A stretch of 64,000 nt of DNA from Selaginella moellendorffii (taxonomy: Eukaryota; Plantae; Lycopodiophyta): assembly GCF_000143415.4 (NCBI RefSeq), contig NW_003314278.1:1324673-1388672 (forward strand), in the 5' to 3' direction. Positions 1 to 64,000 of this stretch are shown here, piece by piece. A program made the translations under genes and the position numbers. Positions within the stretch are counted from its first letter, which is position 1. The number at the start of each line of letters is the position of its first letter. A model generated the notes under the pieces. That model ran no database searches. It was not told the origin of the DNA and was given only the letters and a program-made list of their open reading frames with translations.

Positions 1-2156
1 CCTCTTAGCCTTATGGTTTTTTCTTAGGTTTTATTATTTGGGTTCTCTAGGGTTCGCCACTACTGGTTCATCTTAGGAGGCATTTTTCCTTCCTCTCTAG
101 CACATCCTAAGCACATATCTCTTCCACACTGTTTTGGTTTGTTTATGGCCATGGTAAGTTTCTAGGCATGTGCTCTCCAAGTGCACACCAAGAAATCTCA
201 AGATTCTTTGGAGAAACTCAAATTTGAGTTTGGCTAAGCATTAGCCCACACACTAGCTTAAAAAACACAAGAGACCATGAGAGAGAGAGAGAGTGTGTGT
301 GTTAGAAATCCTTACATTTTTGAAAAATGAGTGTGAGACCATGCTTGTTCAAAGTTAAGTAACCCCCATTTCTTTGGTCATTTTACAAACTTACACTTAC
401 CAATCTGTTTCTCTCTTAATTTGACTTTGGTTTATTGTGAGCTCATATTCTTTCATCAATACATTAAATTGGGTCTTTAGCGTGCAAGTGCATGCTAGAA
501 ATTCTTTAACTTCGTGTGTGCTTATTTTATGTATTTTTATTTATTTTCGCTATATATTGTCATGTTTTGTTTACTAATATTCACAAAAAGAGCTTTGTTT
601 TTTAATTTCCTATTTGCTTGTCTTTTTTTTTGTACTTTTTTCCTTCTATTTATGTTTTGATATTTGTAATTTTCTTTGTTTTTGTCAAGTTGTTAAAGGA
701 GATGTAATAGAGATTGTTTGGGATAATGGAGAATCAATTGCAAAGGGGAAGAATAGAATCTTTAGATGCTACTTGCATTTGTCACTGTGCTTCTTTAAGA
801 GTTAAATGTGTTTTGCTTTGCATTATTAAGGTGTTTAACTCAAATTACTCCCCCCTTAGAGGTGAGTTGGATGTTAGTGGGTTTTCTATATAGAAGCAAA
901 ATCAACTAATGTCTCCAATAGAGATATTTCCTACCAAAATCTCCTAGGGAAATACAATTGGAACACAGAGGAATAATGATGATGATTTGCTATTCCACAG
1001 AAGATAGAGAGTAAAAATATTTCCGAGGCAAAAATATCCCTAATTCTGGTTGTTTTTCTATAGATATAAATGCTTGTAATATATGGTATAAAGCTTTTGT
1101 GAAGATAGTGGATGCTATACATGCAGTTATGGCTGAAGGACTAGTTATTGTTGTAGACCCTCAAGATGCTCTACACAACATAACTTTAGGGTGGGATTAT
1201 ATTGGAATCTCAATCTCTTCTTTTATTGATGTTTCAAGTAAGTTGGAAATAAGTAGTCTAGTTCACTGGAAACTATCCCAAACTCTTTTTGGTAAAAATA
1301 TACCATCTACCATACTAATAAACACTTGTATTTCTTTTTCATATTATTGAAAATGAAAATATACATTTATCAAATAAGGTATTAAGAAGCAATCAAGAAA
1401 ATAGAAATCAAATACTAAGGATTTAATAAGTGGAGGTCCCATGGGGATGATAGGGAATAAAAATAATAGTTAATCAAAGCATGGACAGCAATAAAAGATA
1501 AAAAATACAAGAATCAAGAATCTAAAAACCTGTATCAATAACAACCTTGAGGACAACAACACTTAGAATACAACCACTACTCAGCTTAGACGTTTTGAAC
1601 ATTACCATCGATTGGAGAATGCAGACCGTCATAGTGAGGATGTGCACAACTTTATACAACACAATTAGAGGTAGGCCACAATTACTTTACAACAATTTAA
1701 CACAACAAAAACTCATAAACAAAATAGCTATAGTATGCACTTTTATTCGATCCTGAAGTTGGTGAGCAATGACCTTGTTGAAAACTGATCAAATTTACTG
1801 AGCTGAGTACAATGTAGCAATAAAAAATACCAATACATAAAATCGTGTTAGTCTACACCACATGATTCTACAACTACACAACATTTCCTTGAGAAGAACA
1901 CAACAAACCAAAGACAACAATAACAAAATTAGGAAAGCAAATTCAAGAAAATGATAACTAAAAAAAACTCTAGCACAGCATCGAATGTACAAACACAACC
2001 CTGATCCACTCAAGAAATAAGAGCGAAATCAGATACAACAAATATGAGAAGAGAAGAAACAACTCCAGCAAAAATTAGAAGTAGACAAGCAATAGAAAAA
2101 TCAAGCTTAAACCAAAATCCTTGAGACTATATTCAAGACTTTCAATAAAACAACCC

Positions 2157-2634
2157 TGTGAGACACAAAATCCCTAGGCCCCAAAGTGGAGCCGGAAGGG
2201 CGCCACATGGTAGTGGCCGAAGCGAAAGCCAAACGAGCGTAACACGTTTGGACCAAAAGCTCCGACTTGAAAAGTCAAGAGCGGGAGTGGAACTCCCAAC
2301 GAAGTGCTTGAGGAACGAGCACGAAGCGAGCAAAAGGCGAGGCTCCAAAAAGGGACCCAAAAAAGGGCCAACACATGACACGTGGGAGTGTCCGAGATGG
2401 ACTCGAGTTGGAGTCCGAAGTGGAGTCCGAGATGGACCCGAGTTGGAGTCCGAAGTGGAGTCCGAGATGGAGTCCGAGATGGACCCGAGATGGAGTCCGA
2501 GATGGAGTCCGAGGTGGACCCGAGATGGACCCGAAATGGAGTCCGAGATGGAGTCCGAGATGGACCCAAGATGGACCCGAGATGGAGTCCGAGATGGAGT
2601 CCGAGATGGAGTCCGAAGTCAAGACCGAGACCGG

Positions 2635-2666
<32 letters not shown>

Positions 2667-3829
2667 TCGGGACCGAGACCGAGGCCGAGGCCGAGGCCGA
2701 GACCGAGCCCGAGCCCGAGTCCGAGTCCGAATCCGAGTCCGAGTCCGAGTCCGAGTCCGAGTCCGAGTCCGAGTCCGAGTCCGAGTCCGAGTCCGAGTCC
2801 GAGTCCGAGTCCGAGTCCGAGTCCGGAGCCTGAGAGGGTGAAAGCCCAAAGCGTTCGTCTCCCAGACCCTGGGGGGTTTGGTGAGCTCCAAAAGTATAGT
2901 AGGGGGAGGACTGCAGTGGAGCCAGTTTGGCCAGGAAAGGCCAGTTTGGCCCAGGAAGGCCAGACCCAGTGTTGGGTGAGGAGCTGCCCACTGGGAAGTC
3001 CAAGACTAGAGTGAACACAGACCGACAAGTGGGGTAGCTTGGTGAAGTGTTCAAGAGCCGGCTCTAGTTCCCCCGGGAGATCGACTGGCCGATGCTCCCA
3101 GTCCAAGTGTGGGTGGCACTACCTACTTGGATACCTGTCGTGGCTCAACGGAACCTCGCTCTAAGCCCATGGCTAGAGCACCTAAAGACGAAAGGCGAGG
3201 AGAGTACCCAGGTGGCTTGCGTAAGGCCACGGTGTTCCGAAATGTTGTCCCAAAGGCCCAGACTGTGGAGAGTAAGAGGCGCAGTCCTCTGGGGTAGTGA
3301 CCAAGGACACAGTCGTGGGGTGAGGAAGTCCCAGAGGACCGTGGGACTTAGTGGTCGGGCCTGTGGGTCTCGATCTAGTGGCAGTGTTGGCAAACACGGC
3401 CAGGGGCAGAAAAGGACTTAGTGGGGACTGACAGAGGGATATTGGGGGAGGCTATTCCCCTTGTCGGTGGGCATCCTAAGGATGCTAAGGAGTGGATCTG
3501 AGATGACCACTCACGGATGGTTTGTCTAGTCTTGGAGAGCCAAGACGGTGATGCAAGTGGTAGTGGACTACCAGTGTGGCAAAGGCGATTGGGCATGGCC
3601 TTAGCGTAACGGGCTGCTATGTCGGTGGTACCTTTGAGTGTCGGTCATGGGATCGGACACGTGGAGCACTTGGACCAAGTGCAAATGTTGAGTGGCATGG
3701 ATGCCATTCTCGGGGCTAGCAAGTCCCAAGTCCTGGATTGGACTTATGGAGGTTGTGAATGAGACTCCTCCAAGTGGTCAGAGGTGTGGTTAAGTGACTA
3801 AAGTAGAATGGAAAATTTAGTCGCTTACA
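2157..3829 (+). repeat. 5' LTR of LARD copy 1 (~1.67 kb)
   Basis: TG...CA termini, followed by a PBS; repeated at 7651-9188 and, inverted, at 10506-12236, 15911-17509 and 9464-13545 (interrupted). Confidence 0.92.
2392..2826 (+). repeat. Compound micro/minisatellite inside the LTR: (GATGGAGTCCGA/GATGGACCCGA)n, then (GAGACC)n, then (GAGTCC)n
   Basis: Directly visible. Counterparts at ~7886-8270 and, inverted, at ~11505-12040, ~13000-13395 and ~16980-17360. It produces the overlapping low-complexity ORFs in the track. Confidence 0.95.
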
Positions 3830-3832
3830 ATT

Positions 3833-3844
3833 TGGTATCGGAGC
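3833..3844 (+). promoter_or_regulatory. Primer binding site, tRNA-iMet type
   Basis: TGGTATCGGAGC, 3 nt after the LTR end; one mismatch to canonical TGGTATCAGAGC. Confidence 0.85.
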
Positions 3845-6800
3845 TGTTCCTTAGTCCGACTTTTATTGGTGCTCAAGTACATCACCACTAATGTTGGCAT
3901 CGGAAGGTCCGAGGGGTGGGCCTATCCTTGAGGAGTAGCAAGTCGGGAAGACATGGCTCTCCATTACAGTTCATGTGTGAACTTGTAGACGAGGTGGTGG
4001 ATAGAAAAGGGCCAATAATGGAACGACTTTGGGATCTTGGGAACAGTATATGGTTTTCCTCAAAGAGTTGAGGATGTGATCTAGATGAGCGTTTGACTTA
4101 GCAAACTGGCTAATGTAGTTGTGGTAAACAACTACAGTTGGGATCACGGGAAAGATAAAGACTCCAAAGCAATAAAGGAGTCACAAGATTTTCCTCATAT
4201 AGTTGAGGTTGGTGCTCATGAATGTGAGACCAGAAGTAATGACCGTGGGAGGTCAAATACGGAAGAGGACTCAAGTCCTTGAAAAGGTAGCCGGGGCTAC
4301 CTCTAATAAATGCTGGAACAACCCAAGGAGTTGGGGGTGTATTAAGTGGATGAGTTGGTGTTCTCATCACATGGACAAGTAGTCCTAAGGGGCAAAGGTT
4401 GCCCCCAGAGAACAAAATCAAGTGTCGGAGTAACACTTGTGAAAATAGTCCTTTTGAGTAGGATAGGAATGCAAGAAGTGTATTCCAGTGAGCTAGTGCC
4501 TCACAAGTAGGACCTTACGGGTCTGTGGATTAACCAAGTCCAAAACTGCTGGATGACTCAAGTAGAGTCAACGGATGGTCCTAAAAGGACTGATGGAAGC
4601 ATTTGGACTGAGGTGTGTTGTACCCCACAAAGGATGGGGGGGGATCATAGGATCCAAGGATGAGAACAGAAGGTATCTCATCGATGGCAAAATGTGCCAT
4701 GCTAAAGTTATGGGAAAGGTGTTCCCAAAAGAAAACAACTTTGACATAAAGTTGTGTGTGACCTCTATGGTGCAGTGCTAACGGATGGTTGGCATGAGAA
4801 AGAGCGGTGTTGGTCTTGGCAAAGACTTAGACACGAAGGGGAAATGTCATAGAGGTAGGCTCGTGGAGCCAATGGTGTGGAGACACCAAATGTGCCAAGG
4901 TGTGATACCTTGAGGCTATGTTGGTGGGTTCATGAGAACCCTTGCCAAAGGAATCCCAATGGAAATGGGAATAGCATAGCCTAAGCTGCAGAGCATGCAG
5001 TTGGAGTGTGGTGACCCAGATAATGATGGAAGTGTGAAAGCACCAAGCAATGAGTTGTAGGACTTGACAACTATGAGGCAACTAAGCAAGAGGTGCAAAA
5101 TAACTGGTTAAACGGGTAGAAGGTAGCTACCCAAGACTTCTAGTATAGGGAAGTTGGATATACCCTTACGGGGGATAAGTTGCTTATGTTGCGATATAGT
5201 AAGTCAATGTCATAAAAGAAAATACTCATTGTCAAGAAAGCCATCATTGGGACACCCGAACACTCTAGAACACCAGGAGGTGGTGTTTGATGTCGCGAGG
5301 GCAATGGATAAAGCCCAAGGGACTAAGTCCCTAGCGAATGATGGATAGAAGGTGCTATCCAAATGTCCAAGGTTGCGGAGACAGGAGAGGACTGTCTACC
5401 CAAGTTGGACAAAGCCAAAAATGGAATTTTGGCAAGGCTAGTGATGGGCATGTAAAGGCCCATAAGCAACGATGTAATCCCAGTGTGTGGGATTATAAGG
5501 TGAGCATACCCGCATTGAGGAACCACTCCCTGGGCTATTGGGTAGGTTCATCCCTAAGAATACTTGCTAAGGCATGATAGAAAGTGCAAAGCTATCCTCC
5601 TGATCTGGAGGAGAATGACCGAAGGAAAGGTGTGAAGCCAAAGGCAAGTAGTATTGGGATGGAACTGAACCATAGAGGCCTATGCAAAAGGCATAACCAA
5701 GGTTGGTTATGCCAGCTGGGAGTGGAGAATCAAGTGGGGGCTCGAGGGTGTTGCCGCTAGCAACCGTGATGCCATGGAGAGTCTAAAATATGGAATTGTC
5801 CATGTTAGACTATGTGGCATTTGGAAGGCTTGCAAAAAGGGAGGCCTTAGCAAGCTGAGGGACAGAGTTCCTTCAAGGTTCCCAAAGACGATTCTAGGTA
5901 GCTTAGTACCTAGAAAGGCCAAGTGTAAATGGTTCATGGAACGCGCGAAATCAGAGTGGCGTAGCAGAAGCGTGGTCTTGAAGCTTGCCATGAGGCAAGG
6001 CTATCAAGGTTAGGGAAGTAGTTCCCGAGTGTTCAAGGAGAGGGCTTTGAACGAAAGTCGATGGTTAAGGACTTTCACGCTTATGCAGGAACCATGTTAC
6101 AGTGGTCGGAGGACTTGCCAAGCGAGATTGGCACGTCGGGGGAACAAATACCCTAGTTGAAGGTGATAACTTCAAAAAAGGTGGGCCATGGGGCCGAGCA
6201 TGGAGGAGTCCATGCATGATCACAGACATGTCAAGTGAGAGGACTTGGCAGTGTGGAGGAATTAGGTTCCTAAGCTGTGATCTGTAGCGCGCTTTAAAAA
6301 TAAGTTGGTGCACCGGCGTGGGGAGTCACGCCAGGCATCTTGTGTGATGCCGTCCGTAGATGCATATACGGAGGTTAGGTTCGAGTCCCGACCCTCTAGT
6401 GCTTGGGTTCGAGTCCCAAATCACTAGGGCGTGGTGATGGTTTGGAATATGAGGACACTCATATTTCGGTGGTCATGGACTCTCAGTGGGGAGACTGGTT
6501 TGGGCACACCGCCAAGCGAGGGATGCCTCGAAGTCGTGATGCACGGTTAGATTGCTTAGTGTGAAAGCTCGGCATATCTAACTTGAACGCTTTGGTGCAA
6601 GTGGCACCAAGGACGTGGTGAGTGAGATGGGGACACCTAATCTCAGTTGCTATGGACCCTTGGCCGGAAGGGCTGGCTTGGGCGCACCGCCAAATGTGGG
6701 GGATGCCCCCGGGGTCGTAGTTAACAAGTTAAAGGTCTGGAAGACCTAGTACCTATTGGCAAACCTGTTAGGGTGCCGAGGTGAGATCACTAGGTGATCT

Positions 6801-7165
6801 TGTGGCTAAATAAGGACAAGGTCCTTGTTTGGGCTAAGGAATAAGGTTCCTAGTTTAAAGTGTTGATTTGAACTATTGATGATGGTGTGGCTTGGTCAAG
6901 GTGACCAAGTGGGTAAAGCACCTTAGGGAAATGAGCTATGTCATTGCGATGGCATAGTGTGTCCAAGGAAAGTAGTCTCTAAAGAGACCCATGGGAGGGT
7001 CACAAAGTTGGGCCGTGGATAAAGCCCACAGCAGAAGATGCTAAAGAGACTTACTAGGGGTGAACACCCTAGTATTGGCAAAGCAGAGCCTTTGCTATGG
7101 AATCAAAAGAATACCTCAAGGAGGGAGGTAGAGATTCAGTGTTGCTTGGTGCAACAATCAACGGA

Positions 7166-7650
7166 TAGGCCACAATTACTTTACAACAATTTAACACAAC
7201 AAAAACTCATAAACAAAATAGCTATAGTATGCACTTTTATTCGATCCTGAAGTTGGTGAGCAATGACCTTGTTGAAAACTGATCAAATTTACTGAGCTGA
7301 GTACAATGTAGCAATAAAAAATACCAATACATAAAATCGTGTTAGTCTACACCACATGATTCTACAACTACACAACATTTCCTTGAGAAGAACACAACAA
7401 ACCAAAGACAACAATAACAAAATTAGGAAAGCAAATTCAAGAAAATGATAACTAAAAAAAACTCTAGCACAACATCGAATGTACAAACACAACCCTGATC
7501 CACTCAAGAAATAAGAGTGAAATCAGATACAACAAATATGAGAAGAGAAGAAACAACTCCAGCAAAAATTAGAAGTAGACAAGCAATAGAAAAATCAAGC
7601 TTAAACCAAAATCCTTGAGACTATATTCAAGACTTTCAATAAAACAACCC
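7166..7650 (+). repeat. 485-bp direct duplication of the host flank 1672-2156, placed immediately before the second LTR
   Basis: Constant offset of 5494 nt; only a couple of transitions differ (GAGCGAAATC/GAGTGAAATC, GCACAGCA/GCACAACA); includes the AACCC TSD at 7646-7650. Confidence 0.95.
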
Positions 7651-8128
7651 TGTGAGACACAAAATCCCTAGGCCCCAAAGTGGAGCCGGAAGGGCGCCAC
7701 ATGGTAGTGGCCGAAGCGAAAGCCAAACGAGCGTAACACGTTTGGACCAAAAGCTCCGACTTGAAAAGTCAAGAGCGGGAGTGGAACTCCCAACGAAGTG
7801 CTTGAGGAACGAGCACGAAGCGAGCAAAAGGCGAGGCTCCAAAAAGGGACCCAAAAAAGGGCCAACACATGACACATGGGAGTGTCCGAGATGGACTCGA
7901 GTTGGAGTCCGAAGTGGAGTCCGAGATGGACCCGAGTTGGAGTCCGAAGTGGAGTCCGAGATGGAGTCCGAGATGGACCCGAGATGGAGTCCGAGATGGA
8001 GTCCGAGGTGGACCCGAGATGGACCCGAAATGGAGTCCGAGATGGAGTCCGAGATGGACCCGAGATGGACCCGAGATGGAGTCCGAGATGGAGTCCGAGA
8101 TGGAGTCCGAAGTCAAGACCGAGACCGG

Positions 8129-8160
<32 letters not shown>

Positions 8161-9188
8161 TCGGGACCGAGACCGAGACCGAGGCCGAGGCCGAGACCGA
8201 GCCCGAGCCCGAGTCCGAGTCCGAATCCGAGTCCGAGTCCGAGTCCGAGTCCGAGTCCGAGTCCGAGTCCTGCAGTGGAGCCAGTTTGGCCAGGAAAGGC
8301 CAGTTTGGCCCAGGAAGGCCAGACCCAGTGTTGGGTGAGGAGCTGCCCACTGGGAAGTCCAAGACTAGAGTGAACACAGACCGACAAGTGGGGTAGCTTG
8401 GTGAAGTGTTCAAGAGCCGGCTCTAGTTCCCCCGGGAGATCGACTGGCCGATGCTCCCAGTCCAAGTGTGGGTGGCACTACCTACTTGGATACCTGTCGT
8501 GGCTCAACGGAACCTCGCTCTAAGCCCATGGCTAGAGCACCTAAAGACGAAAGGTGAGGAGAGTACCCAGGTGGCTTGCGTAAGGCCACGGTGTTCCGAA
8601 ATGTTGTCCCAAAGGCCCAGACTGTGGAGAGTAAGAGGCGCAGTCCTCTGGGGTAGTGACCAAGGACACAGTCGTGGGGTGAGGAAGTCCCAGAGGACCG
8701 TGGGACTTAGTGGTCGGGCCTGTGGGTCTCGATCTAGTGGCAGTGTTGGCAAACACGGCCAGGGGCAGAAAAGGACTTAGTGGGGACTGACAGAGGGATA
8801 TTGGGGGAGGCTATTCCCCTTGTCGGTGGGCATCCTAAGGATGCTAAGGAGTGGATCTGAGATGACCACTCACGGATGGTTTGTCTAGTCTTGGAGAGCC
8901 AAGACGGTGATGCAAGTGGTAGTGGACTACCAGTGTGGCAAAGGCGATTGGGCATGGCCTTAGCGTAACGGGCTGCTATGTCGGTGGTACCTTTGAGTGT
9001 CGGTCATGGGATCGGACACGTGGAGCACTTGGACCAAGTGCAAATGTTGAGTGGCATGGATGCCATTCTCGGGGCTAGCAAGTCCCAAGTCCTGGATTGG
9101 GCTTATGGAGGTTGTGAATGAGACTCCTCCAAGTGGTCAGAGGTGTGGTTAAGTGACTAAAGTAGAATGGAAAATTTAGTCGCTTACA
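7651..9188 (+). repeat. Second LTR of LARD copy 1 (~1.54 kb), with TSD AACCC on both sides
   Basis: Near-identical to 2157-3829 apart from a ~135-bp deletion at the end of the (GAGTCC)n array; no PPT upstream. Confidence 0.92.
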
Positions 9189-10301
9189 AACCCAAGCCAC
9201 ACAAGTTGGCAAACCAGGCAACTATAGCATATGTGGTCATGGGATGAAATTTAAATATACTATCATTATGGAACCTTAGGGGATAAATGGGGATAAAATA
9301 GCCACTAAAGACTTTTTCATCAAGCAATTGGCCTTTTTCCAGTTGGCTTAATGGGATAGAGATAGAGTGTGTTATATGTGGTATTAGAAATTTGAAATCG
9401 TATGTATTGGGCATCCATGCATACGTCCTTCTTCTTGTGTGGAGTATCCATTGATGAAGGTATTGTAAGCGACTAATTTTTCCATTCTACTTTAGTTATT
9501 TAACCATACCTCCGACCACTTGGAGGAGTCTCATTCACAATCTTCATAAGTCCAATTCAGGACCTGAGGCTTACTAGCCTCAAGAATGGCATCCATGCCA
9601 CTCAACCTTTGCACTTGGTCCAAATGCTCCATATGTCCTATCCTATAACCGACACCCCAAGGTACCACTGATATATCAGCCTATTACTTTAAGGCCATGT
9701 CCATTCACCTTGGTCACACCAGTGGTTCAACACCACCTACATCACAGTCCCGTCTCTCAAAGATTGAGCTATTTGTTTATGAGTGATCATCCTAGATCCA
9801 CTCCTTAGCATCCTTAGGATGCCTGCAGACACGGGGAACAACCTCCCAAATATCCCTTTTTCGGTCCCCACCAAGTCCCTTTCTATCTATAGCCGTATTC
9901 GCTAACACTACTACTGGATCAAGGCCTATAGGCCCAACCACACTGTCCTTTGGGACTTTTTCACCATGTGACTGTATCCTTGGTTGCCACACCAGAGGAC
10001 CACTCCTCTTCCTTTCCACAGTCTAGGACTTTGGGACAACATTTTGGAACATTGTGGCCCTACGTGAGCCTTATGAGTACTCTCCCTGCCTTCCACCTTT
10101 GAACGAGGTTCCATTAAGCCATGTCAGGTATCCAAGTAGGTAGTGGCACCCACACTTGGACTAGGAGCATCGACCATTCGATCTCCTCGGGGAACTAGAG
10201 CCGGTTGTTGAACACTTCACCAAACTTCACTTATCAGTTTATATTCATTCTAACCTTGGACTTCCCAATGGTTATCTCATCACCCAATAACTAGGTATGA
10301 C

Positions 10302-11612
10302 TGTAAAGTTGTTCCATCATTGGCCCTTTTCTATCCACCACCTTGCCTACAAGTTCACATGTGAACTGTAGTGGAGAGCCATGTCTTCCCAACTTGCTAC
10401 TCCTCAAGGACAAGCCCACTCCTAGGACCTTCCGATGCCAACACTAGTGGTGATATAATTCAGCACCAATAAAAGTCAGATTAAGGAACAACTCCGATAC
10501 CAAGTTGTAAGCGACTAATTTTTTTCCATTCTACTTTAGTCACTTAACCACACCTCCGACCACTTGAAGGAGTCTCATTCACAACCTCCATAAGTCCCAC
10601 TCAAGACTTGGGGCTGGCTAGCTTCGAGAATGGCATCCATGCCACTCAACCTTTGCACTTGGTCCTAGTGCTCTACGTGTCTGGTCCCATGACCGACACC
10701 CCAAGGCACCACCAACATACCAGCCTGTTACGCTAGGCCATGCCCAATCACCTTGGTCACATTGGTGGTCCAACACCACCTGCATTGCAATCTTGTATCT
10801 CCAAGACTGGGCCATCCGTTCATGAGTGGTCATCCCAGATCCACTCTTTAGCATCCTTAGGATGCCTGCAGACATGGGGAATAGCCTTACTCAATATCTC
10901 CTTTCTAGTTCCCACCAAGTCCCTTTCTGTCCTTAGTCGTGTTCGCCAACACTGCCACTGGATCAGGGCCCACAGGCCCGACCACTAAGTCCCACGGTCC
11001 TCTGGGACTTCCTCATCGCACGACTGTATCCTTGGTCACTACACCAGAGGACTACTCCTCTTCCTTTCCACAGTCTAGGCCTTTGGGACAACATTTTGGA
11101 ACACCGTGGCCTTACACGTGCTTCGTGGGTACTCTCCCCACCTTCCGCCTTTGGGTGCTCTAGCCATGGGCTTAGAGCGAGGTTCCGTTGGGCCACACTA
11201 GGTATCCAAGTAAGTAGTGCCACCCACACTTGGACTGGGAACATTGGCCAGTCGATCTCCCGGGGGAACTAGAGTCGGCTCTTGAACACATCACCAAGCT
11301 ACCCCGCTTGTTGGTCCGTATTCACTTTAGTCTTGGACTTCCGAGCGGTCAGTTCATCACCCAACACTGGGTCTGGCCTTCCTGGGCCAAACTGGCCTTT
11401 CCTAGCCAAACTGGCTCCACTACAGTCCTCCCCCTTACTATACTTTTGGAGCTCACTAAACCCCCTAGGGTCTGGGAGACGAATGCTTTGGGCTTTCACC
11501 CTCTCAGACTCGAACTCGGACTCGGACTCAGACTCGGACTCGGCCTCGGACTCGGACTCGGACTCAGACTCAGACTCAGACTCGGGCTCAGCCTCGGTCT
11601 CGGTCTTGGTCC

Positions 11613-11648
<36 letters not shown>

Positions 11649-12236
11649 TGGTCCCTGTCTCAGTCCCAGTCTTGGTCTCGACCTCGGACTCCATCTCGGG
11701 TCCTTCTTGGATTCCATCTCGGATTCCATCTCGGGTCCATCTCGGACTCCATCTCAGACTCCATCTCGGACTCCATCTCGGGTCCATCTCGGACTCCATC
11801 TTGGATCTATCTCAGACTCCACCTCGGACTCCAACTCGGGTCCATCTCGGACTCCATCTCGGGTCCATCTCGGACTCCATCTTGGGTCCATCTCGGAATC
11901 CATCTCGGACTCCATCTTGGTCCATCTCGGACTCCAACTCGGGTCCATCTCGGATTCCATCTCGAACTCCATCTCAGACTCCACCTCGGACTCCAACTTG
12001 GGTCCATCTCGGACTCCATCTCGGACTCCAACTCGGGTCCCTTTTTGGAGCCTCGCTTTTTGCTCGCTTCATGCTCGTTCCTTAAGCACTTCATTGGGAG
12101 TTCCACTTCCGCTCTCAACCTTTCAAGTCTGAGCCTTTTAGTCCAAACGTGTTACGCTCGTTTGGCTTCAGCTTCAGCCACTACCACGTGGCACCCTTTC
12201 GGCTCCACTTTGGGGCTTAGGGACTTGTGTCTCACA
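10302..12236 (-). mobile_element. LARD copy 3: one LTR (10506-12236), PBS and ~200 bp of leader, inserted in the 3' LTR of copy 2
   Basis: TSD ATGAC at 10297-10301 and 12237-12241; PBS TGGTATCGGAG (minus strand) at ~10492-10502; leader matches 3840-4030 and ends in ...ACTTTACA. Confidence 0.85.
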
Positions 12237-12317
12237 ATGACCTTCTTGGGCCAAACTGGCCTTTCTTGGCCAAATTAGCTCCACTAGGGTCCAACCCCCA
12301 CACTCTCCCTACTATAC

Positions 12318-12914
12318 TGTAAGCAACCAAAGGGAACAACTCGAGAGACGATCCGTTGGGGTTCAAATATAAAGGGAAAGGGCCCATGAACAAGAGTGCA
12401 CCCCCTTTTCCAATCGGTTAAGGGTCTTGGGATATTTGGGGTTAAGCATCCTTGGGTTTCAATAGTACTGGGCTGGGTGACCTCCCGGGAAGTCCAAAAC
12501 TCAGGAGCTTACATTTGGTATCAGAGGGGTCTTGGGTCCGACTCTATTGGTTCACTAGGGGAATCACACCACATGTTGATTGACATTTGGCTAGTCCAGT
12601 TTGCTCTCGCTGGGCTCGACCCGAGGGGTAGGGTGTCAAGAGAGCGGGGCTCTCGGGAGAGTTGCGGCTCTCAGCTTCCGTTCACGAGGGCGTGAACTTG
12701 CAGGGAAGCGTGGTGGATTGTAAGCAACCAAAGGGAACAACTCGAGAGACAATCCGTTGGGGTTCAAATATAGAGGGAAAGGGCCCATGAACAAGAGTGC
12801 ACCCCCTTTTTCAATCGGTTAAGGGTCTTGGGATATTTGGGGTTAAGCGTCCTTGGGTTTGAATAGTACTGGGTTGGGTGACCTCCCGGGAAGTCCAAAA
12901 CTCAGAAGCTTACA
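12318..12914 (+). mobile_element. Complete Cassandra-type TRIM (597 bp; 196-bp LTRs at 12318-12513 and 12719-12914, each with a 5S rRNA-like segment)
   Basis: TSD TATAC at 12313-12317 and 12915-12919; termini TGTAAGC...GCTTACA; PBS TGGTATCAGAG at 12516-12526; PPT-like AGGGAAGCGTGGTGGAT at ~12702-12718; non-coding 205-bp interior; about 7 differences between the LTRs. Confidence 0.93.
12441..12495 (+). promoter_or_regulatory. 5S rRNA-derived Pol III internal control region (A box, IE, C box) in the Cassandra LTR; second copy at 12842-12896
   Basis: GTTAAGCATCCTTGGGTTTCAATAGTACTGGGCTGGGTGACCTCCCGGGAAGTCC aligns with the 3' half of plant 5S rRNA (GTTAAGCGTGCTTGGGCGAGAGTAGTACTAGGATGGGTGACCTCCTGGGAAGTCC). 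Confidence 0.9.
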
Positions 12915-15900
12915 TATACTTTTGGAACCCCCTGTAGCCCCCGCTCCCTTGGGGGACGATCACTTTGGGCTTTCACCCAACAACCTGTATTAGTATTCGG
13001 ACTTGGACTCGGGCTCGGACTCAGACTCGGTCTCAATCTCGATTTCGGACTCGGACTCAGTCTTGGTCTCTGTCTCGGTTCCATCTCGGCCTCCATTGGA
13101 CTTCATCTCGGGTCCATCTTGGACTCCATCTCAGGTCCATCTCAGATTCCATCTCAAGTTCATGTCGGGTCCATCTCAGACTCCATCTTGGGTCCATCTC
13201 AGACTCCATCTTGGGTCCATCTTGGGTCCATCTCGGGTCCATCTTAGGTCCATCTCAAACTCCATCTCGGGTCCATCTTGGACTCCATCTCGGGTCCATC
13301 TCGGGTCTATCTCAGACTCCATCTCGGACTCCATCTTGGGTCCATCTTGGACCATCTCGAACTCTGTCTCAGACTCCATCTCGGGTCCATCTTGGGTCTT
13401 TCATTTGGAGTTCTAGTCCTGCTCTCGACTTTTTAAGTTGGAGCTTTTAGTCCAAACGTGTTCTACTCGTTTGGCTTTCACTTTGGCCACTACTACATGG
13501 CACCCTTTCGGCTCCACTTTGGGGCTTTGGGATTTGTGTCTCACAACTCCACCACCCATAGATGAAGTTCGATGTCCTCATCAAACAATAAATTATTTTA
13601 TAAAGTAATACCAACATGTATTACCCTTTCCATCCTTAGTACCTAGCTAATATTCGTCAATGGTTTGACATTGAAAGCTCACCATGCCTTGTCCATCCTC
13701 TAAGGAGCATAGTCTCTCCAACATAGAAATTGATTTGACCACCCGTGGTGGTTTTTTCCCTTTTATTGGTTTAGTTCTTGCTAAACTTGTTAGAGAGATC
13801 TTCTCTTTTTCAATCCCACTACTCATTCTCGAAGTTAATTTCCTGAGTGTTTCTAACACCTTGTATTGCATATATTGTGCAAATGCCACTTTCCCCTCCT
13901 AGGAAGTTCTCTACTTGAGGACACCATCATCCTCTTTTCTATCTTTTGCCCTCTTTAGCACTAAGTTCCAGTTATTATAATTTTTTCTAGGGTTGTTCAT
14001 GGTCCTATCATTTGGCTACTTTGCCATTTCTGCTTTGGAGCTTTCACTTCACCAAATTGGAGCACTTGGGAATCCATTCTTGGAAGCACACTTCCTTTCC
14101 CACAATCCGTTAGCATCTAACATATTAGTGTTCCTTGGTTAACTTTGCTATTTGTATTCCTTCCAATGGATCCCATGGCCCAAACTTAGCCACTAGTCTT
14201 TTGCTCTTACCCGTTGATTATTGCAACAAGCAATATACGCTCACTACCTCTATCCTTGAGGTATTCTTTTAGTTCCATGGCAAAGGCTCCATTTTACTAA
14301 GTTCAGAGGGTATTTACCTCTAGTAAGTCTCTTTAACATTCTCTACTATGGGCTTTATCCATAGCCCAACTTTGCAACCCTTTCATGGGTCTTTCCTAGA
14401 AATTATTTCTTTGAACTTATTATACCATCGCATTGACACCACTAATTTCCCTTTTTGGTGTTTTTCCCACTTGGTCACTTTGACCAAGTCACGCCATTAC
14501 TAATAATTCAAATCACCACTTTAAACTAAGAATCTTATTCCTTAACCAAATAAAGACTTTATCCTTATTTAACCATAAGATCATTTAGTGATCTCACTTG
14601 ATAGGTTTGCCAATAGGTATTAGGTCTTCCAAACCTTTAACTTGTTGACCATAACCCCGGGGGCATCCCCCACACTTGGCAGTGCACCCATGCTACCCCT
14701 TCTGGCCAAGGGTCCATAGCAACTGAAACTAAGTGTCCCCATCTCATTCACCATGTCCTTGATGCCACTTGTACCAAAGTGTTCAACTTAAATATGCTGA
14801 GCCACACTAAGCAATTTAATTGTGTATCATGACTCTGGGGCATCCCCCGCTTGGTGGTATGCCCAAGCTAGTCTCCTTTCTGCATAAGTAATTTATCCCC
14901 TACAAGGGTATATCTAACTTCCTCATCCCAATAAGAAGTTTTAGGTAGTTACCTTTTACCAGTTTAATGAATTATTTTGCACCTTTTACTTAGTTACCTC
15001 ATAGTTGTCAAGTCTTACAACTCATTGCTGGTGCTTCCACACCTCCATCGTTATTTGGGTCACCACACTCTAACTGCATACCTTCCAGCTTAGGCTATAC
15101 CATTCTCATTTCCATTAGGATTCCTTAGTCCAAATGCTTTTACCGATCCCTTAGAACCATTTCTTGACTCTACTTGAGTCATCTAACATTTTTGGACTTT
15201 ACTAATCTAATGACCCATAAGGTCCTATTTTTGAGGTGCTACCTCACTAGAATACAACTTCGTGTCTTTATGTCCTACTCATAAGGACTATCTTTGCAAA
15301 TGTTACTCTAATACTTGATTGTTTTCCATTCTCTGTGGACTACCTTTTACCCCTTAGTATTATCCGTCTATATGATAAGAATACTGACATATCCTTTGAG
15401 CACACCCCCAACTCTTTAGGTTTGTTCGAGCATTTATAAAAGGTAGCCCTGACTACCATTTCAAGGACTTGTGTCCTCATCCATATTTGAACTCTCACGG
15501 TCATTAATTCCGGTCTATTTAAGAGCACCAGCTTTAACTATATGAGGATAATCTTGTGACTCCTTTATTGTTTTAGAGTTTTTATATTTCCCATGATCCC
15601 AACTATAATTGTTTACCACAATTACATTAACCAATTTGCTAAGTCAAATGCTCATCTGGATCACATCCTCAACTCTCTAAGGAAAACCTTATACTGTTCC
15701 CAAGATCCCAAAATCATTCGTTTATTAGCCCTTTTCTATGCACCACTTCACCTACAAGTTCACACATGAACTGTACTGGAGAGCCATATCGTCTTGACCT
15801 GCAACTCCTCAAGGATAGGCCCACTCCTAGGACCTTCTGATGCTAACACCAATGGTGACATACTTGAGCACTAATAAAAGTTGGATTAAGAAAGTTCTCC

Positions 15901-17899
15901 AATATTAAATTGTCTGCGACTAATTTTTCCATTCTACTTTAGTCAATTAACCACACTTATGACCACTTGGAGGAGTCTCATTCACAACCTCCATAAGTCC
16001 AATTTAGGACCTAGGGGTTACTAACCCCGAAAATGGTGTTTATGCCACTCAACCTTTGCACTTGGTCCAAGTGCTCCACGTGTCTTATCCCATGACCAAC
16101 ACCCCAAAGTACCATTGACATATCAGCCTATTATGCTAAAGCCATGCCCATTCACCTTAGTCACATTGGTGGTTTAACACCACCTACATCACAATCCCAT
16201 CTCTCAAAGACTGAGCTGTCCATCTGTGAGTAATCATCCTAGATCCACTCTTTAGCATCCTTATGATGCCCACAGATATGGGGAATAGCCTTCCCCAATA
16301 TCCTTTTTTCGGTCCCCACCAAGTCCCTTTCTATCTATAGCCGTATTCGCCAATATTGCCACTAGATCAAGGCCCACAGGCCTAACCACCAAATCCCACT
16401 CTCCTTTGGGACTTCCTCACTATGTAACCATATCCTTGGTTGCCACACCAGAGGACCACTCCTCTTTTTTCCTATAGTCCGGGACTTTGGGACAATATTT
16501 CGGAACACTGTAGCCCTATGTGAGCCTCATGGCTACTCTCCCCACCTTCCGCCTTTGGGTTCTTTAGCCATGGGCTTAGAGCAAGGTTTTGTGAGCCATG
16601 CCAGGTATCCAAGTAAGTAGTGCCACCCACACTTGGACTGGGAGCATCGACCATTCGATCTCCCGGGGGAACTAGAGTTAGCTCATAAACACTTCACCAA
16701 GCTACCCCATTTGTCAGTCCGTATTCACTCTAGTCTCAGACTTCCCAGTGGTCATCCCATCACCCAATAGTTGGGTATGGCCTTCCTGGGCCAAACTGGC
16801 CTTTCCTGGGCCAAACTGGCCTTTCCTGGCTAAACTGGCCTTTCCTGGCCAAACTGGCTCTACTGGGCTCCAACCCTCATACTCTCCCTACTATACTTTG
16901 GGAACCCCAACCCCCCCCCCCCCCATTGGGGGATGATCGCTTTGGGCTTTCACCCAGCAGCCTGTATTAGTATTTGGACTTACACTTGAACTCAGACTCA
17001 GACTCGGTCTTGGTCTTGGTCTCGGACTCGGACTCGGTCTGGGTCTCAGTCTCAGTCTCGGTTCCATCTCGGCTTCCATCTCGGGTCCATCTTGGGTCCA
17101 TCTCGGGTCCATCTCAGACTCCATCTCGGGTCCATGTTGGACTCCATCTCAGGTCCATCTTAGACTCCATCTCAGACTCCATCTCGGGTCCATCCCAGAC
17201 TCCATCTCGGACTCCATCTCGAGTCCATCTTGGACTCCATCTCGGGTCCATTTCGGACTCCATCTCGGGTCCATCTCGGGTCCATCTCAGACTCTGTCTC
17301 GAACTCCATCTTAGGTCCATCTTGAACTCCGTCTCGGACTCCATTTCAGGTCCATCTTGGGTCTTTCATTGGGAGTCCACTCCCACTCTCGACTTTTCAA
17401 GTTTGAGTTTTTAGTCCAAACGTGTTCTGCTTGTTTGGTTTTCGCTTTGGCCACTACCACGTGGCACCCTTTCGGCTCCACTTTGGGGCTTTGGGATTTA
17501 TGTCTCATAGGTATCCACCGTAGGACTGCGGTACGAATGGATGACTAGTTGCCTCATACAGAATAGCTAGTCTACACAATGGAAGGATTGGTAGATTCAG
17601 TGCAGAAATGGAAATACCTTAAGGGATAAATGGGGATAAAATAGCCACTAAGGGCTCTCTCATCAAGTAATTGCCCCTTTTTCAGTTAGCTTAAAGGAAG
17701 AGAGATAAAATGTGCTATAGCAACATCAACACAACCAATGCCGAGGAAGAGATAATCAACCAAAATTTAGACTTACATCAAGATTTATTACCACTCGAAA
17801 CTCCCGATTCTGAAGATTACAACACTAATAACTTTCAATCTTATCTCAATTTCTCCAGAAACTAAACTATCACCAACAGTAGAAAGATGGCACCCATCA

Positions 17900-20800
17900 A
17901 CCCAGCAACACCCTATGGCATCATAATTACGTATCCAATTTTCACCAATAGGAAAATTGAATGTGCAGAAAGACATCTTTAGCAATTCAACCAAATTATA
18001 TAAGTCAATCAGCAAGAAGACAACAAAGAACTTCTATTCCCTTTCATATTTAAAAGAAAAGCATTAGAATAGTATTATAATCTTGATGAAAAACTTAAGT
18101 TTTAGGAAAAAGTGAAGCAATCCAAAGAAAAGTACCAACCTGGTGGCACAATAGTTGAATACCTAGAACATCTCAAGAGCATCAAATAAGGCAGTAAAGA
18201 AGATATTGAAGACTATACCTGAAAATTCAAATATCACGCAAAACACTACAAAGATGTACTCACTAAACAAGGTAAGTATATTTGGTATGTATAAGGATTG
18301 AAGAAGATATACCAGTAAATGGTTGCTCTTGCAAGTACGAAAGAAGATCTAGATGCTGAGATCTTTATTGACAATATTTCCAAGAAAATCAAGAACCTCG
18401 AGAAAATTTTTAAAAGTAGAAACAACAAGAACAAACAACTCTTTTTATGATAAGTAAGAATGCAAACTCGAAGTCATGAAGAAAGATAAAAATCAAGAAA
18501 GTTATAATCAAGAACGAACTTAAAGAAGGAGTATGGTGTATAAAATGCAAGAACAAGGGACACATCCTAACAGTGTAAACTATTGATTCCTAAGTGTCAA
18601 ATTTGTGAAAAAGAAGGGTATATAGCAAAGATCTGTCAATACAAAAGAGCAACTAAAGTCACACGAATCGAGAACATATCTTGAACTCCTACACCAACTA
18701 AAAGACATTATAATCAACCCAAACAAGAACCATAACAATGGTAGCTGAACTACCAAAATCAAGGTACATATAATCCTAACCTTAGATACCATCGATAATA
18801 CAACAATGGCAACCAAGACAATTAGTATCAGTGACCATACCAATAGGCTTATCAGCAGTCTTATTGAGACAACCAACAATGGAGACCACCACCCCGACAA
18901 AACAATTATCAACAACAGTACCACAACAATCGACAATGGAGACCACCTTTGCAATAACTAAACTGTCAACAGCAAAATCAACAATATGATCCACCACCCA
19001 AAGTGTTTCCTCGCAACAACTATCAATAGCAACCTCAAACTCAAGAAATCTGACCCCAATACCAAACAACAAAATCAAGGAAATCAACCTCCTCAACAAG
19101 ATTAGCAACATCAAAGACTTCCTCCAACAATAAGAAATGTCAACATTGGTTAAATCGAAGATGAATACTTTAAAGATGAACCTGAGGTAAGAGCTCTAAC
19201 TCAAAGTCAGAAAAAACAATACACTCCTGAAGATGACCTTGAGGAAAAGTCAAAGAACAAGAACTTTAAGATGAAGTGCAAGAAATCTCAAGGCATGAAA
19301 GGCAACAAAGCAAGGAGCTAGTCAACACAATTCAGAAAACCCTTCAACAACAACAACCTCAAGTTGAAGATGATTAGGAAATTGTGACTGAAACTCTGTC
19401 AAGAAAAGAGGAACAACCAAAGCTCATCACCAATATTCTTCAACAAGGTATCACACTCACCCTTCTAGAACTTTTATAGATAGCTTCATACTTGAGAAAA
19501 CAACTTCTCAAGATATGTCAAGCTTCTCCACTAAACAACTTCAACTCAAGTCAAGAAAAAAACCAACAACTCATCCCATAAGGCAAATATCCAACCTAGT
19601 GACTATGATGAAGATATACTATGCATCCCAATTAGGAAAGAACAAAGTTATATAAGTAATCATCAACGGCAAAGCAAATGTCAACATTATCGAGTATTCA
19701 ACTTGCAAAGCAATAGGACTTGGACCAATCCACTTTACACCCTTCATTGTCAAGATGGCGACAATTGGAGTGTACAACCATTAGGAATCGTACATAACAT
19801 TCCTATCAAGATTAAAGATCAAGAATTTAAGGTAACTTTCATTGTACTCAAGAAGGCAAAAGACCAAAGCTGTTACGAAGTATTTCTTAAACGAATTTGG
19901 CTCAAGAAAATATACATTATCACATATTGGAGGAATAATACCATCACCCTTGGAGGACATAAAGATGCTCCACAACTATCTACCAATATTGTAAATAAGA
20001 TCGCAAATAAATTTTAACTAACCACAATCAAACAATATGACTAGAATGAAGGACTCGACAGCTATGAAGAAGCTCAAATTCTCAAGGCATACCCCAAATT
20101 AAAAACACTAATCTAAGTCGATCTCAACCGAATTATCTTGAAGAAAACAAGCAATCAAGATCCTCAACTTCAAAATGAAAATTTCCAACACCAAGATTTG
20201 AAAGAAAAGATAACATCAGCACACATGAAAAACAACAAGAACATTCAAGCATCAAATTTGAATAGTTTAAACTAATGCATCAACACATTCCACTCCAAGA
20301 ACAACCAGGTCTACAACAAAAAGGATCACAACTTACACCAATACTCAACCTTGAAGAACCAGCTTAAGAAATTAACCTTGGAACAAAAAAACTTCACATT
20401 GCCCAAGAGCTTGATGAAGATTTTAAAGCAAAAGAAACCTAACTACTTGACACTTATCAAGATATTTTCACCTTGTCCTAGACCGACATACGAGGAATTC
20501 CACCTGAACTCTACACATATCGGATTGAACTTTTATCACAAGCAGTACCAACAAAGCAATCAGCCTACCAAATGAATCTCAACATACAAACCAAAGTCAA
20601 GGAAGAGCTTGACAAACTCAAAAATGTTGAATTCATCTTCGCTATTTAAAATCCAAAATGGTTATCACCACTAATCATTGTCCCCAAAAAGAACAAACTT
20701 AGGATTTGTGTCAACTATAAGAAGCTCAACGATACAACTCAAAAGGACACTTTTTCAATTCCATTCTTTGATGAAATTCTTGATGCAGTTGTAGGATGTA

Positions 20801-22610
20801 AGATGTACTCCTTTCTCAATGGCTTCAGGAGACACAATCAAGTACACATTGCGTCTGAAGATCAACACAAGATAGCTTTCATCAATCCATGAGGAGCATA
20901 CGCCTATCTTCTCATGCCTTTCAGTCTCTCCAATGCACCATTCATGTTTCAATGGATCATCACTAACACTTTTCGAGAATATCTCACCAAATTTATGTGA
21001 GTATTTATGGATGACTTTAGTGTCTTCAGCAACAAAGAAGATTGTCTCCAATGTTTAGAGAAATGCTTCATCAAACGCCATGAACACAATATCACATTGA
21101 ACCCCGACAAGTGCATTTTCTTCATCAAATCAGGAATTCTACTTAGACATGTCATTTCCAAAGAAGGAATCCTCATCAACAAGGACAAGACACTCACAAT
21201 CACCAACATACAACATCTATTTGACATTTCAAGCCTTCGATCATTCCTTGGTAAAATGGGATACCATCGAAGATTCATCAAAGACTATGCCAAGATTGCA
21301 AAACCCATCATTGAACTCCTCAAGAAGAATCAAGCTTACAACTAGACTCAAGATTGTCAAAACGCCTTTATCAACCTCAAGAATTCCCTCACCCAATCTC
21401 CAATACTTGCTCAACCAAACTGGAACAAAGATTTCAACATCCAAGTCGACGCCTCCAATTCAGAGGGATCCTTTTGCAACAACAAGAAGATCATAAAGAC
21501 CAATCAATCTACTATGCAAGTCAAAGACTCAACTGAACCAAAATGAACTACACTACAACTGAGAAAGAAGCTCTAGCAATGATCTAGGCACTCTAGAAGT
21601 TTTGACACTACCTACTTGGTAACTTCCTCCACCTTCTCAACAAAACGATCCTCATTGGCAGAATTGCATGATGGTTTTTACTACTTCAAGAATATAACTT
21701 TGAGATCATCTACAAGCCTAGAAGAGAACATGAACAAGCCAACCACCTAAGCTACATTATAACCGATGAACAACCGAAACACAACATAGATGACTTTCCT
21801 AACTCCAATATCCTTCAAATCCACACATCACCAACCTAGATGGACAACATTTACTACTACCTCACAACAGCAACAATACCGTGTTGATATTCAACCTTTG
21901 ACAAGTGCAAGCAATTTGTCTTGAGGACAAAACCATATTCAGTCGTGCGAAGAAAACTATTTGCAGAAGAAACACAAGATCTACTTGAAGAAGCCTACTA
22001 TGGAGGAGGACATTTTGCTGAAGAAATCATAGCTCAAAAATTTTTACAAGCAGGACTTTGGTGGCCAACACTTTGGCACAACTAAGCCAAGTTCTGTCAA
22101 AAATGCGACATCTACCAACGAACCAAGTTTTCATCAAAGAAATAAACTCAAGAATTTCATCCAAAAACTCCACTTGAACCTTTTCAATGATGGAGACTTG
22201 ACTTTGTTAGTCCACTTATGACAAGCTCCAAATAAAACTAGTACATTCTAATTGCAATAAACTACATGATAAAATGGGCTGAAGCTCAACCAATAAAAAT
22301 TGCTACAACAAATAACACAACAAAGTTCATCTATAAAAACATCATCACAAGATATGGCTTACCTTGAGAACTCATCATGGATCAAGGAACACACTTCATT
22401 AATAAAACCATTAACATTATGACTCAAGAATTCACTATTTAGCACAAGGCTTCAACCATACTACCCTCAAGGCAATGGTGAAACAAAGTGTACAAACAAG
22501 ACACCCAAAAACATCCTTATGAAAATCGTGAAAATAAATTAGAAAGACTAGGAGAATCATATCTACAATGCCTTGTAGGCATATTGAACCACATATAAAG
22601 TTTCAACAAA
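17900..22610 (+). pseudogene. gag-pol remnant of host A (gag, Zn knuckles, protease, RT, RNase H, integrase); non-chromovirus, Athila/Selgy-like
   Basis: Gag-like LLFPFIFKRKALE*YYNL ~18030; CQICEKKGYIAKIC ~18595; protease-region QPLGIVHNIPIKIKDQEFKVTFIVL ~19780; RT VFMDDFSVFS at 21001 and LRSFLGKMGYHRRFIKDYAKIAKP; RNase H QVDASN and YASQRLN; integrase GGGHF, WWPTL, LDFV. Many stops and frameshifts. Confidence 0.9.
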
Positions 22611-22615
22611 TTTGA

Positions 22616-23900
22616 TGCTGATGTTGCTTCATATGATGGCCGAGGCTAACTATTATCAAACAATTCTTTTGATAGAGTTATGCAATCTCATGTGCGAGGC
22701 ATTACTTTGATGATGTCCTACGACTAAGGAGGAACATGAGATGCATGTGAGGCAAATGTTGCCACTATTGAGGGAGAACAAGCTGTATTCTAAACTGTCA
22801 AAGCATGAGTTCTTCTTGGAGGAGATCACCTATCTCGGACATGTGGTGCCACAAGATGGTGTGCGGGAAGATCCTCAAAAGACTCAGATAGTCGTTGACT
22901 AGCTTGTTCCCCCTACTGTGCATGGGTTTCCTTGGTATGTTGGGAGTGAAGACATATGTTGGGAATATCTAGGAGTTTGCTCTAAAATAGAACCGCTGCC
23001 CACAGTGAGGACAGGGTATAGTGGCTTGACGTTCTCTTGCTTCTCGTCGTATCTGAAGTCGCTTGTTCACACGATTGAGGGCACTTCGCCGAGGACCTCT
23101 TCGTCGAGGCATCCTTTCTCCTTTATTCTCTTCTTCACTTCCTCACATACAATTGATCCCCTGTTTTTTCCCCCTTAAGTGAACTTCCTCGTGACCCTAA
23201 TACTGAAATGGAATATTCCCTCAGTTCTACAGGGAGTCTTTTGCCGGTTTGTGAAGGACTTCTCCTTGATTGCTGCTCCTTTGATGGATATTCTTTGAAA
23301 CATGACCAAGCATGCTTAGTTGGTGTGGGGTGAAAGTGTCAAGAAGCGTTTGAGCAGTTAAAGCAATCATGTATATTCAACAGATATTTGCTTGTGTTAA
23401 GCCACTTGTGATAGAAGGCTAAAGCTCACACTATGGAGTCTATGCATTCAAAGGGTATGGCTCATGAGTCCTTTTCTCTTTCTGATCCTAGTGAGGCCAT
23501 GGGTGTCAGTGTGGACCAAGGAGAGAATGTATCTACTCGTGTTCTAGCTGACACTGCTGTCACTAAGCTTTCTGAAGGAGTGAAGAAGAATTGTATCAAC
23601 TCATCTGAGCTGTACGGTTGTTTGTGCAATGAGTTGTGCATAGCCAAGTGCTCAGTGTCCTCTTTGACTCTGGTGCTACACATACTTTCATTAACAAGGC
23701 TAGTGATGAGGGTATAGGAGCTGTCTTGGTGCAAGACTGCTGTCCTATTGCCTACATAAGCCACAAGTTTGACGCAACTTAGCTGAACTGCCAACTTGGG
23801 ATAGGAAGTTGTATGTTGTAGTTGTTGTGGTCAAAGAGTGGAGGCATTATCTGTATGGTTTGGATTTTTCATGTGGATAACTTTACCACTTGTCACTCTT
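22616..23900 (+). pseudogene. Scrambled pol fragments of a different, chromovirus-like Ty3/gypsy element
   Basis: RT thumb LRENKLYSKLSKHEFFLEEITYLGHVV ~22770-22850; FVKDFSLIAAPL ~23250; protease-like FDSGATHTF ~23663; RNase H-like GIGAVLVQD and KEWRHYLYG ~23710-23860. Confidence 0.7.
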
Positions 23901-24483
23901 TTCACTCGCCAGATGGAGCTTCGAGGATGGCTAGCTCATTGACTACAGTTTTTGCAGGAAATGGATGTGCAGATTCCAAACCACCAGAGGAGTTTAGCTC
24001 TGGGATTTAAGGTGAGAAAACTGATTTCCCCAGGGATTCCGGAGTAAAAGTCAAAGGGTAATTTTGACCGCAGATTACTCGTGAATTTGGAAGATTGATG
24101 TTTAAAGCAAAGTTGCTAGGTTTTCCAAGATCTACAACTTTTCTTTAAGACAATTTTCCTGTTTCTGAAAGGAGTAGACGGTAAAGGTAGTTGTTTCTCC
24201 ATTGTCTGGGATGGTGAACTCTATCTCATTTGGGAAGCTCTCCAGTGGTTTGCTAGATGAAATTAAAGAGCTTGCTGACTTCGACTCCTTTGTAGTGAAG
24301 GCACATGCATTGTTTTGAAGAGGGATGCCTTTTCCAATGCAATTGTGCTTCCTTTGATGCACGAGATGGTTTCTGTTATAATCCAGTGCAAAAGGACAGA
24401 GATTTAGTCACCCTAGACTATGCTATGTTACCTCTTGAGGTTCCTCACCACCCAACCACCCCCGAGCTACCTCAAAAGCTCCA

Positions 24484-27400
24484 GCGATCTTCTTTACAAT
24501 ATTGGTAGATAGTTGTGGAGCATCTTTATGTCCTCCAGGGGTGATGGTATTGTTCCTTTAGTATGTGATAATGTTTATTGTCTTGAGCCAAGTTCATTTG
24601 AGGAGTACTTCGCAGTAGCTTTGGTCTTTCGCCATCTTGAGTATGATGAAAGTTACCTTAAATTCTTGATCTTTAATCTTGATAGGAATGTTATGCATAA
24701 TTCCTAATGGTTGTACACTCCAATTTTCGGCCATCTTGACATTGAAGGGTGTAGAGTGGATTGGTCCAAGTCCCATTGCTTTGCAAGTTGAATACTCGAT
24801 AATGTTGACATTTGCTCTGCCATTGATGATTACTTATATAACTTTGTTCTTTCCTAATTGGGATGCATGGTACATCTTCATCATAGTCACTAGGTTGGAT
24901 GTTTGCCTTATGGGATGAGTTGTTGGTCTTTTTCTTGACTTGAGCTGAAGTTGTTTAGTGGAGAAGCTTGACATATCTTGAGAAGTTGTTTTCTCAAGTA
25001 TAAAACTACCTGTGAAAGTTCTAGAAGGGTGAGTGTGATATTTTGTTGAAGAATGTTGGTGATAGGCTTTGGTTGTTCCTCTTTTTTTGACAAAATTTTA
25101 ATCATAATTTCCTAATTATCTTCAACTTCAGGTTGTTGTTGTTGAAGGGTTTGCTGAATTATGTTGACTAACTCCTTGCTTTGTTGTTATTCGTGCCTTG
25201 AGATTTCTTGCACTTCATCTTAAAGTTCTTATTCTTTGACTTTTCCTCAAGGTCATTTTCAGGAGTGTAGTGTTTTTTCTGACTTCGAGTTAGAGCTCTT
25301 ACCTCAGATTCATCTTTAAAGTATTCATCTTCGATTTAGCCAATGTTAACATTTCTTGTTGTTGGAGGAGGTCTTCGATGTTGCTAATCTTGTTAAGGAG
25401 GTTGATTTCCTTGATTTTGTTGTTTGGTATTGGGGTCAGATTTCTTGAGTTTGAGGTTGCTATTGATAGTTGTTACGAGGAAACACTCTGGGTGGTGGAT
25501 CATATTGTTGATTTTGCTGTTGATAGTTTAGTTATTGCAAAGGTGGTCTCCATTGTTGATTGTTGTGGTACTATTGTTGATAGTTGTTTTGTCAAGGTGG
25601 TGGTCTCCATTGTTGGTTGTCTCAATAAGGCTGCTGATAAGCCTATTGGTATGGTCACTAATACTAATTGTCTTGGTTGCCATTGTTGTATTATCGATGG
25701 TATCTAAAGTTAGGATTATATGTACCTTGATTTTGGTAGTTCAGCTACCATTGCTGTGGTTCTTGTCTGGGTTAATTGTAATGTCTTCTAGTTGGTGTAG
25801 GAATTCAAGGTATGTTTTCAACTTGTGTGACTTCAGTTGCTCCTTTGTATTGACAAATCTTTGCTATATATCCTTCTTTTTCAGAGATCTGACACTTAGG
25901 AATTAGTAGTCTACACTGTTAGGATGTGTCCTTTGTTCTTGTATTTCATACACCATACTCCTTTTTTTAGTTCGTTCTTGATTGTAACTTTTTTGAGTAT
26001 TTTGGTAAGTTCTTGATTTTTGTCTTTCTTCATGACTTCGAGTTTGTATTCTTCTTTATCATTAGAAGAGTCGTTTGTTCTTGTTGTTTCTACTTTTAAA
26101 AAATTTTGGAGCTATTTTTTGAGGTATAGTCTTCAATATCTTCTTTATTACCTTGTTTGATGCTCTTGAGATGTTCTAGGTATTCAGTTGTTGTGCCACC
26201 GGGTTGGTACTTCTCTTTGGATTGCTTAACTTTTTCCTGAAACTTAAGTTTTTCATCAAGATTATAATACCATTCTAATGCTTTTCTTTTAAGTGTGAAA
26301 GGGAATAAAATTTACCAACTTAAGCTTAACATATCATAAATCATTATTGAGAACCTAGTTAAAGCTACTACAATGCTACTATATGCAAGTAGACTAGCTT
26401 CACTATCAACCACTTTGGGGTTGATCATTGTTTACGCAAACAACTTTGTAAACACATTGCTCATTATCACATGGATATGATATAAGTATCACAATGACTT
26501 TATCATCAATTGAGTAACACCAGGGGCAACACCCATGTCACTACTATAAAGGTTTATGTGAGTATCAAATATCAACTTGATTCGACAAAATGCAATATAA
26601 ATGCCACACCCCACCAATAAAGATTTACAACACCAAACACCATCAACTTTGTTCACAATACAGATAAGCTTATACCACTCTCTTTCCGACCAAACTCAAA
26701 ATTAATCCAACACCAAATTACTCAAGGAGCAATAGTAAGCTTTCTTGGAAAAGAATTGAGCATTGCAACCCATGTTTTTCAAAAGCAAGCCTAAACTAAA
26801 TGGTATAGCATTTCACCACTATCCATCCGCAATTCACCTAGGGTAAGACCATCATCTCCTACATGCATCAAGGTAGGGACTCTCGAGTGCATAATGTGGA
26901 CATGAGTAATGAGTTAACACATTGTTGCAAATCATTTTCAAGAAGAGAAGATGATTTACGTGTTTAATCCTTCGTCCTTGACAACTCTCTTGTTGGTCTT
27001 AACTTTGACTTAACTTCAAGCTTGCATTTACACTGCCTTTAGTCCAATCCAAGAAAAGTTTATAAAAGAGCACGGCAATGACTACTTAAACCAATAGACT
27101 AATCCCTATAGTCTTGATTGATCCACTTGTAGTCATGCCTAGGAAGGATCCACTAGTGCCATGCTAAATAGCTATGGACTAATATATTTGTCACTCATAG
27201 CAAACCTAGGGGAAGTTTATTTCTACCTATAGTACAAGGAACAACCCATGGAACCACTGGAACAATTCATGGAACCATTGATAGGCTAACATTAATCATA
27301 CCAACTCAAAGTGTAACCTTGAATTGCTAATACACCTTACTTATGAGCCCAAGCAAAAACTCGTGTAAATGGAACAATTCAATCCCACTTATATGCCCAA

Positions 27401-30400
27401 GAGCAAGCTCAGATTATTATGGTACAAAAAGGTAGCCAAATCCATACCCAAGGAATGACTACAAAGTTATTGCACCCAAATGTGTACCCACTCTGATCAT
27501 CGTTTTCATCTTTGCATATGCAACGAGACTAGTTGCCCAATCTCATTGGATAGTACTTGCCAAGATATATCCTTTGATACCAAATATAGCACATGTAGTT
27601 TTTACCCTTTATCCTATGGTGATTTACCATAGGATAACTATGAAGCGGAACCTAAACCCTCAATGGGCCACATGTCACATGCCATGTGCCATATGCCATG
27701 TGTCCAAAGGACAGTGGTGCGGGACCCGAGTTCTAGGGCCTTGGGCCACTGAATGAAGGAACAGTGCTAAACTCCCAAGTATGGAACCAAGGAGCAACGG
27801 AACCGGACTATGGAGCAACTTTCGAGCATACAACCCAAAGAACAAAGGAATAGGAGCACGAAGCAAATTGGAACAGTTCTAGAGCATTTAGCATCCCAAT
27901 GCCAGGACCAGAACATAAAACGGAGCTAAACAAAGTCTAACGCTATTTCAACATACCGATGGCCTAATGTGAGGATATGGATACTCCACCAGCTAGCATG
28001 GAATGGAACTTGGGCTTAAACCTAAGCCGGATGCAGAATAAAGATAGGCACGCAAGCGGGAGGTAGACCATGCCTTAGGTTGGTTGGTTATGCTCACCCT
28101 ACCCACTATTCCTACTATACATTTAAAACCCCTCACATCCCCGCCCCCCGCACTATCATCTAACGATATTGAGGGACCAAGCTCAATATCACAAGGGTTC
28201 CCAACACTAGCAAGTGCAAGTCAACGAATGAGTTTCTCTAACCAGGTCAAGTATGCTTGATTAATAGCATTTAAGAATTCCATCTTTATGCTCATCTAGT
28301 CAAGTGCACACGCGAAGACCAGTTTCTTAACTAGCTTAGGTGGAGACTGATAAAGGATCTAACAATACTACCTCTTGCCATCATGACAATAAGGAAAGAA
28401 TATTCGAAAGGACTAACCAACAGGTAACTTTTGATACTCAAAGTCACATTCACGACAGAAGTTCTCTTGCTGATTGACTTATATAATTTAGTAATTGCTG
28501 GAAATGTCTTTTTGCATCTTCAATTTTGCTACTAGTGAAAATTGGATATGTAATCATGATGCCATAGGGTGTTGCTGGGTTGATGAGTGCCATCTTTCTA
28601 TTGTTGGTGATGGTTTAGTTTTTGAGAAGCAGGATAAGATTGAAAGCTGTCGGTGTTGTAATCTTCGTAATTGGGAGTTTCAAATGGTGGTAAATCTTGA
28701 TCTAAGTCTAAATTTTGGTTGATTGTGTCTTCCTCAGCATTGGTTGTGTTGATGTTGCTTAGTTTGCTAACTTATGTGGCTTGAGTCGTTTTGTTGAAAG
28801 TCTTGAATATAATCTCAAGGATTTCGATTTAAGCTTGAGTCTTCTATTGCTTGTGTACTTCTAATTTTTGTTAGAGTTGTTTCTTCTCTTCTCATATTTA
28901 TTGTATCTAATCTCACTCTTGTTTCTTGAGTGGATTAGGGTTGTGTTTGTACATTTGATGTTGTGCTAGAGTTTTCTTGAGTTATAATTTTCTTGAATTT
29001 GTTTTTCTGGTTTTGTTGTTGTTAGCTTTGGTTTATTGTGTTCTTCTCGAGGAAATGTTGTCTAGTCGTAGAATCATGTGGTATAGACTACACGATCTTA
29101 TGTATTGGTATTTGTGTTGCTATGTTGTACTCAGTTATGTAAAGTTGATCAATCTTTAACAAGGTCGTTGCTCACCAACTTCAAGATCGAACAAAAGTGC
29201 ATATTATGGCTACTCTTTTTACAAGTCCTTGTTGTGTTCAATTGTTGTATAGTAATTATGGCCTACCTTTAATTGTGTTGTATAAAGTCATGCGCATCCT
29301 CATTATGAGGGTCCACGTTTTCCAATCAATGGTGATGTTCAAAACGTCTGAACTGAGTAGTGGTTATATTCTAAGTGTTGTTGTCCTCAAGGTTGTTGTT
29401 GATACATGTTTCTAGATTCTTGATTCTTGTATTTTTTATCTTCGATCGCTGTCCATGCTTCGATTAATTGTTATTTTTATTCCCCATCATCCCCAAGGGA
29501 CCTCCACTTGTTAAATCCTTAGTATTTGATTTCTATTTGCTTGGTTGCTTCTTAATAGCTCATTTGATAAATGTATATTTTCGTTTTCAATAATGTGAAG
29601 AAGAAATGCAAGTGCTTATTAGTATGGTAGATGGTATACTATTACCAAAAATAGTTTGGGATAGTTTCCATGAACTAGACTACCTATTTCCAACTTATTT
29701 GAAACATCAACAAAAGAAGAGATTGAGATTCCAATATAATCCCACCCTAAAGTTATGTTGCATAGAGCATCTTGAGGGTCTACAATAATAACTAGTCCCT
29801 CAGCCACAATTGCATGTATAGCATCCACTATCTTCACAAGAGCTTTATACCATATACTACGAGCATTTATATTTATAGAAGAACAACCAGAACTAGGGAT
29901 ATTCTTGCCTTCGGAAATATTTTTACTCTCTATTTTCTATGGAATAACATCTTCATCATTATTCCTCTGTGTTCCAATTGTATTTCCCTAGGAGATTTTG
30001 GTAGGAAATATCTCTATTGGAGACATCAATTGATTCTGCTTCTATATAGAAAACCCACTAACATCCAACTCACCTGTAGGGGGGGAGTAATTCAAGTTAA
30101 ACACCTTAATAATGCAAAGCAAAACACATTTAACTCTTAAAGAAGCACAGTGACAAATGCAAGTAGCATCTAAAGATTCTATTCTTCCCCTTTGCAATTG
30201 ATTCTCCATTATCCCAAACAATCTCTATTACATCTTCTTTAACAACTTGACAAAAACAAAGAAAATTACAAATATCAAAACACAAATAGAAGGAGAAAAG
30301 TACAAAAAAAAGACAAGCAAATAGCAAATTAAAAAACAAAAGCTCCTTTTGTGAATATGAGAAAACAAAACATGAAAATATGTAGCAAAAATAATTAAAA

Positions 30401-31121
30401 ATGCATAAAATAAGCACACACAAAGTCAAAGAATTTCTAGCATGCACTTGCACACTAAAGACCCAATTTAATGTATTGATGAAAGAATATGAGCTCACAG
30501 TAAACCAAAGTCAAATTAAGAGAGAAACAAATTGGTAAGTACAAGTTTGTAAAATGACCAAAGAAATGGGGGTTACTTAATTTTGAACAAGCATGGTCTC
30601 AAACTCATTGTTCAAAAATGTAAGGATTTCTAACACTCTCTCTCTCTCATGGTCTCTTGTGTTTTTTAAGCTAATGTGTGGGCTCATGCCTAGCCAAGCT
30701 CAAATTTGAGTTTCTCCAAAGAAGCTTGAGATTTCTTGGTGTGCACTTGTACACCTATAGACTAGTTTTGGATGACTCTCTCTTGTAAATCTTTGTTCTT
30801 TTGTTTTGAGATTTCTAGGCATGCACTCTCATGCCTATTGGGATGACTCTTGTAAATACACTACACTATCATATAGTCTCACGCCAAGCAATACTAAAAT
30901 ACAAATGTATATTCTTTATAATAATGGAAACCATATGTTTTGAGGAAAGAAAAACTTACCATGGCCATAAACAAACCAAAACAGTGTGGGAGAGATATAT
31001 GCTTAGGATGTGCTAGAGAGGAAGGAAAAATGCGTCCTAAGATGTGATCCATGAACCAGTAGTGGCAAACCCTAGAGAACCCAAATAATAAAACCTAAGA
31101 AAAAACCATAAGGCTAAGAGG
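24484..31121 (-). mobile_element. Second, inverted copy of host A (31121-28458 and 26307-24484), truncated after the protease region
   Basis: Reverse complement of 1-2156, 9194-9222 and 17725-20004 at roughly 90% identity (paired ORFs 614/30130, 1099/29619, 18580/25535, 19781/24513). It lacks the LARD/TRIM insertions and so shows their empty sites. Confidence 0.9.
26308..28457 (-). mobile_element. 5' part of another LTR retrotransposon (putative LTR 28457-27585, PBS, decayed leader/gag) inserted in the inverted host A copy
   Basis: Interrupts GGGAATA/GAAGTTCT of host A; minus strand begins TGTCGTG; PBS TGGTATCAAAGG (minus strand) at 27571-27582, 2 nt from an LTR-like end ...ATGTGCTATA; no clean TSD. 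Confidence 0.6.
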
Positions 31122-31310
31122 GGGAAAATTTGAAATGCAAGCTTGACAAAGAATTTGAAATGCAAGGGTAGTGTTATGATACTAATAGCTTGTATCAGTT
31201 TTGTTTGAATTTAGGCAAAATTATTAAATAATGTAGTACAGATATTTAATGTTGTCATATAGTTCAAGAAGAGACTCCATAAAAAGTTTTTTCAAAAAAT
31301 GAGATAACTA

Positions 31311-34300
31311 TGAGAGTGCTTGGAATATGGAAAGGGAATACAAAAAATGTGCATATCAATTAGCCCAAAAACCTAGCTTATATACAAGAGTGAGTGGTCC
31401 GGATTGAAACCAATCCGATGGCTATCAAAATCCCACTACACTAATATTAGTATATGGCATTGTAGCCATACACTTGGCCCTCACATTATCCCCTCCTCTC
31501 GGAATAATGGAAAGTCGTCAAGGTTCTCTTGTAGACAGGCTAGGGTTTGAAGAAATGTTAGGAGGAGGCATCGGTGGATCTGTACGTGGTATTAACTACT
31601 CCTGATCCCTTTGTATGAAGCATTTCAACCATTGCACATGCATAATCTCCGGAGGATCAGCCTACTGAACATCATGCCAAACCTCATAAACTTGTGGTCC
31701 AACTTGCCGCAACACCCGATACGGTCGTTTCCACTGAGCAAGGAGCCCCTTAGATAAACCACATACCGTAAGATGGGGAAAATGGACTAACACCAAATCA
31801 TCCACTTTGTACTCTGTAGGTGGATGATGATGAAAGTTGTAGTGCCGTTGTTGTCCCACTTGTATGCAGCTTAAGTGTTCGGCAAACTCTGCTCGGATAA
31901 GTGGAAAAATGTTTGTCAAATATTGATCCCACGACCTAACATCAGCAGCTCTTGGCAATCACGAAGGTAAACCTAGCTCTGTTGGTAATATTGGATCATG
32001 ACCATATAAGAGTTTATATGGTGAAGCACCAATAGAACTTTGCACCCCTGTGACATAGGCATACTGATAAGATGGCAAATAACCATCCCAATCTGAATGT
32101 TGAAAGTTCACATACTTTACAATCATCCCTTTGAATATCTGAATGAGCCGTTCCACCAAACCGTCTGATTATGGATGATTAGCACTCATGAAAGTGTGGC
32201 GTATCCCCAACTGAAACATCAAAACATGAAATGCCTCAGCCATAAATGCAGAACCATTATCCGAAAGAATCTGCTCTGGACAAGAATGCTGAAACACCAC
32301 TCAATTGAGGAGGAAGTATTCAACAGTAGTTGTAAAGACACTAGCAAGAGCATTAACTTCCATCCAATAAGTCAAGTAGTCAGAAGCAATAATAACATAC
32401 CCATTACCAATAGTTGACCATGGAAAAAGTCCCATAAGATCAAACGCCACCAACTCAAATGGACGGGAAATTATAATTGACTCCAACCATCCTTCCACAG
32501 CACAAGGAAGAGTATTATGAGCTTGGCACCAAACGCAGCGACGTATATACCGGATAATATCATGTTGCATCTTCGGCCAATAAAAAGACCTGTGCAGCTT
32601 CTCGGTCATACGACAATGTCCCATATGCCCACCTAGAACAGAAGAATCATGGTAGGCATGAAGAAACCGCAGAATAAAGACAAAAGGCACCACCAGCCGT
32701 AAATGATCATCAGGATCCATCCCCACAAAATAAACAAGGCCATCTTCAAGGCGATATTGAGAATGTAAATGCCGGAAAGGCAAGTCATCAGCAAGTGATG
32801 CAGGATCCACTTTACACACATTACGAATGTGCTCCTTCTACGTCCCCTCCGAGTGAATCAAGACATCATCAATAAAGTCAGCAGTCACCTCTGGCATATC
32901 ACAAAGAACCTCGTCCATCATTCACTTGAAAGTTGCTGGAGCATTGTTCAAACCAAATGGCATCACCAAAAACTCGTATAAACCAAATGGTGTATAAAAA
33001 GTAGTCTTAGGAATATCTTCTTCAGCTATCAGTACTTACCAATACCCAAAAGCAAGATCTAGCTTGGTGAACTAACGACTTCACCCAAGACGATTGAAGA
33101 GATCAGCAGTGTGAGGAAGAGGGTACACATCCGGGATCGTCACTTCATTTAACGGATGATAATCGATGCAGAAACAAATACTCCCATCAGGCTTCATCAC
33201 CGAAGATGAGGTTCACATGCCCAAGGACTCGCAACTTCCAAATAACACTCTTCTCCAACATCTATTTCATGTTTGCATATAAAATTTTGATCTCCTTGGG
33301 TGACTGACGATTAATAGGAACCTTGATTGAACGAGCATCCCCAGTTGGAATCGGATGACGTGTGGCAATCTTGGCCCTAGACGATAAGTCAAATTCAAAG
33401 AGATCAAAATACTCCTTCATGAGTCGGTCAACCGCTGCAACACAAAGATTGTTGGAGGGATTGGAAAAGGGAAGAGCAGAACAAGACAGAAACATAGGAG
33501 GAAATAGTGGGGGAACAAAAGTAATGGAAGCTAAGGTAGAAGTAGAGGGACGAAAAGGTATGAAAGTAAGAGGAATAAATGAAACATAAAGAAGTATGAG
33601 ACAAAGGGAAGAAGCCTCAAAGTCACACTTGGCATAATTGTGCTGCAACCAATCCATACCAAAAATGAGATCAAAAGCTTGACTCGACACCACCCACAAT
33701 GACTGCAACTCAAGCTCAAGATCACTCATACGCACAACTAGGTCCATCTCCCCATGCACATATGTAGACGGCAACATGTGGCAACAGGTTGAGCAATAGA
33801 AGATAAACTTGAATCTGTATCAACCAACATGGAGAGAATAATAAGAGACCTCTTATTATAAAAACGAGCTTGGAAAGTAAATACTGGATGAACTAGTGCC
33901 AAGTGAACCCCTTGATGATACTCCCGAAAGAAAGATGGAGGGATCATTGATTTATTCATGCAAGGTCCCTCCATTACTCGCGCGACTCCTTATTTCCCGG
34001 ATGCATCTCGGTGTCCAAACCTTCCACTGTAGCAGCACCACCGGGACGTTATTGATGCCAAGGTCTCCACCCCAAAAATGGAGGCTGCTAATCCGGAAAA
34101 ACACCAACAACGCCGATAAGTATGACTAACATTACCATACGCCCAGTAGTGAACATCACGGCCACGACCATGTCCTTGCCCTTGTCCTTGGACTTGAGCA
34201 ACAGCAGTATTAACCTCCATTGGAACAAGACTATCATCCATGGGAAGTGGAGCTAAAGGACGTGTAGTGAGAAGTGGAAGAGGCGATGTCTCATAACATT

Positions 34301-35285
34301 GTGCCAAGCGAAGAGTATCGTTAAGGGTGGTGAGAGCAAGTGCATGCATAAATCTGACAAAATTTTGACGAAGTGCTGGCCACAACATTCCTAGCTTGAT
34401 CCGCTCTGACATATTTGGCTCTACACGAAGCAAAAGACTTCAGAAACGAATGCCAAATTGTATTACTGACTCAGATAGCCCTTGGCAAAGACAATGCAAT
34501 TGTTAGAATGCATCATCATAGTCATCAGCATGTCCGAAGGCATATTTGAAGATGTTCGGAAGAACACTCCAATCCCCACGAGTGGCTGCACTCAAACCAT
34601 TATACCACTGTAACACCATCCCTTGGAAACACGTGGGAAACTCACACAAACGTCGAGCATCATCCCAAGAATAATATGTGGCAATCACCATAAAGTGATC
34701 GAACCAATAGTACACATTATCCCCAGGATTCCCACGAAAGAATTCCGGCCAAACGCGAGGAATGGCACCAAGAACAAGAGGAGTTATACCATGTGCCATG
34801 AACGCCACCATCAACTAAGTTTGGTCGTTCAATTGTAAGCACATAGCATCAAACAATTGTACTAACTAATGCTCCAAAGTCAAAAGAGGAGATTACTGAT
34901 CTACCATGAAGATGAACGAAAAAGAAAAAGCAAAAGAAGAGAAATGACAGAAAGCTAAAAGGAAATGATAGATCTAGACAATGCAAAAAGTTAGATCTAA
35001 ACCAAAATCGTGAAAGGAAATAACAAAAGAAAGGAAATGGAAAAAACTAGATCTAAACCAAAATCCTAAATTCAAGCATTCCTTAGGGATTATCAAAGGT
35101 ACCCTTCAATTCCACCAATATGAGTGCTTGAATATAAAAAGGGAATACAGAAATGTGCATATCAATTAGCCTAAAAACACTAGTTTATATATAGGAGCGA
35201 GTGGTCCGGATTGAAACCAATCCAACAACTACCAAAATCCCACTATGCTAATATTAGTATACAGTATCGTAGCTGTACACTTGCA
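31311..35285 (-). mobile_element. Degenerate Ty3/gypsy element with short (~175 bp) LTRs; RNase H region deleted
   Basis: LTRs at 31311-31485 and 35119-35285; PPT GAGAGGAGGGGATAA (minus strand) 31486-31500; PBS TGGTGGAATTG (minus strand) 35107-35117; gag FRGNPGDNVYYWF/QGMVLQWY; protease LVDTDSS and IFGMDWL; RT FCIDY, MPFGL, FIDDVLI; integrase GGHMG, CVWC, PFELVAFDLMG, QWKRPYRV. Confidence 0.9.
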
Positions 35286-35648
35286 CTAGAATTTTTTTAG
35301 TATTTATCAAAATTTTGTTTACAAGATTATATAATGAGAATCATGGCTTGAAATTTATTATTAAAGAGTATATGTTGCATATGTTGTAGTTTATTACTCT
35401 ATTTTATTCTATTTATATTCTATGTTATATTTTACTGTTTTCATTTTAAATTTTTTTTTTTATAGAATTTAATTCCTGAATTATATTGTTTGATCCATTT
35501 TATTTATCTTGCTTCCTCGCTTCACTCTTGGCTCCAAAGAATCACCCCAGCCAAAAAAAATTCCTCCTTCCATGACTACTACTTCACTACACTGCTCTAC
35601 CAAAATCCACCCAGCAACAGTCACTACCACTTACTTGTGGAGTGTGAT

Positions 35649-37470
35649 TTACAATTCCACCTCTTGCAAGTCGTCTCCAAACACTCCGGAGGAACTGGCA
35701 GCTTCGAGTCCCACTGTGCCGGATTGTTGATGGTGGTGTTGATGAATCAAACTTTCCTGGTGTTGGTTTTGCTGCTGCTGCTCGACCATCACTGGCGGAG
35801 TGACTTCCAGAGCTGGAGGTGGCAGCAACAAGACGGTCGACGGTGCTGCTGGATAGTGATTCGAATAGAACATTGCTGGCAAACAGCTGCTTGAGAGATG
35901 ATCAGGCGTTGGCCCCGGATCATTTCTCATATCCTGTACAACCGGCTGAGCGAATGCTGCTGCTGCAAACGGTCCATTCCCGTTTGAGAATGCCGTGTCG
36001 GGGACAAAGGCCGGTGCCGAGGAAGGATCCACCGAATGGTTGCTGTTGATATCTGGAGCAGCAGCAGCAGCGGCCGCAGGCACGAAAAATCTCGCTGGAG
36101 CCAAACAAAGGCTTTGCACTTGCCTTTGGCACCACGCCAAACAGTGGAGGAGAGTCCGATGATGTCTTGGATGGTGTTATGCTACCTTTGTTGAATGTAT
36201 CGACATATCTGCAAAAACCTCATGAGATTGGAGTGCTGGGAATGACCAAAACGGTACCTTGATCTAACGTTTTGACGTGCGCAAGCTGCGTACTGGTTAC
36301 TGCTCGGAGGCATTGGTGGGATTCCACTCACAACTGGTTGCGGCCTTTCCGGAGTTGGCTGTGGTATCTCCGGAGACATGGAAATAGGAGTGCCGTTCTC
36401 CTCCACGTGCGAGATGAGCTTGTTTGCCGTGGGAGGAGGAGCCAATGGAAGCTCAGGCGCTTGTGCCTCGGCTCCTTCTTCAACCCTATCTAAACTTGTT
36501 GCTGTTGCCAAGCTTTGCCTGCATCACGCACCAACCATCAACCAGCTAGTGCTCTTTCCAAAGCTTCTACAAACCTCCTTCGAGTGTTTTTATGAAGCCC
36601 ATCGCTCTTTGCACAAAAGAAGTAAAGACGCCTCTGTTTGGCGTTCCTTTAGCTGGACTAACGATCTGATGAAAGAATACAAGTCTTAATCGAAGGTACA
36701 CAAGAGCAAGTCGAGTTACCTGTGCAGGCCTAAAGTCAGGCTCAGAAATGCTTCTCATTGGCATGTTGGATCTTCTTGTATTATCACTTATGGGTTCCAT
36801 TGATGCCGATGAGGCAAGTGATACACTGCTTCCACTAGAAGCTGTTGTAGGACGGTTATTAATATCAGCATTATCGGAAGCTTTCAGGGGCGAAGGGCCT
36901 ATCATCTTGTGTAGACCAATATTGCCAAAAAACCGTTGCACAATTGACGTTGAGCCTCCCTGGATAACAGGAAAGTGAGTATAAAAGCCGAGTGTCCACT
37001 TACAAACCTGAGAGTGGATACAAAGACGCTCTTCCAAGGCTACAGCCGCTTCTTTGCACACATCAGCTGCATGGCCCGCTGTTTTCAATGTTTTCAACAC
37101 TGCTTGGCAATACCTTCGAAGAGAAACATTGTGTTAACGAAGCATACAGTTAAAAATCACTGCCAACCTTAAAGCTTCGTTTATCTTTCCAGCTTCAGCA
37201 AGCATCAACGCATAAATAAGCTTGTATGGCTGAAAAGGAAGTAAAATAAACTGGGAATTGCCGGTCACTCTTGCAAATTCGTACACTTCCATTCGCTGAT
37301 GAAGAAAAGCTTAACAATTGTGAGGACAAACACGGCTTACCTGGATATCTTCTGGACTAGCGTACGTGCGTGGATACTTACAATGGTCGGCACCTATAAG
37401 AAAAAGTCTGGCAGAAGGGGAGAAAGGCTCAAAATGCAACAAGATAGCATATATGGGCTCCACATATCTG
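35649..37470 (-). pseudogene. SEC16: 5'-truncated, intron-containing SEC16 (COPII scaffold, MAG5-like) copy
   Basis: Exons encode FEPFSPSARLFLIGADHCKYPRTYASPEDIQ, QPYKLIYALMLAEAGK, VLKTLKT..ALEERLCIHSQ, MRSISEPDF, KLGNSNKF/VEEG (YYDEKLK lost, W to stop), PPMPPSSNQY..VRSRY, YVDTFN, FFVP and C-terminal DDLQEVEL, all typical of plant SEC16. Confidence 0.85.
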
Positions 37471-37507
37471 CAAGTTAAAACTATGAGAAACATCAACGTG
37501 TGACCAT

Positions 37508-39830
37508 GTAAATCTAAGACATGTGCAAATGCAAAAGTCCTTATAAGTTTACTTTGCAACACAAAAAGTACAATGTGGAAGAGAGTTGTTGCAGGAGGAG
37601 CACTAGAGGACATGGAGGAGAGTTGCTACAGGAAGAGTGTTGGAGGGAGGAGATATGTTGCATTGGAGGAAAGTAAGAGCCACTAGAGGAGTTGGGCACT
37701 AGAGGAAAATAAGAGTTGCTAGGTGGAGAGTTGGGCATTATACACAATACCATCTACAATAACTAACCCTAACAGAACTCAAATGGATATAATTTTCTGC
37801 ATTGCACTATGCAACAACGTTTGGTTTGCTTTGATATTTTCAATTTTTACATAAATAAAAAATTTATATGATGTACTCATTTTAATACATTTTTTTATTC
37901 ATATATAATTTAGAATTTTAGTACTTCTTGTTTATCTCTCAAAGAGTTCAACTTCTTATCAATTTTATTCTTCCTATAGCAAGCTTAAAGCAAATAATGA
38001 AGAATATAGGGAAGAAGTCCTACACTCTTGCAATACTAAAATCTTGCAAACTTTCCTTTAAGAACATTATTACCAGTCAAAAAGTTCACTTTTTTGAGTA
38101 GTCTGATGTGTTTGTCTTTATAGCATGTCCATAAACAGAAAACAAGGAACTTTTTACTTGCTCCTCATAGTAGAGTATCACAGTGATAGAAGAAGTTTGA
38201 GCTTCTTCTCCATGCAATGGGCAACAATATAATCAAGTGGCTGTAGTGATTGATACAAAAGTTCTCCTGGATCTTGCTTGTTAGGCTGGCGTGGCTAAGA
38301 CACTGATAAAGGTAAGTTCTGCAAAGATTTAATAAGGTTTTGCTGGATTGTCCTTACTGGGCTTACAGTTAGATCATGGGTGATCAGGAGCTCACAGTTT
38401 TGCACAAGATTTGATCAATCTTGCTTGAGCTAGGATCCTTGATCTGCCATGGGTGGTGATCAATGCATTCACAAAAGGTGCCGGAATGAAATCCAACAGC
38501 TTAAGCACTTTCAAAAGACACCCATTCTAGGCATTTGCAGTGATCATTGCATTCCAAGAGACCAAGGTCCTCTTGCTCAAAAATTCCTGCTGTGCTCATG
38601 ATCACATTTCCAAGATTGAGCTCCATGTTTCTAGAATTCTTCTGTGAATCGTCACTTCTTTCTCATACTGCACAGGTCACAAATCACCCAAGAAATCGCC
38701 TCATGGAGGCTGCAACACTCAATAGTTCTAGGACTGGCAGACAAGCCCTGTCCCATGGACAGCCACTGCTTCTTACGTGGGAATGTGCACATTACAGAGG
38801 TTCGTTTCTGTTTTCCAGTCTGTCTTTTAACTCCTCAAATGTCTTGATCATTATGGAGGGAACCCACTGAGAAAATACAGTGTTGGGCACGAGCTAAAAT
38901 CCTTTCAAAACGCAAAACCAGCAGAAAACACAGAAATGCTACCACTTTGGATTTATCTCTACGTCCATCTGAGCTTGCAGGTCTGTATGGTGGCCCTTTG
39001 AATTAGCTTACTTATCATGACTTGCAGGAAACGATGCTGCATGCTCAGTGATTACTTTCGAGACCGTAACCATTGAACAGTCGGTTATCAGATACGTTCA
39101 AGAAGTAAAGGACAACTGGGCATGGCTAGTCCTCTCACCCCATCTTAAAGGCTGCCTTTTTATACTGGACACGTCTGACGATCCCTCGGAGCTTGAACGT
39201 TTTAAAGAGCGCTTCAAAGTCGGTGACCCGTTCCAGTGCCATATAAGAAGTGTTAACCACGAAAGGAAGCAAGTGGATTTGTCTCTACAAAAACAAGTGA
39301 CGAACAATTCAAGAAAGGGGACCTGTTAGGCCGACGGATTACACGAGTTTTTGCTGGTGTTGGGACATACTGTGCAAGGCAGATGGGAAAGTTTCGGAAA
39401 AGTTCATGTAACGATACATGGATTGATGACCCAGCCAGTTTATTTACAGAGGGACAGTTCGTAAGGTCTTGGATTTAAAACGACCAGGGAGGGGAAAGAT
39501 GGGCTTGGAACTTTCAGTAAGTTGGTGGACGTGGTGGTTTTGAGTCCCTTCCGAGCTATCAAACACTTGAAAGGTAACTTCCGAGATTTGCATTAAACTC
39601 TGCATCCAATGCTCGTATTGTCAATTCCGTGTTGGAACTTAAGCAAGATATGAAGTGCAAGTAAGCAGAAACCTTGCATGCTGTGGACGTGACTTGTTTT
39701 TGTGTTGCAGGGTTTTGTCAAGAATGTGACGGAGAAAGGTTGTTTTGTGGTCCTGGCACCTTCACTTGAAGCTAGAATTCAACTGAAGAACCTATCGAAC
39801 TCGTTTGTACAAAACCCTGCAGAAATGTTT
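37508..39830 (+). repeat. Segmental direct duplication; partner at 61214-61257 and 61784-64000 (runs off the window)
   Basis: Near-identical sequence with small indels (ORFs 38547/62710, 38644/62807, 39048/63210, 37541/61717). Confidence 0.95.
38200..38720 (-). pseudogene. Decayed PLS-PPR fragment (duplicate at ~62330-62890)
   Basis: Minus-strand KRTLVSWNAMITANA*NG resembles the start of a PPR P motif; otherwise broken. Confidence 0.5.
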
Positions 39831-40470
39831 CCACCAGGCAAGGTGATATCGGGAAGGTATGAACTTTTCTCCGTGTGGAAGTGTTTGCTGATATCTTCTT
39901 CTTCGTCAGAATTTTAAGCATCAAGCCATTGTCTGGGCACATTGAAATGTCTTTGACGGCAACAACATCACAAGATTCAAGTGGCTGGAAGAAGTTTGGT
40001 GCTGGAGAGATCGTTAGTGGCCGCATACACAACATTGAAGCATTTGGGATCTTCATCAGCCTTGCCGAGAGTGATGTGGTAAGCTCTCTCTCTATCTTGG
40101 TTTCAAGTTCTTAGTCTGTGCTCCAGGTTGCTTGTGTCATGTCTCTGAAGTGTCTTACGATTTTATTCAAGACTTGTCAACACTTTACAAAGTCGGCCAA
40201 TGGGTTCAAGTAAAGATTCTAAAGGTGAGAACGAAAGACCACAGGGTTATGATTTCCCTCTACAGGTTGATGCGGAAACCAAACGTATATCTCTTGGAAT
40301 GAAAGCGTCATATCTGACCGAGCCGATGGAGGAAGAAGCTATAAATGAAGAGCCTTCGAACACAAATGTGCTCATGGATAATGATGAGAGGGAGGAGGAG
40401 GACTACTTGGATCTGGCATCAAAACGATTCCCACAGCTATGCATGTCGATCCACTCTCAACAAAGACGTT
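38860..40470 (+). pseudogene. RRP5: Internal fragment of RRP5 (S1-repeat rRNA biogenesis protein), with introns and frameshifts
   Basis: Consecutive S1 domains: YVQEVKDNWAWLVLSPHLKGCLFILDTS..FKVGD..VDLSL; GFVKNVTEKGCFV..PAEMFPPGKVISGR/ILS..IEMSL; GEIVSGRIHNIEAFGIFISL; YKVGQWVQVKILK/VDAETKRISLGMKASY; short GT-AG introns; no N-terminus and no HAT repeats. Confidence 0.88.
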
Positions 40471-40552
40471 GAGGATACAGTGCCAATTGACTTGAAAGAG
40501 CAGAGTTACTTCTTGTTTATATTTACTCTTCTCATGTCCTGCTTCTCAACAG

Positions 40553-41336
40553 GGAGGCTGCATATTTGCTATCAATGGGAGCCCATATTTGCTATCTTCT
40601 TGCATTTTGAGCCTTTCTCCCCTTCTGCCAGACTTTGTCTTATAGGTGCCGACCATTGTAAGTATCCACGCACGTACGCTAGTCCCACCAATGCCTCCGA
40701 TAAGTAACCAGTACGCAGCTCGCGCATGTCAAAACGTTAGATCAAGGTACCGTTTTGGTCATTCCCATCACTCCAGTCTCACGAGGTTTTTGCAGATATG
40801 TCGATACATTCAACAAAGGTAGCGTAACACCATCCAAGACATCATCGGACTCTCCTCCACTGTTTGGCGTGGTGCCAAAGGCAAGCGCAAAGCCTTTGGC
40901 TCCAGCGAGATTTTTTGTGCCTGCGGCCGCTGCTGCCGCTGCTCCAGATATCAACAGCAACCATTCGGTGGATCCTTCCTCGGCACCAACCTTTGTCTCC
41001 GACACCGCATTCTCAAACGGGAATGGAACATTCGCTCAGCTGGTTGTACAGGATATGAGAAATGATCCGGGGCCAACGCCTGATCATCTCTCGAGCAGCT
41101 CTTCGCCAGCAATGTTCTATTCGAATCACTATCCAGCAGCACCGTCGACCGTCTCGTTGCCACCACCTCCAGCGCTGCAAGTCACTCCGCCAGTGATGGT
41201 CGAGCAGCAGCAGCAAAACCAACACCAGGAAAGTTCGATTCATCGGCACCACCATCAACAGTCTGGCACAGTGGGATTCGAAGCTGCCAGTTCCTCCGGA
41301 GTGTTTGGAGACGACTTGCAAGAGGTGGAATTGTAA
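40553..41336 (+). pseudogene. SEC16: Second SEC16 fragment, with a ~1-kb internal deletion, directly downstream of the RRP5 fragment
   Basis: HICY..FEPFSPSARLCLIGADHCKYPRTYASP is joined at ~40686 straight to the PPMPP..NQYAARA..RSRY exon, then YVDTFN..DDLQEVEL*. It is the inverted copy of 37350-37470 and 35517-36321. Confidence 0.85.
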
Positions 41337-41554
41337 ATCACACTCCACAAGTAAGTAGTGTTGCTGGGTGGATTTTCGTAGAGCAGTGTAGTTAAGTAGT
41401 AGTCGTGGAAGGAGGAAATTTTTTTGGCTGGGGTGATTCTTTGGAGCCACGAGCGAAGCGAAAGTTGCTAGAGAAAGGAAACTCTTTACAGTGTAACAAA
41501 TAAAAGCCAAGGCCTTGTGATGAATATACCTCGAATAATCTCCCGGATTTAAAT

Positions 41555-42105
41555 ATGGCGCAGGTAGCTCACAAGGCATCGTCTTGGTGGGATGAAACGC
41601 TGGTTGTCTACGCGCGGTGTGGGCATTTGGAGGAATCGAGAAGGATCTTTGACGCATTGCCGGCCAAGAACATCGCGTCGTGGACGGCGCTCGCGACCGC
41701 ATATGCCGAGAGTGGGCATCCGGGGGAGGCCAAGGCAGCGTTCGATCGAATGGCGGTGTGGGACGTAGTTTCCTCCACTGCGATGGTCGAGGCGCTGGGC
41801 GATTGCGGGCGGATTGGATCGAGCAAGGCGGTGTTTGATGCGATGCCCGAGAGGAACTGCAAGACGTGGGCGATGCTGCTGCGGGGATTTGCTAGATTGG
41901 AGGAGCAAGAGAAGTGCTGGATCGGATGCCCGAGATGAATGTGGTAGCGTGGACGATCCTCGTGCAGGGTTTCACGCAGCGCGGGCGAGTGGGCGATGCG
42001 AAGGCTGCGTTTGATTCCATGCCCGAGAAGAACAGCATCACTCGCGTGGTGATGCTCGTCATGTTTGCGGAGAATGGATTCGTGAGGAGGCGGAGACAAA
42101 GATAA
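41555..42105 (+). pseudogene. PLS-class PPR fragment (tandem short S/SS-type motifs), frameshifted
   Basis: YARCGHLEESRRIFDALPAKNIASWTALATAYAESGHPGEAKAAFDRM... and, in the next frame, DRMPEMNVVAWTILVQGFTQRGRVGDAKAAFDSMPEKN. Confidence 0.85.
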
Positions 42106-42799
42106 TTAGTTGTTATTTCAATCTACATTGAGTTATAATTTAAATAGATTGCTACTTTGTCCTCTATGACATGCTAGATGGAGAAAAAGTGTTATATAAG
42201 ATCATATTTTTTATGCATTCCCCAAGTATTCTTTACAATTCAAATATTTATTTTAAGAGATTTTTTTTCTGCAGGCTATTTGCAAAAGAACACCAAACAG
42301 CTGATTGCATAAATAGAAGATGATGATCACATTAGATTATGGTTTTCAGACATGCAAATGATTCTTTCACAAGGTGTATGACCTATTTGCACACATATCA
42401 TATTTTTATATTCTTTATTTTTCTACAATACCTATCTTTTATAGCTTCAGTTTTGAGTATTTCTTTAATGTAGGCACTATATTTTTGGTTTGCTTAATAG
42501 ACACTGCATATGTGACTATCACAGTTAAATTATGATGGCCACATTAGCAATTTGAAGTTACGTTGCGTTAGTACATGTCACTGTCACTGTCATTTTTTGA
42601 AATCAATTTGAATGTTTTTCAAAACTAGCCTAGCTGGTTGACCACCATGAAACCTGCAATAGCAAGTTAAAATGCTGATGAGGCAGTTATTTCCTCCCGC
42701 CACTATTGCTGACATATTAATTCATGGTTTTAGAGTCTTGAGCAGAATGGGAGAGCAACAGTTGAATGATTTGGAGATTGTGTTCTCCACTCAATGTCA

Positions 42800-43760
42800 G
42801 CAAAAGTTTCTGTATGATGGTTCTCAATTCAGCAGGGGGAATTTTACTGCTCCCACTCCACCAAAGCCTCTGAAACCAATTAGAAATCGAGGGTATTGGT
42901 CTTTAAATGAATTGTTGGCTTTAAATGAAGCAAAGAAGCATGATTTCTTCTTACAGTAGCGAGGTAGCATTCAGGAGGCACAAGACTACAAGCATTCATT
43001 GGCAACAAGTTTCCGAGTAAGTTTTGGATTTTTTAGACTTCCAGTCATTAACTAAGTTTTCAGCTATTGTTTGACACATGGTGTGAACCATTTGCCTGGG
43101 CAATGCCAATCTCATTGGGAGTATATCTACAAAGAGTTCAACAAAATCAAGTCATATGAATATCATGTTCCTACTGGCAAAAGTAGTACTGGAACATGAT
43201 AATAGAGCAACGTCGTGAAGTTGATTTACCACCAAAGTTCAATGATCAACTCTATGCAATGATGAACGAGTGGCTTTAGGACTATCAAACTATAAATTCA
43301 CAGAGATAGACTTAGGAATCAATGTTTTCACCACCTATATCCCTAAAGGTATGTTTTGTAGTTTTGCTTATAATCACTTTTGGCAATGACAGGAAACAAC
43401 AACAATCTTGAAAAGCATAGTTCAGGCCGGCTGAGGAAGAAGTCCTGCACACAACTTGTAGAACAACTTGCAAGAGTGCTGTGTGACAACAATGTGAGCC
43501 TCATTAATACAATGGAAAATAGTTAGAAGGAAATTTGTTGTTATAATCTGAAGAAGGAAGAATTCATGGAGCGTACTCTGGTTGTGAATAGCCAGATGGT
43601 GAAGAGTGTGGATCAAGTAGCTCAAGCCTTGTTTGCAATTGTTGATTCTTTGGTAAGTCAATTCATTTTCTTATTCCTGAAATTAATTGTAGTTTACAAT
43701 GTCATTGATTACTATCTCCAAAGTGATGAAAGAGATGATGAACTGATGAAGATGTGATGA
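42800..43760 (+). pseudogene. Myb/SANT-trihelix DNA-binding ORF of the Harbinger element
   Basis: RNRGYWSLNELLALNEAKK..HWQQVSE/YC..QCQSHWEYIYKEFNKIKSYE..YWNM..RREVDLPPKFNDQLY, with stops and short introns. Confidence 0.75.
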
Positions 43761-43964
43761 TTTACCTGATCAACAATTCTAGGCCAGCATTCCCCCTTGC
43801 ATTGCCACTGCCAATATCCTTGGATCGATTCCATCAATTTAGATAGAGCATTTTTGTTGGAAGGACATGAGTGTTCATGTAAAGCTGTTTGTATCAGTTG
43901 TCTGGCAATAGAAACACAAATGGATCAGAGTTAGATTGAAAGGAAAGAAAGAACTTTGCAAGAG

Positions 43965-44222
43965 TAAGTACCAAGAATGCCACATTGCAAAATGACAATC
44001 TTTGTGTATGGTTGATTGAATCCCCTCTCAGTGACCACTGCTCGGGTATCGCCTATAAACTTGGCAATGCTGTGGGGATTCAAGATGAGATTTTTCCCAA
44101 GGGACGAAGGGAGGAAAATACATACTGGAAGTAAAGATTGTTGTGTTATCTTTGACCACCCTGGTACTCACAATCTTCCGGACAACATCCAGGCCTTCTA
44201 CCACCCGCCCTACCACCAAATT
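43965..44222 (-). pseudogene. CYP28: C-terminal fragment of a chloroplast cyclophilin (CYP28-like), intron retained
   Basis: NLVVGRVVEGLDVVRKIVSTRVVKDNT, a short intron, then SIAKFIGDTRAVVTERGFNQPYTKIVILQCGIL, which resembles the CYP28 C-terminus (VAKLIGDKRAVVAERGFNRPYSK). Confidence 0.75.
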
Positions 44223-44759
44223 CATTGGGAATTTCAAAGAATTCATTGGGAAACCAAGTAGGATCCCAACTTCTAGTGATAGAACAGCTTCAATGGCCTC
44301 AAGCTGCATTCCCTTGTGTCACCAGCCTCAAGCTGCATTTCCAAGTGCCTTCTGCAGCACCATTCCAAATCATTTTGTTCCCTTTTCCTCTTGCCGCCAG
44401 ACGACTCTCATTTAATCATTTTAAAACCTTCCCTATGAGAAGAACAGAAATGAACCTGAATGTTAGAATCAGACCAACACTGGCAGCAGCTATGACTCTA
44501 AACTCATCATAGCCCCCCTCTCTCTGCTCTCAGCCAGGTTCTCTGCTGCGCCCACATTCAAGCCCTGTACTGAAATCTCCGAATTAAAACCTTGAAAAAT
44601 AAAACAAAACTTGCATTTGTGAGCACGCTAAAATAAATAAATTTGTGAGCTTCAAGTGGATTTGTTTAAGTCTACTACATAAGTAATGAGAATGTTCCTA
44701 AGCTCCATAGCAATGACATGAGGCTCCGGTTGCCAGCTTTATGGTTGATTAATCACTGG

Positions 44760-46000
44760 CTCAGGCTCAATGTTTATTTCCCCTATGTCACCTATACCAA
44801 TAATGAAGTTATGCAAAATGCAAGTCATTTTTATGGCACTTGTTAATTGAGTGATGGTCTCAACTTTAACCAACTTCCTAACATCCTCTAATGACCTTTA
44901 AGCAATCCAAAACTTCTCTCACATACCATCCTCAAAGACGACAAGTAAAAGTTGAATGATTCCCTCAATTTAGTTCCATTTGCACTTGGAAATGGTCCAA
45001 CCACAGAAGCTCATAGTATCCTAAGTCTTCGATGATATACTTGCGAATTTGATATTGGCCTCTTGAGATTATTGGTCCGTTAAGAATCTCACTTGATTGA
45101 GCTCTTCTGTAGAATGAACTTTTCCTCAAAATAATTATATCATTGCAACTCCCAGGATCTCCAACTCAAATATCCAAGAACCTTGCTTCACTATCAATGA
45201 TTACTTGCATAACAATTGAGTTATTCTTGTCCTTGTTGTAATAATTACTTGCATAAGTGTTTCCAGGAAGTTCAACTTCAAAATATGTGTAGTCAATTGC
45301 ACCATAGCAATTCAAGAAGCCACAAAAACTCTCAAAACCTATTTTTACTATTGACAGATCTACTGGCCACACAAGAAATTGTCTTAGATGATGGAATGTT
45401 GAGTTAGAGAACTTCTAAAATACTTCCAAACAATTTCTTTAGAAACACCAAAATGCTCTATCAAACTAGCAAAAGAATCATTTAAAGCTAATCTTCGTAA
45501 AGCAATGGCAACTTGTTTACCAACAAAAACATATTGTAAGCTCTTGAATTTAGAGTTAAGCATCCTTGGGCTTGAATAGTACTGGGCTGGGTGACTTTCC
45601 AGGAAGTCCAAACTCAGGAGCTTACACATATCTAGATGGAATGTTTTTCAAATTTGGAGGCAATGTTGTTTGCATTGATAGAGCAATAAGTTTGTAGATT
45701 GTCATGAACTGCTCCTCAAAAACTTTGAAGAACTCTCTCCACCTTATTGGATCTTGCATTCCAACCTCATCCACCCAATGATGAAACCAATGAAGAGACC
45801 TTAGTCTGATATAGAAATTTCTCTCCTGAAAGAAGTTCAATTGCAACCAACTCCCAACTACTGCCAAGCACATCTGATGATACACTAGCACTAATTGTTG
45901 TTAAAGAGTAACTTCAAGCCTCTCATCCTCAAGATCTTCTCTAAGACACCTTCTAGATCTTCTATAAGCAACAACTAACTGATCAATTGTAGCAGCAGCC
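44760..46000 (-). pseudogene. PIF/Harbinger (HARBI1/ALP1-like, DDE_Tnp_4) transposase, degenerate
   Basis: RWREFFKV..F; KQVAIALRRLA..HFGVSK; NCYGAIDYTYF..YYNKDKNNSIVMQVIID; RMVCERSFGLLK; CILHNFI. Confidence 0.88.
45535..45626 (+). mobile_element. 92-bp Cassandra solo LTR inserted in the Harbinger transposase
   Basis: TSD CATAT at 45530-45534 and 45627-45631; TGTAAGC...GCTTACA; contains the 5S-like core GTTAAGCATCCTTGGGCTTGAATAGTACTGGGCTGGGTGACTTTCCAGGAAGTCC. Confidence 0.9.
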
Positions 46001-47499
46001 ACAACAACCACAGAAACCACAATAGTTGCCCTATTCATCCCACATGAACCCTAATGATGTAGCATTAATCAATGACAAATCAGCATTGACTCAATGGTAA
46101 CTTGATTTTGGAATATTCTAGAATAATCTGATGTGGATGATGGTTACATGTATAGCATTTTATCACTGTCAGTGCATAGAAAATGACAGTGATGATCACA
46201 TAGCATCTCTAAGCAAACCAACATAGGATATACCTAGGTATTCTTGAATATTCTATAATCTAATTGTTGATGTTTATTTAGACTAATCTTGTATTTATTC
46301 AAAACATTTAATAATGGTCATCACATTGACTACAAAGAGTTGACTATATAGTTGACTGATAGTTCTAGCAAAAAGATGTTGTTTTGAGAACTACATTGTA
46401 GTTCAATGTTTGGACATGTGTTTGTAAATGTGATTTTATGGCAAGGAAGCAAGAGCAATAGGAGGTCCTCTAGACAAGCTAACTTTTGAAGTTTAACCAG
46501 CTGTTACAGCTGTAGAGGGCTAGCTTTTGATTTTTTTTTGGTTGTTCTCTAGGCCCAATCTGTTAAGAGTGATGCAAAGAGACTGTTATTGATCAGGCCA
46601 GGGATTTCCAACTCAAAGCTATGTTTCTCATACCTAAAAAGTGTATCCATGAAATATATATATATATCCTCTTGTGGTTTCTCTTCTAAATTAGAAGATG
46701 AGTGCCTGAGGTTGTACATATTGAAGTCCAAACCAAAGAAGCAGATCAATGGATCTCCCCGTGATGCATCAATTATCAGCTGAACGAGGCAAGCAGCATA
46801 TATTTGATCCTCTTCTAGTCAATTTGCTTTGAAAAGCAATTTTTGTTTAGATCTAATGCAAAGTCTTCCACAAATTAGCTATCATATGTTTGAAAAGCTA
46901 CTTAATGTCATTCCATAAGCAAATTGATTTATAACAGGCTATCATGCATTACACAATTTGACTTTTGTATTGATTCCACAGGGAAATTTCACAGAATGGT
47001 CTCCACAGCCCGTTCATATTAGTCTCTAGCGTTAATTTAGTTTGCCTAAAATTTGCCAAAAGCTCTTTCTAATTCCACAATTGTAAGGGCAAAGTTGGAT
47101 ATAAGTTAAAGGGTAAGACCCACTATGAAGCAAACAAACTACTCTAGAATTAACTATCACATGCTAAAGTTTTTACACTGAATTTTACTTAACCATACTA
47201 AGCATGGGCAGAAAAGGAAGATCCTCTTGCACACCTAGGTGGAAAGATTAAGGATTGACAACTCTCTATATTCATAATAGAAGTTGAATAGGGGATTGGG
47301 GTAAACAAAATAAAAATATTTATCAGTGATCCATCACATCTATCAGAAAATACATTTTTCTTATAGACTCAGATAAAAGTTGGTTGATCCCCACTCTGTG
47401 TGACTAAGCAAAAGAATGAAAAAGCAAAAACTAAACTATCTTGTGTGTCTAACTAGGCTAGCGAATGATAGATTTAACAAAATTACTTAAACAGCTCGA

Positions 47500-50400
47500 T
47501 GAATTACCGAGCAAAATACTTGACAATATTCTACTCATGTTATACAAAAGTCTAACTCCTTATATCTTTACTATTGTCAAAGAAAGTGTGATAATACTTT
47601 ATAGGTACATAAAATAAATAAAACTTATATATGTGGAATTACCTATACAAAAAGAAAATAGGATTAAAATTCTTCCTATATAAAGAGATAGTTTGTATAT
47701 CTGAGCTAAATGCAAATCCTGAGTATTATAACTTATAAAGGATTTATAAAATTTTGCCTACTAAACAATTGCTAAATTTTATGCAATCTTTAGGCAAAAA
47801 AGCTATTGTGGGAACTTTAATGGTTCACAATAAAGCTTGGATACCCATAGGCAGAAATACACTTGGTGATAATTAGGTTAATAGACGTTGGATCAATTCT
47901 AAATTTGAATTGGTAAGTAACAAAATTTTGTGGAGTAAAAATCTTTTAAGATGGACCACATTTGAGCAAGATAGATATGCTCTAAAAAACAATGTTTGTT
48001 GCTCAAAAAAAATTTGGAACTTTTGTATAAGAAATGTTCTAGACATTTGGCCTCTAAAGGAAAGTTATCCCTATTTCGAAATTGGTTGGAAAATTAGATA
48101 CTTGCTCCTAAGAGTAACTGATAGGCTAATTTACAAGAGGGATACATTGCATATCAAAGCCTCATACCACTCATTCCACAAACGAGGCATAATAACTAAA
48201 CTTGCCATAATAACAACACCAACAAGCTTCAAAATATATAGGCATAGACCAATAATTGATCGTACTTATAAAGCTTTAAATGGCATAATCTTTATGTATA
48301 AAATTGTCACTATCTATACCAAACAAAGTGATAGATATACAATATTTCTCTCACAATCTAATGAGCAAAAGGCAGTTTAAAAAAAAATATTCACAAGATC
48401 TAAAATGAAATTACAAGGCACTTGCTTGTGATATTTGTGATATTAACCTCCTTTTAGAAAAGACTAAATCATTGCTCAATCAAGCTAGAGAAAAATTTGA
48501 AAGAGAGCGAGCTAAAAGTATATTGGGTATACCTCAACGAAGAGGAGATCAAAAATTTAAATATGATTTTGATGGTCATCCAGAATATATGAATCCATAC
48601 ACTACTCCTCTTTGGCAACATTGGGACATAGAAAATTCCTCTACTTCAACTGAGAGTATTGGAACACAAAACAACTGTAGTGATCGCCCACAAAAAAAAG
48701 AAGCGCTAAATTTACAACCTTTACCCTTTGACAGTGATCCAGGTTCCCTTACGAACTAAACACTTGTTTGCCTATACTATTTACAAAATAAAATATTTCC
48801 TAACAAATTGCAATGAACACAATAACAATTGCAGGAACACCAATAGACAACGTCATTACATATCCATCTTTTTTTGAAATTAAAGGAGAGGACCCACAAC
48901 TACATATTAAGCAATATATAGAAGTAATTAAGCTTAATCAAGAAAATAAGCAAAAAAAAATTAAATTCCCCTATACACACAAAAACAAAGTCAAAGACTG
49001 GTATTATGATAATGATGTTAAAAATCTTGGCACGTTCTTAAAAGTTTTCTCTATATAAACAAATCTAGGAGAAAACTATAATAAGTTACAAAAGGTTCAT
49101 CAAGGAAAATCTAAGACAATTAAGGAATATAGAACTCGATTTAACAAGCATTATAAGTATTAGTGTTCGACAAAATGCACCTACGCGTATATATATAGAT
49201 CCTTAAGAAAATTTATTGTGAACATACGATAAAGAGAGTTAATGTAGATTTCGATGATTTTAAAAAAAACCATAATTGCCTACTAAGATCTCATAAAATA
49301 ATCTGACATGGTAGATATGGTGAAGTCAGACAAAAAAACAACTTTTATAGACAAAGAAACTATTAAAGAGCCTTAAATTGCAAATCAATCTCAAATAAGG
49401 GATTTGATATATTAAATGCATAAATAAAGGCCATAACAAAGAAGAATACAAAGTTCAACTAATCAAGTGCTAATTTTGTGAAAAATAACAGTATTTAGCT
49501 AAGGAGTGTAAAACTTTGTTTAAACAACTCTGAAGCCAACAGGCAGCTTGAGTTAATAAAACAACATGTAGGAAAAACTATCCATTTGACAATAAAAGTT
49601 CTTGTAAAAAAAACCATTATAATGATAATCGAAGTGCCAAATGTGAATACTCATGTGCTAAAAGGCTAAATGACCATCGAGGTTATCCACCTAGGGGTAA
49701 TTTTTGAGATTATCCACCTAGCCATGAAGAAAATAAGCCTAGAGACTATAATTGACCTAGAGAATATGATTAATCTAGAGGTTATAATAAGCCTAGAGAA
49801 TATGAAAACCCTAGGAGTTGTAGTCAAGGTAAACTCCTATTTGCTATCCTATACTATACAATCAAGCTGAATCATCAAGCAAGAATGATAGGCCTCTTAA
49901 AGGTACACAACCTGCAGCTAGGCACATTAGAAGTACCACAGGTTGTGTATCTTTAGGAGGCCTATCATTCTTACTTGATGATTTAGCTTGATTGTATAGT
50001 ATAGGATAGCAAATAGGAGTTTTAACTTGATCATACTCTTTTGGTTTTTCATATTCTCTAGGCTTATTATAACCTCTAGGTTAATTATATTCTCTAGGTC
50101 AATTATAGTCTCTAGGCCTATTTTCTTCATGGCTAGGTGGATAATCTCGAAAATTACCCCTAGGTGGATAATCTTGATGGTCATCTAGCCTTTTAGCACA
50201 TGAGTATTCATGTTTGGCACTTCGATTATCATTATAATCATTTCTTTTACAATAACTTTTATTGTCAAATGGATAGCTTCATTTTATTAACTCAACTTGA
50301 TTGTATAGTATAGGATAGCGTGCCTAGCTGTAGGTTGTGTTGATAGCAAATAGGATTTTCCTCATGGCTAGGTGGATAATCTCGAAAATTACCCAAGTAC

Positions 50401-50900
50401 AAACTCAATTATGCTGTCCTTAAAATAACACAACCAGATTATGTCTACAAAACTCTATATTGCAAACATTAGCTAAAAATTACTTGCACAAACCAAAACT
50501 AGAAAAATAGTTTCTTATATATAGAGCAAGGCAACTAAAAAAGGTCTATGCCCATTATTTCCACTATACAATTGGAAAAAAAAAATCAATCTAAAAACTC
50601 AAATTTATAATTGAGAGGAAAGCTTAGATGGTTTTGAAGAACAATAAATTTTAAAAGATTTTCTTGAAATTAACCTAATTTCAGAAGTTGATCTTTATTT
50701 AATACTCAAAGGAATACTTAGACAACCCCTAAACAAAAAATTAGTTCGGATATAAAAGATTTTTCCTTATAGAAGGATTCTACTTATAAAATTGATCAAC
50801 AGAAAAACTATGTTTTGCATGTTTCTTTTGATCAACCACTTGAGCAAATCAATTTAGTAAATCAACAGCACTTCAACCTCAACCAGTTCTAGCATCTGCT
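47500..50900 (+). mobile_element. Highly decayed gypsy element related to host A (upstream ORF, gag, protease/RT linker)
   Basis: YPSFFEIKGEDPQLHIKQYIEVI..FPY..KVKDWYY (48860-49005) parallels host A gag at ~17930-18080; YN*EESLDGFEEQ*ILKDF..ISEVDL (~50605-50695) parallels YD*NEGLDSYEEAQILKAY..I*VDL (~20035-20125). Confidence 0.65.
49547..50297. repeat. Foldback inverted repeat: ~350-370-bp arms (49547-49914 and 49939-50297) with a ~24-nt spacer
   Basis: Mirror ORFs 49670+ and 49927- are almost the same peptide; arms meet at ...TACACAACCTG/CAGGTTGTGTA... Confidence 0.92.
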
Positions 50901-52029
50901 ATAGTGATGCAACATAGGTGAAATACTTTTATTAAGCTACTCTATTGCTTAAGGAGTGCATGTTGACTTGTCAAAGTATGTTATGCAGAGGCATCCTATC
51001 AAACAAACTCTTGGCTTGAATCAAATCCCCACCCAAACTAGTGTATTGCAAAGCATTCTCCCAGTTGAGCCTTAGGATCCAGTTTAGTGTATTTCCCTCT
51101 CTGATGTATTGTCCTGATCCTTTTACCGAAGGCCATCCTGGGAACTGGGACCTCCTTGGGAACTATACATGGAAACAGTGCACCACTGTTATGGGGATAA
51201 AAAACAATACCTTGAGGTGATGGGGTTGCTTCCATAACAAAGATGATTTGAGTCTCAGCACCATCAAGCATTATCCAATCACAAACCTCGATAACTTCAG
51301 TTTGTAAAGCAAGATGAAGGCGATCACAAGCGATGCTGCCTTAAGCTTTGATGTGGACTTTTCATCCTGGGTTGTAATGGGTTGTCATGAGGCCATGTTT
51401 GCTCCAAGCTGACATTAAACAAATACCTGACTTTACCTTTTTCATTGTATCATACCTTGTCCACTGCTGAGGAAGAAAAACAAGATCCCAACAAGAACTT
51501 TGCTGTAAGTGATGGCTTGCTAGCTCTTTGTAGATCCAATAAGTTTTTGATCGAAGCTCCCACATTTCTATGCCACCTAGGCCAAAAACCTCTACCCAAG
51601 CCTGGAGCTGAACAGTCACCTATATACTGTTGATTACTGTTCTTATGCACTACGTTGAAGAACAAGCAATCAGCTAATGCCTCTGTCAGATGGTCTGGTT
51701 CTTTCTGACTTAACCTGGGTAGGAGTGTGACTTCCATATCTTCAACATCTCTTTTGCTATTCCATCCTGGACTTTCTTTGTGTTGAGAGGAGCAATGCCA
51801 ATCGATTCCTTGTTTCTAGTTACCACTCTGTTTAGGCAAGATCTTCTGCAGCTAAGCTCTGAAGAGGAGGTGCCAGCTCTGGTTTCGTGGATATAAACCT
51901 GACACAAGCACTTTGAAGAGAAGAGCTTTGGATTGAATTCCTGGGTGTGGCACATTCTGAATAACTGAATTCCACTCTACTTTTGCCCAGACTTTGCACC
52001 TGCTGGAGTTTCTAAAGTTTCTACATATG

Positions 52030-52260
52030 TTGTTGGTGATCAAGTGTTGGTGAGTTATCGGGTGTTGCGGATCCAAGGTTTTTGCTGCGTAGGTCCTTAT
52101 CACATCGTCCAACAAGTTGGTCCACAAATCTATGTGGTGACACTCAATGCACAACGTCAAGAGAAGATCCATGTGAAGCGGTTAGCTCGATATTGTGTGT
52201 GAACGGATTGATGTAAGGATTCTACCATATATTCTATGATAGATATAGATAAACTCAACA
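52030..52260 (+). pseudogene. Gypsy integrase C-terminal GPY/F fragment, followed by a possible LTR start (TGTAAGG, ~52212)
   Basis: GDQVLV..VGPYHIVQQVGPQIYVV..IHVKRLARY. Confidence 0.55.
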
Positions 52261-53406
52261 AGATTGGAATACACTAACTTTTTAATAATAATAAATAAAA
52301 ATTTTTTAATGTGTATTTATGGAGCCCACAAGAGTAGGAGTGAGGTGTTATTAAATTATGAATCCCACATTATTTATATGCTCATATGATCCTGAGGTTT
52401 AGGGATATGAGGGAGTAAGTTTTATGTAGAGGGAGGAAAAATAAGAATTAATTAGAGTGAAAATACGAGTTATTGTGAAATTAGAGTATAATGTGAGTTA
52501 AGAGTTAACACGAGCTAAGAGTAAAAACGTGATGTAGCAGCTTAAAAGAGGGAAGTAGGAATGCTCAGATGGAGTTCCACCAGGTAGAAAAGACAAGTCA
52601 TACCTCAAGCCTCGGATTGCTCTCACCCGGTTGCCTACTTTAACCAAGCCCCGAACCACCCAGCAGTCTTGGCGCACAAGGATGACATCAGCCCTAACCT
52701 CTTGCTCCACTGCTCCTACTTCTGAGCTGCTAGCAGCTTCTCCCCTCCTTAAAAAAAAAGGTCTGTTGTTCTCTTGGAGTTCAAGAGGCATCCTCTTCAC
52801 CGTCTCCTCTGTTTTTGCTAGCTAGTTAGCTCTTACAAGAAGGAGCACAAGCCAAGTTCAGCTCCATGCTCAGCTCTATCATCTCCTCTTTAAGACACCT
52901 CACCTCTTTGAAGCCATTCAGGAGAGCTAGCACGCTTCACGTCTAGACGTCCCCCCCTTTTTTCCTTTTTGCGATTGTCTCTTCAAACTCATCATACTTA
53001 TTTAACTCACCAAACCTTACCAAGCCGAGTGCAGGTTTTGAAACCCCATGAGTCACCTTGGCCTTTTTCCATCTTCCAGTTGAGCTCTCCAACAATCTTG
53101 ACATGCGGATACGTGCAAACTGCTCCTTGAGCCAGGACCATTTCTCCCGGAGACAACTTATGCTACAACACTCTCTGCTCAACGATCTCAATGTGGAAAG
53201 ATCCACAAAGCTGTCCCACTCATCATAGTTGTAGAAGAAATCATCCTCATACTGCATCTGCAACCTTGCTCGAGCCCGAGCCTCCGCCATCGCAAGCTTC
53301 TCCCTCATCTTGATCAGCTCACACGAGGCGGCAAAACAAGTCCAGGTCCTGAGGAACAACAATGGAATACACCTTTCCCAGGTACCTGTCTCGAAACCTG
53401 TGAAAG

Positions 53407-53733
53407 NNNNNNNNNNNNNNNNNNNNNNNNNNNNNNNNNNNNNNNNNNNNNNNNNNNNNNNNNNNNNNNNNNNNNNNNNNNNNNNNNNNNNNNNNNNNNN
53501 NNNNNNNNNNNNNNNNNNNNNNNNNNNNNNNNNNNNNNNNNNNNNNNNNNNNNNNNNNNNNNNNNNNNNNNNNNNNNNNNNNNNNNNNNNNNNNNNNNNN
53601 NNNNNNNNNNNNNNNNNNNNNNNNNNNNNNNNNNNNNNNNNNNNNNNNNNNNNNNNNNNNNNNNNNNNNNNNNNNNNNNNNNNNNNNNNNNNNNNNNNNN
53701 NNNNNNNNNNNNNNNNNNNNNNNNNNNNNNNNN
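53407..53733. other. Assembly gap (N run)
   Basis: Run of N. Confidence 1.
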
Positions 53734-54415
53734 AGTATGCCACAATCGTTCGCTTGAAAATCTGAAGATGTCAATCGAAGCATGCAAGCAAAAACATGAA
53801 GTAAAGAAGTGCAGGTGGACAACAAAGGAGATGAACTGAGCGAGGCCAAGAACACATATAAGGACTGAATGTAAGCACGTGAGGCCACGTGTGGTTTTTT
53901 CCTCCGTGCGTGGCTTCATGTGCGAAGAGTTTGGTGTGGTAAGGTATGTTGCAGAGCAGCCAGAAGCCCTGGGTGAATATAAGTACGTGAGGCCTTGTGA
54001 GGTTTTACCACCGCCCGAGGACTCCTGTGCATGGGCCCCGGGCGAGAGTCATTTGTGAAAGTGTTCTGCATGAAACTGGTGCCCTGAGGCTTCTGGCCAC
54101 GTGGCCCCATGATTAATTTGTGTAGAGTGTGGTTTATTTTTGCATATTGAGTGTATCGATATCTTTTAGTTAGCAGATTATATTGAAGAACTGAAGACGA
54201 TATTGAACTGAAGATTCTTCAGCTCTTGAGCAACTGATTGCTGCTGGCTCACTTTCTATATATATCAAAGAGATTTTTTTTTAACAATAAACATCTAAGC
54301 TGCTGCAGTTAAGCTGTGACATTGTAAAGTTTAAAAAGGAAAAGAATTAGAAAAAGAAAAAAACAGAAATCACGAGCATTTTACTACTGCAATAACAAAT
54401 CGGGATTTCTAGGGT

Positions 54416-57157
54416 ATGTGTGCGGCGCTAGGGTTTGTGTGGTGTGTGTCATTTCTCAACAATCTCATGGAGTGGAAAACGTTTTTCAGGGATCCCACTT
54501 TCTGGTGGGACAACAGGTTCAAGAAGAAAAACAAGTTCTTCTCAGAGTCCTACCCGGATTTCAAACATGTTTCTACCGGAGAGAGCCTCTGGATCGCCAA
54601 CAGGAAAACACCGACCTGGGTCTCTGCAAAACTCGAGGCGCTCGCTGACCCAGCTGTAGGTAAGGCCACCACGGCCCGCTACAAATCTCCACATACCCCA
54701 CCTGTAGCTGGTGATGAACCGGTGAGTTTAGGGAGGCTGATACACCGCGTGAGAGACTCAGCTGAGAGCAGATCCCTTTCTTTGGGAAAACAAGCCCATG
54801 AAGCTGTGCTCAAGAGTGATGAGCACAAAAGCAACATCTACTTGTTGACGGGATTGATCGATATGTACTGCAAGTGTGGCGAGCTTAAGGAGGCTCGCAA
54901 GATTTTCGACTCCATGGGAACCCGGAGTGTTGCGTCCTACAACGCGATCATCCAGGGCTGCGGCTCGAACGGGCAAGCTGAACTTGCTCTGGAGTACTAC
55001 TCTGCCCTGAGAGCTTGTACCACCATTCAACCCAACGATCGGACACATGTCGCGGTGATCAGCGCCTGCTCCAGACTTGCTACCGAATCCAGCGAGAAGA
55101 GGGAGAGGGCTCTACGCATTGGGATGGAGATCCATTCAATGCTGAGCAAGGAGAAGAAACAGCTAGATCTGTTCGTGGCGACTTGCCTGGTAGACATGTA
55201 CTCCAAGTGTGGCGAGCTTGAGGAGGCTCGCAAGATTTTCCACTCCATGGGAACTCGGAGTGTTGTGTCCTACACCGCGATCATCCAGGGGTGCAACACG
55301 AACGGGCGAGCTGAACTTGCTCTGGAGTACTACTCTGCCCTGAGAGCTTGTACCACCATTCAACCCAACGATCGGACTCATGTCGCGGTGATCAGCGCCT
55401 GCTCCACACTTGCTACCGAATCCAGCGAGAAGAGGGAGAGAGCTCTACGCATCGGGATGGAGATCCATTCAATGCTGAGCAAGGAGAAGAAACAGCTAGA
55501 TCTGTTCGTGGCGAATTGCCTGGTAGACATGTACTGCAAGTGTGGTGAGCTTGAGGAGGCTCGCAAGATTTTCCACTCCATGGGAACTCAGAGTGTTGTG
55601 TCCTACAACGCGATCATCCAGGGCTGCGGCTCGAACGGGCAAGCTGAAGTTGCTCTGGAGTACTACTTTGCCCTGAGAGCTGATAACACCATTCAACCCG
55701 ACGATCGGACACATGTCGCGGTGATCAGCGCCTGCTCCACACTTGCTACCGAATCCAGCGAGAAGAGGGAGAGAGCTCTATGCATCGGGATGGAGATCCA
55801 TTCAATGCTGAGCAAGAAGAAACAGGTAGATCTGTTCGTGGCGAATTGCCTGGTAGACATGTACTGCAAGTGTGGCGAGCTTGAGGAGGCTCGCAAGATT
55901 TTCGACTCCATGGGAACCCGGAGTGTTGTGTCCTACAACGCGATCATCCAGGGCTGCGGCTCGAACGGGCAAGCTGAAGTTGCTCTGGAGTACTACTCTG
56001 CCCTGAGAGCTTGTACCACCATTCAACCTAACGATCGGACCCATGTCGCGGTGATCAGCGCCTGCTCCACACTTGCTACCGAATCCAGTGAGAAGAGGGA
56101 GAGAGCTCTACGCTTCGGGATGGAGATCCATTCAATGCTGAGCAAGGAGAAGAAACAGCTAGATCTGTTCGTGGCGAATTGCCTGGTAGACATGTACTGC
56201 AAGTGTGGCGAGCTTGAGGAGGCTCGCAAGATTTTCGACTCCATGAGAACCCGGAGTGTTGTGTCCTACAACGTGATCATCCAGGGCTGCGGCTCGAACG
56301 GGCAAGCTGAACTTGCTCTGGAGTACTACTCTGCCCTGAGAGCTTGTACCACCATTCAAGCTAATGCTTGCACCTACACCTGCGTCCTTGTTGCTTGCGG
56401 GAGTGTGATGGCGATCAAGCTCGGGAGGGAGATTCACCAGCTGGCGAAGCATGAAGGGCTGCTGAAAAACAATCCAGTTCTGGGCTCCAGCCTGGTGAGC
56501 TTCTACGGCAAATGCGGCGATGTTGATTCTGCTCAGGAAGCGTTTGACGAGTGCCGAGCTCGGGACGACACGGGTCTCTGGAACTCTCTCATACAGGCTT
56601 ACACTCTCCAGGGCCGATCGATCGAGGCCTTGGAGCGTTTCTATTCCATGACTCAGGAGGAGGGCTGTAAAGCTGACGATGTGAGTTTTGTCTCGGTGTT
56701 GAACGCTTGCAGCCATGGTGGTCTGGTCGGGAAAGGAAGGCAGCTTCTGGATGAAATGCCCAAGCAGTATGGAGTCAAGCCACGTCTGGAGCATTATGTG
56801 TGCCTGATCGATATGCTCGGGCGAGCTAACCTCCTCGACGAAGCTGTGAGAGTTCTCAGAACCATGCCTTTTGAACCGGATGCAGTGGTTTGGACGTCCC
56901 TGCTCGGAGCCTGCCGGAAGTGGAAGAATTACACGATCGGCAAACTTGCATTTGAGCGTCTTGTGGAGATGGATCCCAAGAGCGGCACGCCCTACGCATT
57001 GATGGCCAATATATTTGGAAACCTGGGGATGCTCAGTGAAAGGGCCGCTGTTGTGGAGAGAATGAGAGGTGAAGGCAGCTTCAGGGAGCCCGGGAGAAGC
57101 TGGTGGACGGATGTTAGCTCTCTTTCTCTTCCTCGGGTATGTCTTTTAGAACGTTGA
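54416..57157 (+). CDS. PLS-class PPR RNA-editing-factor-like protein with an N-terminal OSB-type PDF motif. ORF stops shortly after the PG box because of an internal inversion; alternative start at 54467
   Basis: 913-aa intronless ORF. WKTFFRDPTFWWDNR..K..YPDFKHVSTGESLW..TPTWV at the N-terminus; S-P-L triplets; P2-L2-S2 (SVLNACSHGGLV, EHYVCLIDMLGRANLLDEA); E1/E2 (VVWTSLLGAC, PYALMANIF); PGRSWW. Confidence 0.92.
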   Translation: MCAALGFVWCVSFLNNLMEWKTFFRDPTFWWDNRFKKKNKFFSESYPDFKHVSTGESLWIANRKTPTWVSAKLEALADPAVGKATTARYKSPHTPPVAGDEPVSLGRLIHRVRDSAESRSLSLGKQAHEAVLKSDEHKSNIYLLTGLIDMYCKCGELKEARKIFDSMGTRSVASYNAIIQGCGSNGQAELALEYYSALRACTTIQPNDRTHVAVISACSRLATESSEKRERALRIGMEIHSMLSKEKKQLDLFVATCLVDMYSKCGELEEARKIFHSMGTRSVVSYTAIIQGCNTNGRAELALEYYSALRACTTIQPNDRTHVAVISACSTLATESSEKRERALRIGMEIHSMLSKEKKQLDLFVANCLVDMYCKCGELEEARKIFHSMGTQSVVSYNAIIQGCGSNGQAEVALEYYFALRADNTIQPDDRTHVAVISACSTLATESSEKRERALCIGMEIHSMLSKKKQVDLFVANCLVDMYCKCGELEEARKIFDSMGTRSVVSYNAIIQGCGSNGQAEVALEYYSALRACTTIQPNDRTHVAVISACSTLATESSEKRERALRFGMEIHSMLSKEKKQLDLFVANCLVDMYCKCGELEEARKIFDSMRTRSVVSYNVIIQGCGSNGQAELALEYYSALRACTTIQANACTYTCVLVACGSVMAIKLGREIHQLAKHEGLLKNNPVLGSSLVSFYGKCGDVDSAQEAFDECRARDDTGLWNSLIQAYTLQGRSIEALERFYSMTQEEGCKADDVSFVSVLNACSHGGLVGKGRQLLDEMPKQYGVKPRLEHYVCLIDMLGRANLLDEAVRVLRTMPFEPDAVVWTSLLGACRKWKNYTIGKLAFERLVEMDPKSGTPYALMANIFGNLGMLSERAAVVERMRGEGSFREPGRSWWTDVSSLSLPRVCLLER
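54835..56360 (+). repeat. Tandem array of ~4.6 near-identical units (333, 333, 330, 333 bp), each one S-P-L PPR triplet of 111 aa
   Basis: Periodicity is visible in the DNA and in the antisense ORF starts 55248, 55581, 55911, 56244. Confidence 0.95.
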
Positions 57158-57277
57158 TCACATCACTCACGTACCCCTCCTCTTTCATTCTCAGCAACAA
57201 TTGCTTGAGCTTGGCCGTAATCTCGTCGCTCTGTGAGTGACTCCTATCCCTGACAGAAAAAGAATGCACTTTTCCTG
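57118..57277 (-). other. Inverted segment encoding the E+/gating part of the DYW domain
   Basis: Minus strand reads GKVHSFSVRDRSHSQSDEITAKLKQLLLRMKEEGYVSDVINVLKDIPEEEKE, exactly the segment expected between SWWTD and xxLCGHSEK. Confidence 0.92.
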
Positions 57278-57502
57278 GATCACCTGTGCGGCCACAGTGA
57301 GAAGCTTGCGCTGGGGTGTGCTCTGGTGAACTCGCAGCAGAAGGAGACCATCAGAATTGTGAAAAATCTCCGAGTTTGTGACGATTGCCATGCGGCCACT
57401 GCTCTCATCTCTAAGCTGGAAAAAAGGCTAATCATCTGCAAAGATGCCAGTCGGGTTCATGTGTTCCATGATGGCAGATGTTCCTGTGACAACTACTTTT
57501 GA
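57278..57502 (+). CDS. Catalytic C-terminal half of the DYW cytidine deaminase domain, in frame with the upstream ORF
   Basis: DHLCGHSEKLALGCALVNSQQKETIRIVKNLRVCDDCHAATALISKLEKRLIICKDASRVHVFHDGRCSCDNYF*. HxE, CxxCH, HxF and CSC are intact; ends NYF. Confidence 0.9.
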   Translation, partial: DHLCGHSEKLALGCALVNSQQKETIRIVKNLRVCDDCHAATALISKLEKRLIICKDASRVHVFHDGRCSCDNYF

Positions 57503-58869
57503 AAACATGTCAGTGCTCTTTCTTGCAGTTATCCCTGGTTTTAAACCCTCCGTGAGTCAAGCAGAAACATGGGCCGCTGAGTGAGCATGCCTCGTCAAAG
57601 TACCGCCGCCAACCTGAACTTCACGGAGAAAAAATTAACATTTAAAAGTTAAAACTATGCAAAAGGAGGATGACACGTTGTCTTAAATTTAAATTTCTTT
57701 TTGGTAGCAGAATTGGGGAATGCTGACTAAACCTGCCCACAGGTGCCCTGAAACAGAGCGCCCAGATTCAGATAATAAGCCTTAGTATGAAGACTTGCCG
57801 GTACCCAAACTCTTTGCTGATAGCAAGTACCGACTCATGTTCCGGGAGGAAGGTGATGGCGGCTTGCAGCATGACCAACTTTGGGTTTGTGCTTCTAGAG
57901 CACGTTGAAAACATGTCGAAGCTGGTGACGATGGCATTTGTTTCTTGCAATGTACTCACCAGTTCTTCGGCAACGTCTTCCTTCCAGATTTTTTGAGCTT
58001 GTCGTGAGTGGTGACTTGCTTGCTCTCTCCTGTGACAACTTCTTCCAGCCTCTGGTGCCCAACCTCAAGACTCTCTTGTGGATGGAGCTAGCCCTACACA
58101 GTGTGTGTGTGTATCAACCAGCAGATGCACAAATCGTTGAGAATTAATTAGCAACAAGTGTGTATCATAGGCTTAGTACGTAGTGTACTAGTGTACATGT
58201 ACATGTGTTTCAGCTAAATATAATGGGCCAAATACACCGAAGAAGTGTGTATAAGAATAGTAGAAACAAATTAAAAAATGTAAATTAAAAAGTGCAAAAG
58301 AAATGAAAATAAAAATTGTCCATCCTCATCAGTTTGCTGAAATTAAGTTGGATTCAATTCTTCCAGCTCCAAATATTGTGTGATTGAGTTGTAAGTTAAT
58401 TAATAGTAGAAAATAAGAAAAAAACAAACATTGAAGAAATAGTGTTTGATAATATCGTCTTTGCTTTTAGTTTTTTATTTTCGAAAGAAAATTAGTGGGG
58501 GAGTGCTGGTAAAGATATCTTGGCTGTTCATTGGTTAATTAAATGAGCATGTTTAGAGATGTTTATAAAAGTTTAGCTCTGGACCAAGAGTTACCCGAAA
58601 ATTAAAGTTCAAAATTTACGTTTTCCCTATTTGCACAATAACTTAAGCTAAAGTAATGTACTTACCCGTATTTTTTATGGGAAAATTATTATTCGCACGA
58701 AAAAAAAAGGTGAATTTAGAGGATTCTTAAGTAATTTTCAAAAACCCCGACCAAATCTAAAGTGTTGGGGTCATTTTAAAATTTATTCCGGAAATATTCG
58801 AGAAGATTCTTAGGTAAGGCTTTGGCGTGCCTGCGAAGAAGATCTGATCTCGCGGCACGGCCCGAGAAT

Positions 58870-59860
58870 TAATGGCAGCAGCCGCGGAGATTTATGAGGA
58901 GAGGCCTGAGGAGGTGGAGGAAGCAGGAAATCCGATTTTAGGGTTGGAAGAGGAAACAGGGAAATGGGGCTGATCGAGCTGGATCTGGGCCTGCTCGTGC
59001 TCTATCTTCACCAACAGGAGGAGGAAGAGGTGCCCATGGAGGGAGAGGTGGCCATGGAGTGGGAGGAGAGCGCGGGGTGGCCGGGGTTGGCCGCGGATCT
59101 CTGAATCTGGCCCCGGGAGGATTGGGCCATGGTTCTCAGGCGGCTCGAGGAGGGGGTGCCCCGGGAGGAGGAGGCCATGGTTCTACTCTAGGAGGAGGAC
59201 GCCGCGGTTCTTCTCCGGGAGGAGGAGGCCATGGATCATCGCCAGGAGGAGGCCAAGCCTCGGTGGGAGGAGCCGAAGCCACAGCGGGAGGAGTCCAAGC
59301 CGCGCCCGGAGGAGCCCAAGCCACGTCTGGAGGAGTTCCCCTGGAGCACAGCGTGCCGGGAGCTCCAACTACTTTGAGAACCATGGCGGTGAGTTTACAT
59401 TTCTTAGGTTGCATGCATGCATGAGTGATTGAGAGCTCCCGGCCGGGTCATGAAGAAGAGGGAGATGACAGCGTCCCCGATCTGGAACAAGACCCGGATG
59501 CTCACATGGAGGAGCTCCACCACGAGGCTGTCCAGTTTGTGGATACCTCGGGTTTTGCTGCACCTGCTGCTGCGAAGAGAACCCGGGGAAAGAACTGGAA
59601 CCATGCTGAGACCATGGTCCTGATTGATCTCGTTCGGGAAAAACATCTCGCGAAGATTGCGGGGGAGGGAGGAGCAGCCAGCATGTTCTCATGACGAAGA
59701 CACAGCGCTGGAATCTCATCTTTCACCCTTTTGCTTTAGGGTTTAACTCTTTTCTTCAATTAGGTTTTGTTGCTTGCTGTGCAAGCTATTGCGGATGACA
59801 AGAGCCCCGGTCTCCAAGTGCTGCCTGAGGAAGAAGACTGAACTTGAGGTTCGTCGGGCT
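58870..59860 (+). pseudogene. Harbinger ORF1-like gene: Gly-rich repeats and a truncated Myb/SANT motif
   Basis: 27-bp repeats encoding GGGGHGSSP at 59160-59250; KRTRGKNWNHAETMVLIDLVREKH at ~59575-59645; directly upstream of a transposase. Confidence 0.6.
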
Positions 59861-59877
59861 GTGATTGGGAGGAGGTT

Positions 59878-61110
59878 TTGCATCGGCCTGTGGTGGGTGA
59901 AGCCTTGAATGTCACCACCTGGAGTAAGTTTTCTTTGGAGTATTACGATGTGGGGAGGTGGAAGAGGAAACTTCAGATGGAGAAGAGGACCTTCTTCACC
60001 ATTTGTGGCATGCTGGAGAGTGAGATCCGGAAGCAAGATACCGGTTGGAGGAGTGTGGTGCCGGTGGATGTTCGACTGTGGGTAACTTTGTACAAGCTTT
60101 TCAAGAACACAGATTACTTGGATCTGGCAGACAAGTTCGGCATTGGGGAGTCCACAGCTCATGAGATTGTCATGGACACTACTGTGGCAATTGTCAAGTG
60201 TCTCAGGTACAAGATTCATTTTCCTTCAACCGCCAATGAGGTTCAAGCTGTTACTGCTGGCTTTCGACAAGTGACAGGTACATTTTCTTATGTTTTTTGG
60301 ATTGTTATAAGTTTTGATGACCAATGCCTAATGTTGCTGGGGCGATCGACTACTAGACTGGACGGCGAGAGCTACTACGACTGGAAGCAGCGGTACTCGG
60401 TCATCTTGCAAGGGGTTTGTGATGCCCAGAAGAGGTTGCTCAGTGTCTATGCTGGTGGCCAGGATGGTTCTAAAATGTTCTTTTTGCTCGTCCACGACAA
60501 GAGGGTTTTTCGTAATTCAACCCTCAGGAACAAGATTGTAGCAAGGGAGCTGCTGACATCACCCGCGGTGTTAGCATATGGTGATAGGATCAAGCCATAC
60601 CTAGTGGGGGACAAAGGGTACCAACTCCAGCAGCATCTGATGATTCCACACACAAGTAAGTCTTCTTCATTCTACTTTCTTTTGTTCACTTGTTTTGGTT
60701 GTTGCTCAACTCCGAACCCGACACCATCCAAGGCAGCTTTCAACCTTCATCACCACCTTGCTCGGATTGTTATTGAGCAAGCATTTGGACTTCTTAAAAT
60801 GAAGTTCAGATGCTTGGATCAAAAACAAAGGATCCAGCCAAAGTACCTTCCCAACATCATCAAGAGTTGTTGCATCTTGCACAATTTCTTGATTGATGTT
60901 GGGGAGACTGATCTTCAGGTGGAGATCCAAGCTTGGAGGAAAGAGGTGAAAAGGCTCAAGGACCAGGACCTCTTTGTCGATTACGGTGATCCCGAGCAAG
61001 CGGAAGGGGAACCTTGTGAGGAGTTGCACAGTCCAGAGGATGCGAAAGAGGTTAGAGAGAACCTCACGTTTTCCCTCTGTCTTTGCCAGTGGCGTTCGTG
61101 TTTGCTTTGA
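59878..61110 (+). pseudogene. PIF/Harbinger transposase (HARBI1-like), probably defective
   Basis: RWKRKLQMEKRTFFTIC; LADKFGIGESTA; YYDWKQRYSVILQGVCD; HDKRVF; YLVGDKGY; RIVIEQAFGLLKMKFRCL; CCILHNF. The first catalytic motif PNVAGAID (~60327-60350) is out of frame and followed by a stop; two T-rich intron-like stretches are read through by the ORF caller. Confidence 0.85.
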
Positions 61111-61557
61111 AATTTGCCGGGATATAATTCTAAACATTTGAATTTGAATTAAGTGAATTTTAAGTGTTCAAATGCATTGTTTTTAAGTGCGAATCCGAGG
61201 GTGTTTTTCCACTTAAATCTAAGACATGTGCGAATGCAAAAGTCCTTTGCAACACAAATTTTTTCAATGTGGGAACCCAACTTTCTTAATTTTTAAAGTG
61301 GGTCGCTTAAGTTTTTTTTCACTAAATAAATGTGCGAATTGGTCCTTTCTCAACATAAAAGATAATGTTTTGCCAAGCTTACCACAACCACTGGCAACCT
61401 TGATTGTCAATGATGTTGTCCTTGGCTGTGGTATCTATAACCATACAGCTAGGGCCAAAGTTACACCACCAATGGCCCATAGCAAGCACAGCCATGGTGG
61501 CACAAGGTCTCGCCCATGGCTAGCACTACCTTGGCTGACCTTAGCCGTGGCATAGCC

Positions 61558-61700
61558 ATCTACTAGAGGAGCTAGAGGAGAGCTGTTGTAGGAGGAGTGC
61601 TAGAGGAGTTGGAGGAGAGCTGTTGCAGGAGAAGTGCTGGAGGAGCTGGAGAGCTACTATAGGAGGAGTGCTGGAGGAGTTGGAGGAGACTCAATGCACA
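61558..61700 (+). repeat. Degenerate ~39-bp GGA-rich tandem repeat
   Basis: GAGGAGAGCTGTTG(T/C)AGGAG(G/A)AGTGCT(A/G)GAGGAG recurs about 3 times; related units at 61800-61950 and 37580-37730. Confidence 0.75.
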
Positions 61701-63017
61701 AGGGGTTTTGGAGGAGCTAGAGGGTGAGAAAAAATGATTTGATGAAATTAAAAAAAAACTGAAAAATCCAAGAGTAGGATTGGCAAAAGTACAATGTGGA
61801 AGAGAGTTGTTGCAGGAGGAGCACTAGAGGACATGGAGGAGAGTTGCTACAGGAAGAGTGTTGGAGGGAGGAGATATGTTGCATTGGAGGAAAGTAAGAG
61901 CCACTAGAAGAGTTGGGCACTAGAGGAAAATAAGAGTTGCTATGTGGAGAGTTTGGGCATTATACACAATACCATCTACACTAACTAACCCTAACTGTTT
62001 GCTTTGATATTGTCAATTTTTACATAAATAAAATATTTATATGATGTACTCATTTTAATACATTTTTCTATTCATATGTACTTCTTGTTTATCTCTCAAA
62101 GAGTTCAACTAATGTTTTTTTTATCAATTTTATTCTTCCTATAGCAAGCTTAAAGCAAATAGTGAAGAATATAAGGAAGAAGTCCTACACTCTTGCAATA
62201 CTAAAAGCTTGCAAACTTTCCTTTAAGAACATTATTACTAGTAAAAAAGTTCACTTTTTTTGAGTAGTCTGATGTGTTTGTCTTTATAGCATGTCCATAA
62301 ACAGAAAACAAGGATGCTCCTCATAGTAGAGTATCACAGTGATAGAAGAAGTTTGAGCTTCTTCTCCATGCAATGGGCAACAATATAATCAAGTGGCTGT
62401 AGTGATTGATACAAAAGTTCTCCTGGATCTTGCTTGTTAGGCTGGCGTGGCTAAGACACTGATAAAGGTAAGTTCTGCAAAGATTTAATAAGGTTTTGCT
62501 GGATTGTCCTTACTGGGCTTACAGTTAGATCATGGGTGATCAGGAGCTCACAGTTTTGCACAAGATTTGATGAAACATGTTTCTTGCTTGAGCTAGGATC
62601 CTTGATCTGCCATGGGTGGTGATCAATGCATTCACAAAAGGTGCCGGAATGAAATCCAACAGCTTAAGCACTTTCAAAAGACACCCATTCTAGGCATTTG
62701 CAGTGATCATTGCATTCCAAGAGACCAAAGTCCTCTTGCTCAAAACTTCCTGCTATGCTCATGATCACATTTCCAAGATTGAGCTCCATGTTTCTAGAAT
62801 TCTTCTGTGAATCGTCACTTCTTTCTCATACTGCACAGGTCACAAATCACCCAAGAAATCGCCTCATGGAGGCTGCAACGCTCAATAGTTCTAGGACTGG
62901 CAGACAAGCCCTGTCCCATGGACAGCCACTGCTCCTTACGTGGGAATGTGCACATTACAGAGGTTCGTTTCTGTTTTCCAGTCTGTCTTTTAACTCCTCA
63001 AATGTCTTGATCATTAT

Positions 63018-64000
63018 GCCATTGAGAAAATACAGTGTTGGGCAGACTGTTCGAGCTAAAATCCTTTCAAAACGCAAAACCAGCAGAAAGCACAGAAATG
63101 CTGCCACTTTGGATTTATCTCTACGTCCATCTGAGCTTGCAGGTCTGTATGGTGGCCCTTTGAATTAGCTTACTTATCATGACTTGCAGGAAACGATGCT
63201 GCATGCTCAGTGATTACTTTCGAGACCGTAACCATTGAACAGTCGGATATCAGATACGTTCAAGAAGTAAAGGACAACTGGGCATGGCTAGTCCTCTCAC
63301 CCCATCTTAAAGGCTGCCTTTTTATACTGGACACGTCTGACGATCCCTCGGAGCTTGAACGTTTTAGAGCGCTTCAAAGTCGGGGACCCGTTCCAGTGCC
63401 ATATAAGAAGTGTGAACCACGAAAAGTGGATTTGTCTCTACACCCGAAAACAAGTGACGAACAATTCAAGAAAGGCGACCTGTTAGACCGACGAATCACA
63501 CGAGTTTTTGCTGGTGTTGGCGGACATACTGTGCAAGGCAGATGGGAAAGTTTCGGAAAAGTTCATGTAACGATACATGGATTGATGACCCAGCCAGTTT
63601 ATTTACAGAGGGACAGTTTGTAAGGTCTTGGATTTAAAACGACCAGGGAGGGGAAAGATGGGCTTGGAACTTTCAGTAAGTTGGTGGACGTGGTGGTTTT
63701 GAGTCCCTTCCGAGCTATCAAACACTTGAAAGGTAACTTCCGAGATTTGCATTAAATTTTTTTGACTCTGCATCCAATGCTCGTATTGTCAATTCCGTGT
63801 TGGAACTTAAGCAAGATATGAAGTGCAAGTAAGCAGAAACCTTGCATGCTGTGGACATGACTTGTTTTTGTGTTGCAGGGTTTTGTCAAGAATGTGACGG
63901 AGAAAGGTTGTTTTGTGGTCCTGGCACCTTCACTTGAAGCTAGAATTCAACTGAAGAACCTATCAAACTCGTTTGTACAAAACCCTGCAGAAATGTTTCC
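63018..64000 (+). pseudogene. RRP5: Second RRP5 fragment (duplicate of 38860-39830) with its own frameshifts
   Basis: PLRKYSVGQTVRAKILS; YVQEVKDNWAWLVLSP; GFVKNVTEKGCFVVL. Confidence 0.85.

What the first reader, a model, noticed from the sequence alone, without database searches (positions are those of the whole stretch)
54416..57502. PPR-DYW deaminase gene fused to an OSB-type PDF single-stranded-DNA-binding motif
Seen: residues 20-73 (54473-54634), WKTFFRDPTFWWDNRFKKKNKFFSESYPDFKHVSTGESLWIANRKTPTWVSAKL, precede a PLS-PPR array, E1/E2 and a PGRSWW-type DYW domain. Established: W..FF..P..WWDNR..K....PDFKH..TGE.LW....P.WV is the PDF motif of plant organellar ssDNA-binding (OSB) proteins, where it binds ssDNA. 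PLS-DYW proteins are C-to-U RNA editors and normally have only a transit peptide before the PPRs. Inference: this architecture could tether an editing factor to ssDNA, R-loops or nucleoids (co-transcriptional editing), or direct a programmable cytidine deaminase to DNA. There is at most a 17-aa leader, and it contains a TAGGGTTT telo-box typical of 5' UTRs. The protein may therefore start at M18 with no transit peptide, and its compartment is open. I do not know of a characterised PDF-PPR-DYW protein, but cannot exclude that the fusion has been noted.
Basis: partly seen in the sequence, partly recalled or inferred. Interest (0 to 1): 0.9.

Follow-up and report, generated by a model that had tools for sequence, protein, structure and literature searches.

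The report
PDF motif fused to PPR-DYW editor
A Selaginella RNA-editing gene (a PPR-DYW cytidine deaminase) begins with the small DNA-binding "PDF" domain otherwise known only from plant organelle DNA-binding (OSB) proteins; this copy is broken, but intact expressed copies exist and the same apparently undescribed architecture occurs in liverworts, mosses, lycophytes and ferns.

Summary
Observation confirmed. Residues 20-76 of the ORF at 54416 are a full-length OSB-type PDF motif. A profile built only from OB-fold OSB proteins scores it 61 bits (E 6.5e-12 for 1.8 billion proteins). Its AlphaFold model matches only the PDF regions of Arabidopsis OSB1-4. It is in frame with a PLS-PPR array, an E motif and a DYW deaminase.

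This copy is a pseudogene: a clean 158-bp inversion (57120-57277) splits the DYW domain. A collinear paralogue in Selaginella moellendorffii (L001) has an intact 1234-aa single-exon ORF. RNA-library contigs carry the un-inverted form, start about 25-70 nt before M18 and run unspliced through the motif.

The fusion is not a one-off. PDF+PPR proteins, several with complete DYW domains, occur in Calypogeia, Sphagnum, Diphasiastrum, Selaginella and ferns. 54 of the 118 closest homologues of one Diphasiastrum member carry the motif. No seed-plant PPR hit did.

Pfam has no PDF model, and no searchable paper links PDF with PPR.

What the motif does is inferred: most likely an auxiliary single-strand nucleic-acid clamp on a flexible linker. 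ssDNA tethering is a rival; DNA editing is unlikely.

The scan's first readers flagged the same fusion at eight other places in this genome.

The parts
54429..54436 (+). TAGGGTTT (telo-box-like octamer) in the short leader
   Evidence: Read directly from the sequence. Conserved in paralogue L001 and partly deleted in L002. Not statistically meaningful alone.
54396..54466 (+). Probable 5' UTR: contigs from RNA libraries begin at 54396 (X1) or 54442 (X2, X8, X14); zero depth at 53750-54277
   Evidence: read laying. The contigs come from a near-identical paralogue (fixed differences at 54589, 54613, 54638), not from this exact locus.
54467..54469 (+). Likely start codon (M18 of the long ORF)
   Evidence: The ATG at 54416 is out of frame in the intact paralogue L001. 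ATG 54467 is conserved in all three copies. NCBI model P0001 starts at the equivalent Met.
54473..54643 (+). OSB-type PDF motif (ORF residues 20-76)
   Evidence: phmmer. OSB-only profile: 61.1 bits, full length. AF2 plus Foldseek match to AtOSB1-4 PDF regions. The nearly invariant residues W3 P10 W13 D15 R17 K20 P30 D31 F32 L41 W42 P49 W51 are all present.
54656..54697 (+). Low-confidence (probably flexible) linker between the PDF domain and the PPR solenoid
   Evidence: In the AF2 model of the first 330 residues, model residues 64-77 have pLDDT below 50, between confident PDF and PPR parts.
54728..56926 (+). PLS-class PPR array
   Evidence: Pfam PPR_2 1.7e-76, PPR 1.8e-73, PPR_1 1.2e-49. Helical repeats in the AF2 model.
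54863..56359 (+). 333-bp tandem repeat, 4.5 copies, 95% matches (a 111-aa repeat unit, about three PPR motifs) inside the array
   Evidence: Tandem Repeats Finder. L001 and L002 hold more copies of the unit than the window (ORF translations; repeat-register matches).
56927..57103 (+). E motif (E1/E2)
   Evidence: Pfam PF20431, 2.1e-09, residues 838-896.
57089..57106 (+). PG box (PGRSWW), start of the DYW domain
   Evidence: Sequence.
57120..57277 (-). 158-bp inverted segment encoding the E+/N-terminal part of the DYW domain; this break makes the copy a pseudogene
   Evidence: Minus-strand ORF matches Pfam Eplus_motif at 3e-07. Flipping restores 255/260 identity to L001. Contigs of all four RNA-library runs carry this segment in the opposite orientation. 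The same inversion is in the L002 copy.
57278..57502 (+). C-terminal part of the DYW deaminase (HSE...CxDCH zinc site, terminal DNYF) plus the stop codon
   Evidence: Pfam PF14432, 1.4e-26, profile positions 21-92 of 93.

Best explanation
The locus is an inactivated member of a young, segmentally duplicated family in Selaginella moellendorffii or a very close relative. The family encodes PLS-class PPR-E-DYW C-to-U RNA-editing factors whose mature N-terminus is a bona fide OSB-type PDF domain.

Shown:
- The PDF motif is homologous to that of OSB proteins in sequence and in predicted fold.
- It is in frame and unspliced with the PPR-DYW body.
- An intact 1234-aa paralogue exists.
- RNA-library contigs of the un-inverted form include the motif.
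- PDF+PLS-PPR, with or without DYW, is an old and common architecture of liverworts, mosses, lycophytes and ferns. It was not seen in any seed-plant PPR sampled.
- The same core residues are conserved in the OSB and PPR contexts.

Inferred mechanism:
- The PPR array reads the RNA upstream of the target cytidine, and the C-terminal DYW domain deaminates it, as in characterised PLS-DYW factors.
- The PDF domain sits on a flexible linker (lowest-confidence stretch about 14 residues) at the end of the array that faces the 5' side of the bound RNA.
- It acts there as a sequence-independent single-stranded nucleic-acid clamp. It would raise affinity or dwell time on the transcript, or hold the factor on single-stranded organellar nucleic acid near its target.
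- It may be a built-in accessory module in plants that lack MORF helper proteins.

The window copy itself is non-functional as a deaminase because of the 158-bp inversion.
For: Homology of the motif.

Architecture and breakage.

Intact paralogue: L001 4001-7705 is one 1234-aa ORF, with Pfam DYW positions 1-92 of 93.

Expression: contigs run unspliced from 54396/54442 to 54892. There is zero depth upstream. The 3' contigs carry the un-inverted DYW in 4 of 4 runs.

Spread:
- Selaginella P0104/P0154, Diphasiastrum P0150 cluster, Adiantum P0100, transcript-derived P0027.
- Transcript-derived P0190, Adiantum, Ceratopteris, Sphagnum.
- 54 of 118 closest PLS-PPR homologues of Diphasiastrum P0159 carry the motif.
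- Complete DYW plus PDF in Diphasiastrum P0216, P0258, P0278, Sphagnum P0223, Calypogeia P0232, P0233.
- Sphagnum P0201 is a single intronless ORF: presequence, PDF, PPR.

Conservation: 10 of the 19 invariant columns of a 330-residue alignment of 44 PDF-PPR proteins lie in the 60-residue PDF part.

Modularity: confident PDF and PPR parts are joined by a linker with pLDDT below 50.

Literature:
- The PDF motif is sufficient for ssDNA binding by AtOSB1 (PMC6963530).
- OSB1/2 prefer ssDNA over dsDNA or RNA (PMC4166229).
- MORF genes occur only in seed plants (PMC13386178).
Against: - No binding, localisation or editing data exist for any PDF-PPR protein.
- Recombinant OSB1/2 prefer ssDNA to RNA. 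That fits an ssDNA tether at least as well as an RNA clamp.
- The window family, Selaginella P0104 and Adiantum P0100 have almost nothing before the motif (2-8 residues). Most Sphagnum, Diphasiastrum and Calypogeia members have 20-110 presequence-like residues. Organellar targeting of the Selaginella family is therefore unproven.
- The runs are only guessed to be RNA and are assembler contigs, from a paralogue rather than this locus.
- The complementary distribution with MORF rests on limited seed-plant sampling.
- I could not read Zaegel et al. 2006 or non-open PPR surveys, so prior mention of the fusion cannot be excluded.
Confidence: 0.6

Rival explanations
1. ssDNA or nucleoid tether. The PDF domain binds single-stranded organellar DNA, such as the non-template strand of transcription bubbles, R-loops or replication and recombination intermediates. 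This concentrates the editing factor at nucleoids, so that editing is co-transcriptional.
For: The PDF motif is the ssDNA-binding element of OSB1, and OSB1/2 prefer ssDNA over RNA. The PDF core residues are unchanged in the PPR context. The flexible linker would allow simultaneous contact with RNA and DNA.
Against: There is no direct evidence. The Selaginella family lacks an obvious presequence. Binding preference was measured for whole OSB proteins or OSB1 fragments, not for PPR-linked motifs.
Confidence: 0.22
2. The PDF module redirects the DYW deaminase to DNA, giving programmable C-to-U changes in organellar ssDNA.
For: Only the co-occurrence of an ssDNA-binding motif and a cytidine deaminase in one polypeptide.
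Against: The PPR-E-DYW body is a standard RNA-editing architecture with the PG box and the HSE/CxDCH site. Many PDF-PPR proteins have no DYW domain at all, so the motif's role does not depend on a deaminase.
Confidence: 0.03
3. The PDF module is not a nucleic-acid binder in this context. It would instead mediate protein-protein contacts (oligomerisation, or docking to OSB, Whirly or other nucleoid proteins) or contribute to import.
For: AtOSB2 is a tetramer (PMC6963530). In three lineages the motif lies at the extreme N-terminus, where targeting information usually sits.
Against: The conserved positions are aromatic and basic residues typical of single-strand binding, and they are identical to those of OSB motifs. 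In most taxa a separate presequence-like segment precedes the motif.
Confidence: 0.1
4. Artefact or relic: a chance resemblance, a gene-model merger, or a captured OSB exon fragment carried along in a repeat family without function.
For: This copy and L002 are pseudogenes. The family lies in duplicated blocks. NCBI models of the family are visibly wrong in the repeat region.
Against: The match has E 6.5e-12 at database scale over the full motif. There are uninterrupted ORFs in genomic DNA of Selaginella and Sphagnum and transcript-derived ORFs. Invariant PDF residues are conserved across four plant divisions.
Confidence: 0.02

Closest known systems
OSB proteins (Arabidopsis OSB1-4; organellar ssDNA-binding proteins, Zaegel et al. 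2006)
   Same: The roughly 50-residue PDF motif is shared, with the same conserved W/P/WWD.R/K/PDF/LW/P.W core. The predicted fold is the same (TM 0.67-0.73 to the AtOSB1-4 PDF regions).
   Different: No SSB-like OB fold is present. The motif is single and N-terminal rather than one to several copies at the C-terminus. It is followed by a PPR-E-DYW body. The loop after WWDNR..K is 4 residues longer. A 2026 OSB survey describes insertions longer than 2 residues in this region for seed-plant Group III OSBs (PMC13393729).
PLS-class PPR-DYW C-to-U RNA editing factors (for example Physcomitrium PPR56/PPR65 and Arabidopsis DYW-type factors)
   Same: PLS repeats, an E motif, the PG box, and a DYW deaminase with HSE and CxDCH.
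   Different: An extra folded nucleic-acid-binding domain precedes the PPR array. The extra PPR domains listed for Physcomitrium are RRM, LAGLIDADG, SMR, NYN, CBS and SAP, not PDF (PMC9459714). This copy has an inverted DYW segment. The protein ends in DNYF rather than DYW.
PPR proteins with an added N-terminal RNA-binding domain (RRM-PPR: AtPPR4 / PpPPR_3)
   Same: A general single-strand nucleic-acid-binding module sits N-terminal to a sequence-specific PPR tract (table in PMC9459714).
   Different: That module is an RRM on a P-class splicing factor, not a PDF on a PLS-class editing factor.
MORF/RIP accessory editing proteins of seed plants
   Same: Possibly an analogous role: a helper that improves PLS-PPR function. 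The taxonomic distribution is complementary. MORF occurs only in seed plants (PMC13386178), and PDF-PPR was found here only in non-seed plants.
   Different: MORFs are unrelated in sequence and fold, act in trans, and bind the PPR protein rather than nucleic acid. The analogy is an inference only.

Membership tests
PDF motif (OSB-type ssDNA-binding motif) | About 50 residues with the conserved Pro-Asp-Phe signature and flanking W..FF..P..WWD.R..K / LW..P.WV residues | tested here: met
   Full-length match (model 1-52) to a profile of 204 motifs from OB-fold OSB proteins: 61.1 bits, E 6.5e-12 at Z=1.8e9. All 13 nearly invariant positions are present.
PDF motif (OSB-type ssDNA-binding motif) | Same fold as the PDF regions of characterised OSB proteins | tested here: met
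   AF2 pLDDT 89.8. Foldseek against Swiss-Prot AFDB returns only AtOSB1-4 PDF regions, TM 0.67-0.73, rmsd 1.2-1.5 A. Both sides are predictions. There is no solved structure.
PDF motif (OSB-type ssDNA-binding motif) | Binds single-stranded DNA | not testable with these tools
   Known for AtOSB1 only from the literature (PMC6963530). Needs EMSA of residues 18-80.
OSB protein family | Central SSB-like OB-fold domain preceding the PDF motif(s) | tested here: not met
   No PF00436 hit in the window protein. The motif is N-terminal and followed by PPRs. The protein shares a domain with OSBs but is not an OSB.
PLS-class PPR-DYW RNA editing factor | Tandem PLS-type PPR motifs followed by an E1/E2 motif | tested here: met
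   Pfam PPR_2 1.7e-76, PPR 1.8e-73, E_motif 2.1e-09.
PLS-class PPR-DYW RNA editing factor | Contiguous DYW deaminase domain with PG box, HxE and CxxCH zinc site | tested here: not met
   In this copy, 57120-57277 is inverted and the ORF stops at 57157. The feature is met in paralogue L001, with PF14432 positions 1-92 of 93.
PLS-class PPR-DYW RNA editing factor | N-terminal organelle transit peptide | tested here: inconclusive
   Only 2 residues precede the motif from M18. No upstream coding exon appears in the RNA contigs. Homologues in Sphagnum, Diphasiastrum and Calypogeia have 20-110 presequence-like residues. No targeting predictor was available.
PLS-class PPR-DYW RNA editing factor | Site-specific C-to-U editing of an organellar transcript | not testable with these tools
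   Needs a knockout or a heterologous editing assay of an intact paralogue.

The most novel reading that the evidence does not exclude
The PDF domain is an ancestral, built-in single-strand nucleic-acid-binding accessory of PLS-class editing factors in land plants that lack MORF proteins. It either clamps the factor to RNA 5' of its PPR footprint or couples editing to single-stranded organellar DNA at sites of transcription. It was lost from PPR proteins in the seed-plant lineage, where trans-acting MORF helpers appeared. That would define a previously unrecognised class of editing factor, PDF-PPR(-E/-DYW), comprising dozens of genes per genome in liverworts, mosses, lycophytes and ferns.
Probability: 0.3. 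Interest if true: 0.8.

Novelty: new variant of a known kind. Interest (0 to 1): 0.68.

Why it matters
PLS-DYW proteins are the specificity and catalytic factors of plant organellar C-to-U RNA editing, and they are being developed as programmable editors.

An additional, independently folded nucleic-acid-binding domain sits on many of them in four non-seed plant divisions. It appears to have escaped description for two reasons. Pfam has no PDF model, and OSB surveys require an OB fold.

If the domain contributes to substrate capture, three things would follow:
- It would help explain how editing works without MORF proteins in early-diverging land plants.
- It would offer a small (about 55-residue) portable module for improving designer PPR editors.
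- It would link RNA editing physically to organellar DNA or nucleoids if its ssDNA preference is retained.

It also widens the known range of the PDF domain beyond OSB proteins.

Tried and rejected
- ESM Atlas feature search of the motif returned only low-scoring phage clusters and was uninformative.
- Pfam and NCBIfam gave no family for the motif, even on true OSB PDF regions. These libraries cannot detect it.
- Foldseek against the PDB found no solved structure with this fold.
- I tested for a shared intron position as evidence of exon shuffling, and the result was negative. Selaginella P0104 has a 67-nt intron inside the motif. Populus OSB1 has both motifs in one exon, and Sphagnum P0201 is intronless.
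- The motif tree has too few columns (53) to decide between one and several fusion events. Only the pairing of the window motif with Selaginella P0104 is well supported, at 100/91.
- High identity (about 55%) between Diphasiastrum and Sphagnum PDF-PPRs first looked like orthology. It is shared by dozens of consensus-like PLS proteins, so I did not use it.
- The 32-nt unmatched 5' end of three RNA contigs was not found in the window, L001 or L002. There is no AG acceptor at 54440-54441. I therefore read it as another paralogue's upstream sequence, not a spliced exon.
- Zaegel et al. 2006 (PMC1785405) is not held, and P0216 has no contig on record.
- Eight literature searches and reading of the returned papers (for example) found no link between PDF and PPR.
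- Plant genomes are not in the DNA collections, so copy number in this genome could not be counted directly.
Full report
**What is at the locus**

The window holds a 913-aa ORF at 54416-57157 (+). Pfam finds a long PPR array and an E motif at residues 838-896. Out of frame at 57275-57499 it finds the C-terminal two thirds of a DYW deaminase, E 1.4e-26.

The missing E+/N-terminal DYW part is encoded on the minus strand at 57114-57269. Flipping 57120-57277 (158 bp) raises identity to an intact paralogue from 139/260 to 255/260. The break is therefore a clean in-place inversion, and this copy is a pseudogene.

A 333-bp unit of 111 aa, about three PPR motifs, is repeated 4.5 times at 54863-56359.

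**Is the N-terminal segment a PDF motif?**

Yes.
- phmmer of residues 18-85 against 1.84 billion representative proteins gave 485 hits at E<=1e-3 and 123 at E<=1e-10. Most hits are 200-500 aa with 2-13 repeated matches.
- Named members are OSB3 (Amborella, Canna), OSB2-like (Asparagus) and OSB1 (Populus).
- 90 of the collected proteins combine the motif with an SSB-like OB fold. A profile built only from their 204 motifs matches window residues 20-76 end to end, at 61.1 bits and E 6.5e-12 for a 1.8-billion-sequence search space. It hits nothing else in the window.
- All 13 nearly invariant positions of a 103-motif alignment are present.
- AlphaFold2 folds the motif confidently: pLDDT 89.8, pTM 0.75, a small alpha/beta unit.
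- In Swiss-Prot AFDB the only matches are the PDF regions of Arabidopsis OSB1-4, with TM 0.67-0.73 and rmsd 1.2-1.5 A.
- AFDB clusters return OSB-like proteins. The PDB has no such fold.
- Pfam and NCBIfam have no model for the motif, even on genuine OSB sequences.

**Organism, paralogues and expression**

Proteins 97-99% identical over the motif belong to Selaginella moellendorffii.

Scaffold GL377582.1 (L001) is collinear with the window over about 8 kb including the flanks, at 89-97% identity. It carries one uninterrupted 1234-aa ORF: Met, PDF, about seven of the 111-aa repeat units, E motif and a complete DYW (Pfam positions 1-92 of 93). The NCBI model P0001 (566 aa) removes the repeats as a spurious intron.

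GL377592.1 (L002) holds two head-to-head copies. One has a 2-bp deletion in the motif and the same inversion as the window. The inverted pseudogene has therefore itself been duplicated.

About 200 bp upstream of the start is conserved among the three copies. The ATG at 54416 is out of frame in L001, which leaves M18 (54467) as the conserved start.

Contigs from four runs filed as RNA show the following:
- Depth is zero over 53750-54277.
- They begin at 54396 or 54442.
- They run unspliced through the motif into the first PPRs, to 54892.
- In all four runs they carry 57120-57277 in the opposite orientation to the window.
- Three fixed differences show that they derive from a paralogue.

The intact form is therefore expressed with its PDF motif, and the window copy is not detected. 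Two caveats apply: the library type is guessed, and contigs show presence, not absence.

**Is the fusion a one-off?**

No.
- Other PDF+PPR proteins were found in a second Selaginella gene (P0104/P0154, no DYW), Diphasiastrum complanatum, Adiantum and a transcript-derived 1371-aa protein with a presequence and three motifs.
- A second search added a transcriptome ORF, two more Adiantum proteins, Ceratopteris and Sphagnum.
- Among the 118 best PLS-PPR homologues of the Diphasiastrum protein, 54 carry one to three N-terminal PDF motifs. They come from Diphasiastrum, several Sphagnum species, the liverwort Calypogeia fissa and unnamed environmental assemblies. None of the Cryptomeria, Ginkgo or Typha hits has the motif.
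- Complete DYW domains (1-93 of 93) together with the motif were confirmed in three Diphasiastrum, one Sphagnum and two Calypogeia proteins.
- Sphagnum fallax P0201 is a single intronless genomic ORF: a 43-residue presequence, then PDF, then PPR.
- In a 330-residue alignment of 44 such proteins, 10 of the 19 invariant columns fall in the 60-residue PDF part. This argues for purifying selection on the same residues as in OSBs.
- The window motif is sister to that of Selaginella P0104 (100/91). Otherwise the 53-column tree cannot tell one fusion from several.

**Anatomy and likely mechanism**

The AF2 model of the first 330 residues (pLDDT 89.1) shows a confident PDF unit, a linker with pLDDT below 50 (model residues 64-77) and a confident PPR solenoid. 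The motif is thus an independent module on a flexible tether, at the N-terminal end of the array.

In PPR-RNA complexes, by established knowledge, that end faces the 5' side of the bound RNA.

The literature states two things about the motif. It is sufficient for ssDNA binding in AtOSB1 (PMC6963530). OSB1/2 prefer ssDNA to dsDNA or RNA (PMC4166229).

I therefore infer a sequence-independent single-strand clamp that aids substrate capture. Redirection of the deaminase to DNA is unlikely, since many PDF-PPR proteins have no DYW.

MORF genes are confined to seed plants (PMC13386178), and PDF-PPR was found here only outside seed plants. This is a suggestive but thinly sampled complementarity.

**Open points**

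The Selaginella family, P0104 and Adiantum P0100 have only 2-8 residues before the motif. Most homologues elsewhere have 20-110 presequence-like residues. The compartment of the Selaginella proteins is therefore unresolved.

Three RNA contigs carry 32 unmatched nucleotides before 54442. There is no AG acceptor there, and the sequence is absent from the window, L001 and L002. I read this as another paralogue's upstream sequence.

**Novelty**

No paper in the searchable library connects the PDF motif with PPR proteins (searches).
- A 2026 OSB family survey required OB fold plus PDF and does not mention PPR (PMC13393729).
- A 2026 kingdom-wide survey of editing-factor domain fusions does not list it (PMC13386178).
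- The Physcomitrium PPR catalogue lists RRM, LAGLIDADG, SMR, NYN, CBS and SAP only (PMC9459714).
- OSB screens based on the SSB Pfam domain would miss it (PMC6902596).

I could not read Zaegel et al. 2006 or closed-access PPR surveys, so earlier mention cannot be excluded.

The scan's first readers flagged the same fusion at eight other places of this genome. Those notes are unchecked, and I count them only as consistent with a multi-copy family.

**Verdict**

This is a new variant of a known kind, a PLS-PPR(-DYW) editing factor with an OSB-type PDF domain. It is old and widespread in non-seed land plants. This particular copy is dead.

Noticed in passing
window 57120-57277; L002 about 7770-7930: The clean 158-bp inversion inside the DYW domain is shared by the window copy and one copy on scaffold GL377592.1. 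The inverted pseudogene has therefore itself been duplicated, or the two are divergent haplotypes. NCBI model P0002 reads across the junction in another frame.
   Followed up: partly
window 54863-56359; L001 4394-6562; L002 5173-7008: The 333-bp (111-aa) tandem repeat unit differs in copy number among paralogues: 4.5 in the window and more in L001 and L002. NCBI gene models (P0001, P0002, P0010) excise the repeats as a false intron, which yields 497-566-aa proteins from ORFs of roughly 1000-1234 aa.
   Followed up: partly
window 51032-59276 versus L001 499-10195: The window and scaffold GL377582.1 are collinear over about 8 kb including both flanks, at 89-97% identity. The family spreads by segmental DNA duplication with its promoter, not by retroposition.
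   Followed up: partly
L002 686-2791 (-) and 4627-8323 (+): Two PDF-PPR copies lie head to head on GL377592.1. The spacer between them matches window 52486-54169 in reverse orientation.
   Followed up: no
L004 2579-2645: The second Selaginella PDF-PPR gene (P0104, no DYW) has a 67-nt GT-AG intron inside the PDF motif, right after WWDNRRNK. The intronless window family has a 4-residue longer loop at that point.
   Followed up: partly
proteins P0150 and P0155-P0164 (Diphasiastrum complanatum O6H91_01G119900 / 12G041000): Annotated isoforms of one Diphasiastrum gene differ in whether they keep two, one or no PDF motifs. This suggests alternative splicing or alternative starts that include or drop the module.
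   Followed up: no
protein P0004 (Kingdonia uniflora, 1160 aa): This OSB-like protein has 13 tandem PDF motifs, far more than the one to five reported for OSBs.
   Followed up: no
window 53407-53733: A 327-base assembly gap (run of N) lies about 700 bp upstream of the gene. ORFs listed across it are meaningless.
   Followed up: no
literature: PMC4166229 versus PMC13393729: A 2014 review lists OSB as not detected in Selaginella moellendorffii. A 2026 survey reports one or two OSB copies in its single, unnamed-here lycophyte. Whether Selaginella keeps a canonical OB-fold OSB alongside its PDF-PPR genes was not resolved here.
   Followed up: no

What the first reader, a model, noticed from the sequence alone, without database searches (positions are those of the whole stretch)
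57110..57281. ~160-bp in-place inversion flips the E+/gating segment of the DYW domain
Seen: after PGRSWWTDV the + strand becomes unrelated sequence and stops at 57157. The minus strand of 57275-57120 encodes an uninterrupted GKVHSFSVRDRSHSQSDEITAKLKQLLLRMKEEGYVSDVINVLKDIPEEEKE. The + strand resumes at 57278, in the original frame, with DHLCGHSEK..CDDCH..CSCDNYF*. Re-inverting 57120-57277 gives one open 1028-codon gene (WWTDVSSGKVH...EEEKEDHLCGHSEK). Neither part has stops or frameshifts, so the event looks recent. Established: E/E+ editing factors are DYW-truncated proteins that keep the PG box and borrow a DYW domain in trans. Inference: this may be a DYW-to-E-class conversion caught in the act, by inversion rather than deletion, or a polymorphic allele. 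No flanking inverted repeat longer than 3 bp was found.
Basis: partly seen in the sequence, partly recalled or inferred. Interest (0 to 1): 0.8.

Follow-up and report, generated by a model that had tools for sequence, protein, structure and literature searches.

The report
Inherited 158-bp inversion disabling PPR-DYW genes
A spikemoss (Selaginella moellendorffii) RNA-editing-factor gene really has a 158-base piece of its deaminase domain flipped in place, but the same flip sits in at least three other gene copies that are decaying further, so it is an inherited gene-killing lesion in a very large young gene family, not a fresh change of protein class.

Summary
The PPR gene at 54416-57502 (+) stops 13 codons after the PG box. 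The minus strand of 57120-57277 encodes the E+ motif and the start of the DYW deaminase. The + strand resumes in frame at 57278. Flipping the 158 bases back gives one 1028-codon ORF.

It is not an assembly artefact, and it is not a unique fresh event. The organism is Selaginella moellendorffii (assembly GCA_000143415.2). Among 12 near-identical paralogues read at DNA level, four carry the same inversion with the same left junction, and the three that keep the right junction share that too: W, and copies on GL377592.1, GL377722.1 and GL377582.1. Their flipped segments differ at 3-7 bases.

Three of the four have further lesions (frameshifts, or a 159-base replacement). None of six non-inverted copies checked has a frame-breaking indel. 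So the flip was inherited through duplications and marks pseudogenes; W is the least decayed.

Contigs of four public runs show only the non-inverted form, but they mostly carry other paralogues' alleles. One contig joins W-specific alleles to a non-inverted segment. This is unexplained, so a non-inverted allele at W is not excluded.

No transcript with the inverted junction was seen.

The parts
54416..57157 (+). Truncated ORF as encoded: N-terminal region, PLS-type PPR array, E motif, PG box, then 13 out-of-context codons and a stop (913 codons).
   Evidence: PPR_2 E 1.4e-76, PPR E 1.4e-73, E_motif E 2e-9
54863..56359 (+). Internal tandem repeat of 333 bp (one P-L-S triplet, 111 codons), 4.5 copies, 95% alike. 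The number of units differs between paralogues.
57089..57115 (+). PG box (PGRSWWTDV), the last canonical residues before the left junction.
   Evidence: the same motif is found in all paralogues
57120..57277 (-). The 158-bp inverted segment. On the minus strand it encodes the E+ motif and the first ~21 positions of the DYW deaminase profile. Left junction 57119/57120, right junction 57277/57278 (1-nt ambiguity).
57278..57502 (+). C-terminal part of the DYW deaminase in the original frame. It holds HSE (57293-57301) and CDDCH (57377-57391), ends in ...CSCDNYF and stops at 57500-57502. It is not translated as the gene now stands.

Best explanation
W is one member of a very young, heavily amplified family of PPR-DYW organellar RNA-editing-type genes in Selaginella moellendorffii. 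In an ancestor of a sub-lineage of this family, a 158-bp piece between the PG box and the HxE zinc site was cut out and rejoined in reverse. No base was lost or gained, and there is only 1 nt of microhomology at each end. This fits two double-strand breaks repaired by end joining, or a replicative template switch (inferred). The flip puts a stop 13 codons after the PG box and removes the whole deaminase from the reading frame. The broken gene was then copied along with its neighbourhood by segmental duplication, or its C-terminal tract was spread by ectopic gene conversion. It now sits at four or more assembled places. These copies evolve as pseudogenes, and W is simply the one that has not yet picked up a second lesion. 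RefSeq annotators have turned such copies into false E-only or intron-containing models.
For: Shown. (1) The inversion is exact and restorable. (2) Among 12 copies read at DNA level, L001-A (GL377592.1), L004 (GL377722.1) and L006-A (GL377582.1) share the left junction of W, and L001-A and L004 also share the right junction 158 nt further on. Eight copies are non-inverted. (3) The inverted segments differ from each other at 3-7 positions, so they are separately assembled copies. (4) W and L006-A lie about 140 kb apart on one scaffold. This placement comes from two matching distances to annotated family members (and note s1-432111). (5) Extra lesions: L001-A has a 1-nt deletion; L004 has a 9-nt deletion, a 1-nt deletion and a 1-nt insertion; in L006-A the W-equivalent 57201-57359 is replaced by a 156-nt copy of the 3' UTR. 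There are no indels in six non-inverted copies, and the three non-inverted loci scanned full-length (L001-B, L002, L003) are single open frames of 1246-1491 codons. (6) In the best ML tree of the flanking sequence the four inverted copies form one clade, though with weak support of 48/5.7. (7) No contig collinear with the inverted junction was found in four public runs, two of which look like RNA. Inferred: the repair mechanism; duplication rather than conversion as the way it spread; loss of function.
Against: W has no second lesion in 3.1 kb. That is somewhat unexpected if the inversion is as old as the 2-6% divergence between inverted copies suggests. The ratio of non-synonymous to synonymous changes is only slightly higher in inverted copies (43:18) than in intact ones (38:24). 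The clade of inverted copies is not statistically supported. A contig of run X2 carries the three alleles that are unique to W among 12 copies (56861 A, 56947 T, 56950 A) and then continues in the non-inverted orientation. So a non-inverted allele of W may exist. Logan contigs drop rare variants, so missing inverted-junction transcripts do not prove silence.
Confidence: 0.78

Rival explanations
1. Polymorphic or heterozygous inversion at the W locus. One haplotype, the assembled one, acquired the flipped tract from an already inverted paralogue by ectopic gene conversion. The other haplotype, or other plants, keeps an intact gene.
For: X2 record 15 has 0 differences from W over 56730-57120, including the three alleles unique to W among 12 copies. 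It then joins 57120 to 57276 on the opposite strand, which is the non-inverted form. It is the only X2 contig covering that stretch. The family shows mosaic sharing of alleles, typical of gene conversion.
Against: The segment part of that contig carries consensus alleles (for example 57218 C) rather than W's. It may therefore be a de Bruijn chimera between W and another paralogue across the 170 nt they share. None of the sampled inverted copies matches W's segment closely enough to be a donor (4-7 differences). Many family copies were not sampled and could carry the same left alleles.
Confidence: 0.15
2. Functional class switch. The truncated product (PPR array, E motif and PG box) is made and works as an E-type specificity factor that recruits a deaminase in trans. 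The inverted copies were retained and duplicated because of that function.
For: W keeps a 913-codon open frame with an intact PPR array. Trans-complementation of E/E+ proteins by DYW proteins is established in angiosperms (general knowledge; listed in PMC13386178). That paper also counts many E-subgroup PPR models in lycophytes.
Against: Two of the three other inverted copies are frameshifted upstream of the junction, so their PG box is already out of frame. The ORF lacks the E+ motif. No inverted-junction contig was found even in the deep RNA-like run X3. Some E-only RefSeq models here (P0147, P0128) are direct by-products of this inversion, so counts of the E subgroup may be inflated.
Confidence: 0.05
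3. Assembly or cloning artefact: the segment is not inverted in the plant.
For: All contigs crossing the junctions in four public runs show the non-inverted form. The window is a scaffolded draft with an N gap nearby (53407-53733).
Against: The same junctions occur in four separately assembled copies on three scaffolds, with different internal substitutions and different secondary lesions. Most of the run contigs carry alleles of other paralogues, not of W. A 158-bp inversion with exact abutting junctions is shorter than the ~700-800-nt capillary reads I assume this draft was built from (from memory, not checked).
Confidence: 0.02

Closest known systems
PLS-class PPR-DYW organellar C-to-U RNA editing factors of land plants
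   Same: W has a PLS repeat array, an E motif, a PG box, an E+ motif and a DYW deaminase with HxE and CxDCH. All parts are present in the DNA. Intact paralogues have them in the canonical order.
   Different: In W the E+ motif and the first fifth of the deaminase lie on the opposite strand, so the encoded protein stops after the PG box. The family also has unusual details: the PG box reads PGRSWWTD and the C-terminus reads NYF instead of DYW.
E/E+ subclass PPR editing factors (C-terminally truncated; deaminase supplied in trans, e.g. with DYW1 or DYW2 in Arabidopsis)
   Different: The truncation comes from an inversion, not a deletion. The E+ motif is absent from the product. Sister inverted copies are frameshifted. 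No expression evidence was found. Trans partners are known from seed plants (from memory), not shown for lycophytes.
Microinversions: small in-place inversions without flanking repeats, attributed to end joining or template switching
   Same: It is short (158 bp), exactly in place, with no gain or loss of bases and 1 nt of microhomology at each junction.
   Different: It lies inside a coding domain and has been multiplied to four or more copies by later duplication of the gene. This makes it a shared derived marker within a gene family.
Duplicated pseudogenes in expanded PPR families
   Same: Copies that share one founding lesion then gather private frameshifts and rearrangements. S. moellendorffii has the largest PPR count reported, 3,861 (PMC13386178).
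   Different: The founding lesion here is an inversion, which gene predictors hide by inventing an intron (P0008) or by ending the model early (P0147, P0128).

Membership tests
PPR-DYW (PLS-class) RNA editing factor | Array of P, L and S pentatricopeptide repeats | tested here: met
   PPR_2 E 1.4e-76 in 12 stretches and PPR E 1.4e-73 in 14 stretches
PPR-DYW (PLS-class) RNA editing factor | E motif followed by PG box, E+ motif and a contiguous DYW deaminase domain in one reading frame | tested here: not met
   The E motif and PG box are in frame. The E+ motif and DYW profile positions 1-21 are on the minus strand. DYW positions 22-92 lie after a stop. The feature is met in paralogue L002.
PPR-DYW (PLS-class) RNA editing factor | Zinc-binding HxE and CxxCH residues of the deaminase | tested here: met
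   HSE at 57293-57301 and CDDCH at 57377-57391 are intact in the DNA, but they lie outside the translated ORF
PPR-DYW (PLS-class) RNA editing factor | Editing activity at an organellar site | not testable with these tools
E/E+ class PPR editing factor | Protein ends after the E or E+ motif and is expressed | tested here: inconclusive
   The ORF ends 13 codons after the PG box without an E+ motif. No contig with the inverted junction was found in four runs, but contigs can drop rare forms.
E/E+ class PPR editing factor | Works with a DYW deaminase supplied in trans | not tested
   No partner was searched for. Two of three sister inverted copies are frameshifted before the PG box.
Microinversion by end joining or template switch | In-place reversal with no flanking inverted repeat and no base gained or lost | tested here: met
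   The segment is 158 bp, with 1-nt ambiguity at the ends. Re-inversion restores the frame exactly and aligns base for base with non-inverted paralogues.
Inherited (shared) lesion in duplicated pseudogenes | The same breakpoints in several paralogous copies that differ elsewhere | tested here: met
   The left junction is identical or one substitution off in W, L001-A, L004 and L006-A. The right junction is shared by W, L001-A and L004. The segments differ at 3-7 nt.

The most novel reading that the evidence does not exclude
The inversion is still segregating at the W locus: the assembled haplotype is inverted, and another haplotype or plant is intact and expressed. In that case the flip reached W by ectopic gene conversion from an inverted paralogue 140 kb away. 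A small inversion would then be moving between members of a gene family as a unit, switching individual editing-factor genes off.
Probability: 0.12. Interest if true: 0.55.

Novelty: new member of a known kind. Interest (0 to 1): 0.3.

Why it matters
The main value is as a caution and as a marker. A small in-frame-restorable inversion is invisible to gene predictors. RefSeq models of the inverted copies either invent an intron across it (XP_024536027.1) or end as E-only proteins (XP_024531996.1, XP_024522895.1). Counts of truncated E-class PPR proteins in lycophytes may therefore partly reflect such lesions. The shared breakpoint is also a clean derived character for tracing how this very young family of 35 or more models multiplied in the plant with the largest known PPR repertoire. 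It does not show a new way of making E-class editing factors.

Tried and rejected
(1) Reads as a direct test. All junction-crossing contigs in X1, X16, X2 and X3 are non-inverted. At first this looked like proof of an assembly error. I rejected that reading after aligning paralogues: the X1, X16 and X3 contigs differ from W at exactly the sites where W is unique, so they come from other copies. Read laying allows one call, so no second mapping was possible.

(2) Exact look-up of W's own products (913-aa ORF, the ORFs starting at two internal Met codons, the 58-aa DYW tail, and an unrelated ORF at 41016-41702) found nothing in the protein collection. W seems not to be annotated.

(3) I searched for a flanking inverted repeat or longer microhomology. 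None lies at the junctions.

(4) Rescue by splicing. GT at 57137 and AG at 57296-57297 would remove most of the segment, as in model P0008. In W the next codon is then TGA, so there is no rescue (my reading). No skip joint was seen in the runs.

(5) A selection test by N:S counts gave 43:18 against 38:24, which is too weak to decide.

(6) The tree of flanks is star-like. The inverted clade is present but unsupported.

(7) Two literature searches found no description of this inversion.

(8) A word search of the scan's own notes found no other note of the inversion.

Full report
**Observation.** The window holds a PPR gene on the + strand.
- The ORF 54416..57157 (913 codons) ends ...PGRSWWTDVSSLSLPRVCLLER*. 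Pfam finds PPR repeats and an E motif in it.
- The minus strand of 57120-57275 matches the whole E+ motif (positions 1-28 of 28, E 6.9e-8).
- The + strand 57278-57499 matches DYW_deaminase positions 22-92 of 93 (E 1.7e-26).
- Re-inverting 57120-57277 in a script gives 1028 codons with one terminal stop.
- The ends have a 1-nt ambiguity (C...G), so 57121-57276 is equivalent. No base is missing or added, and there is no flanking inverted repeat.
- An intact paralogue shows the canonical order E motif, E+ motif, DYW positions 1-92.

**Organism and family.** The nearest proteins are NCBI models of Selaginella moellendorffii, from assembly GCA_000143415.2. Cluster look-ups list about 35 near-identical models on at least 12 scaffolds.

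Two earlier scan notes give distances to neighbouring family members: 101,634 letters before the window and 21,327 after it. These match the annotated positions of P0002 (gene ends at 1,223,039) and P0121 (gene starts at 1,409,999) on GL377582.1. I therefore place the window at about 1,324,674-1,388,673 of that scaffold. This is an inference from two coincidences, not a sequence overlap.

- Every contig crossing the junctions has the middle piece on the opposite strand, which is the non-inverted form. The loose ends say the same.
- Depth tables show no extra contig collinear with the window across the left junction.
It does not hold up. In an alignment with paralogues, the X1, X16 and X3 contigs differ from W at exactly the positions where W is unique (56861, 56947, 56950, 57165, 57218, 57337, 57469, 57714), plus 57169, which W shares only with L001-A. 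They come from other, non-inverted family members.
- Only X2 carries W's left-flank alleles (0 differences in 391 nt), and that contig nevertheless continues non-inverted with consensus alleles. These three alleles are unique to W among 12 copies.
- That contig is either a de Bruijn chimera across the 170 nt shared by the copies, or a sign of a non-inverted allele.

**The same inversion elsewhere.** Three RefSeq models betray the inverted left junction in their sequence: P0008, P0128 and P0147. I examined 12 copies at DNA level.

| Copy | Location | Orientation | Junctions and notes |
|---|---|---|---|
| W | window (GL377582.1, about 1.379 Mb) | inverted | both junctions |
| L001-A | GL377592.1, about 0.92 Mb | inverted | both junctions, identical to W |
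| L004 | GL377722.1 | inverted | both junctions, one substitution each |
| L006-A | GL377582.1, about 1.24 Mb | inverted | left junction kept; right junction lost |
| L001-B, L002, L003, L005, L006-B, L007, L008, L009 | various | non-inverted | canonical order |

- The four flipped segments differ from each other at 3-7 positions, so they are separately assembled sequences.
- W and L006-A lie about 140 kb apart on one scaffold, so they are different loci.
- An assembly or cloning artefact is therefore excluded for practical purposes.
- Independent recurrence at identical bases without any repeat is very unlikely, so a single origin is the reasonable reading.
- In the best ML tree of the flanking sequence the four inverted copies form one clade, but with weak support (48/5.7) in a star-like tree. 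Duplication after the flip and spread by gene conversion therefore both remain possible.

**Fate of inverted copies.**
- L001-A has a 1-nt deletion 17 codons before the junction.
- L004 has a 9-nt deletion, a 1-nt deletion and a 1-nt insertion.
- In L006-A the W-equivalent 57201-57359 is replaced by a 156-nt direct copy of the 3' UTR.
- The six non-inverted copies in that comparison have no indel. L001-B, L002 and L003 are single open frames of 1246-1491 codons.
- Three of four against none of six gives a Fisher exact p of about 0.03 (my calculation).
- Non-synonymous to synonymous counts are 43:18 for inverted copies and 38:24 for intact ones. The direction fits relaxed constraint but the difference is not significant.
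- W has no second lesion.

**Mechanism.** A clean reversal with 1-nt microhomology and no repeat fits rejoining after two double-strand breaks, or a replicative template switch. This is inference.

The consequence is shown directly: a stop 13 codons after the PG box, with the HxE and CxDCH sites out of the translated frame. Splicing cannot rescue W. The GT at 57137 and the AG at 57296-57297 that RefSeq uses in model P0008 would be followed by TGA in W's frame (my reading), and no skip joints appear in the runs.

**Comparison with known things.** W is a broken member of the PLS-class PPR-DYW editing factors. It resembles E-class factors only in where the ORF ends. It lacks the E+ motif, and two of its three sister inverted copies are frameshifted before the PG box.

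A 2026 survey counts 3,861 PPR genes in this species and many E-subgroup models in lycophytes (PMC13386178). Two of the E-only RefSeq models seen here are by-products of this inversion.

Two literature searches found no description of the inversion.

**Verdict.** The feature is real and correctly described. It is best read as an inherited microinversion that disables a sub-lineage of a young PPR-DYW family, with W the least decayed copy. It has modest general interest, and is useful for annotation and as a phylogenetic marker. The open point is whether W also has a non-inverted allele.

Noticed in passing
window 54863-56359; L001-L003: The PPR array contains a 333-bp tandem repeat (one P-L-S triplet), 4.5 copies at 95% identity. 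The number of units differs between paralogues: open frames run 1246-1491 codons in L001-B, L002 and L003, against 1028 for W when restored. RNA-binding tracts in this family therefore change length by unit gain and loss.
   Followed up: partly
window 59878-61107 (+); L006 13833-14401; L007 13153-13851: A PIF/Harbinger-type transposase ORF (DDE_Tnp_4 E 3e-23, Plant_tran, HTH_Tnp_4) lies 2-3 kb downstream of the PPR gene in W and in at least two paralogous loci. The duplicated unit therefore carries a transposase gene. Whether the transposon drives the amplification was not examined.
   Followed up: no
L001 3711-14323; L006 1621-12423: Two loci (GL377592.1 and GL377582.1) each hold a head-to-head pair of family copies, one intact and one inverted. 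The two loci are 95.5% identical over 7.6 kb, so the pair was duplicated as a block, or the loci are diverged haplotypes.
   Followed up: partly
L006 10794-10949: In the inverted copy L006-A, the stretch equivalent to window 57201-57359 (159 nt, including the right junction) is replaced by a 156-nt direct copy of the gene's own 3' UTR. This is a second small rearrangement of almost the same size at the same place.
   Followed up: partly
P0001, P0002, P0008, P0121-P0154 against L001-L009: RefSeq models of this family are short (250-780 aa) and have invented introns, although the three non-inverted loci scanned full-length (L001-B, L002, L003) are single long open frames. Model P0008 splices out most of the inverted segment, and P0147 and P0128 end as E-only proteins. 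L001-B, L006-B and W seem to have no model at all.
   Followed up: partly
window 56730-57276 (run X2, record 15): A contig from a 2015 run carries the three alleles unique to W among 12 copies and then joins the segment in the non-inverted orientation with consensus alleles. It is either a chimeric contig or a non-inverted allele of W. This is unexplained.
   Followed up: partly
C-termini of L001-B, L003, P0121, P0002: Some intact-looking paralogues have changes at conserved deaminase positions: CDGCH instead of CDDCH (P0002, P0121), and terminal NCF or KYF instead of NYF. Several non-inverted copies may therefore also be drifting.
   Followed up: no
window 54416-54900: Earlier scan notes describe an OSB-type PDF motif at the N-terminus of this family. 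Pfam finds nothing there except the first PPR. I did not test the claim further.
   Followed up: no
window 53407-53733: There is a 327-N scaffold gap 0.7 kb upstream of the gene start. The promoter region of W is therefore incomplete in the assembly.
   Followed up: no
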